Source: a virus (taxonomy: Duplodnaviria; Caudoviricetes). From it: 64,000 nucleotides of DNA. Of this stretch, positions 1-64,000 are shown in pieces. The DNA is taken from positions 64,001 through 128,000 of the IMG/VR virus record IMGVR_UViG_3300043105_000102; one strand, given 5' to 3'. The notes beneath the pieces were generated by a model, which saw nothing but the letters and a program-made list of their open reading frames with translations, was not told where the DNA came from and did no database searches. How positions within the stretch are numbered: position 1 is the first letter of the stretch; the number at the start of each line of letters is the position of its first letter. A program made the translations under genes and the position numbers.

Positions 1-249
1 GATTCAGTAAATTTACTATCTAGAGATAAAAACCCCACGCTAAAGATTACTCTTAATAATGGAGTTAGTCTTATAAAATTCAAGTCGTCCGAGGAAGAAT
101 ACCAGTCTTTGCTGGCTAGTTCTGACCTTGGAAGTGTAGACATTAATGTTATTGGAACTTGTAAAATTAATGAATGGAATGGTATTATCAGTCCGCAAAT
201 GGAAATCGAACAATATGAAATTGTAAGAAAAGTTGATTATTTCTTTTAA
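1..249 (+). CDS. 3' end of a probable RecJ-like ssDNA exonuclease (partial)
   Basis: Frame +1 is open from base 1 to TAA at 247-249. It ends ...VIGTCKINEWNGIISPQMEIEQYEIV, resembling the NxWNG...Q C-terminal OB motif of RecJ-family proteins; replication-gene context. Confidence 0.55.
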   Translation, partial: DSVNLLSRDKNPTLKITLNNGVSLIKFKSSEEEYQSLLASSDLGSVDINVIGTCKINEWNGIISPQMEIEQYEIVRKVDYFF

Positions 250-306
250 GAAAATACTGTTCTAGTACACAATCCGACTTAAACAAATTAGAAGGAGAAA
301 TGTATT

Positions 307-1041
307 ATGAAAAAGATTTTTTTATGCGTTATTGCTTTTTTAACGGTTTTTTCCTTAAGCGTTAATGCGATGGCTTATAGTAAGGAAGAACTTACTGAAT
401 TGATTAATGAATGTGAAACTAAATTACCGTATGCTTATTCTATGGCCGAAGCCTGCGAAGGGCTTGGCTATAGCGAAGACCATCTTGTATCAGTAATTGC
501 TTCACAAGAGATTTTTAATTTAGAAAGCTCTCTTAAGGCATACCGCAAAGAGTATAACGAAATAATTGAGGAAGAGAAAAAAGAAGCTGAACTTAAAAGT
601 ATCCAAAAGAAGAAAGATGAATATCCAGTGGCTACAACTATATGGTATTATTTAAAGGGTCAAGGCTATAATAATTATGTGGCGGCCGGCATTTTAGGTA
701 ACATTATGGCCGAGGTTGGCGGCCAATCTTTAGACATTCAACCTTCCCTTTCTAACAATAGTTATTATGGGATGTGTCAATGGAGTAAAAAGTATTATCC
801 GCAAGCAAATGGACTAAGCCTTGGCGGCCAATGCGAGTTTTTAACAAGTACTATTGAATATGAGTTCAACACTTATGGATACAAGTATCAAAGCGGTTTT
901 AATTATTCTCAATTTTTAACTTTAGACAATGAAAGAGCTGCAAGTTTGGCGTTTGCTAAATGCTATGAGCGCTGCGGCTCAGGTTCTTATTCAGTCAGAC
1001 AAAATAATGCTACTAAAGCACTCGAATATTTTACTAGCTGA
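307..1041 (+). CDS. Secreted protein: signal peptide + coiled coil + phage-tail-lysozyme-type muramidase domain
   Basis: MKKIFLCVIAFLTVFSLSVNAMA signal-like N-terminus; AAGILGNIMAE...YGMCQW...F..CYER motifs; RBS AAGGAG upstream. Confidence 0.75.
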   Translation: MKKIFLCVIAFLTVFSLSVNAMAYSKEELTELINECETKLPYAYSMAEACEGLGYSEDHLVSVIASQEIFNLESSLKAYRKEYNEIIEEEKKEAELKSIQKKKDEYPVATTIWYYLKGQGYNNYVAAGILGNIMAEVGGQSLDIQPSLSNNSYYGMCQWSKKYYPQANGLSLGGQCEFLTSTIEYEFNTYGYKYQSGFNYSQFLTLDNERAASLAFAKCYERCGSGSYSVRQNNATKALEYFTS

Positions 1042-1046
1042 TTTTA

Positions 1047-1079
1047 AGGGGAGAGATTTAATATCTCTCCCCTATTTTT
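1047..1079 (+). terminator. Rho-independent terminator
   Basis: AGGGGAGAGAT-loop-ATCTCTCCCCT followed by ATTTTT. Confidence 0.75.
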
Positions 1080-1170
1080 GGTTTTGCTGGTCTGGTGGCA
1101 GGTGGAGGCATTGCTCGAAAACAGGATTAAAAATGGCCTTTAGAAATTTTGCGGCCAAAAATCCTCTTTA

Positions 1171-1199
1171 TTGATTTTCTTAGTAAAAAAGAGTATAAT
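1171..1199 (+). promoter_or_regulatory. sigmaA-type promoter
   Basis: TTGATT-17 nt-TATAAT, followed by an AAGGAG RBS and ATG at 1229. Confidence 0.7.
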
Positions 1200-1228
1200 A
1201 TATATAGAAAGTAAAAGGAGTAATAGAT

Positions 1229-1384
1229 ATGGATAAAGACCCTTTCTTAGACCAACTAGAAAAAAGTGCTAAGTATTTTAATGAGCGCAAATTTAACACA
1301 TATATCTATAATATTCTTTGCTTGAAATGTAAACTTGCATTTAGGCTATTGGCCGCCATAGTTAAAGGAGGAAAACATGGTTAG
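1229..1384 (+). CDS. Small hypothetical protein (51 aa), not in ORF track; paralog of 1621..1860
   Basis: AAGGAG RBS. MDKDPFLDQLEKSAKYFNERKFNTYIYNILCLKCKLAFRLLAAIVKGGKHG shares ERK...YIY..LCL..K.A with 1621..1860. Confidence 0.7.
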   Translation: MDKDPFLDQLEKSAKYFNERKFNTYIYNILCLKCKLAFRLLAAIVKGGKHG

Positions 1385-1577
1385 TTATGTGACTGAGGTA
1401 TGCTATAAAGATTTTAAAGCTTTGTTGGATGATTACCAGAAGATAAAGCATCATTACCCGCTCTTTATTATTATGAGCGATTTGACCCATAAAGACCTTC
1501 AAAATGATGGCTGGAATAGCCCTGACAATGTTGCTATTTGTGAAAAGTTCGGATATGGCGAAATAACCTTTATTTGA
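1377..1577 (+). CDS. Hypothetical protein
   Basis: GGAGG RBS, 66 aa ORF overlapping the upstream stop. Confidence 0.65.
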   Translation: MVSYVTEVCYKDFKALLDDYQKIKHHYPLFIIMSDLTHKDLQNDGWNSPDNVAICEKFGYGEITFI

Positions 1578-1602
1578 TTTAGACAGAGAAATATGGTATA
1601 AT
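1574..1602 (+). promoter_or_regulatory. sigmaA-type promoter (extended -10)
   Basis: TTGATT-17 nt-TATAAT with a TG immediately upstream of the -10. Confidence 0.7.
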
Positions 1603-1620
1603 ATAAGAAAAGGAACTATT

Positions 1621-1860
1621 ATGTTTAAAGAAAACTCCGCAGAAGAGCTAACTGAGGAACGTAAACTTAAAGAATATATATATGATAGTTTGTGCTTAAG
1701 ATATAAGATTGCCAGAGAAGCACAGGCAAGACATGAGGTAAATACTCATTATAATGGCAATATAAAAACAGCCATAGAAGCTGCTAAAAGAGATGAAATG
1801 AGATTTTATCAAATTTTGGATGATGTAATTTTTAATATGGAAGGAGGAAATAAAATTTGA
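1621..1860 (+). CDS. Hypothetical protein
   Basis: 79 aa ORF with AAGGA RBS directly downstream of the promoter. Confidence 0.7.
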   Translation: MFKENSAEELTEERKLKEYIYDSLCLRYKIAREAQARHEVNTHYNGNIKTAIEAAKRDEMRFYQILDDVIFNMEGGNKI

Positions 1861-3382
1861 TTCTTACTAATAAGCAAGAAGAAGGTTTGAAGATTATTGT
1901 AGCCAGATACAAAGCAGGAGAAAAATATACTGTTGTATCTGGCTACGCTTAAAAGCTGGTGTCGGTAAAAGCGTTTTAGTTAGATTTGCTGTTGAAGCTT
2001 TGGGGGTGCCAGAAGATACAGTAGCTTATGCTACATATACGGGCAAGGCCGCCGAAGTTTTACGCAAAAAGGGTAATAAGGGGGCTATCACACTTCATAA
2101 GCTTCTATATAACTGCTATCCTCGTAAAGATGGCGGATTTTATAGAGAACCTAAAAAATATTTGGACTATAAAGTTGTTGTTGCTGACGAGTGTAGTATG
2201 ATCCCTAAGACTATGGTAGACCTTCTTTTGAAGCATAATGTTTATGTATTATTCTTAGGTGACCCGTTTTAAAGCACTGGGACGGGCTAAAATAATCTAA
2301 TTGCGGGAACCTCCTGAGAGTTCACTCTACTAACTTATTATAGTGATATGAATAAGGGCAAAGGGTAATGCCGGAGATTTAAGTAAAAACGAGTGAAATT
2401 GGACAATCCGCAGCTAAGTTTCTAAAAGGTTTTAGAAAAAAGTTCAACGACTATCGAAAAGTATTTAATTACTGAGTAGAGTACACTGCAAGTTTATGGC
2501 AGTGGAAATGGTTATCCTAGAAGATATAGTCTGCTCTCACGAGAAATTGTGAGCTTGGATATTCCAAGAGATAAGGTTTGCGCCCTTATCTAAACAGGGA
2601 GGCAGCTCCCACCAATAAATAAAGATGAAGCAAATGACCTTCTAGAGCATCCTCATATCTTTCTTGATGAAGTATTGCGCCAAGCTGCTGACTCAGAAAT
2701 TATTCGAATGACTATGAAAATCCGTAACAATGAGCCTATTCCTTATTTCAAAGGAACTGATGTTATGGTAATTCCAAAAGCAGAGTTAGTAAACTCTTGT
2801 TATACTTGGGCCGATCAAGTATTGGTCGCCACGAATAGGACTAGAAAATCTATCAACACTCAAGTTAGAAAGATGAAGGGACTCAGTGGGTTGCCGCAAG
2901 ATGGAGACAAGATTATCTGTTTGTCAAACTATTGGGACGATATTTCTATGACCGGAGATGCCCTAGTAAATGGCACTACTGGAACTGTACGCAACCCGGT
3001 AGGAAGAGTAAAGAAGGTTCCTTATTTCTTTAATATTCCCGAAAATTCCATTCATAGCATCCAATTCGACTTTGAAACAGAAGAAGGCTCTTGTTTCAGT
3101 GGCATTGAAATGGATGAAAAATTAATTCAAACTGGAAGAAAGGCTGTTGAAGATTATAGTGTTGCTTATCGTTTGAAAAGCTACGAAAAGAAAACCGGAG
3201 AAGAGTTTATTCCCAAAGAGTTTGACTATGGGTATGCTATTACGACTCATAAAGCCCAAGGTAGTTCTTGGCCAAAAGTACTAGTAATAGAAGAGCATTT
3301 TCCAACTATTCAAGAGGAACACGCCCGCCATTTGTATACTAGCTGTACAAGAGCTTCTTCTCGGTTAGTTTTGGTACGTTAA
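1857..3382 (+). CDS. SF1B RecD/Dda-like helicase, discontinuous: 1857-1949 + 1958-2269 + 2603-3382 (394 aa)
   Basis: TTG start after GGAGG. Joining the segments restores Walker A GYAGVGKS, Walker B VVADECSMI, GDPF|QLPP, RQA, YAITTHKAQGS and LYTSCTRA. Confidence 0.85.
1899..1957 (+). other. 14-bp hairpin + GCT-TAA-AA-GCT 8-nt coding gap (candidate translational bypass element)
   Basis: GTAGCCAGATACAA (1899-1912) / TTGTATCTGGCTAC (1933-1946), then GCT, TAA, AA, GCT, then GGT GTC GGT AAA AGC in a different frame. Confidence 0.6.
2270..2602 (+). mobile_element. Group I intron (333 nt, no ORF) in helicase
   Basis: Core elements AATTGCGGGAA, AATCCGCAGC, GTTCAACGACTA, AAGATATAGTC. P1 CCCGTTT/GGACGGG, P10 CTG/CAG; ends in G; restores GDPF|QLPP. 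Confidence 0.92.
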
Positions 3383-3948
3383 TGAATTTAGTAACAATTG
3401 ATTTCGACATAATTATGGCGCCTAGCATTGAAAGTTATAATAATCAAGTTTCTACTAGTCGGCCAATAGAAAAGATAAAAGAAGATTTTCCTTTTCTTCC
3501 AGAGTTTCCGGCTGATTTGTATATCTATGAGTATCTTACGAGATATATTTTAAGTGTTGCTAAACAGAATAAGAAAATATATTTTATTGACGACCATAGT
3601 GAAGTAGTTCAATTTTTTGAGACGCCCCCTTATAGCCTGTATAATATAGACCACCATCATGATATAGGCTATAATTGGGGAGCTTCACGTGATTGCGGCA
3701 ATTGGGTAAGATTTCTTTGGAAAGAAGGAAAAATTACTTCTTACACTTGGATAAACGATGAAAATTCTCAAAAAGCGCCAAAAAGAATCCAAAAGTACTT
3801 AACAGAAGAAAAGAACATTAGAGAGACTAATTTAGAATTATTAGCGCCAGAAACAGATGTTTTGGTATTATGTGCCTCTTATGAATGGGTGCCGCCCCTG
3901 TACCATCCTTTATTTTTGGCGTGGAAAACCATGATTGAATTTATCTAA
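3382..3948 (+). CDS. UPF0489/arginase-deacetylase-fold-like hypothetical protein
   Basis: TIDFD, DDH, NIDHHHDI and DCGNWV motifs; translationally coupled (TAATG) to the helicase. Confidence 0.55.
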   Translation: MNLVTIDFDIIMAPSIESYNNQVSTSRPIEKIKEDFPFLPEFPADLYIYEYLTRYILSVAKQNKKIYFIDDHSEVVQFFETPPYSLYNIDHHHDIGYNWGASRDCGNWVRFLWKEGKITSYTWINDENSQKAPKRIQKYLTEEKNIRETNLELLAPETDVLVLCASYEWVPPLYHPLFLAWKTMIEFI

Positions 3949-3963
3949 AAATTGTAGTATAAT
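3935..3963 (+). promoter_or_regulatory. sigmaA-type promoter of the polymerase gene
   Basis: TTGAAT-17 nt-TATAAT. Confidence 0.65.
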
Positions 3964-3990
3964 AGTAATAGTAAAGGGGATGATTAACAC

Positions 3991-4037
3991 ATTATGAAGA
4001 TACGAAACTACCCCGGTAGCCTTCATAATCACTAGAT
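3991..4037 (+). other. Hairpin + CAC-TAG-AT 5-nt coding gap (candidate translational bypass element)
   Basis: ATTATGAAG (3991-3999) / CTTCATAAT (4021-4029) with inner CTAC/GTAG stem, then CAC, TAG, AT, then ACT GAT TAT AGT in the frame of the 4053 ORF. Confidence 0.55.
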
Positions 4038-7000
4038 ACTGATTATAGTAATTTGCGACTTCGTGACTCTATTAACCGATATGATAAGCTTATTGATTAT
4101 GCTATTGAGTTAGGCCACGAAGTTATTGCTTTTACAGAGCATGAATCAGTTTCTAATGCGGTAAAAATCCAAAAGTATTACAAGAAGATTAAGTCCGACC
4201 ATCCCGATTTTAAAGTAATTCTGGGTAATGAGATTTATCTATGCCGAAATGGATTAAATAATGAAAATTTTGTTTCGGGAGAAGATAGATATTGGCACTT
4301 TATACTTTTGGCGAAAGATGCTATTGGCCATCAGCAAATAAGAGAAATTTCTACTAGAGCGTGGAAGCGTTCCTATAAGGCTAGGGGAATGCGGCGAGTC
4401 CCCACTTATTATCAAGATCTTGAAGAAATAATTGGGGCTAATCCCGGCCATGTTATTGGGTCTAGTAGTTGCCTTGGCGGCTATTTACCTTTTTTAATTC
4501 TTAAATATAGAGATAGCAGCAGCGACCAACTCTTATGGCTAGAAAGAATTAACCAATGGACTAATAGTATAGAACAGATTTTCGGAAAAGGAAACTTCTT
4601 TTTAGAGCTTCAGCCCTCAGAATCAAAGGAACAAACTTATGTAAATGAGTTTTTGGTTTCTTTTTCCTCTCAGGCAAATATTCCATATATTATCACAACG
4701 GATTGAAAAATAATGCTTATGAAGATTATTAAAGGAATAGAAGGAGGTGAAAAAATGCGTAGTTTAAAGTCTTTTTCGGCAGAAGAAAAACAGCAAATTT
4801 TGAACGATAAAAGAGAAAACCCATTCAAAAGATATTAGATAAAATCTATAGTAACGTACCCTTTTTTGCTTAAAGCGAAAATACATAAGCATTATAAATG
4901 ACAGTCGAGTTAAGCTGTGAAGCTTAATGTTAATCCCCGCTAACCCAGATTGCAATGGGGTGTGAGCCAATGGCTTGCTAACGGTTGAACTCCTGCAAAG
5001 GACAATCCCGTGCTAAATTACTGTAAAGTATAAATGTGTAACGACTAGTTCGGAGGAACGTAGAATGGAGATGCTACCATTCGAAAGACGGGGCATCTGT
5101 TTGAAGCAGCAGATGAAAATATAGTCTATTCTTTATAGCAATATAAAGTATTAAAGAGTCATTATGCTAGAAGGGAAGATAGACCAATTCATAAGGCCTA
5201 TTTGAATGCAGAAGATGGCGATAGAGAAGTTGATTCTTTTTATGCAACGACTTATATGATGGATACAGAGGAACTAGAGAGCCATTTAAGCTTAACAGAC
5301 GAACAACTAGAAATAGCTTATCAGAATATTAGGAAAATAAAAGAAATGTGTTCTGATTATAGCCTGTTAAAGCCTTTGAAGATTCCTGAGTTAGTTTGGA
5401 AAGAGCCATCTTATTTAATTAGTCCAAGCACTTATTATAAACAGATTCCTTATCTTCAAACCTTTGTTGAATCAGAGTATCGTGGAGATAATCTATTGGC
5501 ACAACATGTTGCAGATAGATTATCTTGGGATACAACACTTCAAAATCAAAAAACTTATGATGCACTAGATGAATGTTTAGAGATGACTTGGAAATCATCT
5601 TTAGTCAATAAAACACATTGGAGTGCCTACTATTTAAATCTACAAAAAATAATTGATATTGTCTGGGATGCTGGAAGTCTGGTGGGGCCATCAAGAGGTT
5701 CTGGTACTGGGTTAGTAACTAAGCTCAGTTAAAAATTCGTGAACTATATTGCTCATAGGTGTCTAGTATAATTACTAGGCTAACGGTTCAGAAAGCAGTA
5801 ATGTTATTATGAGTAAGGGAACCTAAGTCTTTAACAAAGATAAGGAAATACCGTGTCAAGTTTGCTGATTATATTAAGCAAAAAGATGTAGAGACTATCG
5901 AAAGGTGTAATAGCTGAGTAGAGTAAAGTGGAAGATGAGCTACCACTTGAAGCGCGAATTACTTATATATTAAGTAAAGAGATAGTCCATGCTATATAGA
6001 AATATATAGTGTTCAGTTGTCTTACTATATGTATTGAATATTATACAGATAAACGCATTGCGTGAAACTACCAAGACAAAAAGTTGGAGATTTCTTAATC
6101 CTAGTCGAGTATCAGTTTTGGATATTGATGTAGATATAGAAGGCTCAAAGCGTGAAAAAGTTTTACAAGCTCTAAGAGATAATTATGGAGAAGATTATGT
6201 AGCTAACGTTATTACTTTTGGCGTTGAAAAGTCCAAATCAGCTATCCTTACTGGTGCAAGAGGACTAGGCATGGACAATAATGACGCACAGTATTTTTCT
6301 TCTTTAATTCCTTCTGACAGAGGTATCACTAGAACTTTACACCAATGTTATTATGGAGATAAAGAAAATGGTTTTGCGCCCATACCTCTATTTGTCAAGG
6401 AAATGGACGAACATCCAGACTTATGGAACGTGGCGCAAAAGATTGAAGGATTGATTTGCCAGATGGGTATTCACGCTGGGGGAGTTATTTTCGTAGATGA
6501 ACCTTTTACCAACTCCACTGGCTTAATGCGGGCGACAGATGGTACAATTATAACAGCTTATGACCTCCATGATTCAGAAGATGTGAGTCAACGAAAGTTA
6601 AGGCTCCTAAATGCTTAATCACTTATCAGTGATGTTATATAGGCTCTTAGAAATAAGGTAAGTAAAAAATACCTATATGGCACCGGGGAAACCTAAGTCA
6701 AAAATGATATGGCAATCCCGGACTAAATTGGGTAGCTTCCAGCTATCCATAAATGTCTATCGACTATCCCTCGGAAGGGGAGTAGAATTACTATTGATAC
6801 GTAATTCAAAACAGCATTCTCTTTAAAAGAGTAAGATATAGTCAGTACCATTGGAAACAATGGAACAATACGCTTATCAAGTACGACCTATTATCGGTTG
6901 AAGGATTTGATAAAATCCATACTTGCTTAGATTTGCTTTGTGATAATGGATTGGTTGAAAGAAAGCCCACATTAAGAGAAACATATGAATCAACTATTGG

Positions 7001-10000
7001 CATTTACAATCTTGAAAGAAAAGATCCTAGAATGTGGAAAATGATTTGGAATCATGAGATCGAATCATTATTCCAAATGGAAAAACAGAGTGGTGTTCAA
7101 GGAATTGCTTTAACAAAGCCTCAAAGTGTAGACGATTTAGCCCACTTAAATTCAGTAATCCGGCTAGTAGCACAAGATAAGGGCGCTGAACAACCACTAA
7201 GTAAATTTGCTCGTTTTAAAAACGATATTACCTTATGGTATAAGGAAATGGAAGATGCCGGATTGACCCAAAAGGAACAAGACCTTTTAAAAGAATATCT
7301 CTCAGGGTCATATGGTATTTGCGAAGCACAAGAACTATTTATGGAGTTAGTTCAAATTCCTGAATGTGGCGGATTTGACTTAAACTGGGCCGACAGGCTA
7401 AGAAAGAGTATTGCTAAGAAAAATCCAGCCGAATTTGAACAATTAACAAAGGAATATTATGCACAAGTTGAAGCCAAAGGACTAAGCCAAAATTTATGTA
7501 AATACGTATGGCAAAATTTGGTCGGGATAAGCCGTGGGTAAAAATTTGCTCCCTGTAATAGAAATATTACTTGAACAATGCCGAGAATTGCTGGAAAGCT
7601 AAGTCGAAAGATATGCCAATCAGCAGCCGAGCCATTTAGCTAATGGAAGGTTCAACGACTATTCAGAAAGAAGTAGGAGAAATCCGAAGTACGGCACATC
7701 GTTATTCTACCATGATTTTAGATTAAAGGAGGTGTAAAAATGGATCAACAACAGATAATTGATTGGTATGTTAAAGATGGATTTTCAATAAATTATATTG
7801 CAAAAAATCTACTACATTGCCGTGCAAGTACTATTAGTAAAATTTTAAAAGAAAATAATATAGTCATTAAAAAAGGCGCTACTAAAAAAGTAAATATTAA
7901 TCAAGAGAAAGAAATTATTGAACTATATACTAAAGAACATTATACGCAAAAAGAATTAGCCGAAAAGTTCCATCGTAGTACTGATACAATTCATAAAATT
8001 CTTATTAAAAATAGTGTAGCTATTATTAGTCAACCCAAGATTAACAAAAATCAAATAGACACTTATTTTGATATAATAGATACAGAAGAAAAAGCATATT
8101 GGCTTGGATTTATTTTCGCTGATGGTAATATTTTTAACAATCAATTAACAATAGAAATTCATGAGCGGGATAGGGAGTTGCTAGAAAGATTTAAAATAGC
8201 GCTAAATTTAAACGGAAAAATTTCTCATAGAGTCAGAAAAAATACTTCTGTATGTTCTGTCAGAGTTGTAAGTAAACATCTATGTGAAACTTTGAGTAAG
8301 TACGGAATAGTACCTAACAAAACTTATGTTACTAAACATTTACCACAAGTTCCTGAAACAATGTTACCACATTTCTTACGAGGATTAATTGATGGTGATG
8401 GTTGGATTAGTACAGACAAATCTGGACATTATCATATTGGGTTTGTTAGTCACTTCCCTTCAGTGTGTGAAGATTTTAAAAGGTATTGCAATATATTAAC
8501 CGATGGAAAATGTAGAGCTGCAATTACACGCAAAGATAAAAATTATTCTGGATATTGTTTTCAAATTCAGAGCAAAGAAGCTACAAAATTGATAGCTACA
8601 ATTTTGTATAAAGACAATACAATTTGTCTTAGTCGAAAGTATCGGAGGGTAGAGCCGTTACTTGACTGAAAAAACGATGAAGATATAGTCTTGGGCGATA
8701 ACCAGTTATGAAAATAACATTCGCTCAGACGGCTTTAATTTGAGTCATACATTAGCATATTCCCTTGTGGCACTCCAAGAGATGAACTTAGCATTTAAGT
8801 ACCCTATTGTTTATTGGAACTGCGCTTGCTTGATAGTTGATAGCGGTAGCGTTGGTTCTGGAACAGATTATAATAAGATAGCTATAGCTATTGGTAAGAT
8901 GCGGAAAGCCAACATTAAAGTTAGTTTGCCTGATATAAACCAATCAGACTTTGGATTCAAACCCGATGAAAAGAATAATAGAATCCTGTGCGGACTTAAG
9001 AGTCTGGCAAATGTTGGCGATGAAGTAGTCATAAAAACTATTGACAACCGTCCTTATGTATCTCCAAAAGACTATTTGGATAAAGTTCATCCTAATAAGC
9101 AAGCTATGATTTCCTTGATTAAAGGAGGGGCTTTTGATTCTCTTATGGATAGAAAGCTTTGCATGGCTTGGTATATTTGGGAAACTTGTAATAAAAAGAG
9201 TAAAATTAACCTACAGAATATGTCGGGATTGATTAGATACAATCTTCTTCCCGAAGAAACAGAAGAACAAGTCATGGCGCGCCGAGTTTATGAGTTTAAT
9301 AGATATTTGAAAAGTAGCTTTAAGCAAGGTGACAAATATATATTAACCAATCGGGCTATTAGCTTTTTGAACGAACTGGGCATAGAACCAAGTTTTGATT
9401 CTGGACTTTATTTACCGATTAAAAAATGGGAAAAGGTCTATCAAAAATGGATGGACGTATTTAGAGAGTGGATGGCCGCCAACCACGATAAAATACTCCA
9501 AAAAGTAAATGATAATGTTTTCCGTGAAGATTGGGAGAAGTATGCTCTTGGTAATTATTCTAGTTGGGAAATGCAATCTTTGTGTTTCTATTATCATGAA
9601 CACGAACTCGCCCATGTTAATAATAATCTTTATGGCTTCGCTGACTTCTCTAAGCTTCCAGAAGAACCAGAAATTGTAAAGACCTTTGGGAGCGGTGGAA
9701 AAATTTTCCAGTTGCATACGATTTGCGGCACTTGTATTGCAAAAGACAAAAACAAGAGTACTGTTAGCTTATTAACTACAACCGGAGTAGTTAATATTAA
9801 GTTCAGAAAAGAATACTTCTCTATTTTTGATAAACGTATCTCAGAAATTGGCGCCGATGGTACTAAACATTGTATTGAAGAATCTTGGTTTAGTAGAGGT
9901 AGTATGATAGCGGTTCAAGGCATTCGTTCGGGAGATAATTTTGTACCAAAGAAATATAAAAGTTCAAATTCCCATGAGCTATATAAGATTGATAAAGTTT

Positions 10001-10068
10001 ATCCTGATGGCCGACTTGCTTTGCGCCATGATAGATATAAAGGAGAGGAGTCTGAAAGTAATGACTAA
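3994..10068 (+). CDS. dnaE: DNA polymerase III alpha subunit (DnaE-type), discontinuous: 3994-4032 + 4038-4703 + 5157-5712 + 6017-6588 + 6873-7539 + 8729-10068 (1279 aa)
   Basis: Joined sequence restores PHP LHNHTDYS, FTEH, GNEIY, TTD|SHY, GPSRGSGTGF, LDIDVD, GIHAGG, S|LIKYDLL, GYGFNLSH, LPDINQS and a C-terminal OB fold. Confidence 0.92.
4704..5156 (+). mobile_element. Group I intron dnaE-I1 (453 nt) with an enlarged P1 loop
   Basis: GCTAACGG, AATCCCGTGC, GTAACGACTA, AAATATAGTC core. P10 AATGAC/GTCATT; restores TTD|SHY. Confidence 0.9.
4755..4838 (+). pseudogene. Probable homing-endonuclease remnant (27 aa) inside dnaE-I1
   Basis: Strong RBS AAGGAGGTGA + ATG; MRSLKSFSAEEKQQILNDKRENPFKRY*; enclosed by a 12-bp stem (4710-4721 / 4884-4895). 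Confidence 0.55.
5713..6016 (+). mobile_element. Group I intron dnaE-I2 (304 nt, no ORF)
   Basis: P1 ACTGGGT/GCTCAGT; GCTAACGG, AATACCGTG, GTAGAGACTA, GAGATAGTC; the GGG T|TT junction gives GSGTGFVLLYVL. Confidence 0.9.
6589..6872 (+). mobile_element. Group I intron dnaE-I3 (284 nt, no ORF)
   Basis: P1 GAGT/GCTC, P10 TAAG/CTTA; CCGGGGAA, AATCCCGG, TCGACTA, AAGATATAGTC; restores EDVS|LIKYDLL. Confidence 0.9.
7540..8728 (+). mobile_element. Group I intron dnaE-I4 (1189 nt) with a LAGLIDADG ORF in the P8 loop
   Basis: AATTGCTGGAAA, AATCAGCAGC, GTTCAACGACTA, AAGATATAGTC; P8 CATCGTT/AACGATG flanks the ORF; GGG T|AC gives RGYGFNLSH. Confidence 0.92.
7740..8669 (+). CDS. Intron-encoded double-motif LAGLIDADG homing endonuclease with N-terminal HTH-like repeats
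   Basis: WLGFIFADG and FLRGLIDGDG motifs; RBS GGAGGTG. Confidence 0.9.
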   Translation: MDQQQIIDWYVKDGFSINYIAKNLLHCRASTISKILKENNIVIKKGATKKVNINQEKEIIELYTKEHYTQKELAEKFHRSTDTIHKILIKNSVAIISQPKINKNQIDTYFDIIDTEEKAYWLGFIFADGNIFNNQLTIEIHERDRELLERFKIALNLNGKISHRVRKNTSVCSVRVVSKHLCETLSKYGIVPNKTYVTKHLPQVPETMLPHFLRGLIDGDGWISTDKSGHYHIGFVSHFPSVCEDFKRYCNILTDGKCRAAITRKDKNYSGYCFQIQSKEATKLIATILYKDNTICLSRKYRRVEPLLD

Positions 10069-10282
10069 AGAAAAGATTTTGCTAAAATATAGGTCTAAAG
10101 AAGTAACCCATATCTACGTAACAGCAATTCCTAATGAAATTGATAAGCACCAATTAAGGCTATCAAAGACTAAAGATTTCCTTATCCCTACTTGGGAATT
10201 TCCGATTAACATTTATAGGTTTGAAGATTATGGAAAAACTTGGGCCTTTACCGAAGAAGAACTGAGGAAAGAAAATGTATAA
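10061..10282 (+). CDS. Hypothetical protein (73 aa; start more likely ATG 10061 than TTG 9941)
   Basis: GAGGAG RBS before ATG 10061; ends in a DYGKTWAFTEEE-type motif common in small phage proteins. Confidence 0.6.
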   Translation: MTKEKILLKYRSKEVTHIYVTAIPNEIDKHQLRLSKTKDFLIPTWEFPINIYRFEDYGKTWAFTEEELRKENV

Positions 10283-10844
10283 ATATTGTATTATTGCTTT
10301 AATTGGAAAGGCCGGAAGTGGGAAAGACACATTACTGAAAGAGCTTTTAAAGGTTGAACCAAAGCTAAGGAGTATTGTAAGTTATACCACTCGGCCCCCA
10401 CGCCAAGGAGAACTAGATGGAATAGATTATCACTTTGTCTCTGGGGAAGTATTCGCGGCCAAACTTCTAAATGAAGAACTTCTTGAGGCTAGTTTCTTTA
10501 ATGATTGGTTCTATGGGACTGGCTATGATAGTTTAAAGCCCGGAGCAATTCATGTCGGAGTTTTTAATCCTGATGGGGTTGATTCCCTTAAAGCCCATAA
10601 AGATATTCTTACAGTTGTTTATTATCTTGACGTAAAAGATAAAGAAAGACTGTTGCGGCAATTGAATAGAGAAGATGACCCTGATGTTAATGAAATTATC
10701 CGTAGATTTAAGGCCGATGAAGTAGACTTTGACGAAATAGATTTCTCCTATAATCTTTTGGTTAATGATAATACAGAAGATTTGCGCGAAAACCTTAAAA
10801 TTATTACCTCAGACCTAGCTCTTTTTGAAAGCAAAATTGGATAA
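10275..10844 (+). CDS. gmk: Guanylate kinase
   Basis: GKAGSGKDT P-loop, SYTTRPPRQGELDGIDYHFVS, WFYGT. Confidence 0.9.
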   Translation: MYKYCIIALIGKAGSGKDTLLKELLKVEPKLRSIVSYTTRPPRQGELDGIDYHFVSGEVFAAKLLNEELLEASFFNDWFYGTGYDSLKPGAIHVGVFNPDGVDSLKAHKDILTVVYYLDVKDKERLLRQLNREDDPDVNEIIRRFKADEVDFDEIDFSYNLLVNDNTEDLRENLKIITSDLALFESKIG

Positions 10845-10858
10845 ACATTAGGTAATAA

Positions 10859-10906
10859 AAGCTATATATAGTATGGATGCCCAAAAATTCATACTATATA
10901 TAGCTT
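10859..10906. promoter_or_regulatory. Tandem NrdR boxes upstream of nrdD
   Basis: AAGCTATATATAGTAT (10859-10874) and ATACTATATATAGCTT (10891-10906), 32 bp apart; cores match the NrdR consensus acaCwAtATaTwGtgt. Confidence 0.75.
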
Positions 10907-10924
10907 ACAGGAGGAATGTAAAAA

Positions 10925-13900
10925 ATGAATATATTGAAAAGAAACGGCGCAGAAGTCCCTTTCGATGGGCAGAAAATTCAGAATGCAATTATTAAAGCTA
11001 TGGCCGAAGTTGGCGGCGGCCAAGATACAACAATTGCAGGAGACATAGCCGCCAAAGTTGAAGCTGACATCACTAAGAGTCCAGAAAAAGCAAATGTTGA
11101 ATCTATTCAAGATTTAGTAGAGGATTATTTGATGCAATCTGGGCGGAGAGATGTTGCTAGAACTTATATTAGATACAGATATAAAAAAGAAAATGAACGA
11201 GCTTTACAAGAAGATTTAAATCTTCGTTTTAGAAAGTTCAATGCTTTAATTTCCGGTGAGGATGAAGAATCTAAAAAGGAGAACAGCAATAAAGATACTC
11301 GTATTATCCCTACTATGAGAGACTATATTGCGGGCTTCTCTTGCCGAGATATAGCAAAGAACTATTTTTCAAAAGAGATTTGGGATGCTCATGAAGCTGG
11401 AATTATCCATATTCATGATACCGATTATAGTCCGGCTATGCCGATGTATAACTGCTGTTTAATCAATCTTGAAGATATGCTTCAAAATGGTACGGTTATT
11501 AGTAAGACTATGATTGAAAAGCCTAAATCTTTTAGGACTGCTTGTACTGTAACTACTCAAATTATTACCCAAGTAGCAAGTAGTCAATACGGTGGAAATA
11601 CGATAAATCTTGCACACTTAGCGCCTTTTGTTGATATTTCAAGACAAAAGATTCGTGAAAAAGTGAAAAATGAAATCATCGAAACTGAGGGAAACCTAGA
11701 TAAGATAGATGAAATTACTGAAAAACAAGTCCTTGAGGAAATTAAGGATGGAATACAAACTATTCAGTATCAGCTTATTACAATGAGTACAACTAATGGT
11801 TAAAAAATGGCCACGCTAAGATGGGGACATCTTAGAGGAGTAGACGGCTAACCTACAAATGTAGGGTGTCTAGATATTTCCTATTTAGGCTAACGGTGAA
11901 CACTAAAATATTTTTAATTTAAGATATAAATATTCTAAGGTAAAGGAGGGGGAAATTTGATAATATATAAAATAACTAATGATTTTAACAATAAAGTCTA
12001 CATTGGGCAGACTATATATAACGATCTTAAAAAGCGAATTAAAACTTATAAAAGTGAAATTCAATTTAGAGATGGTACAAGGCCAATCATTCAAGAGATA
12101 AGGAAACATGGTATAGACCATTTCACTTGGGAAGTTCTTGAAAAAGATATTAATAGTCAACAAGAGCTGGATGAAAAAGAAATTGCCTATATTAAAGAAT
12201 ATAAAAGTTTAACATCTCAAAATGGGTATAATGCAGATGTTGGTGGAAGAGGACAAGGGCCTCGTTCTGAAGAAACAAAAAAGAAAATAGGAGATGCACA
12301 ACGAGGGAAATTAAACCATATGTACGGAAAAACCGGAGCAAAAAATGCTACTTCTAAGAAAGTCATGGAATTAACAACCGGAAAAACCTATGAATCAGCT
12401 TGCGAAGCAGCAAGAGATCTTGGAATCAATTTTTCTCATATTTGTGCCACAGCTAGAGGCAAAAGAGGCAGTACAAAAGGATATGTTTTCTTATATGTTG
12501 ATGAAAATGGTCATTTAATTATACCAAATAGAATGACTAAAATTAAAAATCCCTCTTTAAGAAAAAAGCTTCATAATTTATACCCGAATCTATTTTAAAT
12601 TAAAATATCATGTCAATACCGTGCCAAGCTTCTACCTATGTAAGAAGAAGGTGTAACGACTATCCCTTATTGGGAGTAGGATTAAGGTGGAAGCCCTTAA
12701 CCCGAAAGACCGTCCATCTAGAACAGATGAAAAGATAGTCTAAGCTATTTAGAAATAAATAGAGGGGTCTGCAAGCCCCATTTACGTCAATTTTTATGTG
12801 GATTGACTCTGATTACGATAAACAATTACAACACGATTTAGCTCTTGTTATTAAAGAAGTTTTAAAACAGCGCATAGAGGGAGTAAAGAATGAAAAAGGT
12901 GTACCTATTACTACAGCTTTTCCCAAATTACTTTATTGCCTTGACGAGAATAATATTCATGAAGACTCTGAATATTGGTACTTAACAGAACTGGCCGCAG
13001 AATGTAGTGCAAAGCGTTTAGTACCAGATTATATCTCAGCTAAGAAAATGCGTGAACTTAAGAATGGAAACGTATTCGGCTGCATAAACAATAACTGTGC
13101 CTAATGATAGCGATATTATTAGAAAACTTGTCTAAACGGAGAAAGTCTTTTAACTAAGATAACTTACCGTGCTAAAAAGAAAGCCTAACGACTATCCCCG
13201 AAGGGGGAGTAGAATACAAGCTGTTGGTATTCGAAATGGCAAGCTTCTCAATAAAAAGAGAAGGTGATATAGTCTAATCTGCATATATAATCCATAAAAT
13301 GCAGCAGTTCATAAGAGAACGTAATAGATGTAGCGAATCTATTGGAATGTTAATGGGGATGCCGAAGTTTCCTTCAAGATTATATTGACCCAGAAACTGG
13401 AAAACATAAATTCTGGGGTCGATTCAACCAAGGGGTCTGTACTTTAAATCTTGCCGATGTAGCTCTATCTTCTGGTGGAGATTTTGACAAATTTTGGAAA
13501 ATTATGGATGAAAGGCTCCAAATGTGTTATGAAGTTTTAATGGTTCGTCATAACGTATTAAAAGGTACCAAGTCTGATGTGGCGCCAATCCTTTGGCAGC
13601 ATGGTGCTTTAGCAAGACTTGCTCCCGGAGAAACCATTGATAAGTTGCTTTATAACGATTATAGTTCTATTTCATTAGGATATGCTGGACTGTATGAATG
13701 TATCCATTATATGACTGGTGGTTCCCAACTAGATGAAAAAGGATATAATTTTGGTATGGAAGTTATGAAGTGCCTTAAAAGTGCTACCGATAAGTGGAGA
13801 GAAAAAACCAATATTGGGTTCTCCCTTTATGGCTCTCCCATTGAAACAACCACTCAAAAATTCGGTAAAGGCCTTAAAAAGAGATTTGGAATTATTAAAG

Positions 13901-15306
13901 GGATTACTGACAAGAACTACGTCACTAACTCCTATCATATTACGCCCTCTCAGCATATTGACGCCTTTAACAAGCTGAGAATTGAATCTAGGTTCCAAGA
14001 ACTTAGTTTGGGTGGTTAGCCTAAATAGCTACCCTGAAATTATGTGAACGCAAGAAAAAGCGGTGTTTAACCTTATGGTTAAGCTAACGGGGAACACTTA
14101 ATTGGAAATCCCGTGCCAAGCCTTATCTTATAAGGAAGGTGTACAGACTATCCCGCAAGGGAGTAGGACGGATTTTATCACCGTTCGAAGTGCATAAAAA
14201 GTGAAGCAGAGGGTACCTGCTACTTTAAGATATAGTCGAAAGGAAAATAATATGTATAAATGTGAAATTTGTGGTAAAGAAAGTTTTAAGAAAATACGAT
14301 TAGGTGGATATACACTTTGTAGTAAGCATATGCACCAGCTCCATTCTTATGGTAAATTTTTAGACGATAACCCAAGAACTCAAAATGATTTAAACGAGTA
14401 TAAAGTTGTTGGCGATATAGCTATTTTTAATTTATACGATGGAACCACTTCTGAGAAAATTGACGAATTTATTATTGACTCAGAAGATGTTGAAAAAGTT
14501 AAATATCATAAATGGAGACTTAGTCATAGTCATGTTGTAACGGGATTACCTTACAAAGGAACTCAAAGAGAACTAAGCTGGGTTATTTTAGGATTGGACA
14601 ATAGATTAAAAGAGAATGAGAATAAAGTTGTAGACCATATTGATTGCGACCCTAGAAATAATCGTAAATCTAATTTAAGGATTTGCTCACAAGCAGAAAA
14701 CGTAAGAAATAAAAGCTTTGTAAGTAACAATTCCTCTGATTTTATTGGGGTTAGCTATAGCAAAAAGAAAGATAGATATGACCCAGAAATTAGAATAAAT
14801 AAGCAGAGGTGCCATTTAGGGTATACAAAGACTTTAGAAGAAGCTGTATATAAGCGTCTAATAGCAGAAGAATTACTATTTGATGGCTTTAACAATGAAG
14901 CTGAATCTAATAGAAAAAGAGAATTTACCAAAAGTCTTCCACAAGAAGTAAAACAAGAACTTTACCAAACCACAATAAACAAATTAAAAGCTAAAAACCT
15001 TTGGCAATAAGCTACATTGAAACCCCAAATATGACAAAAAATATTCCAGCGGTTTTGGAAGTTATTAAATTTATATACGATAATATTATGTACGCTGAAA
15101 TCAATACTATGACAAGTTATTGCCATATATGCGGTTGTACAGATATTAAAATGGGTGATGATTTGAAATTCCATTGTCCAGAATGCGGCAATGATGATTT
15201 TGAGAAAATGAATATTGCTTTACGTGTCTGTGGGTACATAAGTACGAATCCCTTCTGTGAAGGACGTGCCGAAGACATCTATGCAAGGGTCGATCATTTT
15301 GATTAA
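10925..15306 (+). CDS. nrdD: Anaerobic (class III) ribonucleoside-triphosphate reductase, spliced: 10925-11800 + 12772-13085 + 13356-14016 + 15004-15306 (717 aa)
   Basis: N-terminal ATP cone (ILKRNG), HIHD, NCCL, TTNG|QAPF, GCMGCRSFL, GRFNQGV, GG|AISY, two CxxC, glycyl-radical RVCGY. Confidence 0.95.
11801..12771 (+). mobile_element. Group I intron nrdD-I1 (971 nt) with a GIY-YIG ORF
   Basis: P1 TGGT/GCCA; GCTAACGGTGAA...AATACCGTGCC flank the ORF (P5 region); GTAACGACTA, AAGATAGTC; restores TTNG|QAPF. Confidence 0.92.
11957..12598 (+). CDS. Intron-encoded GIY-YIG homing endonuclease (with NUMOD3/NUMOD1-like motifs)
   Basis: IIYKITN...VYIGQT; SEETKKKIG...NHMYGK; YESACEAARDLGI; AAGGAGG RBS + TTG. 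Confidence 0.9.
   Translation: MIIYKITNDFNNKVYIGQTIYNDLKKRIKTYKSEIQFRDGTRPIIQEIRKHGIDHFTWEVLEKDINSQQELDEKEIAYIKEYKSLTSQNGYNADVGGRGQGPRSEETKKKIGDAQRGKLNHMYGKTGAKNATSKKVMELTTGKTYESACEAARDLGINFSHICATARGKRGSTKGYVFLYVDENGHLIIPNRMTKIKNPSLRKKLHNLYPNLF
13086..13355 (+). mobile_element. Group I intron nrdD-I2 (270 nt, no ORF)
   Basis: P1 GCAT/GTGC; AAACGG, TACCGTGC, AACGACTA, GATATAGTC; AT|G junction restores GCMGCRS around the catalytic Cys region. Confidence 0.9.
14017..15003 (+). mobile_element. Group I intron nrdD-I3 (987 nt) with an HNH ORF 3' of P7
   Basis: P1 GGGTGGT/GCTACCC; GCTAACGGGGAA, AATCCCGTGCC, CAGACTA, AAGATATAGTC; restores SLGG|AISY. Confidence 0.9.
14252..15010 (+). CDS. Intron-encoded HNH endonuclease with C-terminal AP2-like domain
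   Basis: AAGGA RBS + ATG 14252; CxxC/C-H zinc-like N-terminus; VDHIDCDPRNNRKSNLRICSQAEN; GVSY...HLGY...EEA AP2-like tail. Confidence 0.88.
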   Translation: MYKCEICGKESFKKIRLGGYTLCSKHMHQLHSYGKFLDDNPRTQNDLNEYKVVGDIAIFNLYDGTTSEKIDEFIIDSEDVEKVKYHKWRLSHSHVVTGLPYKGTQRELSWVILGLDNRLKENENKVVDHIDCDPRNNRKSNLRICSQAENVRNKSFVSNNSSDFIGVSYSKKKDRYDPEIRINKQRCHLGYTKTLEEAVYKRLIAEELLFDGFNNEAESNRKREFTKSLPQEVKQELYQTTINKLKAKNLWQ

Positions 15307-15356
15307 GGGCGAACCTTTGAAATACGAATACGAGAAAAGAGGTGGTTATAAAGCCT

Positions 15357-15842
15357 ATGCGTTATAATACTATTAAGAAGAACGATATAGCTAATTGCCC
15401 GGGGGTAGCAGTTTCTGTCTATCTTCAGGGTTGCCCCCATCACTGCTATAAATGCTTCAACCAAGAGACTTGGGATTTTAATGGCGGCAAAGAGTTTACA
15501 GACGAAACCCTAAACGATATTATTACTGGACTAACTGAAAATGGCGTTAAACGTTCTCTCTGTCTTTTGGGAGGAGAACCTCTTTGCCCAGAAAATCAAC
15601 CTCTGACGTATCTAATAATTAGTTCAGTAAAAGAAAAGCTGCCAGATACAAAAATATATATATGGACAGGATATTATCTTGACCAACTTTTAAAGTCCAA
15701 AAGCCAACTACTAGATCAGATTTTGGAACTTACAGATTGTGTTGTAGATGGGCCGTATATTGATGCTTTAAGAGATATTAGACTGCCCATGCGTGGCTCA
15801 AGTAATCAGAACATAAACTATTTAAAAAAAGAAAAGAGGTAA
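15357..15842 (+). CDS. nrdG: Anaerobic RNR activating enzyme (radical SAM); alternative GTG start at 15342
   Basis: CPHHCYKCFN (CxxxCxxC), LLGGEP, WTGY, VDGPY, RGSSNQ. Confidence 0.95.
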   Translation: MRYNTIKKNDIANCPGVAVSVYLQGCPHHCYKCFNQETWDFNGGKEFTDETLNDIITGLTENGVKRSLCLLGGEPLCPENQPLTYLIISSVKEKLPDTKIYIWTGYYLDQLLKSKSQLLDQILELTDCVVDGPYIDALRDIRLPMRGSSNQNINYLKKEKR

Positions 15843-15848
15843 TGTCTT

Positions 15849-16349
15849 ATAGAAACTATTCATGTATTAGCAGAAACTTGTTTAGATAGCTTAAAGAATG
15901 TAGAAGAAAATCAATTAGCTTTTCTTGAAGATAAGAAAGAATATAGGTATTTTAAAGATGGCGAATGGCGCTCCCCCATAAGAGGGAAGGCCGCCAATAG
16001 CAATTTCTCTATGAGCGTTTATGAAATGAATCAGCAAATAGTTTCCCAATTACCAGATTTAACCAGTGACCAAAAGAAAGAGTTCAAAAAGAAGCTTGAA
16101 GATTGGGTTGGTGCCCAACCTAATTCCCGATTCTTCTTGCTCTATGGAAAAGACATTGGATATTTCACCTTATTTGAAAGAAGCTCTAGTACCCAAGAAA
16201 AGATAGCTGATATATTTATGGAATGCTTTGATAATATCGGCCCCATAAAAACTTACGATATTACTTCTTCGGCCATTGAAGTTTGGGCTAACTCAACGGT
16301 ATTTTATTTCTTTAATTATGATAACGGAGTTGAAAAATTTAATGGATGA
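15849..16349 (+). CDS. Hypothetical protein, paralog of 16672..17190; probable non-canonical ATA start
   Basis: The frame of the 16011 ORF is open back to 15843 and the extension aligns with the paralog N-terminus. AGAGGT lies 8 nt before ATA 15849. Confidence 0.65.
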   Translation: METIHVLAETCLDSLKNVEENQLAFLEDKKEYRYFKDGEWRSPIRGKAANSNFSMSVYEMNQQIVSQLPDLTSDQKKEFKKKLEDWVGAQPNSRFFLLYGKDIGYFTLFERSSSTQEKIADIFMECFDNIGPIKTYDITSSAIEVWANSTVFYFFNYDNGVEKFNG

Positions 16350-16578
16350 AAAAGTAATTGCTTGTTATCTAGCTCTTTTTGAAAGGTACCAACCTATTTA
16401 TCTTCCTGATGGAACAAGAGAAAGATGCTTAATTGGTGAAGTAGAAAGCTTTATTCTAAAAGCGTGTGAGAATTTTGACTGTTATAAAGTTCACTTCTAT
16501 GGGAACGAACTTTATATCCAAAAGCTAATTGAAACCATGTCAGAAGAAAATCCTAAACTGGAATTTGAAGTAAACTAA
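16342..16578 (+). CDS. Hypothetical protein
   Basis: GGAG RBS before ATG 16342, overlapping the upstream gene end. Confidence 0.6.
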   Translation: MDEKVIACYLALFERYQPIYLPDGTRERCLIGEVESFILKACENFDCYKVHFYGNELYIQKLIETMSEENPKLEFEVN

Positions 16579-16585
16579 AAAAAAT

Positions 16586-16642
16586 AAAGTCAACTCTATC
16601 TTTTTTGGTAGAGTTGACTTTTTTCTTGTTTTATGGTATAAT
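16586..16642 (+). promoter_or_regulatory. Terminator hairpin whose 3' arm contains the -35 of a sigmaA promoter
   Basis: AAAGTCAACTCTA/TAGAGTTGACTTT + T-run; TTGACT (16614)-17 nt-TATAAT (16637) with TG. Confidence 0.7.
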
Positions 16643-16671
16643 ATAAATATAGATGAAAGGAGTTCTGTCTT

Positions 16672-17190
16672 ATGAATTGTGATTTTCAAATGATTGATAT
16701 AGCTACAGAGGAAGATTTAGATACCGTTATGGGACATAGAGAAGGTATGGTAGCCTTTATAGAAGATGTTCAAGAATATAGAGTATATTTAAATGGCGAA
16801 TGGCGGCCAGTAGAAGAACAATCAGCAGAGAACGGCGGTCTAGCCCTAAATCTGTATGAGGTAAACCGCCAGATCGTTTCCCAGCTACCAAACTTTAGTG
16901 AAGAGCAGAAAAAAGATTTTAAGACAGCTCTTTCTTTCTGGATTGACCCAGAAGTCAATTACTATTTACTTATGGGGCAAGAGACTAGTACTTCTATGCT
17001 ATTTGTGCGGGAAGCTGGTTCTGAGGAATCTTTGGTAGACCTATTATATGAAAGTTTTGATGAAATAGGTCTTATTAAAGATTATGAAATAATTGATGAA
17101 AACGCTTTGGAAGTTTGGATGGACTGCTTTGGGCTGGTTTCTTGTTTCTATCTTGTTAATTACGAAAATGGCGTAAGAAAATTTAAGTGA
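16672..17190 (+). CDS. Hypothetical protein (paralog of 15849..16349)
   Basis: AAGGAG RBS; shares YEVNRQIVSQLP, IGLIKDY, EVW, Y..NYENGV.KF with the upstream paralog. Confidence 0.8.
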   Translation: MNCDFQMIDIATEEDLDTVMGHREGMVAFIEDVQEYRVYLNGEWRPVEEQSAENGGLALNLYEVNRQIVSQLPNFSEEQKKDFKTALSFWIDPEVNYYLLMGQETSTSMLFVREAGSEESLVDLLYESFDEIGLIKDYEIIDENALEVWMDCFGLVSCFYLVNYENGVRKFK

Positions 17191-17200
17191 GGTTTTTAAA

Positions 17201-17449
17201 ATGGATAAATATTTAATCAAGTCAACAAACGTATATAGAGTCCCTACTGTTGAAGATGCTTTGAAATTGCGGGACGAGCTTCAAAATACAGAAAATGGAG
17301 AGCTGACAAACTTTAGCTATACTACTAAGTATATTAAGGCTAAGGGTGAAATTATTGAGGAATATCAATTGGTAAAGACCTGTATTGAGTTTACTTCTGA
17401 GAAAGATCCTGAACTCCATATTCAAGCTAAGTATGAAATGGAGTACTAA
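17201..17449 (+). CDS. Hypothetical protein
   Basis: GAGGT RBS, 82 aa. Confidence 0.7.
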   Translation: MDKYLIKSTNVYRVPTVEDALKLRDELQNTENGELTNFSYTTKYIKAKGEIIEEYQLVKTCIEFTSEKDPELHIQAKYEMEY

Positions 17450-17454
17450 TATAA

Positions 17455-18238
17455 ATGGCAAAGTTCGAAAAGATTTCTAAATACGAAAATATCAATATCA
17501 ATCTCCCAGTGCGCAAAACTGCTGATTCCGCAGGCTATGATTTTGAAGTGGCCGAAGATACTCTAGTACTTCCTTATGATGAACTTGGACTTGATTTACT
17601 TAGTGAATATGTCGGGCCAGAAGGAAGTAGAGAACTTGAACCTCTTACTTTGGAAGAAACTGCGGCCTTAACTAAGAAAGCAGAGTCTAAACCTACTTTA
17701 GTTCCTACTGGAATTAAATGCCAACTAGACCCCGGAACTTATTTAGAGTTAAGTGTGCGCAGCTCTTGCCCCCTTAAATATTGGCTTATTTTAGCTAATG
17801 GAGTCGGTAGAATAATGCCGACTATAAATTGAGTAAAATCGGTGAAACCCTCCAATAGATAGGGCAATACCGAGGTAAACTTCTAAATTACGAAAGGTTA
17901 GAAGTCACCGTAGAGCGTAGGCAATGAATAAATATAATTTGCCCAAGAGTACTCAACAATATAATTGAAAATGTACGCCGAACTTATACGATGGTAAAGT
18001 ATAAGAACTAGAGGATAAAAAGCCTCTAGGGTAACAAATGGTTATTGACAGAGATTACTATAATAATAGCGACAATGAGGGGCATATCTTTTTCCAGATT
18101 ATAAACTTATCGCCATTCCCCATTATTCTTAAAAAGGGCGATATAATTGGCCAAGGCATTATTAAGTCATATTTAAAAGTTGAAAATGATGATGCTGCTG
18201 GAGAGCGCACCGGCGGCTTTGGTAGTACTTCTAAGTGA
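17455..18238 (+). CDS. dut: Trimeric dUTPase, spliced: 17455-17808 + 18041-18238 (183 aa)
   Basis: SAGYD, RSS, GVG|VIDRDY, IGQG, RTGGFGST motifs. Confidence 0.95.
17809..18040 (+). mobile_element. Group I intron in dut (232 nt, no ORF)
   Basis: P1 AGTCGGT/GCCGACT, P10 AATAAT/GTTATT; AATCGGTGAAA, AATACCGAG; P7 GCGTA/TACGC; terminal G. Confidence 0.92.
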
Positions 18239-18720
18239 GCCATCTATTAGCTTTAGACCAAAGTAGTAGAATTACTGGTTGGTCAGTATTTATAGATGGG
18301 GAACTAAAAGAATATGGCAAATTTACTTTAAGTCAGTCTGACGTTGGAGAGAGACTATTCTCCCTAAGAGAAAAAGTTAAAGAGCTAATTGATAAATATG
18401 AAATTGATGAACTAATCTTTGAAGATATTCAACTTCAAGGAAATGTATCAAATAATGTAAAGACTTTTAAAGTTCTGGCGGAAGTCTATGGGACTATTGA
18501 GGAATTGGCTACTGAATTAGCCATCCCGCATTTCTCAGTATTAGCAGTTACTTGGAAAGCCGGGTTAGGTATTAAAGGTTCTTCAAGAGCTATCCAAAAG
18601 GCCAAAGCGCAAGAATACGTTTTAAATACTTATAACGCAAAAGTTACTTCTGATGAAGCCGATGCTATTTCTATTGGCGCCTATTGGGTAGGCCAAGATA
18701 AAGGCTTTAATTGGTCATAA
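18235..18720 (+). CDS. RuvC-like Holliday junction resolvase
   Basis: LALDQSSRITGW, IFEDI, TWK, DEADAISIG acidic RNase H-fold motifs. Confidence 0.85.
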   Translation: MSHLLALDQSSRITGWSVFIDGELKEYGKFTLSQSDVGERLFSLREKVKELIDKYEIDELIFEDIQLQGNVSNNVKTFKVLAEVYGTIEELATELAIPHFSVLAVTWKAGLGIKGSSRAIQKAKAQEYVLNTYNAKVTSDEADAISIGAYWVGQDKGFNWS

Positions 18721-18724
18721 AAAC

Positions 18725-18768
18725 AAAAAAAAAGAGGGTTAGGAATTTCTTCCTAACCCTCTAAAATT
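18725..18768. terminator. Terminator between the convergent replication and late blocks
   Basis: AGAGGGTTAGGAA/TTCCTAACCCTCT hairpin with a long A-run on the left (U-tract for the - strand). Confidence 0.85.
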
Positions 18769-19223
18769 TACACAGCAACTTTAGTCGCCAAAACGGCGAG
18801 CTTCTTTTGCATTAACTGTTTTTCTTCGATACTGGCTTCTTTGGCCATATCTAAAATTTCTTCGCTAAGTTCATGAATGTAGCCCTCAAGATGTTCCATT
18901 TGAGTTTCTTTATCCATATGATGCTCTCTGGCTTTCATATATTCGTGTTTATGCTCCTCTAAAGGAGTGGGCGAATAGTCAAAGTGAGTATCTTCTGGCA
19001 TCCCTTTTCTCTCAAGAATACGAATAAGCTCTCTTTCTTCATCTTCTTGAGTCTCTTTATGTTCCATTGCTTCTACTACAGAATGATAATACATAGCTTC
19101 GTTTAAGTCTTTAATCATGTCAATAACTTCGCCCAATTCGTGCGCATCAACGCATTCTAAATTGGACATTTGATTTTCGACTTGCTGAACAAGATGTTCT
19201 TTAATAGTTTTTAATCTGTACAA
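18768..19223 (-). CDS. Conserved-type hypothetical helical protein (module gene 5)
   Basis: 151 aa; ELGEVIDMIKDL..A.YY motif typical of this Bacillota phage module. Confidence 0.75.
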   Translation of the reverse strand: MYRLKTIKEHLVQQVENQMSNLECVDAHELGEVIDMIKDLNEAMYYHSVVEAMEHKETQEDEERELIRILERKGMPEDTHFDYSPTPLEEHKHEYMKAREHHMDKETQMEHLEGYIHELSEEILDMAKEASIEEKQLMQKKLAVLATKVAV

Positions 19224-19224
19224 T

Positions 19225-19674
19225 TTAAGCCACCCTCTCTATAATAATATTAGCGTTTTGAACATTTACAGAAGTAGTTCCAACATTTTTAACGCTTATT
19301 TGAGAGCAGCAATTACTCGGCACATCCAAGAAAATACTTGTAAATACACAATTGTAATCTCCTGTTGCTCCGGGAGTTGAAATCATTTTTGTTGTGAGAA
19401 TAGGTTCTCCATCCAAGGAAATTGCTAAAGCTACTGGGGCCGGAGTTGTAGTGGCGGCTTCTGATGCGCCAGTAGTAGAACTGGGTGAAGCAATATTTGC
19501 GCCAAAAGTAACTCTAAATCTGGCGCGGCATTGCTGAGTTATTCCTCTCAGAATTACTAAACCGCTACCCTCTCTATTATAGATTATTGAGCAGTTTCCC
19601 GGAATAGCAACTTCAGAAAAGAGAACATTCTGATTAGCACTTACTAATTGAACTGCATTTGCTGTTAGTTCCAT
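19225..19674 (-). CDS. Beta-sandwich hypothetical protein (module gene 4; BclA-CTD/C1q-like by appearance)
   Basis: GGAGGT RBS; beta-strand pattern QNVLF...GSG...FRVTFGANI...ISVKN...NANIIIERVA. Confidence 0.7.
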   Translation of the reverse strand: MELTANAVQLVSANQNVLFSEVAIPGNCSIIYNREGSGLVILRGITQQCRARFRVTFGANIASPSSTTGASEAATTTPAPVALAISLDGEPILTTKMISTPGATGDYNCVFTSIFLDVPSNCCSQISVKNVGTTSVNVQNANIIIERVA

Positions 19675-19694
19675 ATCTCTTTACCTCCCAACTA

Positions 19695-21490
19695 TTATCC
19701 GTTGCACCCAAAAGATAGAGGATAACCAGTATAAGGATTGGCTACGGGGTATGCAGGAACGGGGCAGGGCTTAAGCTCATTCACCAGATAAGCATTCTGA
19801 GCTTGCTGAGAAATCTGGAAATTAGCAGTCTGCAATTGACTATCCTTGGCGGCCAGACGATCACGCAAGTCTTGCATTGTGTTAGCATTGATTAAAGCTC
19901 TAGTTTGTTCGGCTTCATTGTGAATAGCGGCAGTAATATCGCAAGTATTACGGTAATTCTCTGCTCTAACGCTATCTATATTGCGGTTTGTGTCACCAAT
20001 TTGTTATCTTATAGGCTCTTTATCCTATAACTCATATAGTTTCCTATATGTTCAGACTATATCTTCTTCCCTAATTATTATTAGGGAGTTCGGCACTCGT
20101 GTTGGTATTATTGTTTGTCATAACTCAACCATTAGTCGTTGAACCTTCTAATTACTTTTACTGACTTTCATTAGCTTGGCTGCTGATTAGCATACTTACA
20201 AATGTAAACTTAGCTTTCCAGCAATTCACCGAATTATTTTTCTAATAGTTACCTATTAGGCTGCCATGATTGTTTAGCAGCAAGACTGCATCGCATAACG
20301 GCTATCCGCAATATTAGAGTTTACAGTATCGAAGCCTTGAGAGACAGCACTAAATCCTGTGCATAAATCACGCTGTAAACTGCCAAAGTTGTTCAGGAGA
20401 GTAGTGTTGTTGGAATAAAATCCATCACACAAACCTTGCTGAATGCCACGAACGCCATTTTCAACTTGCTGGAAGTTCATGTCTTGGCAAAGCTCTCCTC
20501 TGGTCAGGGCGCCTTGAGTTGAAGCATTGTTATTGCCCCAACCATTTCCTCCCCATCCGCCGCCCATAAAGACGAACAGGAAAAGTATAATTATCCCATT
20601 GCTGTTATCCTACTGGCTTTTTGTCCAGTAGCTCTTATAGTTTATAGTTCCTATAAGTTCAGCGCACCTTTTCTACTCCAATATTAGAGTAGTCGCGGCC
20701 TCTTGGAAAAACTAAATAGTTCTGAGTTATTAAAAAACTCTGCTTTATATCTATTGCAGAAATGAAAAAGTATAATTATGTACTTTACTGCGGCTGCTGT
20801 TTAAAACTCTAGTAATAGCACGTTTGTTAATGTTTAAAAGCGCACTAGCTTCAGAAGTACTCATAAAAACAAATTTTTCACCTGTAGTTAAATTTGTTGC
20901 TAAAATCGGTTTACTCTTTATCTGGTCTTTTTCTTTTGTCCATTCAAGATTTTCGACTTTATTGTTAAGTGGATTTCCATCTTTGTGCTTAACATAAGGG
21001 AGAATATTTGGATTATCAAGAAAATATAAGGCCACAAGTCGATGGATTCTAAAAGTCTTTTTAAGCCCATCTTGGCAAAAGGTATACGTTAAATAACCTT
21101 CGTTGTTCATGTGCGGTTCCAAAATTTTCCCATTTTTAACATTTTTGATATTACCACAGTTTGAAACAGCATAATTATTGAACGCATCAATAATTATATA
21201 CTTTTCCATTTCGTATACTCCTTTAATTGACTTTATATAGTAGTCTTAAAGGACTACAACATATTCAGTATGTCTGCGCGTTGCCCCTGACTGTAGTTCT
21301 TACAGCCTTCGGTTCTGATTCCCATCTCAGGGTTCCAGCTTAATTCCGCGATTATTCGATACAAGTTACCTTGTAAAGTGGCAAATATTTATACTTACCA
21401 AGCTCCCATGCCATCGCCAAATCCCTCACGATTGGCACCAGAAGCAGTTGCAATGTCGGCTAAAGAATAGCCACTGTTTTGATTGAACAT
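19695..21490 (-). CDS. Membrane-anchored Gly-rich/coiled-coil protein (module gene 3), spliced: 21490-21397 + 20596-20276 + 19996-19695 (238 aa)
   Basis: GGAGG RBS + ATG 21490. Splicing gives MFNQNSGYSLADIA...GAWWIIILFLFVFMGGGWGG...MQSCCCDTNRNID...PCPVPAYPVANPY; total 717 nt in frame. Confidence 0.88.
19997..20275 (-). mobile_element. Group I intron (279 nt, no ORF)
   Basis: On - strand: P1 GCTGCT/GGCAGC, P10 TCAT/GTGA; AATTGCTGGAAA, AATCAGCAGC, GTTCAACGACTA, AAGATATAGTC; T|GT restores CCC. Confidence 0.92.
20597..21396 (-). mobile_element. Group I intron (800 nt) with a NUMOD4-HNH ORF
   Basis: On - strand: P1 TGGT/GCCA; AAGCTGGAA, AATCAGAAC; P7 GCGCA/TGCGC; P3 TCGCGG/CCGCGA; T|GG restores WW. 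Confidence 0.88.
20751..21209 (-). CDS. Intron-encoded NUMOD4/HNH endonuclease, possibly degenerate
   Basis: YAVSNCGNI, GYL, IHRLVA, HKDGNPLNNKVENLEW, C-terminal NUMOD1-like STSEASALL; AAGGAG RBS. Confidence 0.8.
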   Translation of the reverse strand: MEKYIIIDAFNNYAVSNCGNIKNVKNGKILEPHMNNEGYLTYTFCQDGLKKTFRIHRLVALYFLDNPNILPYVKHKDGNPLNNKVENLEWTKEKDQIKSKPILATNLTTGEKFVFMSTSEASALLNINKRAITRVLNSSRSKVHNYTFSFLQ

Positions 21491-21524
21491 AATAATGTCC
21501 TCCTTGTAGAAAAATAATATTTAT

Positions 21525-21770
21525 TTAAATCCCAAGCATTTGCTTAAAGGAATTAAATTCTTTATCAAAGTCTAAGCCTCTTTGACTACATAGATTCCTA
21601 GCAATTTGTTCGATCTCAGCAGTTCTATTATTTTTAGCTAAATTTAATAGATTCGCTCCCATTGGAGTGTTTTGCATTTGACTCTCAAGAAATTGTAAAA
21701 TTACTTGCTGGGGGTTTTGTCCAGATTTAACCATCTGAATTAAAGCCATTGGGTTATAATTGTTCGCCAT
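21525..21770 (-). CDS. Gln/Asn/Met-rich small protein (module gene 2)
   Basis: GGAGG RBS; NPMALIQM...NPQQ...ARNLC..RG motif. Confidence 0.75.
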   Translation of the reverse strand: MANNYNPMALIQMVKSGQNPQQVILQFLESQMQNTPMGANLLNLAKNNRTAEIEQIARNLCSQRGLDFDKEFNSFKQMLGI

Positions 21771-21782
21771 CTTTCTCCCTCC

Positions 21783-22151
21783 TTAAAAACTATAATTATT
21801 ATTAGTTTCGGTAGTTTCCTGTTGGGGAGTAGTTGGCGTCAATATAGATTTTATTTGCGCCATAGCGGCGTCAAATTCTTCTCTAGTTACATATGAACCT
21901 TGTGTTGGTGTTGTTGGAATTTCTTTCAACTCATACATACATAGAGATGGAGTACCATCCATATTAATTTGTTTGGTATAGATTCTTTTGTTCGCTAAAT
22001 CAGGAAAAAAGAATACTGAACCATCAAAGTCTATTGTCGTTGCACGAACTTCGTCCAGTGAAGATACTGGGCGGCCTTTTAATCCAATAGTAGGATTAAA
22101 AGTAGAAGAGGGTCGTAACGGCGTTTGCTGCTGATAATAATTTGGATACAT
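21783..22151 (-). CDS. Hypothetical protein (module gene 1)
   Basis: V.S.DEVRA...DFDG...IYTKQINMDG...YVTREEF motifs. Confidence 0.75.
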   Translation of the reverse strand: MYPNYYQQQTPLRPSSTFNPTIGLKGRPVSSLDEVRATTIDFDGSVFFFPDLANKRIYTKQINMDGTPSLCMYELKEIPTTPTQGSYVTREEFDAAMAQIKSILTPTTPQQETTETNNNYSF

Positions 22152-22294
22152 TTTCAGAGCAACCTTCTTTCATGAAAAATTTTTAACCCCTTCAAAGTCA
22201 AAGAATATGTTATAATCTTTTATGCTTTTAGTCATTTTTATTTTATTTACTAGCCTATTATTAATCCCGACTAGTAAGGGGACTCGAAAGAGAT

Positions 22295-22693
22295 TTAGCC
22301 CTCTTTCTCTTTATTCACTTTTGCTTCGATAAGATTTCCAATATAAATTGTTAAATCTCCGTATGTTTGTTCTAGGTAATTTTTACCCTCTTCGCCCAAA
22401 ATTTGAAGAACTGCATTTAGTGTCTTTTGGAACGCTTCTTTTTGGGCTTCTGGCCCAAATTCGCTACTTTCCTTTAAGCTGTTTACATAAGTTTGATTAG
22501 TAGCAATAACACAAGTCTCTACCGTCTCAAGTAACATATCAGTATACTTCTTTACCATTTCATTATCTGTAGTTTTGTCTATTTCTACTTTCTTACTTTG
22601 CAATAATTTAACAATATAAGTTGTTAAAATTCCCAAAAGAGGCACTATACAAAGCTCAAATATTTGGGACAAAATTTTTAAACCTTCATCCAT
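22295..22693 (-). CDS. Probable holin (single N-terminal TM, LL-H-like)
   Basis: Hydrophobic IFELCIVPLLGILTTYIV, then V.ATNQTYV..LK and IEAKV..K; located at the end of the tail block. Confidence 0.65.
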   Translation of the reverse strand: MDEGLKILSQIFELCIVPLLGILTTYIVKLLQSKKVEIDKTTDNEMVKKYTDMLLETVETCVIATNQTYVNSLKESSEFGPEAQKEAFQKTLNAVLQILGEEGKNYLEQTYGDLTIYIGNLIEAKVNKEKEG

Positions 22694-22708
22694 AAAATTT
22701 TCCTCCTT

Positions 22709-23260
22709 TTAACTATTAGTAACGCTCGTTCCACAATATTTCCATCCACTATTATATACCATGGCCGCCGCAGGTTTCCATCCGCCATTATATACGTAAG
22801 GAATAGCTGGATTCCATTTGCCGTCACTGTAAATATACACTCTGGGAACTACAAGTTTAAAAGTTTTACTAATGGAAACATAATTATCAGTAGAGGTACT
22901 ATTATTCCATTTATATAGGTTCTGTCTAGCAAAAACTTTTATATTAGCTGTAGTTGTGCTTGGAGTGGCATGATTTACTACTGTGGTACCGTTGTAGTAA
23001 TATCTTGTCCATAAGTTACCCGGATTATTAATAGTGGCCATGGTACCGCTACTAACTTTAACTCCTCCAACACAAACGTACCAAGTTCTGTGTGTATTGT
23101 CTATTGTGGCTGAAACATTTGCTCCTCCTGTTATATAAACATTTATAGCAACTGTTGAAGCTATTCCGTTGGTGGATATTTGGTTGCAACGAATGTGAAA
23201 ATACATTGTAGAAGAATCTCCAGTATCGCTTGTATAATCTTTATATGCTAAACTCGCCAT
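22709..23260 (-). CDS. Tail-fibre-associated hypothetical protein
   Basis: Thr/Ser/Asn-rich beta protein with three C-terminal VY..GGWK repeats. Confidence 0.55.
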   Translation of the reverse strand: MASLAYKDYTSDTGDSSTMYFHIRCNQISTNGIASTVAINVYITGGANVSATIDNTHRTWYVCVGGVKVSSGTMATINNPGNLWTRYYYNGTTVVNHATPSTTTANIKVFARQNLYKWNNSTSTDNYVSISKTFKLVVPRVYIYSDGKWNPAIPYVYNGGWKPAAAMVYNSGWKYCGTSVTNS

Positions 23261-23323
23261 CTTAAAAACTTTTTCCTTTCGTACTTTTTAATTTAAAAAG
23301 TTGAAAAAATCTTTATAGATTTT

Positions 23324-23564
23324 GAAGAGGTCTTCTCCCCTTCGATATACTATGAAAAATCTCGAATCAAAAATTTAACTTCTTGTCCAAAAATTTTTCT
23401 GTAAGGGATAGGAGGTTTCCGTCCTCTATAGATACTTAATTTTTATTGGACTCATTTTATCTCTTTCTGTCCAAAAATTTTTCTCCTTAAACCGAGGGCG
23501 GAAGCCCTCTACCTCTTACAGTATATCTTGAAAAATCTCAAAGGTATTTTAAAACTTTTTGCCC
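23324..23564 (-). repeat. Three tandem degenerate units: GG(A/G)CA...TAAA...TATA followed by a GC hairpin
   Basis: Motif cores at 23564-60, 23472-68 and 23388-84; hairpins at about 23494-23509, 23408-23429 and 23324-23343. Confidence 0.55.
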
Positions 23565-23578
23565 GGAAATTTCGAATT

Positions 23579-26500
23579 TTAAATTTTGAAGAAAATTGCC
23601 CCTTTAGTAGTAGTGGAGGGAAGCGCTGTTCCCCAGAAGTTAGCAGAATTGCCATCAGTACTTGTGTTGCCCAATATTATTGCATTAGTTGTAGTCCAAC
23701 CTAGATAAAGGTTTCCAGAAGCTGCATTAAGTGAAACATTGCCACTACCGTGATCCATCCTCAAGACATTGTACGTTGACCCATCATACGTTGTGTTAAT
23801 CCTTCTATTTGACCCGACAAAGGCTATATTACCACTTATATTGATAAAGCTAGAAAAATATCCACTTCCTCCCACATAAAGAGTATGAGTAGGTGTACCA
23901 GCACCAGCGCTAGTTAAATCTATAGTAGTTGTTGTTGAGTTAACTCCTAAATGAGTTCCATCGCAGTACATTGTAGCATTAGCTAAAGTAGTAGCAGCAC
24001 TTGAATAAATTAGCCTATTGGCCGTCCAACTAGTTTTACCAGTTCCACCCAAGTTAACAGCTAATGTTGAAGACAAAGTTGTAGCTGTATCTGCATTACC
24101 CTTTAAGTAGACATTACTAGTATCAGCATATACCATCCACTTATTTAAAGTATCACTATAAAGTCCATGATTAGTATTTCCACTACCAACACCCATCCAA
24201 ACTGTTGAGCCGCCAGTTCTTGTAGCGGTAAACTCACTGTAGTCTCCACTAGCAGAGGTTACAGTAAGTCTATTCTCATCATTATCAATACTCATATTAC
24301 TGGCGGAACTTATTGCGCCACTCGCTGAATAATAGGCTAAATGACTTGTAGTACCAGAGTTAACAGTGGAACTAAGAGAATAAGTGCAAGCCGTTGCTCT
24401 ACCATTGGCTGCTATATATACTGGTTTAGTTGAGCTACCTATAGCCGAATTGCTACTTCCATGGATTAAGTACATTGTTCCAGCATAGTTGGGTAAGTAA
24501 ACAGATCTATTACTACCGTTAGGTTGAGGAATAATGTCTTGATAATAACTTCCAGATCCATATAATCTAATTCTACCGGTCGCATTATTTGCACCAGAAC
24601 CAGAAGTACTAGTAACAGATGTGTCATTACCTAACTGCAAATAAACATAACCAGTAGTTCCAGCATTAGTGCCATCTCCTGCCGTACCAATGGTGCTAAC
24701 CCAAGCTCGCGCATAAGTAGTGCCAGAATTTTGCAAATAATAGCCGCCTTGAGTACTAGTACGATTTAAAGTAAAGTTTGTACTAGAAGTTACACCAGAA
24801 GAATTAGCTTGAAAGTAAGTTCCGCTTGAACCTACTTGGAGAGTACCATCTGTCCGTAAAGTACCAGTATTTTGATATATACTTTTATTTCCATAAGTTC
24901 TAATCCAACTAGTATCGGACATATACCAACCGCCGCCATAGTCTTCACTATACCAACCAGTTGAACCCTTAGTCCTTATCCAAGAATTACTAATTAAAGA
25001 ACCAGTAGAAATATCATAACTAGTATTCGTATATCCAACATTCAAATGGTTTAAAGTAGTATATCCAGAAGTATCTAATAAAGTTATTTGGTGCGCGACT
25101 GCATTACTTGTATTATATTGCCTTGCAACAATTTGTTCTCCCGCTCCGCCATCATCACCGGTAGCTATCTCAAGAACTGTATCAGATTCACTTGTTCCTG
25201 TAACTCTTATCCAGCCTTGGTCATTAGCTGTAGCAGGATTAGAAATAACAAGACCGTTGCTGTGTAAACGTGAAGTAGCTGTAGCTAAACCAGATACTTT
25301 TCCAGCAGATAAACTCATTGCACTTGTGGCGATTAAATATGGTGAGGAAAAGTAGGAAGTAGCGTTGACAATAGGTGACACTACTTGTGTTCCGGCAAAT
25401 ATTTCACCATCAATTGCCATGTTAGCTGTCAAAACATTGGAAGTAGTAGAGCCAGCTTTTACATAGAAAGAGACATCACCTGAATCAGTAATAGTAGTTG
25501 CAGACCCGCCAGATGGCGTATATGTATAAGCAGTAGACTTCCAGCTCTGTCCGTATACGATAGTACCTCCACGGCTATTATTCCATGTAGATTTAGCTGT
25601 AGAACAGTTTGCTCCAACATTTTGCCATAAAGTTGCAGTCGATGCATTACCAGATAAAGTACCTGTAATAGTATACCCACCAGTGATACTCTTATTGTAA
25701 GGGTCAATTACTAATGGTGTTCCAACCCCTGTTATAGTGGTTCCATCAGCAGACCCCGTGCCACAAATTCTAAAAGTGCTATTATATTGGTCTAAAATTA
25801 TTCCAGCTTGAGCGGTATTAGCCGTAGAAGCATTTAAATGAATCTCTCCGCCCTCTCCCGAAAGTGGGGTCAAATTTAAAGCGGTATTTCTAATTACTCC
25901 TAAATAACAAAGGTTAGAAGAAGTACCACTATAAGCACCATTCCAATAAGCTATTTGTGATATGTCTGGAACATAGCTATTATTTGTACCCCATCCAAGC
26001 GTAGTTACATTTGTAGCAGATTTAATACCCGGCACGGTACGACCGGTACAAGTAGTAATTGTGCCACTATTTAAATAAACTGGTGTAGTAGTACTACCAA
26101 CTGTACTACTGCTTTCTGTTGGGACACCCGCATTTAAGTACCATAATTTAGTTCCGCTACCTTTCGAGGAAGTATAAGAACTAATAGTATTACTTGCGGA
26201 ATAATAAGCTAATGTATTGGTCGTACCACTACTTGCCGAACTAATTCCTAATGGAATATTGTCAGAAGCTGTAGTAGTAATTGTATATGTAACTCCTCTT
26301 ATGGTAGAGCCACCATCAGCGACAGAAGTATATACCTCATAACTGGTTAATTTATCAGAAGATGTTGTATTACTGACCTCCGAACTCGTTACTAACGTCC
26401 ATACTCTTCCATTAGAAACATTTTCAACTATAGCTCTAGCATAAGTAGAACATTTATAATAAATATCTGCAACAACATTGTCCCCAGTCGTTCCATAAAG

Positions 26501-29500
26501 TCCACCCTGAAGAGCATCTTCAGCTATATTATGTCTATAAAGCCATACAATACTAAGACCGCATGCCGCGCCAGATGCGTTCGTTCTTGCGGCGATTTTT
26601 GCAAGACCTTCTCCTCCACCATGATACAGATGTCTAATTCTAATTAAGGAACATCTATCTATCCAAGTACCAGTCCCAACAGTTATTGTAGCAATTCTAT
26701 GCCAAGGATAATTAGATGTATTAACACTAGAAATGATAGCCTGATAATTCAATGCTGTAATAGTAATATTAGCACTCCCGTCAAACGAAGCCGAACCCTG
26801 CAAATTGCCATCTAATGCTATATTTCTAGCTGTAGCCAATTTGGTCGCAGTGGCTGAATTACCTGAAATATCACATATACCGGTGGAATTTTTGATTTTA
26901 AAAGGCCTAAGAGTATTCCAAGAACCCTCTTGATTGCCAGAATTGGTCAATAAGAAATATGTGCTATCTCCATCATTTCTAAGAATTACTCCATAGTTCC
27001 CATATACCATCCTAAAGCTATTTTGACTAGTTGAATAAATTTCGCTTTCGAAAGTTTTTATTCCCGCAAAGGTTTGTCCTCCAGTAGTAACTAATCCTGC
27101 TACACTGGTTGAGGCTGCTGGAACAGTAATTAAAGTTCCATCACTTTCACTACCTTTTATCCCTCTAAAAGTAAAAGTAGTACCATTAGAAGTAACTTGT
27201 TTTAAATCTTTTAAATAAGTTGTATTTATATTATTACCAGCAGAATCAGAAGTCGCCTTAGATGCAGTACCTGAAATATTTTCAACAACTAAAGTTTTTG
27301 TAGAAGGATTGTAGGTGAAGTTAGAATTATAAACAGGCTTACCATTAACGCCACTATAGGCAAACCAAACAGGACGAGCAGCATTATCTGTGCCAGTACC
27401 AATTCCAGCATAATTAAATCCATTACTTGCATTAATAGTTAAACTACCGCTACTATCAATAGTCTTAGCCCCAGTAAGAGTCTGCGCCCCAGTAGTAATC
27501 AAACCTGCTACACTAGCGCTTGCATTTGGAATCGTTACAGAAGAGCCGTCCTTGCTATTAGCGTAAACACCTTTAATAGAAAATTCTGTTCCAGTACTAG
27601 TAGCTTTAGCTATTGAGCCTAAATATTTTCCATCCGAAGTACTTTTGGAATAAACATAATTAGTATAGTTACCATTATCTAATGGAATGTAATAAACATT
27701 ACTCCAAGTACCATCATCAGCCAGCGTGGGAACAGCAATTCTAAAATTCCTATATCCGACTTTATTTGTAGCGTCCCAGCCAGTAGAAATATAAGTATTA
27801 CCCGTGTGAGCGGTAGAAGTACCACTAGCCGCACCCAACCAAAAATTAGTTTCATTATTTTTAGCTAAAGCGTAAGTACGACCGGCAGCATCTTTTCCGT
27901 AAAGGCCAATATTTACCTTAGAAAAAGTAATATTCCCAGTCATCGTACCACCAGCTAAAGGAAGAAAAGCTGGGCTAATAGTAGTATCGGTACCAGTGGC
28001 CGCGCCATTAGAATCATATCTCTTAAGTACGATAGAAGTATTATTAGAACCGAGAGCTATTGTAGTATTAGGCCCTAATAAAGTCGGCTTTCCAGTTACA
28101 TTTCCCCAAGCTACTGCGGAAGCTGTTCCTGCTGTAAATACTTCATATCCATCTTCACTTGTAAGTTTTGTTTCATCTTTAACAAAATACATTTTACCGG
28201 TAGAAGTAACTTTAACAACATCGCCATTTTGAACTGTACTTGTTGTCAACGCTAAACGAGCTGTATCATCAGCAACTACAGTAAGTCTTTCTAAAGCTGC
28301 TTGTGGAATATATTTTAAATCAATTAACTTACTACTATTTAAAGGAACAAAATTACCAATAGTAGTTGTTGAGCCTACTCCGTTAGTGGTTGATAACGTA
28401 TATTCATCTGAAACATTAACTGACTTTATATATGTTGAAGCAATATTTTGTCCGGCAGAGTCAGAAGTCGCTTTGGCGGCCAGTCCATTTAAATCTCCAT
28501 TAAAGGTTGTAGCATACATATTTGCCCATTTGAATTTAGCGCCACCAACTGAACCAGTATTATCGGCACTTGGATAAAATTCTCTATAATAAGGTTTAAG
28601 CCAAATTGAGCCGCCTTTGGAATGTGAGAAAACAATAGACTCTTCACCATCATCACTAACAAGAAGAATTAACGAACCATTATTGTTGGCAGTTTGACGA
28701 TAAAAAATTGAAGCACCATCTGTTCCACCCGTCCATTTAATGCCTTTGCTATCTGTTGGATTAGAACTAAAAGTAGTATCAGCAAAGGCAATGTTTCCAG
28801 TCATGGTACCTCCGGCCAAAGGTAAATCTTCTGAAGCATGGCCGGTTATGCTTGCTTTAATAGTCGAAGGTAAATAAAGATTTACTTCTCCGTTACCATT
28901 AACATCTACTCCGGGGCCTGAGTTATCCCCAGAAGTATCTTTTATACGAAAAGTTCTTGCGGTTTCCCAAGTACTTGCTGTTGTAGCGTTTCCAGACAAC
29001 GAACCAGAAAATTTGGTAGTTGTAAGAGTACCAGTACTAGGGTTAAAAGTTAAATTACTGTTTTTCCTAGCTCCTTCGGTTCTGGTCGTATTATCAGCAG
29101 TATTTGAAAATAATACTTCATAATTAGCGTTAGTAGAAGTAACTGTTTGAGTTACGTTCTTGTCTTGTGTTGTTAGAGTTGAAGTAGAACCATCACCTTT
29201 AGTAACAGTTACTGTTTGTCCACTAGCCGTAACTCCACTAACATATTTACTACGAATTGTTGTAGAATCACCAGTTGCATAATCAGTATTTCTAGCGTAA
29301 TTTACTATTTCTCCAAAGGTACCATTTTTTGTTGCGTAAATGGGATGATTCTGTATTAAGCACATGTTAGTAGTAGAATAAGTCATTCCCAGTAGCATAT
29401 AAGAATAATTCGTATCGCTAGTTGTCTGAGTTAGGGGAGTAGTACTAATAGGAGTAAACGTATTACCTGAGAGAGTTCCTTTAATATATATCGGCTTATA

Positions 29501-30307
29501 AGCTACTGGCGTAGTATCAAAAGAACTGACGGCTTGCATATTCGTAAAATTAAACGAATACATCAAGTAGTTATTATATCCAATTCCAGAAGCGGCAATA
29601 TTACTACCAGCCCAGTAAATAGGATAAGTAATGTCAAAAGCCTTGCCTGAATTTAAATTATTGTAACCAGAATCAGTTCCCACAATAATATTATTAGATG
29701 TGATTGCCGTATTAGCTTTTATGCCAAGAGAATATCTAATATAAGTATTGTCTATATAAAACTGAGAAGTAATCCACCAACCCGTATAGCTTGTTCCATT
29801 AATGATAACGCTTGAACGGTATACCATTCTTACGATATTCCCAGAACTATAATGTGTCGTTAACCTGCTGGCGCCATTAAAATAGACATTCTTCGCACCA
29901 GTAGCAGAACCATCAGACAAGTTTAAATTAAGAGTAGTTCCGCCACTTGCTCCACCTGTATTCATCCAATAGTCAATAATTAAACCATCATAAAGCTCTG
30001 TAATCCCTGTACCAAATAAACTGCCAGTCCAAGTTCCGGCTGTAGTTCCTGTGCCAATTACGAAAGTATTAGATTTTAATGTTAAAGTAGGATTTGAAGA
30101 TTCATCTAAATTGACTGAACCTTTTTCAACGCCATTAACTGTTACGCCTCTGGCGGCCGTGGTCATTTTTACTCTAGTATCACTGTCTTTATCAAAATAA
30201 ATAGAACCTTCGTTGTTATCATTGGTCGCAAAATAAACTTTACCAGATTCTTTTGTCGTTGGCAAATTTTTTTCAAGACCAGTTGAAAATTTTACTTTAT
30301 CGGCCAA
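23579..30307 (-). CDS. Long tail fibre / receptor-binding protein (2242 aa)
   Basis: S/T/G/N-rich; repeated LPLAGGTMTGNI, GNA.TAT, ATSDSAG.NI..TY.K and AS.SVAGL.TTG.QT fibre modules. Confidence 0.8.
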   Translation of the reverse strand: MADKVKFSTGLEKNLPTTKESGKVYFATNDNNEGSIYFDKDSDTRVKMTTAARGVTVNGVEKGSVNLDESSNPTLTLKSNTFVIGTGTTAGTWTGSLFGTGITELYDGLIIDYWMNTGGASGGTTLNLNLSDGSATGAKNVYFNGASRLTTHYSSGNIVRMVYRSSVIINGTSYTGWWITSQFYIDNTYIRYSLGIKANTAITSNNIIVGTDSGYNNLNSGKAFDITYPIYWAGSNIAASGIGYNNYLMYSFNFTNMQAVSSFDTTPVAYKPIYIKGTLSGNTFTPISTTPLTQTTSDTNYSYMLLGMTYSTTNMCLIQNHPIYATKNGTFGEIVNYARNTDYATGDSTTIRSKYVSGVTASGQTVTVTKGDGSTSTLTTQDKNVTQTVTSTNANYEVLFSNTADNTTRTEGARKNSNLTFNPSTGTLTTTKFSGSLSGNATTASTWETARTFRIKDTSGDNSGPGVDVNGNGEVNLYLPSTIKASITGHASEDLPLAGGTMTGNIAFADTTFSSNPTDSKGIKWTGGTDGASIFYRQTANNNGSLILLVSDDGEESIVFSHSKGGSIWLKPYYREFYPSADNTGSVGGAKFKWANMYATTFNGDLNGLAAKATSDSAGQNIASTYIKSVNVSDEYTLSTTNGVGSTTTIGNFVPLNSSKLIDLKYIPQAALERLTVVADDTARLALTTSTVQNGDVVKVTSTGKMYFVKDETKLTSEDGYEVFTAGTASAVAWGNVTGKPTLLGPNTTIALGSNNTSIVLKRYDSNGAATGTDTTISPAFLPLAGGTMTGNITFSKVNIGLYGKDAAGRTYALAKNNETNFWLGAASGTSTAHTGNTYISTGWDATNKVGYRNFRIAVPTLADDGTWSNVYYIPLDNGNYTNYVYSKSTSDGKYLGSIAKATSTGTEFSIKGVYANSKDGSSVTIPNASASVAGLITTGAQTLTGAKTIDSSGSLTINASNGFNYAGIGTGTDNAARPVWFAYSGVNGKPVYNSNFTYNPSTKTLVVENISGTASKATSDSAGNNINTTYLKDLKQVTSNGTTFTFRGIKGSESDGTLITVPAASTSVAGLVTTGGQTFAGIKTFESEIYSTSQNSFRMVYGNYGVILRNDGDSTYFLLTNSGNQEGSWNTLRPFKIKNSTGICDISGNSATATKLATARNIALDGNLQGSASFDGSANITITALNYQAIISSVNTSNYPWHRIATITVGTGTWIDRCSLIRIRHLYHGGGEGLAKIAARTNASGAACGLSIVWLYRHNIAEDALQGGLYGTTGDNVVADIYYKCSTYARAIVENVSNGRVWTLVTSSEVSNTTSSDKLTSYEVYTSVADGGSTIRGVTYTITTTASDNIPLGISSASSGTTNTLAYYSASNTISSYTSSKGSGTKLWYLNAGVPTESSSTVGSTTTPVYLNSGTITTCTGRTVPGIKSATNVTTLGWGTNNSYVPDISQIAYWNGAYSGTSSNLCYLGVIRNTALNLTPLSGEGGEIHLNASTANTAQAGIILDQYNSTFRICGTGSADGTTITGVGTPLVIDPYNKSITGGYTITGTLSGNASTATLWQNVGANCSTAKSTWNNSRGGTIVYGQSWKSTAYTYTPSGGSATTITDSGDVSFYVKAGSTTSNVLTANMAIDGEIFAGTQVVSPIVNATSYFSSPYLIATSAMSLSAGKVSGLATATSRLHSNGLVISNPATANDQGWIRVTGTSESDTVLEIATGDDGGAGEQIVARQYNTSNAVAHQITLLDTSGYTTLNHLNVGYTNTSYDISTGSLISNSWIRTKGSTGWYSEDYGGGWYMSDTSWIRTYGNKSIYQNTGTLRTDGTLQVGSSGTYFQANSSGVTSSTNFTLNRTSTQGGYYLQNSGTTYARAWVSTIGTAGDGTNAGTTGYVYLQLGNDTSVTSTSGSGANNATGRIRLYGSGSYYQDIIPQPNGSNRSVYLPNYAGTMYLIHGSSNSAIGSSTKPVYIAANGRATACTYSLSSTVNSGTTSHLAYYSASGAISSASNMSIDNDENRLTVTSASGDYSEFTATRTGGSTVWMGVGSGNTNHGLYSDTLNKWMVYADTSNVYLKGNADTATTLSSTLAVNLGGTGKTSWTANRLIYSSAATTLANATMYCDGTHLGVNSTTTTIDLTSAGAGTPTHTLYVGGSGYFSSFINISGNIAFVGSNRRINTTYDGSTYNVLRMDHGSGNVSLNAASGNLYLGWTTTNAIILGNTSTDGNSANFWGTALPSTTTKGAIFFKI

Positions 30308-30334
30308 TTTATATCCCCCTTTCTCTAATATTAG

Positions 30335-30363
30335 AAAAGGGGAGCTTATCTGAAGCTCCCCTT
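30335..30363 (-). terminator. Rho-independent terminator
   Basis: AAGGGGAGCTT/AAGCTCCCCTT hairpin followed by T residues on the - strand. Confidence 0.65.
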
Positions 30364-30369
30364 AAAAAT

Positions 30370-30600
30370 TTAATCTTTGTTAATAGAAGCTATAACTTTC
30401 TCCTTGAAGGCTTCGTAATCAGCATCAATTGTAGATTTATTATCTAAATACTTTTCAAAATCTTCAATATTATCATTTAAAGAAAGTCTATTTTCCTGTG
30501 AATAATTTGCGTAGAAATTAGCAACAACCTCATCATTTTCAGTCTTGCTAGTTGCATTAAAGTTAATATTCATATCATTAATAACTAACATAAGGTTCAT
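30370..30600 (-). CDS. Small hypothetical protein with its own promoter
   Basis: GGAGG RBS; 76 aa, acidic. Confidence 0.7.
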   Translation of the reverse strand: MNLMLVINDMNINFNATSKTENDEVVANFYANYSQENRLSLNDNIEDFEKYLDNKSTIDADYEAFKEKVIASINKD

Positions 30601-30614
30601 TCCTCCTTATTTTT

Positions 30615-30644
30615 ATTTTACCATATTTTTCTATGGTAAGTCAA
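30615..30644 (-). promoter_or_regulatory. sigmaA-type promoter
   Basis: TTGACT-18 nt-TAAAAT with extended TG on the - strand. Confidence 0.55.
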
Positions 30645-30700
30645 ATTTTTGTTCAAGTAATATAGTTTTTCTTCCAGCTATTTTTATACTTTTTGACCAA

Positions 30701-30738
30701 GAGAAAAAGAAAAAGGGAGAGTATTGCTACTCTCCCTT
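30701..30738 (-). terminator. Rho-independent terminator
   Basis: AAGGGAGAGTA/TACTCTCCCTT hairpin + T-rich tail. Confidence 0.75.
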
Positions 30739-30744
30739 CCTTGA

Positions 30745-31365
30745 TTATAAATCAATCCAGTATAAATCTTTTTCACTCGCAACTTTTGCGTAATAAGCCA
30801 CTTGCTCAACATAGTCAGCTAAAGTATCTGAATTACTGTCATAATCAGTTCCTTCATCCATTCCATGTAAAACCTTACTTGTGGCGGGTAAGGTATTTAA
30901 ATTATACGTTAAGAATTTAGCCGTACTATCCAAAGTATAAAATCTAATTGTAAAAGTAACATCTCCAGCGGCTTTAGTGGCGGAACCCTCAATGACCCAA
31001 GGAAAAAGTATCATTGGTTCATCTATACCGGCTTCGGGATTTAAAGTAGAATAAGTATCTACATCATAGAAAGGTACTGCATAAACTCTACCTTCTCCGG
31101 CAGCATTGATATATTGAATCACACAAGTAGTATTTGTCAAATCAATATTATCATAATATCTAGGAACTTTAAAATAGATAATTTCTGACCGATGGTCAGT
31201 TTCCACACTAAGAAATTCAGGAGCGTTAATTTTTCTAGTCGCTAAATCTATATCGTAAATGGTTTCTGTACTTGGCAATAAAACAGCTAAACTGGGAGCG
31301 TTTTCATCTTGAATTTTATAAAGTAATTTATAATATTCTTCAGCAGTGGTAATCATAGATAACAA
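30745..31365 (-). CDS. BppU-like (baseplate upper protein N-terminal) domain protein
   Basis: IDLATRKI...D..SEIIYFKVPRYYDNIDL...W.I....T..AG.V.F.IRF; paralogous to the domain in 31387..33399. Confidence 0.6.
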   Translation of the reverse strand: MLSMITTAEEYYKLLYKIQDENAPSLAVLLPSTETIYDIDLATRKINAPEFLSVETDHRSEIIYFKVPRYYDNIDLTNTTCVIQYINAAGEGRVYAVPFYDVDTYSTLNPEAGIDEPMILFPWVIEGSATKAAGDVTFTIRFYTLDSTAKFLTYNLNTLPATSKVLHGMDEGTDYDSNSDTLADYVEQVAYYAKVASEKDLYWIDL

Positions 31366-31386
31366 AACCCTCCTTTATTGCTAAAA

Positions 31387-33399
31387 TTAAGCTTCAACAA
31401 TATTGAAGAATCTGGAGCATCTATCGGCAGTAGTTCCATTGTAAGTATTAGTAACCTGACAATAGAAATATCCAGTAGTGGTTGGAGTATAAGTGGGGGC
31501 AGTTGCGCCAGAAAGAATCGTATCGCCATTAAATTTATACTCACCAGCATCGGCCAGAGCTAAGTCCTTCTCTAAAGTACTATTTCCGGCATAATATCTG
31601 TACCACTGATAAGTGATTGTATCTTCATCAGTTCTCTGAATAGGCTCACCGCTATCAGCAGGGAAAGAAGCTGTAACAGAAAGGCCTGTCTTAGCAACCT
31701 CATTCAGAGTATAATCGTCAGTGTAGCCCTCTGAAATAGTAACGTCAAGTCTAGTGGCGGGATGAGTCACACGGCAAATATTACTCTCAGTGTCTATAGT
31801 CTCTTTATTAACATTATTAGTAGCAATGACCTTGTAATAACCATCTCCAACGGCGCCCTCGGCACTCTCTTCCTCAGAACCCACAATAGTATAAGTATCT
31901 AAGGTAGCATCCTCAATAGCTTCAAATTCTGTAGCTCCGGGAGCTTTACGATACCACTGATAAGTAATCTTTCCGGCATCGGTAACAGAAGCTTTAATCT
32001 TTAACTCTAAGTCATACAGAGGATCTTCCAAAATACCCTTATCGGCCAAATTGGATTTATCGGCAATAACTGCGGCCACAGGCTTAGGCACAATGCAGAC
32101 AGTACTCTGAGTAGAAGCTGTTGAGTTGCGGACTCTATTGGTAGCAACCACATAATACTTACCAGTAGAGTCAATCAAAGCACTAGAATATCTCTCGAAG
32201 ATTTTTTCAGGACGATCTTCGGCATCCAGCTCACCATTATACAGAGTATAAGAATAAACAACCACATCGTCCTCAATCCCAGAAGAAGCAATTTGATAAT
32301 ACAATTTACCCTCTTGGCGCTTTGTATCAGTGGTTTCACTCATGGTAATTTCATAATCAATGTCAACACGACTATTATCATCTAAGCTATATTTCTTCCA
32401 GTAGTAAGAAAGTTGGCCGCCGTCCGTAGCAATAGCTTCAACGCTCTTGGTTACGTCAATAACACGGAATCCATCATCATCGGTATCAAGATTCAAGAGT
32501 TCAGGCAAATCAACAACAAAGATAGGCTCCTCGGCCTTAACAGACTTGTCACCAGTCAGAGAAGAGTTCTCAAAACGGTCATTGATTAAATCAGTCACGT
32601 CATCAATCTGAGAAGCAGAAGTAATGATTTCAGGTAAGTCAAAGTCAAGACCGGGCTTAATGGTGGCGGATTGGGTTAGAGTAGATAAACTATAAGTCAG
32701 AGTTTCATCTTCGGCATTATACTCATAGAAACGCACGGAGAATTGAACTGTTCCCGCAGCCTGAGTAATTTTAGAAGATAAGGGCCAACCAAAGATAATA
32801 TAACCGGGTTCACTCTCAACGTCCTTAACCCAAGGCACAGAAACGCCAGTAATATTGCGGCCACTCTCATCCAAAGCAGGAGACTTCCACTGAATATAAA
32901 TATCTTTAGTATCTAAATCAATAGCATCATAGAATCTATTGATTTTAAAGTAAACTATCTCAGCAACTTCATCACCCTGAACTGCTATACCATTACTCTT
33001 AAAGGAAGCAGGAACAGTAATCACTCTGGTATTAGCGTTAATCTCAAATACATCTTCATCTAAAGGAAGAATGGTATATCTACGATTGATCGCATTTAAC
33101 TCAACGATATAAGAGAAGTATTCATTTAAAGAAGTGATTGTATCAGAAGAATAATATTGCTTGGAATCGTCAAAATCAACATCTTCGCAAAGCATATATT
33201 CTCCATCCACCTTTGTATAATATCTGCCCGGCTCATAAGTACTCTCAGTTAAAGCAATTTCATCAAAACCTTTAACAGCATTGAGACTACCTTTTTCGAC
33301 CTCATTACCATTGGCGTCATGAGTTCTCAGAGCTTCACTAGCTTCTTCATACAAGAAAGAATATTTATCTGCATTTGATTTCTTTACATAAGTAATCAT
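31387..33399 (-). CDS. Structural protein: BppU-like domain + three Ig-like domains
   Basis: RFYDAIDL motif; repeated (S/T)Y.W...G.YY...TN Ig pattern. Confidence 0.65.
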   Translation of the reverse strand: MITYVKKSNADKYSFLYEEASEALRTHDANGNEVEKGSLNAVKGFDEIALTESTYEPGRYYTKVDGEYMLCEDVDFDDSKQYYSSDTITSLNEYFSYIVELNAINRRYTILPLDEDVFEINANTRVITVPASFKSNGIAVQGDEVAEIVYFKINRFYDAIDLDTKDIYIQWKSPALDESGRNITGVSVPWVKDVESEPGYIIFGWPLSSKITQAAGTVQFSVRFYEYNAEDETLTYSLSTLTQSATIKPGLDFDLPEIITSASQIDDVTDLINDRFENSSLTGDKSVKAEEPIFVVDLPELLNLDTDDDGFRVIDVTKSVEAIATDGGQLSYYWKKYSLDDNSRVDIDYEITMSETTDTKRQEGKLYYQIASSGIEDDVVVYSYTLYNGELDAEDRPEKIFERYSSALIDSTGKYYVVATNRVRNSTASTQSTVCIVPKPVAAVIADKSNLADKGILEDPLYDLELKIKASVTDAGKITYQWYRKAPGATEFEAIEDATLDTYTIVGSEEESAEGAVGDGYYKVIATNNVNKETIDTESNICRVTHPATRLDVTISEGYTDDYTLNEVAKTGLSVTASFPADSGEPIQRTDEDTITYQWYRYYAGNSTLEKDLALADAGEYKFNGDTILSGATAPTYTPTTTGYFYCQVTNTYNGTTADRCSRFFNIVEA

Positions 33400-33490
33400 T
33401 CAATCATTCAGTCCTTTCTTTATTTTTAGGGGAGAAGGAAAACCTTCTCCCCCTCTCTCTTCTTTTTAAAAGAAGAAGGTTCAATTATAA

Positions 33491-33700
33491 TTAGTTTTGA
33501 CCAGCGACTTCTTTCCAAAGGTCTAATTCATCAACAGGAATAACAACACTCTTTTGGTAAGTTGTATCATCCTTAGTCAACTTTTTACCTTCATCGGCGG
33601 TCAAACGGTATCTATTAGTATAATATATGTTTTCAAGGTGAATGGGACTAACTATAGTTCCATTGGTACCAAGATACACATATAAAGTCTCTTTAGTCAT
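33491..33700 (-). CDS. Small hypothetical protein (fibre chaperone-like)
   Basis: GGAGG RBS; RLTADEGKKLT...W.EV motif. Confidence 0.65.
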   Translation of the reverse strand: MTKETLYVYLGTNGTIVSPIHLENIYYTNRYRLTADEGKKLTKDDTTYQKSVVIPVDELDLWKEVAGQN

Positions 33701-33715
33701 AGCGTTTTATCCTCC

Positions 33716-36700
33716 TTACAGATGGCTAATCGTACCAGTATAGTTAATATATTCACTATCGTTGAAGTACTGCTTCATAGACTCAGATAAGCCATAAGTC
33801 ACAACGTCTTGGATAGGAGTTCCAGTGTTCTGAGAGAAAGCGTTTCTTCCTATTGTTGACAACTTACTGGAATGGGCCGAATCGCCAATAGACAGCAACT
33901 TAATACCATTGGCCAAGTTATTCAAGTAAGCAAAGGCGAACTGGCCAACCGTATTAACTTCTCCGGGAATTAAGAGTTGTTCAACTTGAGTATCAGATTG
34001 CAGAGCGCCGTTGAAAGCGTACTGGTCAATAACCGCCAAAGTTTGCGGGAACTCAAAAGTCTTTAAGGCAGAGTCACCAGAGAAAGCACTTTGTCCGATT
34101 TGTCTTAATCCAGAAGTAAACTGATAATAGACTAATTTGCGGCAATCTTGGAAAGCCGAAGCGCCAATTAGTCTAAGTTGCGGCGTTCCATACCAGAATA
34201 TATGAGTCAGATTCTCTTGGTTGTCAAATCCAACGACTGAGATAACAGGTAATCCATTGTAAGTGGCCGGAATGGTAATCTTACCTTGTAATTGATAACC
34301 AGCGGCGGGCGCCACTTGATAGCCAGCCCCATTCGCAAAGTTATAACTACTATCAGAGCCATCTGAATAAGTAGTTAGATTGAAACTAAAATACTTATCA
34401 TCTGTAGCACTAAGACGAGGATCTTCCAGCACAAAGCAAGCATAGAATACTCTATTAACGTTCTGCGCCGTAATACTCTCAATATCAACAACTACATTAT
34501 TAGCAGCACTTATTGACTTCTGGAAACAGTCAGATTGGTCAACGACCCAACCAACAAATCTGTATCTCTCATAATCACCTAAACTAGATTCATCGGTAAC
34601 AGGTAATAAGCTAGGAGCAGTCAAGCGTTCGCCATAAACAGTCTCCACAGTTGTTAAGACGTTACCTTGAGTATCACAATAAGAAGTTGTATAACGATGC
34701 TTTTCAAAGACCGCATAGAAAACATATTTAGTAATAGTATCACTAAAGGCGCATTCCTGAATTTCTTCATCCGTTAAGACACGACCACTGGCGTTAGCCC
34801 ATCCAATAAAGTCGTAGTTAATTCTAGTAGGAGTTACTTGGGGAAGAGCGACTTTTGCATCAGAAACACTAGTACTTATTCTCTGAGTCTCTACAATTGT
34901 TTCAGCGCCATTATCGGCCACAGTAACGAATTGAGCCAGATAACCTTCTTTGACTTTCCCGCAGAAAATAGTCAAATTAGGGAAATAAGTTAAGTACTCA
35001 TTCTGAATATCGGCTTCATCATAAGCATCTCCACTGTTATTATCAACATAAACAATTCCAGTTATATTAGGAATAGTAGGCGCAGAAGCTGTGGCGGAAG
35101 TATTTTGGAAGTAGTTCAAACTTCTATCGCCATCGGCCTCATACTTTTCATAAGCTGTTTTATAACTATCAATGTAAGTTTTGAACAAGTCCAGAGTTTG
35201 AATCGTATTAAATTCAAGTCCGGCAGTATATTCATAAACTTTTCCATTCAAGGTGTCTGTATCCCAACTGTCGCCAGATGGCTTATAGTTAGCTGTTAAT
35301 GTATAGCGACCATCATCATACCAGTAAGACTTACCAGAATCATAAGGCTCACCATATTGAACAGCAGTATAGGGCGACCAGACAACGTCCTCAAGATTGA
35401 TACTTAAGGCTTTAGTATAGCCATCAGAAACTTGCTCTTTTTGCTGCATAGCCTTTTTAATATCAGTAGCAGTCTTTAACAGCTTGTAAGAACCATAACC
35501 TAAATTGCCGCCAATGACGTTAATGGTGTTGATTTTAGTTTCAATATTAGTGAGATCGGTATCTCCACTTTCGTTTGTCAAACCTTCAATAAATAATCCT
35601 TCATCAGAAGCCGCAGGCTTTTGACTCTCAATAATCTTTGTTAAGGCTATTGGCTCAGTCAAAGACAAAGTAGTAACAGTAGAGGGAAGATGCAAAGTCT
35701 TAATCTGAACGCCGTCCGCCAAAGTCACACCAGTAATGCTTGTGTTCAAAGCTCTGAAAGATTCAAGCTTTTCAGAACCAGTAACATCAATGGAGCCATC
35801 CATCTTACGCAGACCTGTTAAAACGACTTCTTTTAACAGGGATTTAGCATTTTCATTAACTTCTCCACTAGCGGTATAAGCAGAGTCAGTCAAAGAGAAG
35901 TTATTACTGTTCAACTGGTCATTGAAATATCCTTCAACGTCACTTCCGACTTTCAAGCTTTCAAGTCTCTTTAAAGTAGGAATATGCAATTCGTCAAGGT
36001 ACTTTAATCCCAAATCTCCCATGTCAGCTATATACTCACCGCCGCCAAAGTAAACCAACTGCTGCGTGACATTAGCAGTATCTTTATACTTTTGGAGCAA
36101 GTCATCATTAGCGTTAATTGTAACACTAGTTTTGCCATCGCATTTAACAGGAGAAGTATGAGTTTCATCGTACTGACCATGGATATATTGCTGTAAATAA
36201 GAACGAACTTCAAAGTTGGGAGTTGCGTCCAAAGCCACAGGATAAGTATCAGTATAAGTATACTCAATTCCCGCATCATCAGTATAAGTTTGCCCAGCTA
36301 ATTCAGGATTGTACAAGAAGCGGTCTGAGGTTGCCGCGCCATAAGAACCGTCCATTCTGGCCCAGAACTCTGTTTTAGCCGCCGTAGTTTCATATGGGCC
36401 GCCATACCATTTACTATCAACATAGTTAATTCTGTTTCTTAAATACAAATACCGCATCAACTCTCTAGTGCCCTGTAAGCAATAGAAAAAGCTGCCGGAA
36501 TCATAAGTAAGAACGCCACTAGTATTGATAAATCCTGTAAAGGTGGGGGCAATGTATTTATAATATTCATCCACGTTGGTTAAGACTATGGGGCGCTTAC
36601 CTTGCATAGCGATAGACTTAGAGACTTCGGGATCAAAGTTGTAGTAACCATTCAGATGCTCAATGTCAAGATTGTTCTTACGCATTGAAGCATATTTAGC

Positions 36701-39700
36701 TTTAATTTGATCGCCAAACTCAGACCAAAGATTAGCCCATAAGACGCTATTGGAAGTGGAGAACAGGTTGGCCTCAGTAGGCTCAACATTGTAATCCCAA
36801 GTAGGAACGCCAGAGTTGTTAATTCCAAGCTGAGTATCAATATCATAATAGATAGGATACCAAATGTAGTTGCCGCCCTCTTTTTGCGGCCCCCACGTTG
36901 CCAACATCAAGTTCTTACCACGAGAGTCATAGCAGTGCAACAATTCTGTAGTAATAAAATAAATGTAGCAATATTCAGGGTCAAAGTGTAAGGCAAACTC
37001 ATTACGGAACTTAGCTTTATCATTTTCAGTACTCTTAATCCAGTCACAAACTTCTCTAAGATTTTTATACTTCTCTAGCATCCACTCATTACGGTCTGAT
37101 TGAGACATTGAAGCAAAGTCTCCTGCACCGTCCAAGCAATCATCAATATCATCGGCACTTGCGCTATAACGATATTCAAAATCGTTGTTTACTGTCAGAG
37201 GGCCAATGACTCTACTATAGTAAGTCTCATTTTCGTTAAACTCACCAGTGGCTAAAACGTAATTGCCATTTGAAGAAGTATAATAAATATCAGGCTCATA
37301 AGTAATTGAACTTAAAGTAGCCTTTGTATAAGTATCATTGGTTTCTTCAAAATCGGTTTTAGTAAAAGAGCAACGTAAACCTTGGTTGTTGGTGAACTCC
37401 CAACATTCAGCCGTTTTCTTAAAGGTTAAGTTATTACCCTCAGAATCCTTTACGAAAGACTCGCCGCCATTAGTAAATCCATAGGTGTCTTTACAACCCT
37501 TATCTAAGTTATAGTTGTACATACCAACAAATTCAATGCTTCCATCTTGTTTCTCTTGGAAAACAATCATTGGGAATCCATAAACAGTTGTACGTAAACC
37601 TGTAACATCACTTACGCCATAATCTTGTAAAGGATGCTTGCTGTACAAAGAAGAAACGTAACTTGCAAAGCCGGAATTGTGCGCACGAGAAGAATCCATA
37701 TAGTCAGCTTTCCAACAGAAGGTTGATTCACCAATTCCTTTATTGTCCATATACCAGTATTTGTAGGTCTTATCATCTATTTCAACGCCATCCATTAAAG
37801 ACTGGCCGGCGCAAGGCCCATTAGTATAAGTCCACTCGGCCCCATCTTGCTTAGCTTTAAACTTAAAGTTTCTGCGGGGATAGCCTTGAGAAGAAGTCCC
37901 TTGGACATCGAGAGATTTTCCAGTAGAATAGTAATCGTAACTGGGGCAACTCGTAATGTAATCTAAATCACTTATTAAACCATTTTCATACATATAGTCC
38001 AAAGTCGGATTTCTAAAGGAAACAGAAACAGCTTTCTTACCACCCTTAACGTAAGGCAGCTTATCATCAGCATCTACTGTCTTTACCACCGCATAAGGCA
38101 TAATGGGCGAAGAGGGATGCTGGACGTTATATTCAAGCATTAAATTATAATCAATTATGGGAAGATTATTCTGATAACTGACTATTTGGTTCATGTCGTA
38201 TTGATTAACATCTTTTATATCAGCAATATAGTTGTGAACAACATCGGCGCTGGACAAGGTAGCTTTGTAAATACGCAACTTATACAAATCAACGTCACAA
38301 TAATCAGAATTGAATGTGATTGCGTTTGCATTTGAAATAAAGCTATCAGAGCTAGAATTGTAAGAACTAATACCACTCATAATTCCGTTCAAATAAATAT
38401 ACATTAAAGGATAATTATTTTGGGCGGAGGGAGCCTCTAAGACAAAGGTCAAGTTAATGGTTTCATCTTCTCTATATCTAGCACTAACGACTTTATCTTG
38501 GGAAGCAAAGTAAGCTTCCTGAGTGCCAAGACAGAAGCCCATAGCTCCATATAATTTTCCAAAGACACCGACATTTGTTTCCATAGAAGCAATAGTATCT
38601 TCGGCATCGGCATCACCAGTTCTACTAATTAAAGTAGCATACTCTTTAACATTACGCACCTTAAATCTAAATTCAAAGGCTAAACTTGTGTTTAAGACCT
38701 TGGAATTTAAAATGCCACTAAGCTGAGTAACAGGAATAGAAATGGACGCGCCATTACTAATTCTCAAGCAAGATTTTCCTTCACTATCAGTAATCCAACC
38801 ATTGTTATACCAGTTAAAGTTATTAAAGGTGGTAGAAGTCTTAATGTCACTAGAGTTTGTATATTCCCAAGTCTGGCGGCTAGTCTTATTTTCGTTGTTG
38901 GAACGTCCAGAAGAATCCAGATTAAGAACAAGACCAGATGTGATAATATTCATGTCACGAGAAGTATCTTCTTCGACATATAGAGTAATTTGCTTTAAAC
39001 TACTTCCAACAGAAATGGTGTAAGTATTGGCGCCAACCTCATAATCTGTAATAGTCCATTTCAAATAAGAAGTTGAAGAATACGCTAAGTTTTGCGGAGA
39101 TGTTGCAAGCTCTACACCTTCACGATAGAAGTGTGTTTCGCAAACATCAGCCGTGGGGTCATAAACCATATATTGTAAAGTCACATCGGTATAATTTACA
39201 ACAGAACTTTCATATCCATTAGGAATCCAAACGATAGGGCTTGTATTGCCATCTTCTTCCCAAGCTAATTCATAGGTTAAAGAATCTGCTTTAACCTCAA
39301 CGCCATTAACGTTAGCAGAAAGAACTGCTTCTATGTCATGGGCGCCGTGCGTTTGCTCAGGAATACTAACCTGATAAGTTCTTGAGTTAATACTGGCCGC
39401 CACTGTCTCAGAAACTGTTAAAATTCCATCAACATAAATTCTTAAAGTTTTCTCAATACCGCCAACAGGCATACAAGCAAAGGTACAAGGTTTAGCTTTA
39501 CTGAAAACTTGCAGAGGATTGAAATCTGCGCTGGACTGCAAAGCTAAAGTAATACTTTGTCTACTGGAATAACTCTTAGTGGCCGAACCACTGTTCTCAC
39601 CAGTAGCAGTAACAGTAATTTTGTTTGTTCCACTATAAAGTAATTGGCCAATATTGATACTATACTCTTGGCCGCTATAAGCAGTATAAGTATAAGTAGC

Positions 39701-40234
39701 ACTTGAAGAACCAGTAACTTTTACTGTATAAGTAACTAAAGTATCCATTGTGGCGTTTGCCAAGAATGTTACATTAGCATCTTGCTGGTAAATAAAAGTC
39801 ATGGGGAAATCGCCCACAAGACTTAAAGTAATGGCCGCACCAGTGCCGCCGCCACTTTCTCCTCCACCGGAACCTGAGCCTGAACCTGTACCACTAACGG
39901 CAAGTAAAGTACACTCAATGCCATCATCATCAGAGGCTAAAACTCTATAAAAGCTGCCATCCACATTAATGATTAAATCATCTTCTTTGGGACGTGCAGA
40001 AGAATCATCCAAACTGTCCCAACTCAAGCTATACGTTCCTTCAGGATTTTCTGTAACGCTTAAAGCAGAAGCATAAAACAAAGAAGCACCACTACCGCCC
40101 ATTACAGTACGCTCATTGTTAGCGTCTAAATAAATCTTACCAGTATCAGTAGCAAAGTAGACATATCCTTCGGAATATTCCTTCTGGTTAATGACTTCAT
40201 CTGTACCTCTAACTGGTCTAAATTTAGTTGCCAT
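33716..40234 (-). CDS. Giant (2172 aa) multidomain tail-region protein: Ig/LamG-like, CotH-like kinase, LRR, Listeria/Bacteroides-type repeats, BspA-type LRR
   Basis: VQGTSSQGYPRRNFK, KADYMDSS.AHN, GMYNYNLDK, DSRGKNLM, YYDIDTQLG; YDFIGW and YRFVGW repeats; IG.SAF..C repeats. Confidence 0.7.
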   Translation of the reverse strand: MATKFRPVRGTDEVINQKEYSEGYVYFATDTGKIYLDANNERTVMGGSGASLFYASALSVTENPEGTYSLSWDSLDDSSARPKEDDLIINVDGSFYRVLASDDDGIECTLLAVSGTGSGSGSGGGESGGGTGAAITLSLVGDFPMTFIYQQDANVTFLANATMDTLVTYTVKVTGSSSATYTYTAYSGQEYSINIGQLLYSGTNKITVTATGENSGSATKSYSSRQSITLALQSSADFNPLQVFSKAKPCTFACMPVGGIEKTLRIYVDGILTVSETVAASINSRTYQVSIPEQTHGAHDIEAVLSANVNGVEVKADSLTYELAWEEDGNTSPIVWIPNGYESSVVNYTDVTLQYMVYDPTADVCETHFYREGVELATSPQNLAYSSTSYLKWTITDYEVGANTYTISVGSSLKQITLYVEEDTSRDMNIITSGLVLNLDSSGRSNNENKTSRQTWEYTNSSDIKTSTTFNNFNWYNNGWITDSEGKSCLRISNGASISIPVTQLSGILNSKVLNTSLAFEFRFKVRNVKEYATLISRTGDADAEDTIASMETNVGVFGKLYGAMGFCLGTQEAYFASQDKVVSARYREDETINLTFVLEAPSAQNNYPLMYIYLNGIMSGISSYNSSSDSFISNANAITFNSDYCDVDLYKLRIYKATLSSADVVHNYIADIKDVNQYDMNQIVSYQNNLPIIDYNLMLEYNVQHPSSPIMPYAVVKTVDADDKLPYVKGGKKAVSVSFRNPTLDYMYENGLISDLDYITSCPSYDYYSTGKSLDVQGTSSQGYPRRNFKFKAKQDGAEWTYTNGPCAGQSLMDGVEIDDKTYKYWYMDNKGIGESTFCWKADYMDSSRAHNSGFASYVSSLYSKHPLQDYGVSDVTGLRTTVYGFPMIVFQEKQDGSIEFVGMYNYNLDKGCKDTYGFTNGGESFVKDSEGNNLTFKKTAECWEFTNNQGLRCSFTKTDFEETNDTYTKATLSSITYEPDIYYTSSNGNYVLATGEFNENETYYSRVIGPLTVNNDFEYRYSASADDIDDCLDGAGDFASMSQSDRNEWMLEKYKNLREVCDWIKSTENDKAKFRNEFALHFDPEYCYIYFITTELLHCYDSRGKNLMLATWGPQKEGGNYIWYPIYYDIDTQLGINNSGVPTWDYNVEPTEANLFSTSNSVLWANLWSEFGDQIKAKYASMRKNNLDIEHLNGYYNFDPEVSKSIAMQGKRPIVLTNVDEYYKYIAPTFTGFINTSGVLTYDSGSFFYCLQGTRELMRYLYLRNRINYVDSKWYGGPYETTAAKTEFWARMDGSYGAATSDRFLYNPELAGQTYTDDAGIEYTYTDTYPVALDATPNFEVRSYLQQYIHGQYDETHTSPVKCDGKTSVTINANDDLLQKYKDTANVTQQLVYFGGGEYIADMGDLGLKYLDELHIPTLKRLESLKVGSDVEGYFNDQLNSNNFSLTDSAYTASGEVNENAKSLLKEVVLTGLRKMDGSIDVTGSEKLESFRALNTSITGVTLADGVQIKTLHLPSTVTTLSLTEPIALTKIIESQKPAASDEGLFIEGLTNESGDTDLTNIETKINTINVIGGNLGYGSYKLLKTATDIKKAMQQKEQVSDGYTKALSINLEDVVWSPYTAVQYGEPYDSGKSYWYDDGRYTLTANYKPSGDSWDTDTLNGKVYEYTAGLEFNTIQTLDLFKTYIDSYKTAYEKYEADGDRSLNYFQNTSATASAPTIPNITGIVYVDNNSGDAYDEADIQNEYLTYFPNLTIFCGKVKEGYLAQFVTVADNGAETIVETQRISTSVSDAKVALPQVTPTRINYDFIGWANASGRVLTDEEIQECAFSDTITKYVFYAVFEKHRYTTSYCDTQGNVLTTVETVYGERLTAPSLLPVTDESSLGDYERYRFVGWVVDQSDCFQKSISAANNVVVDIESITAQNVNRVFYACFVLEDPRLSATDDKYFSFNLTTYSDGSDSSYNFANGAGYQVAPAAGYQLQGKITIPATYNGLPVISVVGFDNQENLTHIFWYGTPQLRLIGASAFQDCRKLVYYQFTSGLRQIGQSAFSGDSALKTFEFPQTLAVIDQYAFNGALQSDTQVEQLLIPGEVNTVGQFAFAYLNNLANGIKLLSIGDSAHSSKLSTIGRNAFSQNTGTPIQDVVTYGLSESMKQYFNDSEYINYTGTISHL

Positions 40235-40262
40235 ACGGTATCTCCTTTCTATCTTTTATATA

Positions 40263-40297
40263 AAAAGTAGGGCGGAAATAGAACTTCCCGCCCTACG
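40263..40297 (-). terminator. Hairpin (terminator or 5' leader stem)
   Basis: GTAGGGCGG...CCGCCCTAC followed by TTTTT on the - strand. Confidence 0.6.
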
Positions 40298-40333
40298 TCT
40301 CTAGTAAGAGTAAAAATTAAATCGCGTTAATTA

Positions 40334-42022
40334 TCAAAATGTGCCCCAGACCATATCAATTTGAAGTCCCGCAGCCTTAGTAGTGCCGCCACTTGCAGTA
40401 GCACGGTTATCATTATCAGTAATAGATAAAGACTCACTACTTAAAGTAAAATTGCCAGCTTTGGAGGTGGAAGAACCAGCGGAGTTCTTTGTGGTCACAG
40501 TGGATTTGATAACGCCAACACTAGCTGTACCAGAAGTATAAACGCTTGTATCATAAGCGTTAGAATCAACGGCGCTATTGGTATCGGTCACAGTATAACT
40601 AGTTGTTTCAACCCCAGTAACATGGCCGGCGCTATCTACGGTAACTCCTGTAATTGCCGGAATAGTTAAGCTACTGACTTTTCCTTGTGTCTGAGCAGTT
40701 CCAGTAGTATTAGACTGAGTAACTGTCTGGTGAGAAATCTTTAAAGATACTGTATCGCCGGAAGCTCCAGAAGTGTTGGTGGGAGTAACAAGGATTCCGC
40801 CACTTGTTTTAGTAGAAGCGTCATCACCAACAACTGTTAAAGTACCAACGTCGGCTCCAGTGCTACTTCTAAGTTTAATGCCGCCGCCATTAGTAGCAGT
40901 AGTTTGTAAGAACTTAAAAGTGGTATCTGTATCGGTCGTAGACTCAACAATATCGTAAGTTAAAGTGCTACTTGTGATTTTACCAGTTGAATCCTCTGTG
41001 CCGCGAGCTATAAGCAGCGTACCTACAGACAGATTCTTACCGCCATAAGTAATTCCAGTAGTACTAATTAAGAAGGTATCACCAATCGAAACATCGGAAG
41101 TAGGCAGCGCCGCAAAGGTTGCGCCAGTTGTACCTACAGTACCTCTATATGTCATTGCATTGAGGACTCTTAAAGTTTCATCAACTTCGGCCTTAGTATA
41201 AACACTTAAAGTCGCTGTACCATTAGCAAAACTTGCGGAACTATCTCCATTAGCGCCATAAGCAATCTTAGGAGCAACAGTACCTGTAACAGTTTTGCCA
41301 TAGTTATCAGTTACGGTAATTTTAAAACCATCGGTCTGATTAGCAATAGTCAAAGAGCTGTTCTGAGAATCCTTGGCCGCTATACTAATAACTCCATTAG
41401 ACTGGCTAATGGTAACATTGTTATTATTCTTTGCATCGGCGGCCGGGGCCAAAGTTACCGTAGTATCATTGTCGGTATTAGCAGAATTTAACTGAATATC
41501 AACACCGGAAGTCGCATTATCGGCGGTGCCTAAAGAATACTTATCTCCAGTAATGGTAAGAGTTGTACCTGTGCCGGAAATGGTAACACCATTCGCGCCA
41601 ACAACACTAAAACTAGCCTCTTTATAAGAATTATCACTAGAAGAAACTTTATTAGTAACTGTGCCGTCACTAGCTACACTAAATTCATTACCAGAAATCG
41701 TTGTATTAGTATTGGCATTGATTTGCACCCATTGAGAGCCATTATAAACACACAAGATATTGCTGCCAGACACATAGTAGAAACGTCCAGTATTTGCAAC
41801 TTTATCAGTCGCAGAGCTAAGTGTGGGTAAATCACTCAGCGAACTAACTGTTACAACACCTTCGTTCACAGGCATCAGAGAAGTATCTGATTTACCAATA
41901 TACAGTCTGTTAGTATCAGAAGTCAGATAAAAGCTACCTTCTACAGCACCTGCTTTTGTGCCTAATGCAATAAGTTCATCAACTTTGGATTGTAAGCCAA
42001 GTTTAAAACCTACATTTGCCAT
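40334..42022 (-). CDS. Tail fibre/collar-like structural protein
   Basis: T/S/G-rich beta repeats; EGSFYLTSDTNRLYIG anchor motif; AMTYRGTV; VDSAGHVT. Confidence 0.6.
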   Translation of the reverse strand: MANVGFKLGLQSKVDELIALGTKAGAVEGSFYLTSDTNRLYIGKSDTSLMPVNEGVVTVSSLSDLPTLSSATDKVANTGRFYYVSGSNILCVYNGSQWVQINANTNTTISGNEFSVASDGTVTNKVSSSDNSYKEASFSVVGANGVTISGTGTTLTITGDKYSLGTADNATSGVDIQLNSANTDNDTTVTLAPAADAKNNNNVTISQSNGVISIAAKDSQNSSLTIANQTDGFKITVTDNYGKTVTGTVAPKIAYGANGDSSASFANGTATLSVYTKAEVDETLRVLNAMTYRGTVGTTGATFAALPTSDVSIGDTFLISTTGITYGGKNLSVGTLLIARGTEDSTGKITSSTLTYDIVESTTDTDTTFKFLQTTATNGGGIKLRSSTGADVGTLTVVGDDASTKTSGGILVTPTNTSGASGDTVSLKISHQTVTQSNTTGTAQTQGKVSSLTIPAITGVTVDSAGHVTGVETTSYTVTDTNSAVDSNAYDTSVYTSGTASVGVIKSTVTTKNSAGSSTSKAGNFTLSSESLSITDNDNRATASGGTTKAAGLQIDMVWGTF

Positions 42023-42050
42023 TATTTTGTCTCCTTTCTTTTAAATATTA

Positions 42051-42962
42051 TTATTCATCGGAAACTAAGTCTTGCCATTTTAGTCTATTATCAATTGAAG
42101 TAACTGTCTCGCTCAAACTATCATAATTATTACTTAAATTAGTAAACGAATTATCCAGTTTAGTGTAATTAGCTCTTAAGTCTGAGACTACTGCTACTAA
42201 ACCTTGAGTGGCATCTGTACCATTAATAATATCATTTAAATCAGAAACAGTTTCAACTAATCCTGTAGTCTCTTCTGTTCCATTAACCGTATCCTCTAAA
42301 GCCCCAACTCTGTTAGAGAGTTCAACTACATCAGATACATCTCCTTGATTGGTTATCCAATCGGCAATTTCTTTTAAAGTATCAAACTCCTCGGGAGCGT
42401 TGGCAACTATTTTTGCAACTTCATCGGCGGCTATACTTCTAATAGAACCTGTATCGCCGGCTAATAAAGTAGCAAATTGAGAAGTTGTACTTTCTTCAAA
42501 TTTTGCTAGTTCTTCGGAAAGTTCTTCAGTGGGGTTCGCCCAAGTGGCATCCCCTCTTAAAAACAGATTTTGTTCTCCCGCTTTTGGAGTAGGAACTAAG
42601 CCAGAAACGCCATTGTCATCAGCAGTAGCTCCAACCATCTCAGAAACAAGAGTTTGTAAAACGTTTTCCAAAGGACGATTTACCCAAGCTTTTTGAGCGC
42701 TATCATAAACGAGCAAAGAATTAGTGGGGATGCCCTCGGAAAGAATAACATCAGATAGTTCGTTTAAACTAGTAATGTTAATATCTCCGCTGCCACTAAT
42801 AAGCTTTTCTCCTAAGTATAATTTACCAGAGAGCGCATTGGCTTCAGATATGAAGTACAGGGTATCAGAGTCTTTAGTCTCTAAGCTTGCCCAAGCGGTA
42901 GGAGTGCCGCGTATAAACTTAACATATCCACCAAGTTGAGTTATATATGCCAAATTAACCAT
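42051..42962 (-). CDS. Fibre/whisker-like protein with C-terminal coiled coil
   Basis: VKFIRGT...DTLYFI anchor; GLVPTP..G...FLRGDATW; APEEFDTLKEIADWI; heptad tail. Confidence 0.6.
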   Translation of the reverse strand: MVNLAYITQLGGYVKFIRGTPTAWASLETKDSDTLYFISEANALSGKLYLGEKLISGSGDINITSLNELSDVILSEGIPTNSLLVYDSAQKAWVNRPLENVLQTLVSEMVGATADDNGVSGLVPTPKAGEQNLFLRGDATWANPTEELSEELAKFEESTTSQFATLLAGDTGSIRSIAADEVAKIVANAPEEFDTLKEIADWITNQGDVSDVVELSNRVGALEDTVNGTEETTGLVETVSDLNDIINGTDATQGLVAVVSDLRANYTKLDNSFTNLSNNYDSLSETVTSIDNRLKWQDLVSDE

Positions 42963-43015
42963 CCTCCTTTACTTAAATCTCCTACAGTTCCTGAAAAAAC
43001 TTTTTCCCAAATTAA

Positions 43016-44761
43016 TCAGCTCTGGCCCAGTCTAATAAGTTCTAAAGAATATTCTGCATTAGAATAATTTTCATCTGAGGTTCGCAAAGCAACACAATAA
43101 TTTCCTTCTTCTGTAATGTCAAAAGTGCCGGAACTACTTGTTTTATAATCATATATACCGCTGGAAGTTTCATCTTCTAAATTTTTATAAATCAGCAAAG
43201 TAATATCAGGAGAAGTCTTTGTCTTTTTAGTAATACTTAACTGGTATGTTCCAAGAGAGAGAGCTAAATGATAATCTTTTGCGTTAGATAAGTCACTTGA
43301 AGATGCTGTAAACTTTCCTTTTAGGCTTTTAGTATAATCGTTGCCACTGCTACTTTTCCCATTTATGATAATAGAATTTGTACCAGAGTATTTAATTTCT
43401 ATACCATCTGTCCACTCTACAAAATCATCAATTCCACTAGCTGTTCCTATTCCTCTATATGGATAAACCAGAAGATTAACATCAGATGGAGTCTCAGAAA
43501 CTCTTTTTCTATAATCAGGTCTTATAATCAATTCTATTTCATAATAATGTTTATCTTCTGAATTGTTGATAAGATTCGACCGATAAATTACACTATGACC
43601 ATTTCCGCCATTATATCTATAGTCTTTTGCGCCCGTACAATGATAATAATATTCTGTATTTTCAGAAACCATTGCAATATGAGAAATACCTTTAAACCGT
43701 CTTTTCTGAGTTTCTGAGGCACTGCCTTTTGCCCAGAAAATTAAATCTCCCGGACGTAATTCCTCTATTACTGCTTTGGCTTCATCATCACTACCTATAT
43801 AACCACTACTAGCGTCAAAAATTATATATCCATTCCTATAGAAATATTCTGCATAATCCGCTGCAAAGCGTAAGGAGCTTCTTCCAGAATAGCCTATATT
43901 ACTATAAGCTCCTTCCGGCTGATAATCCAATGCTTTAAATTCCCAGCCATCATTTCCGTAGTTTAAACTCCAATTATCAGAAGTACCAGTTCTAGATTGG
44001 CGCACAGCGCTTAAAGGATGAAAAGAAGATAAACTAAAGCTAGAAGACAAGTCTGCGTTTAGGAAAGTGGCCTTTGGCGCAGGAATACCCCCAATTAAAT
44101 TAGAAGAATTTTTATTAAAATCAAAAGCCTCTTGAATAGGTTCTATTAAGTCACTCAATTCTTCTCTACTTTTTAACTTATTATTTATGAAATTTTGAAT
44201 ATTACTTTCTGTAATAGCTAAGTCGTTCGTCTTTAAATATTCCCAAAGTGTTTTATTCAAATTTTCTATTCCATCAGAACCATGATATTGGCCGCAACTT
44301 ATAATAGGCCACTCATAAGAATCTGTATGAACAAAACATGAATTTTCATAAGGGATGTTCCGCAAGCACAATCCTATAAAAGCCGAACAATCCAAAAGGG
44401 CATAACCATCAGTACTACGAACCATACACATGGCCGAACCATCATCATTTTCGGAAAACATATTCTGTGAAGAATATTCAAACTTATCTGTTCCAGATTT
44501 TACTGCGAAGTAATAAGAAGCTGCGGCGGCCGCAGCTCTATAACCGTAATAATTTGACATATCTTCAACATCATCATCGGGGGAATAGCTATTCATCTTT
44601 TGAAGCTTGTTAATAGACTCAATGGCCGCGGGGAAGTTACTCCCCGCGATACCACCAAGATATTCTTCTGAATCAGTTTTTAAATGAATAGCTTCTAACA
44701 TATCAACCATAGTAGACTTTTTAATTAGCCCGTATTCTTTGTTAATATCTTCTATATTCAT
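43016..44761 (-). CDS. NlpC/P60-type cysteine peptidase domain protein with C-terminal beta domain
   Basis: LDCSAFIG (Cys), LRPGDLIFW, ISHIAMV (His). Confidence 0.7.
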   Translation of the reverse strand: MNIEDINKEYGLIKKSTMVDMLEAIHLKTDSEEYLGGIAGSNFPAAIESINKLQKMNSYSPDDDVEDMSNYYGYRAAAAAASYYFAVKSGTDKFEYSSQNMFSENDDGSAMCMVRSTDGYALLDCSAFIGLCLRNIPYENSCFVHTDSYEWPIISCGQYHGSDGIENLNKTLWEYLKTNDLAITESNIQNFINNKLKSREELSDLIEPIQEAFDFNKNSSNLIGGIPAPKATFLNADLSSSFSLSSFHPLSAVRQSRTGTSDNWSLNYGNDGWEFKALDYQPEGAYSNIGYSGRSSLRFAADYAEYFYRNGYIIFDASSGYIGSDDEAKAVIEELRPGDLIFWAKGSASETQKRRFKGISHIAMVSENTEYYYHCTGAKDYRYNGGNGHSVIYRSNLINNSEDKHYYEIELIIRPDYRKRVSETPSDVNLLVYPYRGIGTASGIDDFVEWTDGIEIKYSGTNSIIINGKSSSGNDYTKSLKGKFTASSSDLSNAKDYHLALSLGTYQLSITKKTKTSPDITLLIYKNLEDETSSGIYDYKTSSSGTFDITEEGNYCVALRTSDENYSNAEYSLELIRLGQS

Positions 44762-44763
44762 AT

Positions 44764-47700
44764 TTAGTTACCTCCTTCTGTAATTTCAGAGGTTTCAAAG
44801 TTTACCAATCCTTCAAGAGCAGTTTTTAAAGTTGCAACTTCACTCTCTAAAGCAGTAACTCTATTTTGTAAGGCTTCCAGATTAGCAGGGTCTAATTCCA
44901 AAATGCGGCTTTCTAATTTACTTATGGCCGCCAATAAGGAGTCAGTTTCTAAAATATCTCCTGTGGCACTTCTGGAATAACCTTCCAACTTAACTCTATT
45001 TAATCCAGCAGAGTTAATTCTTCCAAAAGAATCAGTCATTAAGATTTTATTTGCTTCAAGCTTATCAAACTTAACAAAAATATCATTTAAAGTATTCAGA
45101 GCGCCTTGAACCGTTCTTGTGTCTCTGGTTAAAGTATCACCGGTATTTAATACCTGGTTAATCTTTAAAAGCAATCCATGAATAGTATTTAAATATCTGG
45201 CAAATTCTGGAAGAACGACCATTTCATATTTTTCTTTTCTGGTTCCCAAAGTCACAGTATTGGGAATAGCCGTAATGTTTGAGTTCCAATATGCCCCCGA
45301 CTTAAAGTTATTAGAAGTATCTTCTATTACATATACAAAATCTCTTGAATATAAAGTACCTTCGGGCCGCAAATCAGAAGTGGCTAATTCATAATCGGAA
45401 ATATTTCCAGAAGAATCGTAAATAGCCTGATAATATTTATACGGCTCATAATATACTTGGTCTATCTTTTCTAATCCAGATATTGTATAATACCCATCTC
45501 TCTTTTTCGTGGTATAATGGTCTAAAATATAGTTTTTATAAGCCTTGCCATCTTCTTCCACGGTTGCTAAGTAATGATAAAAATGCGGCTCGTAGAAAGA
45601 CTGCTGGGCCTCAAGCGCCCAAGTTTCAAAGTCAGTTTTAACAGGAATAGTTAATTTCTGTTCTTCTGTTAATCCAGTATCGTCCTCATAATCATAGTAG
45701 AAGAAAGGTGTATTATTCTTTATCATATATCCCCAAGCAAAATAAGTGGCGGAACCAGTGGGGTCAATATCGGGTCTTGAAACCAATTGGTACTGTAAAA
45801 TTGTAGTTTGATTTGTGTCAAAGACTGGCGAATAGAAAGTATTATCATGATAGTTAATAAGAGTTAAAGGAGTAGGATCCATCTCATATTGGTTAGCGGG
45901 CATCGGCACAAGAGTCTCTTTCTTTTCATAATAAGTCAAATTAGGATTATAATCTCCGCCAATCAAGAGGTAAGTATCACCAGATTTTACATAATAGAAT
46001 CCGGGTAAATAATCAGAAGCATCAGCAAAAGTAATTACTTCATAAGATTCTTCTTTAGTAAAGATTTCGCCATTAACTGTAACTTGGCCGGGTTTCAAAG
46101 CATAATAGACTCTGTTAGGAACCAAACTTGAACTATTATCAACTTGATAAGTACCAGTTTCATCTTTATAGTAATACTTTCCGGGAACATAAATTCTTAA
46201 TTTGGTAGAATTAACGTCAACTATCTTCTTCTGGTCGATAGTATAATAATGGCGCACCACTCGTTCTCCAGTTACAGAATCTATATAAGGGTCGTCATTA
46301 GTATCTAGGACATAAGCGTCATCTAATAAATAATAGTATTTGTTAGGTTCATATCCTTCCTCAACCTCATGTTCTGTAACTTCTCCTATTGTATAGTAAT
46401 CTCTATCAGAATGGTAAGTACTATCTTGTAAGTAGTCCATCATCTCAGGAGTAGTTGCATAAGGGCTTCCCGTATAATCTTGATAGTAATATTTTGTACC
46501 ATCAAAGTCAGGCAAATCCTCACTGCCATAAGTTTCATTTTTATTGAGAACCTTTATATAATAAGTAGCCCCTTCGGTATACTGTTTAATAGGATTGCCT
46601 TTACTATCATAATACAAAAATGAGTCAAAATCTTCCTCAGAAACGTCAACCTTTTTATAAGTATAATCAGTAAGTTCCTCAAAGTCATAAGTTAAATGTT
46701 TACGCAAATAAGTACTTTCCTCTTGGTTGAAATAGATACGATCTTCACTCAAAATGCTCATATTTTCTTCAAAATAGTCAGTACTTTCAATAGGAGTAAT
46801 AATCATACCCATTAAATCATGAACAGAATTGATACACCCGGCTATAGTATTAACCTCAGAAGTATTATAAGCGCTTTGGGCTTCATCGTGCCCAACCATA
46901 CGTAAACCTTTTCTATCTAAAACGCCTTTGGCATTCTCCCAGCTTATATCTAAATTCCTTTTGTTGGTTTTAGAAATTGTCTCATTGGTATCTCGGCCGC
47001 CATATACCACATCCCAAATTTGGGCAATTGTATTTCCAAGAGAAGGAAGAATGACAGAAAGTTCTTGAGTATCTGGCTCAACCGATATATTAGTGGTACC
47101 ATCGTGATTACTATAGGTATGGCCGCTATTGCCAGAAGGTTGAATTGAAATGGTATCAGCTACTGGGCCAGCTTTGCCCTTTTCGCCCCAACCAGAATAC
47201 ACTTTATCATCACTATAACTAATCTTTTCTGAGTCAAACCCATCTTTGTTATAATAAATGGCGGCGGGCTGGGGTATCAATATATCATCGTCAGTTAGCG
47301 TATCTTCTTTAACCCATTGACCGGTATTAGCGACTTTATCAAATAAGAAAATGTTTTTAGACGCCACATTAGTTTTAGAATCAAATTCATTAGCTCTCCA
47401 AAAGACAGATTCATCAGAAGGATAATCTTTTGTATCAGTCGTTAAAGAGGTGTAAGAACCATAATTAGAACCGTCAGTGTTAAGGATAGGCCCTTTCGTA
47501 TCTTTTGAGGAACCTTTAACTCTGAATCCCCAAGAAGGTTGCCAGTGTAACTTATAATAAACATTAGTACTGTCTGTATCTAGATGGGGCGTTAGAGGTA
47601 CTGTAGTGGGGGCATCAGCGGCCAAATCAAAAATGGGGGTTATAGTATTTAACTCAGCTACTTTCACATACCGCTCTGAACCATTTGAAAAGACCTTTTG

Positions 47701-48261
47701 CCATACCGTAGAATCATATCCTCGCCCATTTCCATAGAACGCTGTATCAATTCCATAGTTCAAAAGATAATCTTTATCAGATTTAGAGATAAATTCAAAG
47801 GCCGCATACCCTTCTTCATCTTCTCCTGTACAAAGCCAAAATTCATCATTTTCCAAAATTTCATCAACGGAATTTTGAGAGGGCGGAATTATAATAATTA
47901 AGTTTTTAGTAACTGTTATACCAGAGATAATGTTACCTAACTTAACACGAGTATCAATTTCAGCATTTTTGCTTGTATAAAAGCCTATTTTTAATTCTTT
48001 TTCTTCTTCTTCCTCGTCCTCTTGTTCGGTATCCTTATCTTCCTCTTCTTCTTCCGTACTCTTTTCTTCTGGAACATAGCTTTTAAATAAGGACAAGAAA
48101 TAGTCTCTATTGGTTGAATTATCATATTCAACCAATACATAGCGGCCAATCATAATTTTATCTAACCCGGCGCGCAAATCCATCTCATAACGATTAGCAT
48201 AAAATTTGTCAAAAGAAAAAGTAGTTCTTGCCGTATTGGTTATATTGCCGTAAAAGCTCAC
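44764..48261 (-). CDS. Large structural protein with Tyr-rich repeats and a C-terminal coiled coil
   Basis: GTG start; many Y.P..YY repeats; RGYDSTVWQK; TDSLLAAISKLE fibre motif. Confidence 0.65.
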   Translation of the reverse strand: MSFYGNITNTARTTFSFDKFYANRYEMDLRAGLDKIMIGRYVLVEYDNSTNRDYFLSLFKSYVPEEKSTEEEEEDKDTEQEDEEEEEKELKIGFYTSKNAEIDTRVKLGNIISGITVTKNLIIIIPPSQNSVDEILENDEFWLCTGEDEEGYAAFEFISKSDKDYLLNYGIDTAFYGNGRGYDSTVWQKVFSNGSERYVKVAELNTITPIFDLAADAPTTVPLTPHLDTDSTNVYYKLHWQPSWGFRVKGSSKDTKGPILNTDGSNYGSYTSLTTDTKDYPSDESVFWRANEFDSKTNVASKNIFLFDKVANTGQWVKEDTLTDDDILIPQPAAIYYNKDGFDSEKISYSDDKVYSGWGEKGKAGPVADTISIQPSGNSGHTYSNHDGTTNISVEPDTQELSVILPSLGNTIAQIWDVVYGGRDTNETISKTNKRNLDISWENAKGVLDRKGLRMVGHDEAQSAYNTSEVNTIAGCINSVHDLMGMIITPIESTDYFEENMSILSEDRIYFNQEESTYLRKHLTYDFEELTDYTYKKVDVSEEDFDSFLYYDSKGNPIKQYTEGATYYIKVLNKNETYGSEDLPDFDGTKYYYQDYTGSPYATTPEMMDYLQDSTYHSDRDYYTIGEVTEHEVEEGYEPNKYYYLLDDAYVLDTNDDPYIDSVTGERVVRHYYTIDQKKIVDVNSTKLRIYVPGKYYYKDETGTYQVDNSSSLVPNRVYYALKPGQVTVNGEIFTKEESYEVITFADASDYLPGFYYVKSGDTYLLIGGDYNPNLTYYEKKETLVPMPANQYEMDPTPLTLINYHDNTFYSPVFDTNQTTILQYQLVSRPDIDPTGSATYFAWGYMIKNNTPFFYYDYEDDTGLTEEQKLTIPVKTDFETWALEAQQSFYEPHFYHYLATVEEDGKAYKNYILDHYTTKKRDGYYTISGLEKIDQVYYEPYKYYQAIYDSSGNISDYELATSDLRPEGTLYSRDFVYVIEDTSNNFKSGAYWNSNITAIPNTVTLGTRKEKYEMVVLPEFARYLNTIHGLLLKINQVLNTGDTLTRDTRTVQGALNTLNDIFVKFDKLEANKILMTDSFGRINSAGLNRVKLEGYSRSATGDILETDSLLAAISKLESRILELDPANLEALQNRVTALESEVATLKTALEGLVNFETSEITEGGN

Positions 48262-48263
48262 TC

Positions 48264-48623
48264 TCAGTCACCCCCATCATAAACTATATCAACAATCAAA
48301 TAAGCATTTTCATTTTCATTGATTGTTTTCATAGAAGTTACGTCAAATTGAAGGCTACTAATTTGAGTTTGACCGTCCAAAGTTAATTCAAAAATACCAG
48401 TAGAACCTATAATAACGCTATCTATAGCATTGTTTAAATAAAATTTAGTTCCCGGAAAAGCTTGAATGCCAAGCTGTAAAATGGGGACACTGTCTTCGAA
48501 AACTTTGCCACTTACATAATGGTATAAAGTAAGTTGTTCATCTTCTACATACGAAGGTTGGTTCCTAGAAGTCTCAGAACTACCATCGTTGTAATATCTA
48601 AATTGTTTTACTTTTTTCGACAT
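48264..48623 (-). CDS. Hypothetical structural protein
   Basis: QLGIQAFPGTKFYLN...IGSTGIFEL; GGAG RBS. Confidence 0.65.
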   Translation of the reverse strand: MSKKVKQFRYYNDGSSETSRNQPSYVEDEQLTLYHYVSGKVFEDSVPILQLGIQAFPGTKFYLNNAIDSVIIGSTGIFELTLDGQTQISSLQFDVTSMKTINENENAYLIVDIVYDGGD

Positions 48624-48638
48624 TCTCCTCTTACTCCT

Positions 48639-51374
48639 TTAATATAGATTTTCGACTGCCTTTGTCGCAGTAACTGACATAGTTCCATTATAAGCCAAAG
48701 AGAAGTTTATTCTTGATACGATATATTCTCCATTTATTCCACTATTATCATCACGAATAAAAATTCTTACATTAGGTTCAAGGTAATAAACTGGAATCGC
48801 AGTAATTGATACCGACTCGGCGCAATAAGCATAATTATATAGTAAGTTATCCAGTTCATCTTTGGCCGATTTCCCCTGAGTACTTATAGTAAACAGATTC
48901 TCAATTGAATCATTCAACTTGACAAAGGTATAACCCGGTTTCAGCTTCTTTTGGGCAGTAATATCTTCATCACTTGTATCAGGGTCTATAAAGATTACGT
49001 CAGGTGTCTCTCTAAAGTAAATAGCCTTTACATCAGAACTATTCTCTGCTTTTGGCCGCGGCCCTATTCTTGGTACAGAATATTGGGACAAGTCTCCTTC
49101 TGTATCCAAAAAGTCAAACCAAAAATTAAGATTTTCTGGAGACTCTTTTATGCTATTGCTCCAATGACTTTCTTTGTCATATGTTTCAGTTCGTGTATAA
49201 TAGTCTCTGTCTTTATCATAATTTATCGCAGTAGAGCCTTGTTGAATATAAAAATAATCCGAAGGAGATTCATTAAAGGCTTCTTGTGTAAGGTCTACCT
49301 TTGAGAAAGTTCCGTTAAGATTAAGTATAAAGTATTCTTTTTCCCCATCAAATTCTTCTGCTTGTTCATACCAATAGTAAGAAGAAGGATTTGCGTTATA
49401 CTTACTTCGCGTTACATAAGCAACGTCATAAGAATAGGTATCATATATATCGTATAGCTGTCTCCAAAAACCATTTAAGTCAGTATAATATTGTTCATAT
49501 CCGGTATAACCAGTAGGATAGAAGTCTATGTTATTGGCGGCAATGGTTGCGCAGAAATCATCATCGTGCATATGTTTGTTATAGTCTAAAGACATCTGAT
49601 AAATAATTTCACGCCAATCGCAAACAATCATTTTAGAAGCGTCCATTTTTTCCTTAACTTCATCGGTTATATCAGAATCAGGAATTTCGGGATTATAGAA
49701 ATAAGTTATATAACCATAATCTCTTTTCCAAGCCATCATTTGTGCGTAAGTATGGCCGCAAACTGTAGGTTCTTTAGTAGAGTCAAAGCCAACTTGCGGG
49801 TTATGTCCCAAGAAATACATTGTACCATCAGGCTTAACCGTAAACAAGAAAAGAGGTCTTTCTGCTTTCCAAGTACTAGCGCCATCAAAGAGTTTAGCTA
49901 AATCTAAATAAGTATATCCCGTCCAGTAAGTATATAAATATCCCAGAGGTACATTACCAGTTAAATATTCATAATAATTAGCCCAATCTTCAACTTCCCA
50001 CCAATTATCATCTAATCCTTCGGGAAGAACGGCTGTTCTAAAAGAATCTCTTGTCACTATATCTGTTCCATTAGTTTCTTCAAACTCTTTGGTAACATAA
50101 ATTTTTCCGTCATAAGCTCTATAGTAGCTAGGCTTTTTATCTATGGCATACCTTAAATGGACTGGCAATTCAGCCCCAGTAGTCGAAGTTCTTGTCCCCC
50201 AGATCGAAAAGTCATTGCGCAAACCCAATAAATTCGGGTTATTCTGAAAAGATGTAATTAAGTTGCCATCCTCAAAGGAATAGGCGCAAGAAGAAGTATA
50301 AGCTGCGTTCTCTGGATAAATTTCGTATTCACCATCGGTTGTTAAATTTGTCCATACCGAACTGACATATGTCTTTTTCCTTTGAAATACAAATTGGCCA
50401 TCAGTATTATAGAAGTACTCATATTCCCCAAGCATAGAAACAATTTTATCTAGCATGGCGGTCACAGACTCTCCAACATTACTAATTAAATCTCCAGCGT
50501 AAACCAAATCTGTAATTCTGTATCCTACAACATCTCCGGCCATAACTTTACATACAGTATATTCATTCCCGGAGTCATCAACAAATATAGTGGGGGCGGC
50601 GTACACTTCTCCATAATCTAAATCTATTCTTTGGTCATATTCCATCTTATCAGAATCAGTAATATCAATCTCTTGGCCATCTTTAGTAGTCATGGTGCCG
50701 CCAAAACGCATATTAGTAACTAAATCGGCGTTATTGTCAATTATTAAATACATGGGCGAAGTCCCTCTATATTCCAATAATTCCAGCCCAACATCATCTA
50801 AATCATTTACTATAATATTATGAAAAGGCTCTTTAGCATATTCATGAACGGCTTCCTTAATAATTTCTTTTAATAACAAATCTGATGTTGTCTGAGTACC
50901 GTCAGAAGCAATCTCTATTAAGTGGCCGAAGTCTACGGTCAAAGCAGTGATAACGCCACCTACGTCCCCATTCAACAGGCACATCTTATCCTTACCCTGA
51001 ATTGAAACAGTATAAGAATTAGTAGATTGACTAGTATTAAAAGAAGAAATAATATATATTCCAAAAGGAATCCAGATAATTTCAGGATATTCACTATTTA
51101 TCTTATTTTTCATTCCTATGTAGAACTTAAACTTTGTATTTAAGCCCCAGTAGTAATCATGAATGTTCAACTCTTGGGCGACAAGGGTTATAGAACAAGA
51201 ACGGCGAACGGCCGAGGTTCCATCAATGTTAATAGAACCCTGAGTCACTCTTCCTGAGATTTCTTCTATTGGATTTTCATCAAAGTCCATAGAAATAATT
51301 TTGGTAAAGATTTCTCTTTCGTTTTGAGAGTCCAATTCTTTTAAAAAATCTTTATCTAATAAAGGTTTTTTCAT
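48639..51374 (-). CDS. Baseplate hub / tail protein (DUF5048-like)
   Basis: GSINIDGTSAVRRSCS, QGKDKMCLLNG, EYFYNTDGQFVFQ, IPVYYLEPN...GEY.V..I. Confidence 0.65.
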   Translation of the reverse strand: MKKPLLDKDFLKELDSQNEREIFTKIISMDFDENPIEEISGRVTQGSINIDGTSAVRRSCSITLVAQELNIHDYYWGLNTKFKFYIGMKNKINSEYPEIIWIPFGIYIISSFNTSQSTNSYTVSIQGKDKMCLLNGDVGGVITALTVDFGHLIEIASDGTQTTSDLLLKEIIKEAVHEYAKEPFHNIIVNDLDDVGLELLEYRGTSPMYLIIDNNADLVTNMRFGGTMTTKDGQEIDITDSDKMEYDQRIDLDYGEVYAAPTIFVDDSGNEYTVCKVMAGDVVGYRITDLVYAGDLISNVGESVTAMLDKIVSMLGEYEYFYNTDGQFVFQRKKTYVSSVWTNLTTDGEYEIYPENAAYTSSCAYSFEDGNLITSFQNNPNLLGLRNDFSIWGTRTSTTGAELPVHLRYAIDKKPSYYRAYDGKIYVTKEFEETNGTDIVTRDSFRTAVLPEGLDDNWWEVEDWANYYEYLTGNVPLGYLYTYWTGYTYLDLAKLFDGASTWKAERPLFLFTVKPDGTMYFLGHNPQVGFDSTKEPTVCGHTYAQMMAWKRDYGYITYFYNPEIPDSDITDEVKEKMDASKMIVCDWREIIYQMSLDYNKHMHDDDFCATIAANNIDFYPTGYTGYEQYYTDLNGFWRQLYDIYDTYSYDVAYVTRSKYNANPSSYYWYEQAEEFDGEKEYFILNLNGTFSKVDLTQEAFNESPSDYFYIQQGSTAINYDKDRDYYTRTETYDKESHWSNSIKESPENLNFWFDFLDTEGDLSQYSVPRIGPRPKAENSSDVKAIYFRETPDVIFIDPDTSDEDITAQKKLKPGYTFVKLNDSIENLFTISTQGKSAKDELDNLLYNYAYCAESVSITAIPVYYLEPNVRIFIRDDNSGINGEYIVSRINFSLAYNGTMSVTATKAVENLY

Positions 51375-53974
51375 ATAACGCCAATCTCCTCTCTGTACTC
51401 AGCCGCTGCTGTTATTAAAGTACCAATATACTTAGAATAAAGCGTCTTAATGTCTTGCACTGCGGTTTCAAGATTTTCAACACCATTGGCTCTTTGCTTT
51501 AAATATTCTTCTAGTAAACTCAGATAATTACTCTTGGCCTCTGCGACATAATCTTTATCTTCGAAAGTATATTCAATAACTTGCTTATTATAACTAAGTT
51601 CTGTAATAACTCCTCTATAACCAATAATCTTACTTTCTTCTGTAATTTCCTCTGTATAATATTTCTCAATTTCATTTAAATTTATCTCTTGGCCATCAAT
51701 CTCAGCTTTATAAATATTTGTAGAATATTGAAAAAAATCACCAGTTAAACCGTCTATGGCATAATTGGTGTAGGGGGCATATGCTTCTTCTAAAGCATCA
51801 ATATAATATTGTTCATTTTGTACATCGGAATAGCTATAATCTTTTCTTCTAAGACGTATTCTATAAATTGCATAATCATCTAGCTTGGTTATATCAATAG
51901 GATTAGTGCAGTCCATATCGTAGTAATAGTTGTATTTATCGGCTTGAGACAAGGCAAAACTATCAGAATCTACAAAAATTACAATAGTATCTCTTTTAAA
52001 GAATCTTACAAAAACAGCATTAGAAATTCTTTCTCTAATATTTGTCATAAGAGTAAAGAAATCATAAATTTTAAGCTTGGTATCCCAATAGGAATTTCCA
52101 ATAAATTGCTGTAGCGGCACATCTTCTTCTTCAAAACTACGAATGGCGCCAAAAACACTATTAGTATAAGGTGTTGTGGTCTTATAACTATAAGTACAAA
52201 GGCCAGAGCTATATGGAGCTTCTATTTTAACATAGACATTTTCTATTGGCTCTGCGGTTTCATAATAATAGCTGCCGGTCGCCCCTATTAAAATAGTATT
52301 ATCTTCATCGGTATCCAACCTAATCTGTGTTCCCGGACGAGCATCCGTAAAGTACACAGAATAGGCTGGATATTTGTTAATCTTTATCCAATTTTTTTTT
52401 TCATCGCTGGCATCATAAGTGTAATCTGCTAAATCCACTGTAAGCCAACGAGTTTGTACTGTTAATTTTTCTTCTGGGTTAATAAACCCATAGCGCTCAA
52501 GATTATCAAAATTAAATTCGGCAATTTCATAAGCCGTACAAGTAAAGGTATGCAGCATTCTCCCCACTGTATCATTGGGTGACATGGAAACATTCATTAT
52601 ACGAACTATGAAATTTCCTTCTGTTGGAGACTTAAATATCTTTGCTTCTCCATTAGTCAACCAATCAAGAACTTCTGATTTAAAGAGTCTTTCGGCAATA
52701 ATATTCTCGCTTGTTAGGTTGACTCCTTCGGGATTACCAAGCTCTTCTTTGGACATAAACAATTCGCTCTCGTCCATATGATAAGAGATTAAGCCAGAAA
52801 TGGCGAACTCCTTATAGTTTACATTACCATTCCTTGAAATTATAGGATATTTACTTCCTATTGTCTCGGTCTTTGTTTCCAATAGGTCATTCTTAAAAGT
52901 GGAAACTTTAGGATTAAATCTTACCTTTAATTGGCGTTCCCCATCATAAAGAAAAACATCTTCAAAATCCGCAAAAACTTCATTTGAGACTATTCTATTG
53001 GAATAGACACCATTTATATTATATTGTTGAATAGAATATTTATATCTGACGCCTTGCTCAATAGTGCAATCCATAAGACTCCAAGTACTGGGTTTAGCCG
53101 ACTGCATATCAAAGCGACATAATTCTTCCCACAAATATTCATTGAAATTACTAGCTCTAGAAATTAAGAAAGTTCCAGTCATTGGGGAATCTGATTCATC
53201 TTCAAATCTTAAAGTTACATATCCGTTATCGTAATTCGATTTAGCTACCAACTTAGCGGTAATATCAGAATCAATTGAACGTCTTTGGGAAATACGATAA
53301 CGCCCTGAACTAACAACCATATTATTAGTAGTAGTTACCACAAAACAGATATAATAAATCTTATCTAATTCTAAGTCTTGGGAAAGTTGAAACTGCTCAT
53401 GGGATTCATAAGATAAATCATCAGAAGAAGTATTATGTAAAATATCTCCACTATCAGCTATTACATTGTTTTCTTCATCGTAGACATAAAAACGACTTGA
53501 ATACATTTTTTCAGTGGCGTCTTTCTTAACCTTTTGGCCTTGACCTATCACGGCATAACCATTTTGACTATAAACGCCAGTATAACTATAAATATGCGGA
53601 TTACGTTCTCCGGCTATTAAATTATCAATTTTAACAGTTGGACAAGTTGTGTATTTAATTACTCCTATTGTGGAGTAATATCCTACTGTATCAGACTTAT
53701 CTATATAAGCAATTTGAACCTTATAATATTGTCCAAGTACAAAATCCATATCAGAAACATCAAAAGTAACCTCAGATTCAGAGTATTCCGATGATTCTAT
53801 TAAACCTTTATATACTCCACTAACTGTTTTTACTTTCAAAGCAAAACTTTTTACTTCATTAATACCAACAGCTTTGTTCATAGAAAAGGGAACTACTATC
53901 TTAGCAGTTCCCTCCGAGTTCTTATAAAAGGCTGGAATTGTACCATTTATATTAGGAGGATACAATTTAGCCAT
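51371..53974 (-). CDS. Tail/baseplate protein (FN3-like + distal-tail-like domains)
   Basis: LYPP N-terminus; D.TIEQGVRYKY; ETIGSKYP..RNG..NYKEF.ISG; KIFKSPTEGN. Confidence 0.6.
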   Translation of the reverse strand: MAKLYPPNINGTIPAFYKNSEGTAKIVVPFSMNKAVGINEVKSFALKVKTVSGVYKGLIESSEYSESEVTFDVSDMDFVLGQYYKVQIAYIDKSDTVGYYSTIGVIKYTTCPTVKIDNLIAGERNPHIYSYTGVYSQNGYAVIGQGQKVKKDATEKMYSSRFYVYDEENNVIADSGDILHNTSSDDLSYESHEQFQLSQDLELDKIYYICFVVTTTNNMVVSSGRYRISQRRSIDSDITAKLVAKSNYDNGYVTLRFEDESDSPMTGTFLISRASNFNEYLWEELCRFDMQSAKPSTWSLMDCTIEQGVRYKYSIQQYNINGVYSNRIVSNEVFADFEDVFLYDGERQLKVRFNPKVSTFKNDLLETKTETIGSKYPIISRNGNVNYKEFAISGLISYHMDESELFMSKEELGNPEGVNLTSENIIAERLFKSEVLDWLTNGEAKIFKSPTEGNFIVRIMNVSMSPNDTVGRMLHTFTCTAYEIAEFNFDNLERYGFINPEEKLTVQTRWLTVDLADYTYDASDEKKNWIKINKYPAYSVYFTDARPGTQIRLDTDEDNTILIGATGSYYYETAEPIENVYVKIEAPYSSGLCTYSYKTTTPYTNSVFGAIRSFEEEDVPLQQFIGNSYWDTKLKIYDFFTLMTNIRERISNAVFVRFFKRDTIVIFVDSDSFALSQADKYNYYYDMDCTNPIDITKLDDYAIYRIRLRRKDYSYSDVQNEQYYIDALEEAYAPYTNYAIDGLTGDFFQYSTNIYKAEIDGQEINLNEIEKYYTEEITEESKIIGYRGVITELSYNKQVIEYTFEDKDYVAEAKSNYLSLLEEYLKQRANGVENLETAVQDIKTLYSKYIGTLITAAAEYREEIGVI

Positions 53975-53979
53975 TTTAA

Positions 53980-54366
53980 TTACTCCTCTTCTTCTTTAAT
54001 CATGAAGGAAATTGCATTAACTTGACTTGTAGAAAGGTCAATACTATCAAACCAATCCAACTCAAGCAGATTTACTTTTACCTCTTGCTCAAGCTCAAAC
54101 AAATCAGTAATTTCCTTATTGACTGTATCAATTACATCTTCGTCAAAATGATACTGCTGAGTCTCTTCATCCTTAGTACCATACTTATCAAAAATCTCAA
54201 GACGAGTCTTTTCAATATCCTGAGCAATATCGACAACTGTCTTAATATTTTTCTGTAAATAAAAGTTTATCTTAACAGGAAGATTCAAATCATCGCTAAA
54301 ACTCTCAAGAAGAGAATTTGCCGTATTATAAATCTCCATATTTTTCATTGTCTTTCTAATAATCAT
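53980..54366 (-). CDS. Hypothetical phage protein
   Basis: LPVKINFYLQKN...KYG; acidic helical protein typical of tail regions. Confidence 0.65.
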   Translation of the reverse strand: MIIRKTMKNMEIYNTANSLLESFSDDLNLPVKINFYLQKNIKTVVDIAQDIEKTRLEIFDKYGTKDEETQQYHFDEDVIDTVNKEITDLFELEQEVKVNLLELDWFDSIDLSTSQVNAISFMIKEEEE

Positions 54367-54384
54367 ATTCCTTTTTCTCCTTTT

Positions 54385-57300
54385 TTAATTTGTAGATGAT
54401 GATGTAAAAATCCCGTTAATAAAATGCAACGTTACCGTTCCATCAGTAGTTGGTATTTCTACATCTTTAGTGCCTCCATAAGACATTATTCCGCCAGAAC
54501 TTACCGCGTAGTTTCCAATAAAATAATAATTGCCATTAACGATTATACTACCATTCTTAAATGTAGCACCGCCATCACAAAGTAAACCATCAACAACGAG
54601 CATACCATTAATACCAAGGGACTTATAAGTATCACTATAGGTCATTTTCGTTTGTCCAAGAGAAATTACGCCACTACCAAAAGTAAGATTTCCATAACTC
54701 ATATTACCGGTTTCAGTGTTAATTTCAAAACCGCCAATTTTTCCAGCAGTAGCTGTTAATTTGCCTTCACTATTTACTTGAAATACTCCATTAGCGACGC
54801 TTAGACCATTAGTTCCTAGATAAATCCCACTTCCACCAAAATCTTTGTCCTTAGTGTACAGAGCACTACTACCAATAGTAAAACCGCCAATTTTTCCACC
54901 AGTAGCTGTCAGGTTATCACAAGTCACAGCTCCACTCCATGAAACTTTAAAATCATTACCGCCATCACTAGTATCTTGTATCCGTAAAGGAAACTCACTA
55001 GCACCGCTATTAATTAAAATAGACTTGTTCGTGTTACTACTATTAAAAGCCTTTATCATAAAATCATACGCAGTCAATTTACCTGTAGCTAAATCAAATC
55101 TTAATCCAGTACCAGCGCTTGCATCATAATCTGCTGACTGTAATAAGTAACTTGAAACTTCCTTACCACTACTATTTTCATATGTTCCAACTTCAAATAA
55201 AATTTTTCCTTTATGCCTTATCGTGAAATAAGGTTCACCAGATAAACTGGAAAGTCTTACATAACTATTATTTACGTTATTACCGCTACTATCTTTTTCC
55301 CAATCTTTTGTCCAAGAAGAACGCATATAAAGACGTCCTTTTGCAAGGTCGAGCAGAGTTCCAGAGGTTCCATCAGCCCAGTTCTGAGAACGTAATGCAA
55401 AAGCTGTCTTTGTAATATTTATTAAATCTACCGAAGCTTCTGTACTGCTATCTTCGTAATGAATTTTAAAATAAGGATTACCATTACTGTTTAATGAAAT
55501 ATAAGAACCCTTATGAGAATCACCTTCAGTACTGTTAGTTGCTTGAATAGAAAAATTATAAGCAGTTAATTTACCTGTAGCTAAATTAAAATTAACCCCT
55601 GAAGAACCACTTTCATAATCATCAGATTGCAAAAAATAACTATCTGAACCAACTTTAAACAATGGATTACCAGCTTTACTCTGTACTAAAAAGTAAATCT
55701 TATTTTCATCTTCGGTTCCATCTTCATTTGTACGTTTGCAAGGGTCTATTAAAATTCTTGCTTGTGTCGTAGTACCTTGTGTTGTAGTATATTTCTCACT
55801 TCTGGTATCAATAATACCATCATCTAAATCTATTTTCATGCCACCATCAGAGCCACTAGTTCCCCAAGCGCTACTTTTAATAACACCAGTATTACCATCT
55901 ATAAGAATTTGGCCTTTACCTGATTTCCCGAAGAAAGCAGTACCATCAACTTTTAGACCAAAACTTTGAACACCTTCATGATAACCATATAGTCCAATTT
56001 TCTTAACCGCAGAGTCACCACTCCCTGTAGCTACATCACCCATCAGAACGCCATGGAACCTATTTTGGTTATCTTTATAGCCAGCTCCTACCATCGTTGA
56101 TAAGATTGTACCATTTTTTTCATCTAAAGTCAAACTTCCATCCCAACTATTTATTGCGGAAGAAGCATAAGAATCTTGATAAATTCGAATAGGTTGCGTC
56201 CATACAAGGCTATCTCCAAGATAACCATTAACTGCAATTTGTACCCCGTTATCTTGCAGGAACATAGAAGGAACAGTCAGTGTTCCTCCTTCTGATACTT
56301 GTGGATAATAATTCGTGCTAGTTATTGCAACGCCATCTTCTGTTCCTTGAGTATCATCGCCATAGGCCATTTTCCAAGTAATATCAGAAACTTCTTTAGT
56401 CCTATTATTTTCAAAAGTATAAAGCTTATAAGAGTCTTGGTAGTATTGGGGGCTAGTGCCAGCGGTATTATACACAATTTTGGTCGCACCATCAAAAGCT
56501 GTATATGTATCATCTAACTTTACGGGTATGCACAAAAAGGCTGTCAGGTTAGTAGTCGTATCAGCAATGCCCGTATCAACTTCACTAATCATGCCTCGTA
56601 AGATGTAGAATTGACAATTTAAAAAATTTGTGGTATTATTTACCCATAAAGAGCAATCATTTCCGTTCTGTTCTTTCTCTATTCCGCCTTTCCCTTCACT
56701 ATACCAATCATAACTAAATCTATCACTTTCAAATTCATCTGTAATATCTTTCTTTTCATAATTATATATATGAGGAATAACTTTAACTTTATCTTTACTA
56801 CTAAAATTTAAGGCGTTTACTTTATCTTCAAACTCTAGAGTAAAAGTATAATTAGTTCCATTAGAACCACTAGGGCCAAAAGATAAAGTATAAGAAGCTT
56901 CATAAGTAATATTATTTTTAATTACTTGACAATATACTGTATTATTTATAGCGGTTTGACTATAATATTTCTTTATATGAAAATATTGTTCAGCATCTGT
57001 AGCTATTTCATCACCAGCACTACGATCTTCGCTTATACTAATACCTGTTCTTATAATATTTAAATAGCCGGAATCTATATACGCTTCATTACTATTATAA
57101 TCTTTACCTTCTACTAATTCAATCATAGTATTTTGTAAAGGAATTTTCCAAGTAATTTGTTCAGCAGTATCTAATCTATCATCACCAGTAATTAGAGAAC
57201 TATACTTAGCACTTAAAATCCTTTGCTTAGTATTTTCAGCAGAACTCATTATTTCTCCAGTATCACTATAAATGCAATAGATACCGTTATACCCATCTTC

Positions 57301-58788
57301 GTCACAAACTATAGATAAACCACGAATTAAATCTATTGTAGCTTGATTAGCTACTTCTCTTTCATTATCTAATTCAAGAATATCACTATAATAATAATTG
57401 ACTTGACCATAATATTCAGACAATATACTATTTATATTATTATAAAGTTCAATATCTTCTTCTTTTTCTGAGCCTTTTAGTTCTATAAGTTTATCTTGGG
57501 CTGCTTTAAGAATCTTACTATTAACTCCTAATAGACTAGCAAGTTCTTCATCATCTTCAATAGTACCTTCAATATATTCTCTTGAAGGATATTCAATAAT
57601 TACTTTTATTTTCTCATATTGTAATGAAATATCAGGGGAAAATTTTTCTATCTCAAATATATTTTCACTATTTGTATCTGTAATTTCTTGCCAAAAGGCG
57701 CCAGCTAATTCATCACTTATGTCCTCTTTTAATACATATCTATACCAATGAAGCTTTCCTTCTTTTGGCATATCAGTTATCGTATAAAAAGAAGAAGTAT
57801 CACTATCCTGATGAATCCATCTTACTTGTAAATGTTTATAGTTATTTTCTTCTAAAGCTTTAATACCTGTATCTTTACCTTCGCCGGTTAAAAAAGGCGC
57901 ATAGGTTTCAGAATCTAAAGTATACAATAAAACCCTATCTTCATCAAAATCATTCAAGTCATACCCTAAACTAATATAGACGTTAGCCGCAAAGATATTA
58001 GCAAATAATTCTTTCATATTATCTTCTATTCCTTCTGGATAGCTTGAAATAAGACCAGAATTATTTACAAAATCATTTTTTTGATAAAGAACTAGTGACA
58101 TTTGAGTAATTTGTGTAATATTTGAAATATCAAAAACCAATTCTTGACTATAATAAGTTTCAAAATTATAAGGGTCGCCATACATATCACTTGAATCTAA
58201 ATAATAAGAATATCTAATATATTCTGATTCAGTTTGAGAAGTTTGCGGTTCCTCACTAATAATATCTAAGCGTAATCCATAAGAACCAGATAAAAGATTA
58301 AAAGAAGATAATCTAGTTTTAAAATCGGCGCGAAGCCCTAATCTATCGTACCCTTTGGCGTTAGAAATATCATTTTTACTCCAAATAACTTTTTCTTTAG
58401 AGTCATTGGCTATAAGCCATTGTTCCTTTAAAGAATCCGTTATCAAATTTTTAGTAATATCTACATAGCTATCCATAGGGGGAGTGTAGGTATAGTATTC
58501 GGTATTATCTTGAGTATACTTCCCTATAATTATCTTCTGATTGTTATAATCGCCGCCCGGTATTGTTACATACACATGGGTTCCAGAATTATAGCTTGTA
58601 TTTTCGGAATAAGCTCTAAAGGTTATGCTTCCATCATCGACTACATACTCGCCCTTTTCCTTATTGGAATCATCGGTTATTTCACAAACAATGGTTTTAT
58701 CAAAAGAAACTTTTTGGACTTCTTTTTCTGCTACTATTTGGATAGCGCCCAAAATATCTTCCATTACTTGGTTATAATCTTTGGCCAT
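54385..58788 (-). CDS. Large tail/baseplate spike-like protein (1467 aa)
   Basis: N-terminal FDKT...OB-like segment; repeated YFLQS.DY...G..F.LATGKLTAY.F; ATGGKIGGF repeats; F.NGI C-terminus. Confidence 0.65.
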   Translation of the reverse strand: MAKDYNQVMEDILGAIQIVAEKEVQKVSFDKTIVCEITDDSNKEKGEYVVDDGSITFRAYSENTSYNSGTHVYVTIPGGDYNNQKIIIGKYTQDNTEYYTYTPPMDSYVDITKNLITDSLKEQWLIANDSKEKVIWSKNDISNAKGYDRLGLRADFKTRLSSFNLLSGSYGLRLDIISEEPQTSQTESEYIRYSYYLDSSDMYGDPYNFETYYSQELVFDISNITQITQMSLVLYQKNDFVNNSGLISSYPEGIEDNMKELFANIFAANVYISLGYDLNDFDEDRVLLYTLDSETYAPFLTGEGKDTGIKALEENNYKHLQVRWIHQDSDTSSFYTITDMPKEGKLHWYRYVLKEDISDELAGAFWQEITDTNSENIFEIEKFSPDISLQYEKIKVIIEYPSREYIEGTIEDDEELASLLGVNSKILKAAQDKLIELKGSEKEEDIELYNNINSILSEYYGQVNYYYSDILELDNEREVANQATIDLIRGLSIVCDEDGYNGIYCIYSDTGEIMSSAENTKQRILSAKYSSLITGDDRLDTAEQITWKIPLQNTMIELVEGKDYNSNEAYIDSGYLNIIRTGISISEDRSAGDEIATDAEQYFHIKKYYSQTAINNTVYCQVIKNNITYEASYTLSFGPSGSNGTNYTFTLEFEDKVNALNFSSKDKVKVIPHIYNYEKKDITDEFESDRFSYDWYSEGKGGIEKEQNGNDCSLWVNNTTNFLNCQFYILRGMISEVDTGIADTTTNLTAFLCIPVKLDDTYTAFDGATKIVYNTAGTSPQYYQDSYKLYTFENNRTKEVSDITWKMAYGDDTQGTEDGVAITSTNYYPQVSEGGTLTVPSMFLQDNGVQIAVNGYLGDSLVWTQPIRIYQDSYASSAINSWDGSLTLDEKNGTILSTMVGAGYKDNQNRFHGVLMGDVATGSGDSAVKKIGLYGYHEGVQSFGLKVDGTAFFGKSGKGQILIDGNTGVIKSSAWGTSGSDGGMKIDLDDGIIDTRSEKYTTTQGTTTQARILIDPCKRTNEDGTEDENKIYFLVQSKAGNPLFKVGSDSYFLQSDDYESGSSGVNFNLATGKLTAYNFSIQATNSTEGDSHKGSYISLNSNGNPYFKIHYEDSSTEASVDLINITKTAFALRSQNWADGTSGTLLDLAKGRLYMRSSWTKDWEKDSSGNNVNNSYVRLSSLSGEPYFTIRHKGKILFEVGTYENSSGKEVSSYLLQSADYDASAGTGLRFDLATGKLTAYDFMIKAFNSSNTNKSILINSGASEFPLRIQDTSDGGNDFKVSWSGAVTCDNLTATGGKIGGFTIGSSALYTKDKDFGGSGIYLGTNGLSVANGVFQVNSEGKLTATAGKIGGFEINTETGNMSYGNLTFGSGVISLGQTKMTYSDTYKSLGINGMLVVDGLLCDGGATFKNGSIIVNGNYYFIGNYAVSSGGIMSYGGTKDVEIPTTDGTVTLHFINGIFTSSSTN

Positions 58789-58876
58789 ATAGAAACCTCC
58801 TTTTTCTCACTAATCTCTATAAGAAACTAAAAATTCCTAGAAATATTTTACCACTAATTGTCCAAAAAGTCAAGAA

Positions 58877-58903
58877 AAGGGATGGATAAAAAATCCATCC
58901 CTT
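58877..58903 (-). terminator. Terminator after the tape-measure gene
   Basis: AAGGGATGGAT/ATCCATCCCTT hairpin followed by T residues on the - strand. Confidence 0.7.
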
Positions 58904-58912
58904 AAAATTTTT

Positions 58913-61900
58913 TTATTTACGATTAGCGTATTGGGCGGCTAGGTTAATAACATTATCGAAAGCTTCAAGGATAGAGTTCTTATCTGTAGCGTTCGGGAAC
59001 TCAGCCTTAATAGTTACTTGTTGTTCAAGCGTTCCAGCATTTGTATTAACAGAAGCAGCCACTAAATTACTAAGGCCGCCACTAGCACTTAACGCATTTA
59101 TATCTATTATTTCAGAGATTTGGCGCACTACATCAACAGCCGCCAAGAAATTATCAGTATCCTCTTTATTCAGAACTAGTTCCTTTTGGTGCAGTAAAGC
59201 CAACTTACCATCGGTAGAACCCCAATTACCAGTATAGCCGCCAGTATCATACCCACTTAGCTGGCTCTTGGTCAACCATCCTATCCATGTATTCTTGGCA
59301 GAAGCCGAATCTGTATTAACATTTCCGGGCTTAGAAGAAATATGATAAGGATACTTAGATTTTGAATTTATACCAGTAATATAGGCTGTACCAGAACCAG
59401 TACCTGTTTTTCCATTGCCACTAGATTCTTCATAATATGTGCCGGAATAAGTAACTTTATCACCAATCTGTATTTGGCCATCACCTGAAGCTGAATCAGA
59501 GCTACTGGAACCAGAGCCAGAAGAAGAAGTACTAGAGCTAGAACTAGAACTTGACTTAGTACTAGTATCTTTAGCTTGGAAAGACGACCAAGAAGCAATA
59601 ACCGCATTAAAAGACTTCACCAAAGCTTCATTCTTAGCCAAAATATTATCAATTACTTTACTATATTCTGTTTCAAAGTTTCCCACGGCGTCAATTACTT
59701 CTTCAAACTTTTGGATACTTTCATCAGCAATTTCTTGAATTGAATCACTCAATTCGCTAGATTCTTCTGAGATTTGTTCCATATCCTCGGTCATTCTTTC
59801 AGCCAATTCATCAGTAGAGGTTCCTGCCATTTCATTAGCATAATTAACTTGTTCACTATATCTTTCAGTGTATTCTATAGATTCATCGAACAAGCTTTCT
59901 AATTGCTCTATGGAGTTTCTTGCATATTCTTCAACTGTGTCATATCCAGTTTTTTGGCCAAGATAGGTTTCATTGAAACTATCAACGTAATCCATATCTA
60001 CTTGGGCACGATCGCCAGTTAATCTAACGTATTCTTCTCCATAATCTTCATAAGTCTCTATATTATTATCTAAGGTTAGATTCATTTCAGCGTCTAAGGC
60101 AGCATGTTTTTCAAGATAATCGGCTCTTGTATCATAAATAAGCTGATACCCTTCTTCGACACTAAGAACCCCATCATCAATTAAACCACTAATTTCTTGA
60201 ATCCTCTCTATAGTATCTTGGTCTAACTCCATCATTTGAGATTGAAGTGTATTGATATATTCAGCGTTTAACTTCTCCATTTCATAGAGCTTATCGGAAT
60301 AATTTTGTTCGGCATCCGCAACATCTTGGTCATTGGCGGTATACACATAACTGTAATTACCCTCAGAGTCTCTGGTCATAGTTACTTGGCTTTTGGCATT
60401 TTCAGCCTCATCCAAAGCAGCTTGCGCCAATCTTAATTCATATTCATCTCTTAAATATTCTAATTCGTATTCGCTCATTTCAACGCCATCGGCTTGATAC
60501 TGGGCGATTTCTTCTTGCAATTCTAGCAGTTCCCTTTTGGCTTTAATATTATTGGTTTCACTGGCCGACTTATCAATATCCCTCATCAGTTTAGTTAATT
60601 GATAAGCTCTTTCATAGTCCTCAACGTAAACACTAGAAGCATCTTGAGTACGTTCGAATTGCGTTTGAAGTTGTTCTAATGAACCATATATTCCGCCAAG
60701 AGCAGTAGTAGCTTCATCAACAGCATTCTGGATATTAGTGGTAAAGGCATCGCTAGCTGATTGTAAGGCATCCTCCCAAGCTGACATATATTCTTCTTGG
60801 GCGTCCCATAATTCATCTTCAATATTTTGAATCTGTTCATCCCAAAGGTCAATATCCTCAGTCAATCCCTGTTTTCTAGCTTGCTCTCGGGCGGCTTCAG
60901 CGTCAGCTAACTCCTGTTGAATTGTATCCATCTTAACTTTAGAAGCTGTCAAATTATCCACGGATTCTTTAAATATAGCTTGGTTGAAAACTGCCAATAC
61001 TTCAGAACTTAATCCTAATGTCTTTTTGCCAACCAAATCAACAATATTCATATAAGATTGAGTAACCTTTTGGAGATGCTGAATTTGAGTTATTGTTCTA
61101 TCAAGTCTATTATTATTTTCTTCAATAACATCGCCGATCTTTTCAAAAATATCTTTACGATACTGGTCAAGATTTTCACTCTCTGATAAAATCTCAGAAA
61201 GGTAATCACGAATTTGAGAAACTTCATCTTCTGTAAAGGTTGAATCCTTGCCGATAGTCTTAATGAGGTCAGCTCCTGTCATAGAACCATTCATTAAATT
61301 CGTAATTATCTTGCCGCCACTATAACCATGATTTGTAAGAATATCTCCAAGTCCAGTTTGATAGGCCGCTATTTTACCAAGGGCATCTCCAGCTTCTGAA
61401 CTAATTAGCGCAATAGCTTGGGCGGCTTCATAAGCATCATCTTCTATTTTGTTTAGATAATACTCCATTAACTGCAAGTCATCATCATTGACGTCAACCT
61501 TTAATTCAACTATATAAGTTGTTTTCTCTAACAAATCATCATAATATTCATACTGCTTTTCTAGTAAATCATTAGTTTGTTCGGCGTAAAGGTCTTGCGT
61601 TTCTTCGTATTGTTCCAGAAGCTTAGTAAACTTTTCATAATTATCTTCGGCTTTTTCAAAAGTGGCCTTAGCCGCATCATCATCAGTAGTCTTAGTATTA
61701 TAAACCGCTACGGCGGCGTTATACTTGGCTAAAGCTGCTTTCATTAAAGCTTCATAATTTGTAATGGTACCATTGGCATCATATACAGCAGCTAATCCAG
61801 TATAGCTTTGGGCGTAAGAACTAAAAGCACTCTTGTCAGCCTTTAAGTTAGCCTTAATCTGCGCAAGATATTCTTTCTGTTTTTCAATTAATTGAGATTG

Positions 61901-64000
61901 TTTAGCTATTTCTTCGTCCATTAACTTGAGCTTAGTTTTTCCAAACGCTCTATCCTTGGCCGCAGAAATTTTATCTAATTGGGCTTCTATATCTTCTAAT
62001 TGATTAAGGACTACATGATAACGTTCAATTTCATCAGAAGCTTGCTTTTTGTCTTGACTATTTCTTGAAGCAGAACGACTACTTCCACGGCGACTACCAG
62101 CAGTACGACCTCCTCTATTTAAAGAAGAATAGTTATTCGCACTGCCAGTCGGTTTTGCTGTCAGACCTGTAATCTTAGGAGTCTCAACTGTCCCTTGTGG
62201 GCCTATTTCTGTAGCAAAGGCAGAAAAATATCCCTCTTGGTCTTCATATTCTGTTGTAGTGTATTCTCTATCAATCCAATTATCTGTGTTTCCTGCATCA
62301 GGATACTCTCTGTTATGATAGGTTGTAGTAACAGGTATTCTTGAAGTAGTTGGAACAGTCGTTTCGGCGTATTCAGCTTCAAGGCTTAGCCCATCGCATA
62401 GTGCATCAACATCGGCTACAGTCATGCCCATTTCTTCTATTAACGCATTTAATCCTGCAACGAAATTTGCATCATCTACTTCTGGATTGACAGTAAGATC
62501 CATTCCAGCTAAATCATTTTCAAGCTGCTGTCTAAGACTTTCGTATGTACTTAAAAAATTATTATATTCTTCTGAACCTTCCTCAAAACCATTATTAATA
62601 GCAATATTAACGAAAATTGTATCAGCTAATGCTGATTTTAAATCATCAATAGCATCTTCGTCACCAGTGGCAGCCTTAGCAATTTCATCAAGATGACTAG
62701 TAATAAAATCGTCAGAGACATATGCCGTAGAGACATCTAATAATTCAGCAATTGCTTCTTTTGTATTTGTTAAAGCATTAGTATATTCTTCGCTAGTCTT
62801 TTCACTTTTCTTGAGAATGCTGCTCCAATAATCGCCACCATCTCCTGCGTCCACAAAGTTATCAGCTAGAGTATCTATTGCATTATTCATTTTCATAACA
62901 GTTTTAGCGTATATTTTAGCCTGCTTTTCTGTCATGTTGGTAGTTTCTTCTAAGTAGTCTGTGTATTCTGCTAGTTCTTCACTATCGAGATTTTGAGTAT
63001 CAAGAGTTTGGCTTAAATTATATGATGCCGTATTAAAAGCGTCAAGACTGATTTCTCCTTCTTTATAAGCCTTAATCAAATCTTCCAAACTATCATATTG
63101 AGACGCTTTGGCCATCTCAAGTGACCAAGATTCTGCTTGCTGCTCTGCCATTACGTTATTTAAATCTTCGATGGTATAATCAAGTTCTTGATAAGCTTCA
63201 TTTATTTCTACTACAGTCTCTTTCCACGAATCACTATCTAGGCCTTGACCCCATTCTGCTAGTTGTCCTTGGCTTTCGGTTCCTAATGCACTCATAATGC
63301 TCATTTGCTTCTTGGCTTGTTCAAAAGGATCCGCATCGCTGCCAAATTCTTTTAAACCACCAGCAATTATAGCATCGCCAATAATAGAACTAGATTGTTT
63401 TAATTCGTCTATTCTAGCGTTAAAAGTTGCATTACTATCTTTTTGAAAAACTTCTTGTAACTCTTCAGCAGCCCCAATTAGTTGATAAGTCCCATCCATC
63501 ATCATAACGAAATAGGATTTATAGGCATCATCTAAGGTCTGATAATCTTCTGCACTTATGGTATCCCCTGTCGATAAGCTACTAATTATATCATTCTGCG
63601 CTTTATAGGAAGAAGTCAATTTCTCTATAGAAGTAGAAGCAGTATCTAATGCGTCTATGAGATTATTCAATTGCTCTGTCGTAAAATCGGTTTCAATTCC
63701 AGCTTCCTTTAACGCAGTAGCTAAATCATTAGCAGAAATATCATCAAAGGACATTCCATTAATAGCATCAGCAAAACTTTGAGCCTCATTACTATCTAAT
63801 TCATTGAAAATACTCGTAAGAGCGACTAATCCCTTAGATCCACTACTTTCAAAAGCATTCTCCATTAGATTGGCAACTGATTTTTGGGCGGCCGCAGTCC
63901 ATTGATCTTTGTTTTCTAAATTCTCAAAAGCATCTTTAGCCATGGAAAGCATATTGTTGCCAATAGAGCTAAAGTCTAATTCCAAAGCTTGATTAAACTT
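58913..64000 (-). CDS. Tail tape-measure protein, C-terminal part (frame continues past the window end)
   Basis: >1690 aa helical/coiled-coil; SH3-like segment; GYDTGGYTG...ALLHQKELVLN C-terminal motif. The frame is open from 63985 to 64000. Confidence 0.85.
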   Translation of the reverse strand, partial: KFNQALELDFSSIGNNMLSMAKDAFENLENKDQWTAAAQKSVANLMENAFESSGSKGLVALTSIFNELDSNEAQSFADAINGMSFDDISANDLATALKEAGIETDFTTEQLNNLIDALDTASTSIEKLTSSYKAQNDIISSLSTGDTISAEDYQTLDDAYKSYFVMMMDGTYQLIGAAEELQEVFQKDSNATFNARIDELKQSSSIIGDAIIAGGLKEFGSDADPFEQAKKQMSIMSALGTESQGQLAEWGQGLDSDSWKETVVEINEAYQELDYTIEDLNNVMAEQQAESWSLEMAKASQYDSLEDLIKAYKEGEISLDAFNTASYNLSQTLDTQNLDSEELAEYTDYLEETTNMTEKQAKIYAKTVMKMNNAIDTLADNFVDAGDGGDYWSSILKKSEKTSEEYTNALTNTKEAIAELLDVSTAYVSDDFITSHLDEIAKAATGDEDAIDDLKSALADTIFVNIAINNGFEEGSEEYNNFLSTYESLRQQLENDLAGMDLTVNPEVDDANFVAGLNALIEEMGMTVADVDALCDGLSLEAEYAETTVPTTSRIPVTTTYHNREYPDAGNTDNWIDREYTTTEYEDQEGYFSAFATEIGPQGTVETPKITGLTAKPTGSANNYSSLNRGGRTAGSRRGSSRSASRNSQDKKQASDEIERYHVVLNQLEDIEAQLDKISAAKDRAFGKTKLKLMDEEIAKQSQLIEKQKEYLAQIKANLKADKSAFSSYAQSYTGLAAVYDANGTITNYEALMKAALAKYNAAVAVYNTKTTDDDAAKATFEKAEDNYEKFTKLLEQYEETQDLYAEQTNDLLEKQYEYYDDLLEKTTYIVELKVDVNDDDLQLMEYYLNKIEDDAYEAAQAIALISSEAGDALGKIAAYQTGLGDILTNHGYSGGKIITNLMNGSMTGADLIKTIGKDSTFTEDEVSQIRDYLSEILSESENLDQYRKDIFEKIGDVIEENNNRLDRTITQIQHLQKVTQSYMNIVDLVGKKTLGLSSEVLAVFNQAIFKESVDNLTASKVKMDTIQQELADAEAAREQARKQGLTEDIDLWDEQIQNIEDELWDAQEEYMSAWEDALQSASDAFTTNIQNAVDEATTALGGIYGSLEQLQTQFERTQDASSVYVEDYERAYQLTKLMRDIDKSASETNNIKAKRELLELQEEIAQYQADGVEMSEYELEYLRDEYELRLAQAALDEAENAKSQVTMTRDSEGNYSYVYTANDQDVADAEQNYSDKLYEMEKLNAEYINTLQSQMMELDQDTIERIQEISGLIDDGVLSVEEGYQLIYDTRADYLEKHAALDAEMNLTLDNNIETYEDYGEEYVRLTGDRAQVDMDYVDSFNETYLGQKTGYDTVEEYARNSIEQLESLFDESIEYTERYSEQVNYANEMAGTSTDELAERMTEDMEQISEESSELSDSIQEIADESIQKFEEVIDAVGNFETEYSKVIDNILAKNEALVKSFNAVIASWSSFQAKDTSTKSSSSSSSSTSSSGSGSSSSDSASGDGQIQIGDKVTYSGTYYEESSGNGKTGTGSGTAYITGINSKSKYPYHISSKPGNVNTDSASAKNTWIGWLTKSQLSGYDTGGYTGNWGSTDGKLALLHQKELVLNKEDTDNFLAAVDVVRQISEIIDINALSASGGLSNLVAASVNTNAGTLEQQVTIKAEFPNATDKNSILEAFDNVINLAAQYANRK

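Follow-up and report, generated by a model that had tools for sequence, protein, structure and literature searches.

Stop-codon-initiated gaps in the helicase and DnaE genes of an uncultured phage as probable sites of short-range translational bypassing

Results

The window, a stretch of 64,000 nt, comes from the 155,944-bp genome of an uncultured phage in which a Dda/RecD-like helicase gene and a DnaE polymerase gene are each interrupted near the 5′ end. The helicase gap (8 nt, 1950-1957) falls within the Walker A loop, and the dnaE gap within the PHP HxH motif. An earlier note on this DNA had described both as stop-initiated inserts, of 8 and 5 nt, and every feature it gave for them is present in the sequence. 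It had also assigned each upstream segment its own RBS and start, both of which can be read directly, and had placed the end of an inverted repeat one base before the last sense codon, which is where the arms end (1946 and 4029). The features are as follows.

1841-1848, + strand: helicase RBS
1857-1859, + strand: helicase TTG start; the open reading frame is 1857..1952
1899-1912 and 1933-1946, + strand: arms of the helicase 5′ hairpin, 14 bp perfect, loop of 20 nt, built from codons 15-30
1947-1949, + strand: putative helicase take-off codon GCT (Ala), the final sense codon ahead of the stop
1950-1957, + strand: helicase 8-nt gap, consisting of TAA (1950-1952), AA and the putative landing triplet GCT (1955-1957)
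1958-3382, + strand: remaining helicase, with exon 1b (1958-2270), a group I intron (2271-2602) and exon 2 (2603-3382)
3973-3980, + strand: dnaE RBS
3994-3996, + strand: dnaE ATG start
3991-3999 and 4021-4029, + strand: arms of the dnaE 5′ hairpin, 9 bp perfect, loop of 21 nt; the 5′ arm includes the start codon
4030-4032, + strand: putative dnaE take-off codon CAC (second His of HxH); the same take-off position is used in relatives L013, L083 and L200
4033-4037, + strand: dnaE 5-nt gap, consisting of TAG (4033-4035) and two bases; putative landing triplet GAT (4035-4037)
4038-10068, + strand: remaining dnaE, five exons with four group I introns between them (Rfam matches)
About 4038-4703, 5157-5712, 6017-6588, 6873-7539 and 8729-10068, + strand: dnaE exons, placed by tblastn with a 1283-aa homologue from L005

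Helicase coding restarts at 1958, and an exact skip of 8 nt yields Ser-Gly-Tyr-Ala/Gly-Val-Gly-Lys-Ser (the slash marks the skip), the same sequence as in uninterrupted homologues (L001 and 80 further loci), where Tyr-Ala-Gly is encoded without a gap. The N-terminal 30 residues are 53% identical to those of the uninterrupted homologue L001, a 392-aa homologue maps colinearly in three segments (residues 1-30, 30-136 and 138-392), and Pfam recognizes AAA_19/AAA_30 and UvrD_C_2 domains. The helicase intron has an Rfam Intron_gpI match at 2259-2553. In dnaE, a leader of 13 residues ends in Leu-His-Asn-His and coding restarts at 4038, so that a 5-nt skip gives Leu-His-Asn-His/Thr-Asp-Tyr-Ser, matching uninterrupted relatives. 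Residues 10-1282 of the 1283-aa homologue are colinear over the five exons (tblastn), and the Pfam PHP match begins at profile position 7. Judged from sequence, both genes are complete apart from the gaps and introns; they are colinear with homologues over their whole length and have no general pattern of the decay that the earlier note had considered.

The inserts are real bases and not the assembly errors against which the earlier note had cautioned. Logan assemblies of three SRA runs keep the dnaE insert; one of the three covers both sites, with the helicase insert included, and in one, a variant strain with mismatches at 8 of 1139 nt, the dnaE site is likewise preserved. In this genome as well as in the nearest related one (G001), whole-genome scans for the same pattern, which the note had suggested, returned only the two known sites, each in an essential gene. 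The 11-letter pattern that the note saw running from the stop is shared by the two sites, but relatives do not conserve it at the equivalent sites, and it is not meaningful.

Gaps of a similar kind, 4-12 nt long and at four neighbouring codons, occur in about a quarter of ~125 metagenomic DnaE relatives (24 of 88 from IMG/VR and ENA, 5 of 37 from GTDB genomes). The first gap triplet, directly after the last homologous codon, is TAG, TAA or TGA in every version, and within one DnaE lineage each of the three stops occurs and the gap interior varies while the final triplet stays constant. The lengths seen are 4, 5, 6, 7, 8, 10, 11 and 12 nt, of which 6 and 12 are in frame; because they span all three frame classes, a fixed +1 or -1 frameshift does not account for them. 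Three relatives that share the dnaE take-off position of this phage differ in gap length: L200 has 5 nt, ending in AAT, and L013 and L083 have between them the 7- and 11-nt versions, both ending in TAT. Of 23 distinct versions, 19 have a landing triplet that agrees with the take-off codon at two or more of its three positions, and in 8 the agreement is complete. The matched positions observed total 50, against a mean of 26.9 when landing triplets were reassigned at random between events, and no such shuffle out of 20,000 gave as many as 50; the gap events are not all phylogenetically independent, and p-values calculated from them are thus optimistic. Upstream leader peptides are conserved as protein in relatives, and dozens of contigs from unrelated projects share the design. 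Our literature search found no published account of these gaps.

Both 5′ hairpins are more stable than expected, with -25.9 kcal/mol (z = -6.7) for the helicase and -9.3 kcal/mol (z = -4.0) for dnaE, and in neither case did any of 200 shuffles fold as well. No significant structure was found inside or downstream of the gaps at the two sites. The earlier note had asked whether insert and hairpin occur together, and they do: the longest perfect stem just before the stop has a median of 7 bp (range 5-14) in interrupted genes versus 5 bp (maximum 7) at 51 uninterrupted loci (p = 2e-10, optimistic as above), and long 5′ stems are limited to interrupted genes. As to its concern that the same hairpins might exist without an insert, stems in uninterrupted dnaE genes do not exceed 7 bp, and the helicase hairpin was not found in the uninterrupted helicases compared. 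Stem sequences vary between loci, stem location tracks the take-off position, and compensatory changes are seen among dnaE relatives, for example between this phage and L200. The pairing of start codon to His codon in the dnaE hairpin recurs in relatives. This hairpin covers the start codon and could instead control initiation.

The nearest related genome, G001, aligns over only 45 kb at ~70% identity. Its helicase gene carries the cassette at the codon interrupted here (take-off GCC, an 8-nt gap starting with TGA and ending with TCC), and the dnaE cassette is kept as well. The third bases of the helicase take-off and landing codons covary, being T and T in this phage and C and C in G001. The helicase hairpin is identical at 47 of 48 nt versus 67% identity downstream, and third-codon-position identity is 25/31 upstream versus 42/104 downstream (p = 8e-5); this hairpin identity could stem from recent exchange of the module and not from selection on RNA structure.

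Near-identical DnaE genes differ in the presence or absence of the cassette, and their alignment picks up again precisely at the landing point. In relatives, several cassette loci have a GIY-YIG or HNH gene immediately upstream, and a homologue is found within 1.5 kb upstream at 8 of 25 cassette loci versus 8 of 85 loci without a cassette (p = 0.009, again optimistic). Neither cassette in this genome has a homing-endonuclease gene beside it, and L090 and L186 have such a gene directly upstream and no cassette. The earlier note had offered scars of lost introns as an alternative origin; no relative examined has an intron at either interrupted codon, and the cassettes are linked to free-standing GIY-YIG/HNH genes. 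Comparison with relatives instead points to a portable module made up of RBS, start codon, leader, hairpin, stop and gap, which free-standing homing-endonuclease elements may spread or leave behind. The gap would disrupt the conserved DNA that such nucleases target, and the module may be linked to immunity against them.

Discussion

We interpret both interruptions as short-range programmed translational bypass sites, or stop-hops, and give this reading a probability of roughly 0.75. A ribosome would initiate upstream, translate 31 codons of the helicase or 13 of dnaE, and pause once the take-off codon (GCT or CAC) occupies the P site and the stop codon the A site. At this pause, the 3′ arm of the hairpin would still be within the mRNA exit path, with its partner arm already outside. 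Zipping of the hairpin could then pull mRNA through the ribosome as the peptidyl-tRNA releases the take-off codon, to re-pair 8 nt downstream at an identical GCT in the helicase or 5 nt downstream at a near-cognate GAT in dnaE. Decoding would restart at the next codon and give a single full-length protein with its Walker A loop or PHP HxH motif intact. We infer the hop, its efficiency and the role of the hairpin from sequence comparison. The miniature hop aided by a hairpin that the earlier note had proposed is backed by the stop-first gaps, their frame classes, the landing match, the co-occurrence of gap and hairpin, and the conservation in G001. Several features count against it, among them the lack of significant structure in or after the gaps. 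In dnaE, the landing triplet GAT and the take-off codon CAC have just one base in common (two if third-position pyrimidines count as equal), and landing there would involve a G-G clash at the first position. The nascent chains, at 13 and 31 residues, would also be too short for a peptide signal of the T4 gene 60 type. Short peptidyl-tRNAs are prone to drop-off.

The hop could be real and also recruited as a regulator that keeps the dose of helicase and polymerase low or condition-dependent, the gate on output that the earlier note had proposed, instead of being only a tolerated mobile relic. That one genome carries a cassette in each of two replication genes, neither beside an endonuclease gene, and that a relative as distant as G001 keeps both, would suit such a role. 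The dnaE hairpin, lying over the start codon, would couple initiation to bypass, and a phage-encoded tRNA-Ala (anticodon GGC) is cognate to the codons proposed for helicase take-off and landing. However, the cassettes are missing from close relatives, and their patchy distribution and link to GIY-YIG/HNH genes fit selfish spread better, so we hold recruitment to be unlikely.

Alternatively, the gaps might be removed from the RNA, by trans-acting ribozymes or by an endonuclease and ligase, leaving a continuous mature mRNA. The genome has many group I introns, the hairpin could act as a recognition element, and matching triplets at either end leave the excision boundaries ambiguous, as happens at splice-like junctions too. 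But there is no ribozyme core in gaps of 4-6 nt, and the only Rfam matches are the real introns. Excision also has no need for the in-frame stop found at the first position of every version, with three stops interchanging, and does not predict that the final gap triplet should match, in register, the sense codon ahead of the stop. We know of no bacterial or phage system that excises a few mRNA bases in such a manner, and consider this explanation quite improbable.

We give equally little credence to a +1 or -1 shift at the stop, or readthrough, by which the gap would be translated and leave one to four extra residues in the motif. A stop codon in the A site does stimulate +1 shifting, as in prfB; both gaps here are 2 modulo 3, which a -1 shift would fit, and the in-frame 6- and 12-nt versions of relatives could in principle be read through. 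Yet there is no slippery sequence, the P-site tRNA would re-pair poorly one base off at every site, and the 5-, 7- and 11-nt gaps at one take-off codon would demand differing shift directions. The extra residues would enter the Walker A loop or the HxH-Thr/Ser-Asp junction, where no uninterrupted homologue has an insertion, and the take-off/landing match would be left unexplained.

That the genes are pseudogenes, that they make truncated proteins from internal starts, or that the gaps are sequencing artefacts at inverted repeats is scarcely credible: gene callers do predict a truncated DnaE from TTG 4053 (P0001), the genome is known solely from metagenome-type assemblies and some polymerases might do without the PHP active site, but the run assemblies keep the inserts, both genes are full length despite five introns, the next in-frame helicase start (TTG 2000) lies past the P-loop, so that restart would give a dead ATPase, and the conserved leaders, the recurrence of the design and the restriction to two sites in essential genes do not resemble general decay.

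Stop-hopping at these sites would be a short-gap variant of translational bypassing and not the new recoding system that the earlier note had announced; its closest described natural precedent is in Streptomyces phage Hau3, whose blocks were reportedly described by Smith in 2013. The Hau3 terminase gene has two frame-disrupting 10-nt blocks with proposed bypass, and for a stop-codon variant in E. coli, mass spectrometry detected a junction peptide (PMC10732093). In both systems, short blocks sit in an essential phage gene at two sites per phage, a slow-to-decode codon marks the 5′ end of the block, and a 5′ stem-loop and landing codon are proposed. In Hau3 the trigger is UUA, a rare sense codon linked with the life cycle and with the bldA tRNA of the host, whereas here it is a true stop. 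The hosts of Hau3-like phages are Actinomycetota, and the phages here are of a gut or rumen Bacillota type; a handful of Hau3-like cases are known, with no endonuclease link described for Hau3, against dozens of variants of these gaps.

Synthetic stop-hops in E. coli are said to have been reported by Weiss, Dunn, Atkins and Gesteland in 1987. A 2016 review knew of no natural in-frame stop hop (PMC5009743). As in the synthetic constructs, the peptidyl-tRNA here would move from the codon before the stop to a matching codon just past it, and the relative L025 (TCT, TAG, TCT) has their exact layout. Those hops were inefficient and lacked stimulators, while the sites here have a strong 5′ hairpin and lie in genes that need expression.

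The byps of Magnusiomyces capitatus mitochondria, reportedly described by Lang in 2014 and Nosek in 2015, are likewise numerous short inserts in essential genes, with two-out-of-three landing and mobile-element-like spread. Unlike these gaps, they are 27-55 nt long, GC-rich and themselves hairpin-forming, have an unused sense codon in place of a stop in the A site, and depend on mitochondrial ribosomes with relaxed decoding.

The bypass in T4 gene 60 is said to go back to Huang in 1988. It too interrupts an essential phage gene for DNA metabolism, with a stop right after the take-off codon, a landing triplet that matches it, a 5′ stem-loop formed from mRNA exiting the ribosome, and relatives with presence/absence polymorphism and adjoining homing-endonuclease genes. 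That 5′ stem-loop is a forward driver (Wills et al., bioRxiv 10.1101/2024.12.09.627546), and the gene 60 cassette is carried by a MobA element (Manning and Atkins, bioRxiv 10.1101/2022.08.31.505936). Here, however, gaps of 4-12 nt (8 and 5 here) replace one of 50 nt, with no internal stem-loop and no room for a long nascent-peptide signal; the hairpin adjoins the take-off codon and extends over the start codon in dnaE; landing often matches at only two of three positions; the endonucleases of relatives are GIY-YIG or HNH, with none here; and the cassettes have no sequence homology to that of gene 60. These sites would be a miniature form of the rare bypassing exemplified by T4 gene 60.

Two interrupted genes in the window

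The window covers bases 64001-128000 of a single phage contig of 155,944 bp with 37% G+C, in which the genes for a Dda/RecD-like helicase and for DnaE are each interrupted by a stop codon and a few further bases after a very short leader (31 residues in the helicase, 13 in dnaE). We call the last sense codon before the stop the take-off codon, the last triplet of the gap the landing triplet, and the block of ribosome-binding site, start, leader, 5' hairpin, stop and gap the cassette.

1857, plus strand: TTG start of the helicase, behind a strong ribosome-binding site
From 1857, plus strand: upstream helicase frame of 31 codons, ended by TAA at 1950; the protein's frame reopens at 1958
1899-1912 with 1933-1946, plus strand: perfect 14-bp inverted repeat, ending 1 base before GCT 1947-1949
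After take-off codon GCT 1947-1949, plus strand: helicase gap of 8 nt, reading TAA, then AA, then GCT once more (1955-1957)
3994, plus strand: ATG start of dnaE, with 13 codons read before the stop
3991-3999 with 4021-4029, plus strand: perfect 9-bp inverted repeat, ending 1 base before the last sense codon
After take-off codon CAC 4030-4032, plus strand: dnaE gap of 5 nt, with TAG at 4033 and coding resumed at 4038

At both sites the stop follows the take-off codon directly, GCT-TAA (1947-1952) in the helicase and CAC-TAG (4030-4035) in dnaE, as it does in every interrupted relative, and the 3' arms of the 14-bp and 9-bp hairpins end 3 nt ahead of it. The helicase hairpin folds at -25.9 kcal/mol (z = -6.7 against shuffled sequence), and the dnaE hairpin, whose 5' arm contains the start codon, at -9.3 kcal/mol (z = -4.0). 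The landing triplet equals the take-off codon in the helicase (GCT/GCT, 3/3 positions); the match in dnaE is weak, GAT against CAC, with 1/3 positions identical, or 2/3 if third-position pyrimidines are taken as equivalent. Sequence across and after the gaps folds no better than shuffles at either site (z about 0.25), and a T4-type take-off stem-loop and a gap of about 50 nt with an internal Shine-Dalgarno sequence are absent, the window's gaps being 8 and 5 nt. The 5 bases ending at the helicase take-off codon can also pair with the 5 bases after the gap, leaving the gap as the loop (1945-1962 in the window; about 2586-2603, minus strand, in the related locus L173); two G-U pairs of this pairing in the window are G-C pairs in the related genome G001, and its energy is no better than that of shuffles.

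The inserts described in the earlier note are real: contigs independently assembled from three SRA runs, on which gene callers predict a truncated DnaE, all retain the dnaE insert, and one of them also retains the helicase insert. Two of these contigs are identical to the window, one (5762 nt) covering both sites and the other the dnaE site only, and the third mismatches at 8/1139 positions with its dnaE site unchanged. A literature search on the three run numbers gave no match. The variant strain from SRR11792607 (locus L009) matches the window to 4827 and diverges from 4828 onward (L009 1140-1419), which suggests that strains differ in what their first dnaE intron contains.

Both genes are otherwise whole, as the same note had held. 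Residues 10-1282 of a 1283-residue uninterrupted DnaE from a related contig map to five window exons, and a 392-residue helicase maps in three pieces: residues 1-30 ahead of the gap, residues 30-136 between the gap and a group I intron at 2271-2602, and residues 138-392 beyond that intron. Pfam matches in the gene pieces are AAA_19/AAA_30, UvrD_C_2 and PHP, the last beginning at profile position 7, so that the HxH part lies in the leader. Uninterrupted homologues read Gly-Tyr-Ala-Gly-x-Gly-Lys-Ser/Thr across the helicase junction and Leu-His-Asn-His-Thr/Ser-Asp across the dnaE junction, so that a functional protein requires exactly 8 nt to be skipped in the helicase and exactly 5 nt in dnaE.

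Gap rules among dnaE relatives

The first sign of interruption elsewhere was a set of odd N-termini among protein matches to the first dnaE exon, with the HxH region in another frame. DNA of DnaE relatives was taken from ENA and IMG/VR (88) and from GTDB genomes (37), and dnaE is interrupted in 24/88 and 5/37 of these; the relatives' contigs stem from gut and rumen metagenomes and were binned mostly with Bacillota. The interrupted genes are all built alike: a sense codon is followed by a stop (TAG, TAA or TGA) and a few bases, after which comes the next homologous codon. The take-off codon varies among four near neighbours, namely the codons for the first His, for Asn, for the second His and for the Ser of Asp-Tyr-Ser, and gaps of 4, 5, 6, 7, 8, 10, 11 or 12 nt occur in the family. 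Relatives that share the window's dnaE take-off position carry a gap of 5 nt ending in AAT (L200) or gaps of 7 and 11 nt ending in TAT. In-frame gaps are of two kinds, that of L025 (TCT, TAG, TCT) and that of L034 and L077 (12 nt, CAT to CAT), and since all three frame relations are found, a fixed frameshift is excluded.

In the lineage with first-His take-off the stop may be TAA, TGA or TAG and the interior varies, while the last triplet is constantly CAA. Landing and take-off agree at no fewer than two positions in 19/23 distinct versions, perfectly in 8, and the mismatches are of the two-out-of-three kind; matching positions total 50, compared with 26.9 on average after random reassignment of the landing triplets to events, and 0/20,000 such shuffles reached 50. 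An 11-letter consensus running from the stop onward, which the earlier note had drawn from the two window sites, is not kept in G001 or other relatives.

Purine-rich, Shine-Dalgarno-like runs stand just after the stop in several longer gaps (L012, L068, L020 and L013; 8-11 nt) and bring to mind the short Shine-Dalgarno sequence inside the T4 gene 60 gap; they are missing from the short gaps, both window gaps among them. The public gene call for locus L010 (ENA contig ERZ13405066 NODE_67367) yields a protein only with TAG decoded as Gln; the leader, which is out of frame, and the gene body had been joined by the caller, so that a putative hop site was misread as stop-codon reassignment.

Hairpins ahead of the stop

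Insert and hairpin occur together among the dnaE relatives, a point that the earlier note had asked about. We scored stems whose 3' arm ends within 24 nt ahead of the stop, or within the equivalent 24 nt in uninterrupted relatives. The longest perfect stem has a median of 7 bp (range 5-14) in interrupted loci, reaching 10-12 bp if one mismatch or G-U pair is allowed, and a median of 5 bp (maximum 7) in 51 distinct uninterrupted relatives (Mann-Whitney p = 2e-10, with related sequences counted as independent, as in all statistics here). The 3' arm in interrupted loci ends 1-5 nt ahead of the stop. The stems vary in sequence and move with the take-off codon, and they show compensatory changes, for example between the window and L200. 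With His or Asn take-off, the first His codon is the partner of the start codon, and the Ser-Leu codons are the partners of the codons after it; this pairing with the Ser-Leu-His codons accounts for leaders that begin Met-Lys-Thr/Ile. Different stems are used with Ser take-off.

The helicase cassette and genome scans

The helicase cassette was absent from 80/80 IMG/VR helicase relatives. It is present in G001 (IMG/VR 3300035499_000343, 155,986 bp), which aligns to the window's genome over 45 kb only, at about 70% identity, and which also has a dnaE cassette. The G001 helicase has an 8-nt gap at the same codon, with take-off GCC, stop TGA and last triplet TCC, so the third bases of take-off codon and landing triplet covary between the two genomes. 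Their hairpins are identical at 47/48 nt, compared with 67% over the following 313 nt, and third codon positions agree at 25/31 before the gap and 42/104 after it (p = 8e-5). The helicase is uninterrupted in four of five related genomes, and G004, the one of these that was read, has no hairpin there.

Scans that combined a hairpin whose end lies 0-5 nt ahead of a stop with a landing match, an open frame downstream and the lack of a separate start codon gave no third site in the window's genome. Two candidates were rejected, genome position 38063, which is out of frame within a repeat protein, and 60472, an intron-exon boundary. The region around the former (G000:C1:37900-38200 of the whole phage genome, outside the window) encodes many short Gly/Asn/Asp-rich repeats, the source of this false candidate in another frame. 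G001 scanned likewise gave its own dnaE site, false positives at 57165 and 135790, and no further site; its helicase site was missed by the scan and recovered by tblastn. No cassette was found in a cultured phage, where the best relatives are at most 45% identical, and one that was checked, Enterocloster phage PMBT24, is uninterrupted.

Turnover and homing endonucleases

When 106 DnaE N-terminal domains are placed on a tree by a quick IQ-TREE search, the four take-off classes require at least 10 changes. Near-identical proteins occur with and without the cassette (L089 and L088; L015 and L018; L034/L077 and L026/L027/L030). The DNA of such twins is near-identical from the landing point on, and what has been replaced is the block from ribosome-binding site to gap.

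Nuclease genes lie next to several of these blocks. L077 has about 1.05 kb extra immediately upstream; this stretch codes for a GIY-YIG endonuclease that bears helix-turn-helix repeats, and the stop codon of the nuclease gene falls at the ribosome-binding site of dnaE. A GIY-YIG gene also stands ahead of the cassette in L034, L048, L012 and L083, and an HNH gene in L025, L180 and L187. The GIY-YIG gene of L077 occupies 733-1437, and the HNH gene of L025 occupies 833-1465. A nuclease homologue lies at most 1.5 kb upstream of 8/25 cassette loci and 8/85 cassette-free loci (p = 0.009, kinship ignored). The link is not exclusive: a nuclease gene is lacking beside several cassettes and stands beside two loci without a cassette. 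Near cassette-free dnaE there are also relatives of the zinc-finger/HNH-type upstream genes (L088 912-1187, L023 730-963, L212 296-457), some distance from its start; these may be elements that have yet to invade the 5' end of dnaE or have departed from there.

Beside the window's two cassettes there is no endonuclease gene (flanking ORFs 1621-1860 and 3382-3948 have no Pfam match), and the nearest GIY-YIG homologue in the window is at 11957-12550. The genome is unusually rich in introns, and Rfam finds these group I introns in the window:

2259-2553, plus strand: group I intron match, in the helicase gene
5756-6009, plus strand: group I intron match, in dnaE
6614-6864, plus strand: group I intron match, in dnaE
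7530-7799, plus strand: group I intron match, in dnaE
20033-20285, minus strand: group I intron in a minus-strand gene

Discussion

A stop at the first gap position, gap lengths independent of frame, a match between take-off and landing, and a co-occurring 5' hairpin are together, as read from sequence, the signature expected of translational bypassing. Bypass at a hungry codon, as in the Streptomyces phage Hau3, does not account for these sites, where all gaps begin with a true stop codon and not with rare UUA. Removal of the gaps from the RNA by group I or other splicing is very unlikely given the gap lengths of 4-12 nt and the Rfam group I cores, which occur only at true introns (e.g. 2259-2553); nor are the gaps likely scars of lost introns, as the earlier note had allowed, since no intron was seen at the same codons in relatives (125 loci). 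Programmed +1 or -1 frameshifting finds no slippery heptamer or prfB-like site, and the gap lengths of relatives include every residue class modulo 3, also where the take-off codon is one and the same. Stop-codon reassignment or suppression fails on the phage's own tRNA genes, and readthrough would not restore the frame anyway.

G000:C1:24060-27659: 12 clustered tRNA genes, located some 36-40 kb upstream of the window

The 12 tRNAs include no suppressor and no tRNA-His. A tRNA-Ala (anticodon GGC) is cognate to GCT/GCC, the codons of take-off and landing in the helicase, and tRNA-Asn (GTT) and tRNA-Ser (TGA) read take-off codons of relatives.

While the take-off codon occupies the P site, the hairpin would have its 3' arm still within the ribosome and its 5' arm outside, so that zipping would pull the mRNA forward by about the observed distances. 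This geometry would fit the forward "driver" role proposed for the 5' stem-loop of T4 gene 60 (bioRxiv 10.1101/2024.12.09.627546). The T4 cassette belongs to the MobA element (bioRxiv 10.1101/2022.08.31.505936), and because module-like exchange and nuclease neighbours mirror that element, our comparison suggests that the gaps may have arisen as target-site disruptions that an element renders tolerable.

The full reading is a tentative one, to which we give roughly one chance in five. It would make these the first natural, efficient short-range stop-hops of bacterial-type ribosomes, in which a start-proximal 5' hairpin by itself, unaided by structure in the gap or by a long nascent-peptide signal, drives a forward slide of 4-12 nt with two-of-three re-pairing. 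The two window sites would have been retained after loss of the carrier endonuclease and would set helicase and polymerase dosage, a role proposed in the earlier note, through ribosome load, release-factor activity or the phage's own tRNA-Ala(GGC).

The family holds dozens of natural variants that differ in gap length (4-12 nt), in which of four codons serves for take-off, in how perfect the landing is and in the register of the hairpin. They are a ready-made mutational series on the minimal signals for bacterial ribosome sliding, and the cassettes offer a direct test of the model in which pairing of exiting mRNA is the driver. They are also a warning for annotation, as such sites lead genome pipelines to report essential phage genes as truncated or broken, and they point to a possible route for homing-endonuclease elements, by which a conserved target is immunised at the cost of a few bases.

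To our knowledge, natural translational bypassing is confined to very few systems: T4 gene 60 and its homologues, the yeast mitochondrial byps, and the candidate Hau3 blocks. In our literature searches no paper came up that describes the dnaE or helicase gaps. Natural short-distance counterparts had long been expected by 2016, when a natural in-frame stop hop was not known (PMC5009743). The closest natural short-gap precedent is the Hau3 terminase, with its pair of 10-nt blocks beginning with rare UUA (PMC10732093); the trigger is UUA there and a stop codon here.

Follow-up and report, generated by a model that had tools for sequence, protein, structure and literature searches.

Organization of the gapped helicase gene

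The window analysed here is a stretch of 64,000 nucleotides from the 156-kb genome of an uncultured phage. It carries a helicase gene that lies in three pieces (Table 1). The upstream open reading frame, 1857-1952, consists of 31 codons and a stop, and in the alignment segment 1 corresponds to residues 1-31 of the orthologue from lineage L001, which is uninterrupted. The stop is not in frame with the downstream coding sequence of the window helicase, which continues in the +2 frame. The letters read TCT GGC TAC GCT at 1938-1949 and GGT GTC GGT AAA AGC at 1958-72. The earlier note had proposed that the Walker A motif is split at GCT-TAA-AA-GCT and that a skip of 8 nt restores GYAGVGKS, and both the letters and the comparison of orthologues agree with this. 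Since uninterrupted orthologues read ISGYAGTGKS at the P-loop, the window has exactly 8 extra nt and zero codons missing. Farther downstream, the gene is interrupted by a group I intron (Rfam RF00028, 67 bits, 2259-2553). When the 8 nt are skipped and the intron is removed, the three pieces exactly tile a 393-aa uninterrupted orthologue, with no residue lost or gained.

Table 1. Features of the helicase and polymerase loci in the window.
Feature	Position	Strand	Description
Helicase segment 1	1857..1949	+	TTG start, 31 codons (LILTNKQEEGLKIIVARYKAGEKYTVVSGYA), the last being the candidate take-off codon
Hairpin 5' arm GTAGCCAGATACAA	1899..1912	+	14-bp stem; covariation in 25 relatives
Hairpin 3' arm TTGTATCTGGCTAC	1933..1946	+	ends one base before the take-off codon
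Candidate take-off codon GCT (Ala31)	1947..1949	+	last in-frame codon before the gap
8-nt coding gap TAAAAGCT	1950..1957	+	TAA (1950-52), AA and putative landing triplet GCT (1955-57)
Helicase segment 2	1958..2269	+	+2 frame; GGT restart, GVGKS...GDPF (Walker A to motif II); AAA_19, AAA_30
Group I intron	2270..2602	+	between GDPF and QLPP; exon junction set by alignment
Helicase segment 3	2603..3382	+	QLPPI... to the stop; carries the UvrD_C_2 domain
Second hairpin	3991..4029	+	9-bp stem ATTATGAAG (3991-3999) / CTTCATAAT (4021-4029)
Polymerase candidate take-off codon CAC and gap TAGAT	4030-32 and 4033-37	+	5-nt gap within the PHP HxH motif

The product is a predicted helicase of the Dda/RecD-like SF1B type, with both the P-loop domain (AAA_19 or AAA_30) and UvrD_C_2 present (Pfam E-values 4e-12 and 8e-13). 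The nearest helicases of cultured phages, annotated as Dda-like or RecD-like, are only 37% identical; thus, no laboratory phage with the gap cassette was found. At the nucleotide level (blastn of the window against cultured phages), the group I intron is the sole match. An intron remnant or a transposon footprint was considered as the origin of the gap and rejected. The gap is not a duplicated flank, nor do its boundaries fit the pattern of a U closing the exon and a G closing the intron.

The helicase insert is real. The 8-nt gap is identical in an independent Logan assembly of another run, and a gap is also found in dozens of related contigs, which come from many samples. An insert in the polymerase gene, described below, is identical in three other contigs, including a Logan contig and a JGI contig with nine SNPs elsewhere. 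A sequencing or assembly artefact, in favour of which there is nothing but the prior expectation for odd indels, is refuted by these assemblies and its probability is negligible. Scanning IMG/VR for the exact junction sequence of the window gave zero matches, as did an exact-protein look-up of the exon-3 product; cluster members yielded independent contigs.

A family of stop-led gaps among helicase orthologues

The insert recurs among relatives. We collected 28 distinct gapped orthologues (39-64% identical) and 60 uninterrupted ones. The gapped genes contain 21 distinct combinations of take-off codon and gap at the P-loop, with gap lengths of 5, 6, 7, 8 or 11 nt in all three frames; gap cassettes share ancestry, so that these counts do not represent independent events. 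Among the 6-nt gaps, which are in frame, is for example GCT-TAA-GCA. Every one of the 21 distinct helicase gaps opens with TAA, TAG or TGA, a feature that is absent from chance matches to the same DNA pattern outside helicases. Some relatives reassign TAG to Gln, and where relatives have an in-frame TAG in place of a conserved Gln, their gap opens with TAA.

The other end of the gap is also constrained. Its last triplet matches the take-off (Ala) codon at position 1 or 2 in 21/21 cases (0.34 expected from base composition) and is GCN in 9/21 (0.034 expected). Thus, the Ala codons that flank the gap on both sides, pointed out in the earlier note, are found in the window (GCT/GCT) but do not make a rule of the family, an Ala codon ending only 9 of the 21 gaps. 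The landing triplets GAU, ACU and UCC would pair at just two positions. At the take-off position, 27 of 28 gapped genes have GCC or GCT, versus 20 of 60 uninterrupted ones, and the bias is strongest for GCC (20/28 versus 2/60).

The gapped genes are under purifying selection. All ORFs downstream of the gaps are intact, and dN/dS is 0.03-0.14 between gapped pairs, a range that takes in one pair with gaps unlike in length and frame. Both flanks of the gap are open and colinear in 28 lineages, which are up to ~60% apart in protein sequence.

A covarying hairpin upstream of the gap

The hairpin upstream of the helicase gap has a loop of 20 nt, and its two arms are 100% complementary over 14 nt, as the earlier note had it. 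The 64 kb contain only 11 local inverted repeats; apart from this one, they are either intergenic hairpins that resemble terminators or repeats that are weaker and imperfect. The 111-nt fold around the hairpin has a z-score of -3.26, and 0 of 200 shuffles fold equally well. A hairpin of 7-16 bp, ending 0-1 nt before the take-off codon, is present in every gapped helicase gene, many of these sequences having been gathered by a DNA pattern in which the 3' arm is fixed. In the set gathered regardless of the hairpin, it is found in six of six gapped genes versus one of 59 uninterrupted genes (Fisher p = 8e-8).

The two arms covary. In the hairpin alignment, 90.3% of cells are paired, versus 20-48% when the partner columns are slid, and the covariation score is 0.176 versus 0.117 in shuffles, with none of 500 shuffles reaching 0.176. 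Compensatory changes are seen at columns 43-90 (GC/AU) and 55-78 (AU/CG), and L066 re-forms the stem using a 5' arm displaced by 6 nt. Six sequences have U.G at columns 48-85, suggesting that the hairpin pairs as RNA. Comparison of synonymous sites in the arms is not counted as evidence, as the search pattern held the 3' arm constant and thereby biases the outcome. As to structure within the gap, the mini stem-loop GCT-TAAA-AGC that had been noted earlier is present, but it has only 3 bp and is not kept in relatives. A take-off/A-site stem-loop beginning at the take-off codon is predicted in the window only in a weak form of 3-4 bp, and no conserved structure of this type came to light among relatives, whose gap sequences differ.

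A second cassette in the polymerase gene

The same arrangement is found in a Pol III alpha-like polymerase gene of the window (Table 1). Here the hairpin, which stops one base short of the take-off codon, spans the start codon (ATG 3994). Past the gap, the reading frame is taken up again at ACT 4038 (TDYSN...), while homologous polymerases read SIHNHTDVSN across the site of the gap. The polymerases of L010 and L029 have gaps of 11 and 4 nt, respectively, in the same PHP motif. Three lineages thus have the design (hairpin, codon, TAG, gap), their gaps being 5, 11 and 4 nt long, and a stop opens all three. A protein-seeded scan for further polymerase gaps recovered four more orthologues, every one uninterrupted. 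The helicase and polymerase take-off codons are codons 31 and 13, and the peptides encoded upstream are unrelated; no nascent-peptide signal is apparent, as the 31-aa and 13-aa peptides have no motif in common.

A genome-wide scan for a hairpin followed by a codon, a stop and a resuming ORF gave 112 raw matches, among which the helicase and polymerase sites are the only real ones. A strong 16-bp match at genome position 62,505 was rejected, since the hairpin lies over the true ATG of a RecJ-like gene and the TAA is out of frame, and those at 57,843, 47,386 and 48,101 are off-frame chance matches. Scanning the genome for frame switches by coding potential was swamped by ordinary gene junctions.

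Association with HNH homing endonucleases

Helicase gaps are linked to homing endonuclease genes. An overlap between the helicase start and an HNH gene (phrog_2255, E = 5e-23) is seen in seven gapped lineages but in 0 of the 60 uninterrupted genes. Most gapped genomes are without an HNH gene, and tblastn found no HNH homologue in the genome of the window, nor any adjoining the helicase. The gap state changes at least 9-11 times on the helicase tree, and homology breakpoints fall within the N-terminal coding region of the helicase. P-loop inteins are present in L072, L098 and L099. The P-loop is therefore a hot spot for selfish elements, both inteins and HNH genes. Within a mobile HNH homing-endonuclease cassette aimed at the conserved P-loop DNA, the gap is probably the component that confers immunity, as in T4 mobA/gene 60. 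The earlier note had not touched on this evolutionary side. The phage of the window would then have kept the gap and the hairpin, whereas the endonuclease gene would have been lost or never received.

Probable programmed bypass and alternative explanations

The 8 nt at 1950-1957 are probably a non-coding gap that ribosomes skip by programmed short-range translational bypass ('stop-hop'). Because stop-led gaps of 5-11 nt stand behind a common hairpin in 28 relatives under selection, ribosomes most likely hop the gap. Judged from the sequences, a hop is the only reading to fit the family-wide data, that is, gaps in all frames, the stop in first place, purifying selection and the covarying hairpin. 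These data also argue for the model implied in the earlier note, in which a stop triggers an 8-nt ribosomal hop from GCT to GCT behind a hairpin.

In such a bypass, the ribosome would decode 31 codons up to GCU (Ala31) and meet UAA in the A site, which would be decoded slowly. The peptidyl-tRNA-Ala would release the take-off codon, the mRNA would slide by 8 nt, and the tRNA would pair again with GCU at 1955-57. With GGU as the resumption point, the product would read ...SGYA-GVGKS..., leaving Walker A intact. At take-off, the 3' arm of the hairpin would lie within the ribosome, and refolding of the hairpin on leaving the exit channel could both drive and measure the slide. After landing, the distance from the base of the stem to the P site would be 5-8 nt (11 in one case); 5-8 nt is close to the usual Shine-Dalgarno spacing. 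However, stems of 7-9 bp would be largely within the ribosome after a 5-nt slide, so that the role of the hairpin as a driver is speculative. The bias towards GCC hints at a dedicated tRNA at take-off, possibly the phage's own tRNA-Ala(GGC). An unusual phage tRNA-Ala was considered and rejected, as the anticodon loop is a normal one of 7 nt.

Two genes of the window genome, helicase and polymerase, carry the cassette design. We tentatively extend the bypass model to a modular, transferable 'spring-loaded' cassette, which might place a short gap in any conserved motif and so escape homing endonucleases, with the hairpin as motor and ruler. Such a cassette would consist of a hairpin in coding sequence, one sense codon, a stop and 1-8 further nt, and would allow a slide of 4-11 nt with neither a nascent-peptide signal nor a perfectly matched landing codon.

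An alternative, which we consider unlikely, places the skip at the RNA level. The gap would be excised by a hairpin-guided endonuclease and a ligase, or RNA polymerase would jump forward after the nascent hairpin has formed, and the mRNA would be continuous and translated in the normal way. The distance from hairpin to gap, fixed at 0-1 nt plus one codon in two unrelated genes, does resemble the ruler of an enzyme; the G.U pairs indicate that the hairpin acts as RNA, and frame and motif are exactly restored. This scenario, however, leaves unexplained why a stop comes first in 21 helicase and 3 polymerase gaps and why the last triplet is near-cognate. The interior and the 3' boundary of the gap have no conserved sequence, and a U-tract or terminator-like context is absent. 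We know of no machinery of this kind in bacteria or phages.

Ordinary recoding that adds residues is quite improbable. It would involve a -1 or +2 frameshift in the window, giving SGYA-LKA-GVGKS or SGYA-KA-GVGKS, respectively, as well as a +1 shift for 7-nt gaps and readthrough for 6-nt gaps. The 8- and 5-nt gaps of the window are both 3n+2, so that one -1 shift would serve both, and the -1 frame gives similar residues in the window (LKA) and in L010 (LKS). By contrast, the family as a whole, with lengths of 4, 5, 6, 7, 8 and 11 nt, would demand three mechanisms, and gaps in all three frames exclude simple frameshifting. Hallmarks of -1 frameshifting (an X XXY YYZ heptamer, a stimulator 3' of it and a single constant change of frame) were not found: a heptamer is absent from 1941-1957, and neither a slippery heptamer nor a downstream stimulator is present at 1941-1990. 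Moreover, the two or three added residues would change catalytic loops (GxxGxGKS, HxH) that are length-invariant in the 60 uninterrupted orthologues.

A helicase (and a polymerase) that is simply defective is very improbable; the gene would be a tolerated null or a split gene, with co-infecting phages or a different helicase making up for the loss. Hairpin and gap would then be scars of homing-endonuclease repair, consistent with the P-loop being a hot spot for selfish elements (the three inteins and the HNH genes of seven lineages) and with the HNH gene missing from most gapped genomes. Open, colinear flanks in 28 lineages, low dN/dS and compensatory changes in the hairpin argue against such decay. 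The P-loop codons are conserved even though they lie upstream of any restart codon, the first of which in the window is TTG 2000. A scar would not preserve a stop at the beginning and a near-cognate triplet at the end, and no Pol III alpha-like gene besides the gapped polymerase was seen in the window.

Comparison with known bypass systems

To our knowledge, very few natural systems use bypassing: gene 60 of T4 with its homologues, the byps of yeast mitochondria and the terminase of phiHau3. As in T4 gene 60/MobA (bioRxiv 10.1101/2022.08.31.505936; PMC5009743), the non-coding gap would lie inside an essential replication-type gene. Further similarities include a stop directly 3' of the take-off codon, a 5' mRNA stem-loop, identical take-off and landing codons (here in the window), linkage of the gap with a gene for an HNH homing endonuclease that lies just upstream (here in related lineages), and repeated gain and loss of gaps, including orphan ones. 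In T4, the 5' stem-loop is suggested to drive forward bypassing (bioRxiv 10.1101/2024.12.09.627546), and the gap shields the phage from nicking by MobA (bioRxiv 10.1101/2022.08.31.505936); in both cases, the likely role of the gap is to destroy a nuclease target in a conserved motif. The differences are substantial. The gaps described here are 4-11 nt long rather than 50 nt and have no sequence homology to that of gene 60; they interrupt a helicase P-loop and the PHP motif of a Pol III alpha rather than a topoisomerase. There is no take-off/A-site stem-loop, GAG mini-SD or KKYK-type nascent-peptide signal, and the hairpin adjoins the take-off codon (0-1 nt), where that of T4 is 9 nt upstream. 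In many cases the landing triplet is just near-cognate, the element does not split the gene in two, and the bypass is, unlike that of gene 60, a prediction from sequence.

The terminase of the Streptomyces phage phiHau3 (PMC10732093), for which the bypass junction peptide was seen by mass spectrometry, likewise combines a short bypass in a phage gene with a slow A-site codon and local RNA structure. It differs in the trigger, which is the rare UUA codon of Streptomyces, in its proposed regulatory function, and in the gene and host clade; a homing-endonuclease link was not reported for it (PMC10732093). The 'stop-hops' built synthetically in E. coli (Weiss et al. 1987 in PMC5009743), in which peptidyl-tRNA crosses a stop to a matching codon a short way downstream, are similar in principle but inefficient (low-level) and without stimulators. 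According to the 2016 review (PMC5009743), natural in-frame stop-hops were unknown, and shorter counterparts of bypassing had long been presumed but not found. The mitochondrial 'byp' elements of Magnusiomyces capitatus (PMC5009743) resemble the present gaps in that many short inserts are tolerated and landing relies on two-out-of-three pairing; they differ in being mitochondrial, 27-55 nt long, dependent on an unassigned A-site codon and independent of mRNA context.

At least 21 natural variants of the gap, 5-11 nt long and covering every frame, are available in the helicase family, with a second site in another gene, and the family would carry the arms-race logic of 'homing endonuclease plus bypass gap' past T4. 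The common design is simple and clonable, which makes testable what triggers take-off of the ribosome at a stop codon, how a landing site is chosen with two-of-three pairing, and whether refolding of mRNA behind the ribosome powers sliding. Gene callers shorten such essential genes: in the window, the ORF call begins at TTG 2000, past the P-loop, as the earlier note had observed.

The helicase gene and its 8-nt gap

The gene for a Dda/RecD-like SF1B helicase (domains AAA_19/AAA_30 and UvrD_C_2) is broken into three pieces. The second break is a group I intron, missing from the uninterrupted orthologues L001 and L002. The first consists of only 8 nt, TAAAAGCT, within the Walker A motif (P-loop), and is a clean insertion relative to the same two orthologues in the DNA alignment. 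The three pieces tile the uninterrupted 393-aa IMG/VR orthologue L001 with no residue lost or added, which bears out the split Walker A motif described in the earlier note. The perfect 14-bp inverted repeat reported there was also recovered by an inverted-repeat search. Its 3' arm ends exactly one base before GCT, the last sense codon ahead of the gap (take-off codon), and the hairpin has a fold z of -3.26. L001 and L002 encode nearly the same amino acids in this region, yet the stem cannot form in the aligned DNA.

An artefactual gap is ruled out by contigs from other runs and assemblers, fetched for the other members of the 90%-identity cluster of the exon-3 protein: this insert and a second one, in the polymerase gene, are both present in L006 (Logan, SRR11793810), which is 100% identical to the window across 5.7 kb, and the polymerase insert is unchanged in L008 (SRR11793811) and L009 (JGI sample, 9 SNPs in 2.1 kb).

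Coordinates of the features discussed (window positions unless prefixed; G000:C1, whole phage contig)
Feature	Coordinates	Remarks
Helicase, complete	1857-3382	
Helicase piece 1	1857-1949	TTG start, 31 codons ending ...SGYA; TAA at 1950-1952 next
Hairpin arms	1899-1912 / 1933-1946	
Helicase gap	1950-1957	
Helicase piece 2	1958-2269	+2 frame; GVGKS...GDPF
Group I intron	2270-2602	ORF-less; between GDPF and QLPP; Rfam RF00028, 67 bits
Helicase piece 3	2603-3382	QLPPI... through to stop
188-aa ORF	3382-3948	between helicase and polymerase; contains IDHHHD
Polymerase 9-bp stem	3991-3999 / 4021-4029	ends one base before take-off codon CAC
Polymerase start	3994	ATG
Pol III alpha-like gene, split part	4700-8730	five or more exons
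Group I matches, polymerase region	5756-6009, 6614-6864, 7530-7799	Rfam, sub-threshold
LAGLIDADG/HTH ORF	7740-8669	inside last intervening sequence of polymerase gene
Strongest group I match in window	20033-20285 (- strand)	93 bits; within minus-strand gene cassette
tRNA gene cluster	G000:C1:24060-27659	n=12
RecJ-like gene hairpin	G000:C1:62440-62510	~1.5 kb upstream of window; 16 bp, one G.U pair
Hairpin in uninterrupted helicase	L104:53-145	9 bp
Intein in helicase orthologue	L098:436-1530	after GTGK; starts AQPV..., ends ...VTHN|T

A family of gapped helicases

Orthologues were gathered from two shorter helicase products (protein search), a degenerate DNA pattern over IMG/VR, 80 helicase loci found by protein profile and one metagenome scan. 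Pooled, these sources give 60 distinct uninterrupted and 28 interrupted genes. Every interruption separates the Ala of (S/A)GYA from the Gly of GxGK(S/T). The 28 genes hold 21 distinct combinations of take-off codon and gap, with gaps of 5 nt (taact, tagtt, tagat, tagtg, tgact), 6 nt (taagca, taaact, taggta, tgaact, tgagtc), 7 nt (taaggca, taaggcg, taaagta), 8 nt (taaaagct after either GCT or GCC, taaaagca, taaaagcg, taaaggcg, tgaaatcc, taacgacc) and 11 nt (taacgaaagct). The triplet right after the last sense codon is a stop in 21/21 helicase gaps and in 3/3 polymerase gaps; unrelated chance matches to the same DNA pattern do not start the gap position with a stop. Since the helicase gaps fall in all three frames, in-frame ones included, no single frameshift or readthrough mechanism serves the whole family. 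The ORFs downstream of the gaps are all open and 39-64% identical to the window protein, and complete ones have ~360-372 aa. Between gapped pairs, including L117/L149 with gaps of 8 and 6 nt, dN/dS is 0.03-0.14, which argues that the gapped genes are presumably expressed as full-length helicases.

Take-off and landing codons

The last three nucleotides of the gap, the landing triplet, read GCN in 9/21 gaps, against 0.034 expected from base composition; the others are GUN, GAU, ACY or UCC. All 21 agree with the Ala codon in its first or second base (0.34 expected on the same basis). A stop ending in A is followed by CT in the 5-nt gaps, and where the stop is TAG its G provides landing position 1. 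The same two-of-three rule holds for the polymerase landings (CAC to GAU, CAU to UAU, AAU to AGC). Of the 28 gapped helicases, 27 have GCC or GCU as take-off codon, with GCC in 20, whereas uninterrupted helicases have GCA, GCU or GCG at this position and GCC in 2/60. The phage itself encodes tRNA-Ala(GGC), clustered with its other tRNA genes, tRNA-Asn(GTT) among them. The GCC bias is a lead only and may instead reflect shared ancestry of the cassettes (hairpin, take-off codon and gap).

The helicase genes of four relatives (L016/L135, L027/L119, L053 and L145) contain in-frame TAG codons; in L135 and L119, TAG stands where a Gln close to the N-terminus is conserved. This suggests that TAG is reassigned to Gln in these relatives. 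Their gaps all start with TAA, a consistent pattern that, at four cases only, is not significant.

The hairpin and the proposed mechanism

All gapped helicases have a hairpin stem, 7-16 bp long and poor in G.U pairs (most contain one or none), whose 3' arm always stops 0-1 nt short of the take-off codon. In the profile-derived set, gathered regardless of the hairpin, the stem is present in 6/6 gapped versus 1/59 uninterrupted genes (Fisher p = 8e-8). The single uninterrupted helicase with a version of the hairpin, ATAGCCAGA/TCTGGTTAT, may represent a lineage that lost its gap. Covariation was assessed for 14 pairs on 25 N-terminal regions aligned without gaps. Of the cells, 90.3% are paired versus 20-48% with partner columns slid, and the covariation score is 0.176 versus 0.117 in shuffles (reached by 0/500), figures to be read knowing that a pattern fixing the 3' arm yielded many of the sequences and that the cassettes have common ancestry. 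Pair 43-90 alternates between G-C (12 sequences) and A-U (7), pair 55-78 between A-U (9) and C-G (6), and pair 48-85 between C-G (18) and U.G (6). Because G.U pairs occur, the data point to pairing as RNA rather than DNA. In L066, where a Ser codon of the 3' arm differs (AGT), the partner is another stretch on the 5' side, offset by 6 nt.

When GCU occupies the P site and UAA the A site, the 3' arm (-14 to -1) would lie unpaired within the ribosome. The stem would refold as the mRNA emerges from the exit channel and thereby promote forward sliding, the peptidyl-tRNA would re-pair with a triplet matching at two or more positions, and decoding would restart at GGN. After landing, 5-8 nt separate the base of the stem from the P-site triplet in 27/28 genes and 11 nt in the remaining one; 5-8 nt is close to the typical spacing of a Shine-Dalgarno duplex. 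The model implied by the earlier note was a ribosome hop, and the comparative evidence supports such a bypass; the hop itself is what we infer, and the driving role of the hairpin is putative.

Mobility of the cassette

The gapped state is scattered over the helicase tree (FastTree) and requires at least 9-11 changes. Gapped L066 and L109 are closely related to the uninterrupted L055 and L077, and similarity between them breaks down within the N-terminal coding region and upstream. In seven gapped lineages (L066, L109, L154, L115/L017, L124/L018, L135/L016, L118), an ORF of ~165-195 aa immediately precedes the helicase gene and either overlaps its start or ends only a few bases away; remnants are visible in L057 and L129. 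The ORF occurs in 0/60 uninterrupted loci. It is an HNH endonuclease (phrog_2255, E = 5e-23; the Pfam HNH_2 score is just below cut-off). The window phage genome has no homologue of it, making its cassette an orphan. In three other orthologues (L072, L098, L099) a LAGLIDADG intein, a selfish element of another kind, occupies the same P-loop. Together with the HNH-linked gaps, it marks the helicase P-loop as a homing hot spot.

A second site in the polymerase gene

From its ATG, the Pol III alpha-like gene reads MKIRNYPGSLHNH, then TAG, and the frame picks up 5 nt later with TDYSNLRLRDS; homologues read SIHNHTDVSNYRLRDA at this site. The same motif is interrupted in L010, L012 and L094 (11 nt, tagtggagtat, behind a 10-bp stem) and, one codon earlier, in L029 (4 nt, tagc, behind an 8-bp stem). 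The interruption is missing from over 35 other orthologues, and a comparable stem cannot form in the uninterrupted ones inspected, e.g. L026. A genome-wide search for the hairpin/codon/stop design gave no real case beyond helicase and polymerase. Further downstream, the polymerase gene is also split by other intervening sequences (see table).

Comparison with known systems

The closest system is T4 gene 60 with mobA, for which the same gap/HNH logic has been described. There, the 50-nt gap shields the genome against nicks made by MobA, the neighbouring HNH endonuclease, and elements are lost by 'hit and run' (bioRxiv 10.1101/2022.08.31.505936). Pairing of the mRNA behind the ribosome has been proposed as a forward driver in gene 60 (bioRxiv 10.1101/2024.12.09.627546), and the helicase hairpin might play a comparable role. 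The nearest short phage bypass with experimental support is that of the phiHau3 terminase (PMC10732093). Short natural counterparts have long been presumed and natural in-frame stop-hops were unknown (review PMC5009743). Our literature searches turned up no account of helicase or polymerase motifs interrupted by gaps.

Other features of the phage genome

The window represents bases 64,001-128,000 of a single contig of 155,944 bp with 35% G+C. It looks phage-like, with replication genes, a tail lysozyme-like gene and very large proteins of up to 2,242 aa. The 188-aa ORF has no match in Pfam or PHROG and is missing in some relatives, where the polymerase lies directly 3' of the helicase. In the RecJ-like gene, the region upstream of the ribosome-binding site pairs with the ATG and first codons. 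This hairpin was rejected as a bypass site because it pairs over the gene's own start, and it may serve translation control.

Follow-up and report, generated by a model that had tools for sequence, protein, structure and literature searches.

Very few systems are known in which bypassing occurs naturally during translation: gene 60 of phage T4 and its homologues, probably the terminase gene of phage Hau3, and one yeast mitochondrial lineage. In T4 gene 60 the take-off codon is followed by UAG and a 5' stem-loop is the proposed driver (bioRxiv 10.1101/2024.12.09.627546). The bypass is linked to the MobA homing-endonuclease element (bioRxiv 10.1101/2022.08.31.505936, 10.1101/2024.12.09.627546; review PMC5009743). 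The terL gene of Streptomyces phage Hau3 contains two 10-nt blocks that disrupt the frame. Bypass was proposed for these blocks, and a junction peptide detected by mass spectrometry in E. coli supports it (PMC10732093). Synthetic constructs in E. coli show low-level stop-hops, in which a stop codon is passed by a move of +5 or +6 nt (Weiss et al. 1987, as cited in PMC5009743). The byps of Magnusiomyces capitatus mitochondria, as the same review cites them, are many short inserts that are corrected in translation. Short natural counterparts had long been presumed when that review of recoding appeared in 2016, but it knew of no natural in-frame stop-hop (PMC5009743).

Here we consider a 5-nt gap at the start of a phage dnaE. 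The window is the whole stretch of DNA that was analysed, 64,000 nt (positions 64,001 to 128,000 of IMG/VR record IMGVR_UViG_3300043105_000102); positions below are those of the window and all features lie on the + strand. The gene is the sole DNA polymerase gene in the complete 155.9-kb genome of an uncultured phage. We argue, from comparison of sequences, that the best reading of the gap is a programmed short translational bypass, or stop-hop, driven by refolding of a 5' hairpin. We regard this reading as likely.

The split PHP motif of dnaE

The ATG at 3994-3996 opens a 13-codon frame, MKIRNYPGSLHNH (3994..4032), which is closed by TAG at 4033-4035. A Shine-Dalgarno-like AAGGGGA lies about 14 nt before this ATG (3973..3979), and a GGGGATG/GGTGATG block at the same site aligns among the interrupted relatives. 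The YPGSLHNH of the leader matches the N-termini of the uninterrupted relatives. The PHP motif resumes from 4038 as TDYSN (ACT GAT TAT AGT AAT) in a different frame from the leader, one that it shares with the ORF beginning at TTG 4053. Between the two segments lies TAGAT (4033..4037), which is the TAG plus AT at 4036-4037. Joined to 4038 across this gap, the leader reads ..YPGSLHNHTDYSNLRLRD and is collinear with the uninterrupted relatives. The HxH of the PHP domain is complete only when the leader is joined. Uninterrupted relatives read through M..YPGSLHNH[TS]xYSN without a break, so TAGAT is a true 5-nt insertion relative to the family. The initial annotation had described LHNH and TDYS as split by TAGAT, with HxHT.YS restored once the 5 nt are removed. 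The coordinates and the relatives confirm this, and the aligned DnaE N-termini of uninterrupted relatives show M..YPGSLHNH[TS]DYSN.

Exon 1 continues from the resume codon ACT 4038 to 4703 as the PHP domain (PF02811, E 3.5e-20 in Pfam for 4029-4703) and is 60-70% identical to 80 relatives. Its metal ligands H30, E60, H82 and C140 do not vary among 26 homologues. The remaining exons were placed by tblastn with the dnaE ORFs of two relatives, G001 and G002, at about 5157-5717, 6019-6612, 6870-7547 and 8722-10056. Pfam finds the DNA_pol3_alpha and finger domains in them. No exon downstream of the gap is broken, and conservation extends to the catalytic residues. The four larger intervening sequences between exons are presumed to be group I introns.

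One can imagine that this dnaE is inactive, either decaying or dispensable, or that the insert is an assembly error. The genome was assembled from metagenomes, and some phages can use host polymerases. However, the sequence is identical, insert included, in five independent assemblies from two pipelines (Logan SRR11793810, SRR11793811 and SRR11792607; JGI 3300035498 and 3300043007). Two of the five represent a strain that is 99.3-99.6% identical, with 8-9 SNPs in the flanks and the insert unchanged. The insert is genuine and not a sequencing artefact, a possibility that the initial annotation had raised. The phage persists despite this break. The intact exons also argue against decay, as does the recurrence of the same design with a co-occurring hairpin in dozens of phages. 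We consider an inactive gene or an assembly error extremely improbable.

Another scenario is termination at TAG 4033 followed by restart at TTG 4053, or two separate polypeptides, with the first two PHP histidines lost. TTG 4053 is 18 nt past the stop and was chosen by gene callers; public databases hold the resulting 217-aa protein. There is, however, no ribosome-binding site ahead of 4053, as had been suspected from the sequence at the outset, and initiation there is judged unlikely. The leader is also conserved as protein. In every interrupted relative the mini-ORF codes for ..PGSLH(N)(H), and the codons used differ among the interrupted dnaE alleles. In four relatives (L021, L043, L063 and L034) no in-frame start codon occurs for 89-92 codons past the gap, which makes initiation of the TTG 4053 type unlikely as a general solution. 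In the interrupted helicase gene described below, a restart would delete the P-loop. Restart is therefore a very unlikely account of these genes.

Gaps and hairpins in related loci

The comparison covered 80 related IMG/VR dnaE loci, of 450 that matched, and the helicase in 80 relatives; 244 helicase loci matched. Gaps of 4-12 nt interrupt 23/80 of the dnaE loci. They fall at four codons of the same motif and represent all three frame relations, with in-frame examples of 6 and 12 nt. There are 16 different dnaE gap sequences when the window's is counted, and one relative (L051) has TAAAT at the very position of the window's TAGAT. All 27 gap types, 16 from dnaE and 11 from the helicase, open with TAG, TAA or TGA in the upstream frame. 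In 12 of the 27 the last triplet is synonymous with the take-off codon (binomial tail 2.5e-8, with shared ancestry ignored); the pairs are TCT>TCT, AAY>AAC, CAT>CAT and GCY>GCN. Other landings pair by G-U wobble (AGC for Asn, TAT for His). An alternative genetic code was rejected, given the use of all three stop codons and the changes of frame.

It is worth considering a single-nucleotide frameshift at CAC-TAG. Since 5 = -1 mod 3 this would be a -1 shift here, and the product would be HNH-LD-TDYS with two extra residues. Frameshifting, too, is classically stimulated by an A-site stop and by upstream structure, and the -1 frame is open from 4029. Against this, there is no slippery heptamer (no X XXY YYZ at 4024-4035) and tRNA-His cannot re-pair on TCA. 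The extra residues would break the HxH-[TS]-x-Y-S spacing, which is invariant in 57/57 uninterrupted relatives. The gaps of relatives, in-frame ones among them, would insert 1 to 4 residues in the metal-binding motif. Gaps in all three frame relations mean that no single +1 or -1 mechanism can explain the set. We think frameshifting very unlikely at this site.

Nearly all gaps lie directly behind a hairpin of 7-17 bp, while the uninterrupted alleles mostly lack one. In the window the 5' arm ATTATGAAG (3991..3999) contains the start codon and forms 9 bp with the 3' arm CTTCATAAT (4021..4029, codons L-H-N), which ends one base before the proposed take-off codon CAC. The inverted repeat is exact, and 1/200 shuffles is equally good (z -3.8). 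It is a modest hairpin in itself, at 9 bp and -9.3 kcal/mol.

The hairpin was measured across the alleles as contiguous stem length. The 3' arm ends at most 2 nt from the start of the take-off codon in 24/24 interrupted dnaE alleles: 0-1 nt before the codon in 21, 2 nt before it in one, and 2 nt into it in L071. A stem of at least 8 bp with such an end is present in 23/24 interrupted alleles, compared with 11/57 uninterrupted alleles when all four equivalent positions are allowed (Fisher 6e-11, with the shared ancestry of alleles ignored). The stem end shifts together with the take-off codon between gap classes. A comparison based on a hairpin with fixed 11-nt arms was abandoned; it separates classes b and c from the controls and fits class a poorly.

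The initial annotation had proposed two mutually exclusive hairpins, and only the one at 3991-3999/4021-4029 holds up. The other pairs ATAATCA (4025-4031) with TGATTAT (4040-4046) and places the gap in its loop. It reaches -3.9 kcal/mol (z -0.95), and 33/200 shuffles are equally good. Among class-a alleles its motif is present in L051 and absent in L013 and L085. We rejected it as a functional element since it is no better than shuffled sequence, and it is probably non-functional.

This second stem bears on the idea that the 5 nt are lost or passed over at the level of RNA. A micro-intron, editing or realignment of the polymerase would be responsible, perhaps with the stem as a guide. Self-splicing introns abound in the genome, and the stem can loop out the insert. 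An insert of 5 nt is nevertheless too small for a ribozyme core, and no ribozyme or enzyme is known that excises 4-12 nt. The only two group I introns detected by Rfam lie at 2259-2553 and 20033-20285, and there is no match at the dnaE gap. The looping stem is the unremarkable one, missing in two alleles. RNA-level removal also explains neither the stop at the head of 27/27 gap types nor the synonymous ends of 12/27. The rule that an in-frame stop opens each gap is a pointer to the ribosome rather than to excision. Nothing favours RNA-level excision, which had been floated earlier for the second stem, and removal of this kind has very little probability in our view.

The relatives that carry these gaps are uncultured. 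A blastn search with the region found no match among 50,697 phage records, and by tblastn cultured relatives appear only at 45% identity or less. No gap was found in them; the best match, Enterocloster phage PMBT24, was the one inspected and is uninterrupted. These searches found no host-phage pair ready for bench work.

The helicase gap and mobility of the leader

The same phage has a sister site in its helicase. A 14-bp hairpin (1899-1912/1933-1946; -25.9 kcal/mol, z -8.2) precedes a take-off codon GCT at 1947-1949. The 8-nt gap TAAAAGCT follows at 1950-1957 with a landing GCT, and the resume codon is GGT 1958. Skipping this gap restores SGYAGVGKS, the Walker A motif, which is broken likewise in this phage and in 20/80 relatives. 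By the measure used for dnaE, stems of at least 8 bp are found in 21/21 interrupted and 5/55 uninterrupted helicase alleles (2e-14, with the shared ancestry of alleles ignored). The dnaE site had been ranked as the weaker of the two at first sight. We agree, since the geometry is the same and the helicase has both the stronger hairpin and a matched landing.

A tblastn search with all ORFs of two relatives, which is blind within about 15 codons of starts, found the helicase gap as the only short break in the genome. The search with the ORFs of these two relatives also revealed many introns. A scan for the signature itself (stop, open frame, stem of at least 9 bp) was too noisy for calling sites; its best match (genome position 62505) proved to be a 16-bp hairpin around an ordinary gene start. 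The phage has 12 tRNA genes, none of them tRNA-His. Unusual tRNAs were discarded as promoters of hopping, as the anticodon loops of the two inspected, Ala-GGC and Asn-GTT, are of the normal 7 nt.

The gap and its leader appear to move. In one pair of relatives (L016 and L018) both flanks are identical, but the ribosome-binding site, the first ~12 codons and the gap differ. Another pair (L051 and L055) has a near-identical exon 1 with different gap classes. A quick tree shows interrupted alleles at scattered places and requires at least 9 changes of state. Judging by these exchanges, gap and leader behave as a mobile cassette passed between near-identical genes. A GIY-YIG gene (PF01541) lies directly upstream of dnaE in 4/23 interrupted loci (L034, L069, L052 and L085) versus 0/57 uninterrupted ones, and L023 has a weak HNH match below the Pfam cut-off. 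No homing endonuclease was found beside dnaE in this genome; the upstream ORF at 3382-3948 has no Pfam or PHROG match. We suggest that the cassette probably persists because the gap disrupts a homing-endonuclease target in the conserved motif.

The proposed bypass and known systems

Recurring 4-12-nt gaps behind a hairpin in dozens of relatives argue that ribosomes most likely hop. In the proposed scenario ribosomes would start at ATG 3994 and translate 13 codons. The peptidyl-tRNA-His on CAC 4030-4032 in the P site would then face TAG in the A site without termination. It would release, the mRNA would slide 5 nt, and re-pairing on GAT 4035-4037 would be imperfect. This landing triplet, the last of the gap, is a 2/3 match to the His anticodon and is not cognate to the take-off codon. 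Decoding would restart at ACT 4038, and the result would be a single polymerase chain whose HxH-T-x-Y-S PHP motif is intact. The junction would read ...SLHNHTDYSNLR without an extra Leu-Asp, and its tryptic peptide would be NYPGSLHNHTDYSNLR. The hairpin is the putative driver. At take-off its 3' arm would be inside the ribosome and its 5' arm already out, so refolding would pull the mRNA out on the exit side.

A hop from CAC over TAG to ACT with a 2/3 landing on GAT was the initial suggestion, and the comparative data lend it strong support: the start at ATG 3994, the leader conserved as protein, the gaps in all frames, and the hairpin whose position follows the take-off codon. Its yield could be low, given that known E. 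coli stop-hops are inefficient (PMC5009743).

We lean slightly towards a wider claim as well. Stop-led gaps of 4-12 nt behind hairpins may be widespread, mobile, minimal bypass cassettes that have no nascent-peptide signal. They would sit in the best conserved motifs of phage replication genes, such as the HxH of the dnaE PHP domain and the P-loop of the helicase. They would spread with and outlive homing endonucleases whose target they destroy, while ribosomes hop across the gap. If so, hopping would be a strategy common among phages, and a hairpin with a single stop would form a minimal system for studying how ribosomes slide. The dozens of natural alleles here, from two essential genes, differ in the length and frame of the gap, in the take-off codon and in the match of the landing codon. 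If the hop is real they are a minimal natural test bed for refolding of the exiting mRNA as a driver of ribosome movement. Gene callers would then systematically truncate essential phage genes, the 217-aa call being an example, and recoding would be tied to the conflict between phages and homing endonucleases.

The nearest parallel is T4 gene 60. There too a sense take-off codon is directly followed by a stop, and the gap is skipped within one polypeptide, as we infer here. A 5' stem-loop is thought to push the mRNA forward by refolding behind the ribosome, and as with MobA the gap would lie in a mobile cassette able to travel with a homing endonuclease and outlive it. The differences are considerable. 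The dnaE gap is 5 nt (4-12 nt in relatives), whereas gene 60 skips 50 nt and the shortest reported clade 20 nt. The host genes are dnaE and a helicase rather than a topoisomerase, with no sequence similarity by eye. The hairpin here directly adjoins the take-off codon, where that of gene 60 lies 9 nt upstream. The dnaE gap has no significant A-site stem-loop and its landing codon is unmatched. The gene 60 exit-tunnel peptide signal (KKYK, ~25-30 residues from the P site) is missing, and a signal of this type is impossible with a nascent chain of only 13 residues.

Hau3 terL resembles dnaE in having short blocks at conserved junctions of an essential phage gene, defined by uninterrupted relatives, and a 5' stem-loop proposed as the stimulator. 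Its A-site codon is a rare sense UUA tied to host physiology, whereas the dnaE site has a stop. Only three genes with such blocks are known, and no endonuclease link is reported for them. Here there are many alleles, the gaps vary in length and position, and the sites are near the 5' end of the gene.

The byps share take-off and landing codons that are sometimes imperfectly matched. As the review presents them, they are mitochondrial, have an unused codon in the A site, and seem to rely on relaxed decoding independent of mRNA context, unlike the sites described here. Synthetic E. coli stop-hops share the re-pairing of peptidyl-tRNA on a nearby similar codon that we propose. In the review's account those hops are unstimulated and inefficient, while the dnaE and helicase sites are natural and conserved and come with a dedicated hairpin.

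The interrupted start of dnaE

The phage record is 155,944 bp long with direct terminal repeats (completeness 100% by CheckV, G+C 36%). The window covers its bases 64001-128000. Neither family A nor family B polymerase genes were found in the genome, so dnaE is its sole DNA polymerase gene. It lies on the + strand and is split by four large intervening sequences (exons ~4038-4703, 5157-5717, 6019-6612, 6870-7547 and 8722-10056). The intervening sequences (4704-5156, 5718-6018, 6613-6869 and 7548-8721) have no Rfam group I match at the gathering threshold and may be divergent group I introns. Rfam places group I introns of the window at 2259-2553 and 20033-20285, outside dnaE. A strain that is 99.3-99.6% identical (L010 and L011) diverges completely after 4827, within the first intervening sequence, which suggests an intron or endonuclease polymorphism inside the population.

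ATG 3994 opens a leader of 13 codons on the + strand, MKIRNYPGSLHNH, ending with CAC 4030-4032. Next comes a coding gap of TAG (4033-4035) plus AT (4036-4037), and then ACT GAT TAT AGT AAT (TDYSN) in the same frame as the ORF from TTG 4053. That ORF is a PHP domain (PF02811, E 3.5e-20), and records of further contigs also list a 217-aa protein called from TTG 4053. The initial annotation described this layout, and every element is where it was placed. It also claimed two hairpins. The main one pairs ATTATGAAG (3991-3999) with CTTCATAAT (4021-4029) in perfect complementarity, its 3' arm stopping one base before CAC, and it folds at -9.3 kcal/mol (z = -3.8). A second stem is also present at 4025-4031/4040-4046 but is unsupported, since its -3.9 kcal/mol (z = -0.95) is at the level of shuffled sequence. 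A 5-codon ORF lies just upstream (3980-3997, ATG ATT AAC ACA TTA TGA), and its TGA overlaps the dnaE start (ATGA). The counterpart of its ATG is in frame with the leader in two related loci, L051 and L013. The Shine-Dalgarno-to-ATG spacing of dnaE is unusually long at ~14 nt.

An alignment with the DnaE N-termini of relatives had been proposed as a check. The four relatives that were found first, at 44-69% identity, have [ML]..GSLHNH[ST]DYSN unbroken, which makes the 13-codon leader the true N-terminus and leaves the window with 5 extra bases. An assembly artefact is excluded, because the insert is unchanged in five independent assemblies (Logan SRR11793810, SRR11793811 and SRR11792607; JGI 3300035498 and 3300043007). 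Two of these represent a single strain whose flanks differ by 8-9 SNPs, with none in 3985-4060. The phage persists despite its broken dnaE.

Gaps in related dnaE and helicase loci

An IMG/VR profile search gave 80 dnaE loci with 60-70% exon 1 identity. GSLHNH[TS]xYSN is broken in 23 of them and uninterrupted in 57. With the window there are 16 distinct gap sequences at four take-off codons, the take-off codon being the last one before the gap and the landing triplet the last three gap bases. Class a takes off after the second His (CAY). Its gaps are TAGAT in the window (5 nt, landing GAT), TAAAT in L051 (5 nt, landing AAT), TAGCTAT in L085 (7 nt, landing TAT) and TAGTGGAGTAT in L013 (11 nt, landing TAT). 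Class b takes off after Asn (AAY). TAGC (4 nt) and TAGGGAGC (8 nt) land on AGC, which could pair with the Asn anticodon via a central G-U; TAAAC, TGAAC (5 nt each) and TAGGGTGAAC (10 nt) land on AAC. Class c takes off after the first His (CAT), with TAGTGCAA, TGACCCAA and TAGTTCAA (each 8 nt) landing on CAA and the in-frame TAGTTTATTCAT (12 nt) on CAT. Class d takes off after Ser (TCT) and lands on TCT, by TAGTCT (6 nt, in frame), TAGTTCT (7 nt) or TAGCGAAATCT (11 nt). The dnaE gap lengths cover all three frame relations.

The helicase of the window has a sister site on the + strand. TTG 1857 opens ...VVSGYA, ending at GCT 1947-1949, followed by TAA AA GCT and then GGT GTC GGT AAA AGC. Skipping 8 nt gives SGYAGVGKS, matching relatives. 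Related helicase loci are interrupted after the same Ala codon in 20 of 80 cases. There are 11 helicase gap types including the window (5-8 nt), and 5 of the 11 end in GCN. The window helicase hairpin has 14 bp (-25.9 kcal/mol, z = -8.2). Across the interrupted helicases, the 5' arm calls for GCC (Ala) at a codon that specifies Glu, Asp, Thr or Ser in uninterrupted relatives. The dnaE site had been judged the weaker of the two, and the comparison agrees: its hairpin has 9 bp against 14 bp, and its landing triplet matches at 2 of 3 positions where the helicase has a matched GCT. It is at the weak end of its family, so hop efficiency there may be modest.

An intein-like insertion (ending ..YIVTHN|T) is present in the Walker A loop/P-loop of three helicases (L136, L148, L161), ~100 nt before locus position 601. 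One conserved P-loop site hosts two kinds of selfish insert. Longer gaps (dnaE L013, L021, L080; helicase L156, L165) carry a Shine-Dalgarno-like GGAG or GGTG a few bases before the landing triplet, reminiscent of gene 60's mini-SD 6 nt ahead of its landing site.

A probable ribosome hop and its proposed driver

We argue that the dnaE gap is probably crossed by a ribosome hop, a reading well supported by sequence comparison. A stop codon in the upstream frame (TAG, TAA or TGA) opens 27/27 gap types, where chance expectation is (3/64)^27. An A-site stop beside the take-off codon is a hallmark of gene 60 bypassing and stop-hops (PMC5009743). Neither a DNA footprint nor RNA excision needs this leading stop. 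Neither the second stem nor the RNA-level excision with which the initial annotation found it compatible is supported. The landing triplet is synonymous with the take-off codon in 12/27 gap types (binomial tail 2.5e-8 at p = 4/64). The hop from CAC has this comparative support from relatives, and its proposed landing on GAT is indeed a 2-of-3 match. The leader peptide ..PGSLH(N)(H) is kept with varying codons in all interrupted alleles, and the downstream PHP metal ligands are invariant. This implies both parts are selected to work together.

Re-initiation is ruled out as a general answer by L021, L043, L063 and L034, where the first in-frame ATG/GTG/TTG is 89-92 codons past the gap. A single +1 or -1 frameshift cannot serve gaps in all three frame relations, and frameshifting or read-through would add 1-4 residues to a motif whose spacing is invariant in 57/57 uninterrupted loci.

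Twelve phage tRNA genes lie upstream of the window (genome 24060-27659). They include Ala(GGC), Asn(GTT) and Ser(TGA), cognate to take-off codons of the helicase (GCT/GCC) and related dnaE (AAY, TCT); tRNA-His is absent from this cluster. Anticodon loops were inspected for Ala(GGC) and Asn(GTT), and both are of the normal 7-nt kind.

All interrupted dnaE alleles have a contiguous Watson-Crick/G-U stem, 7-10 bp long, and the end of its 3' arm lies at most 2 nt from the take-off codon start. A stem of at least 8 bp is present in 23/24 interrupted alleles. Of the 57 uninterrupted ones, 11 have such a stem at one or more of the four equivalent positions (4, 6, 2 and 7 loci for the individual positions; Fisher 6e-11). 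For the helicase the counts are 21/21 interrupted versus 5/55 uninterrupted (2e-14), and both statistics ignore shared ancestry and rest on 16 (dnaE) and 11 (helicase) distinct gap types. The stem end shifts together with the take-off codon between classes. ATTATGAAGA with TCTTCATAAT ends before CAY (class a) and ATGAAGACT with AGTCTTCAT before AAY (class b). Class c pairs ATGAAAACTAC with GTAGTTTACAT, a Leu codon change CTT>TTA being matched by AAG>AAA, and class d pairs AATCAGTAT with ATACTGATT.

We infer that hairpin refolding drives the hop. A ribosome poised at take-off would hold the 3' arm (positions -1 to -9) in its E site and exit path, with the 5' arm already outside. Refolding would pull up to ~9-14 nt of mRNA out through the exit, a span comparable to the observed gap lengths of 4-12 nt. 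The 5' stem-loop of T4 gene 60, 9 nt upstream of its take-off codon, has been proposed to act likewise (bioRxiv 10.1101/2024.12.09.627546). A gene 60-type exit-tunnel peptide signal is impossible with a nascent chain of 13 residues. The 5' arm contains the start codon in classes a to c, so folding would also delay the ribosome behind. According to work cited in bioRxiv 10.1101/2024.12.09.627546, trailing ribosomes weaken gene 60 bypassing, and we speculate that the hairpin holds the next one back.

Another hairpin (genome 62460-62501, window -1540 to -1499; 16 bp with one G-U pair) encloses the RBS of a RecJ-like DHH gene and holds that gene's ATG in its 3' arm. It looks like a translational control element and not a hop site.

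Mobility and known bypass systems

L016 (gap) and L018 (gapless) share an identical promoter and match again from CAT ACT on; between these stretches the RBS, start, first ~12 codons and gap differ throughout. L051 and L055 belong to different gap classes although their exon 1 is nearly identical. A quick maximum-likelihood tree requires at least 9 changes of interruption state. GIY-YIG homing endonuclease genes (PF01541) are directly upstream of dnaE only in L034, L069, L052 and L085, that is in 4/23 interrupted versus 0/57 uninterrupted loci (hypergeometric estimate ~0.006). L023 has a weak HNH match, and the window has no endonuclease gene beside its dnaE or helicase start. The GIY-YIG gene of L052 (714-1436), directly upstream of an interrupted dnaE, carries a single in-frame TAG (..LTMI*VNEII..) at a point where the L034 frame stays open. 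Candidate explanations are a pseudogene, a read-through site and a further recoding site.

The combination of endonuclease and gap recalls the MobA/gene 60 element, whose bypass insert gives protection from the endonuclease and often persists after its loss (bioRxiv 10.1101/2022.08.31.505936). That survey called the gene 60 cassette unique, with a shortest gap of 20 nt, against 4-12 nt in the dnaE family. Our literature search turned up no earlier description of bypassing for either dnaE or a helicase P-loop. According to a 2016 review, natural bypasses like that of gene 60 but over short distances had long been presumed to exist, and in-frame stop-hopping had no known natural example (PMC5009743). 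Among published short cases, the terminase of Streptomyces phage Hau3 comes closest. Two 10-nt blocks that begin with the rare codon UUA interrupt it, a 5' stem-loop is proposed, and mass spectrometry in E. coli lends support (PMC10732093).
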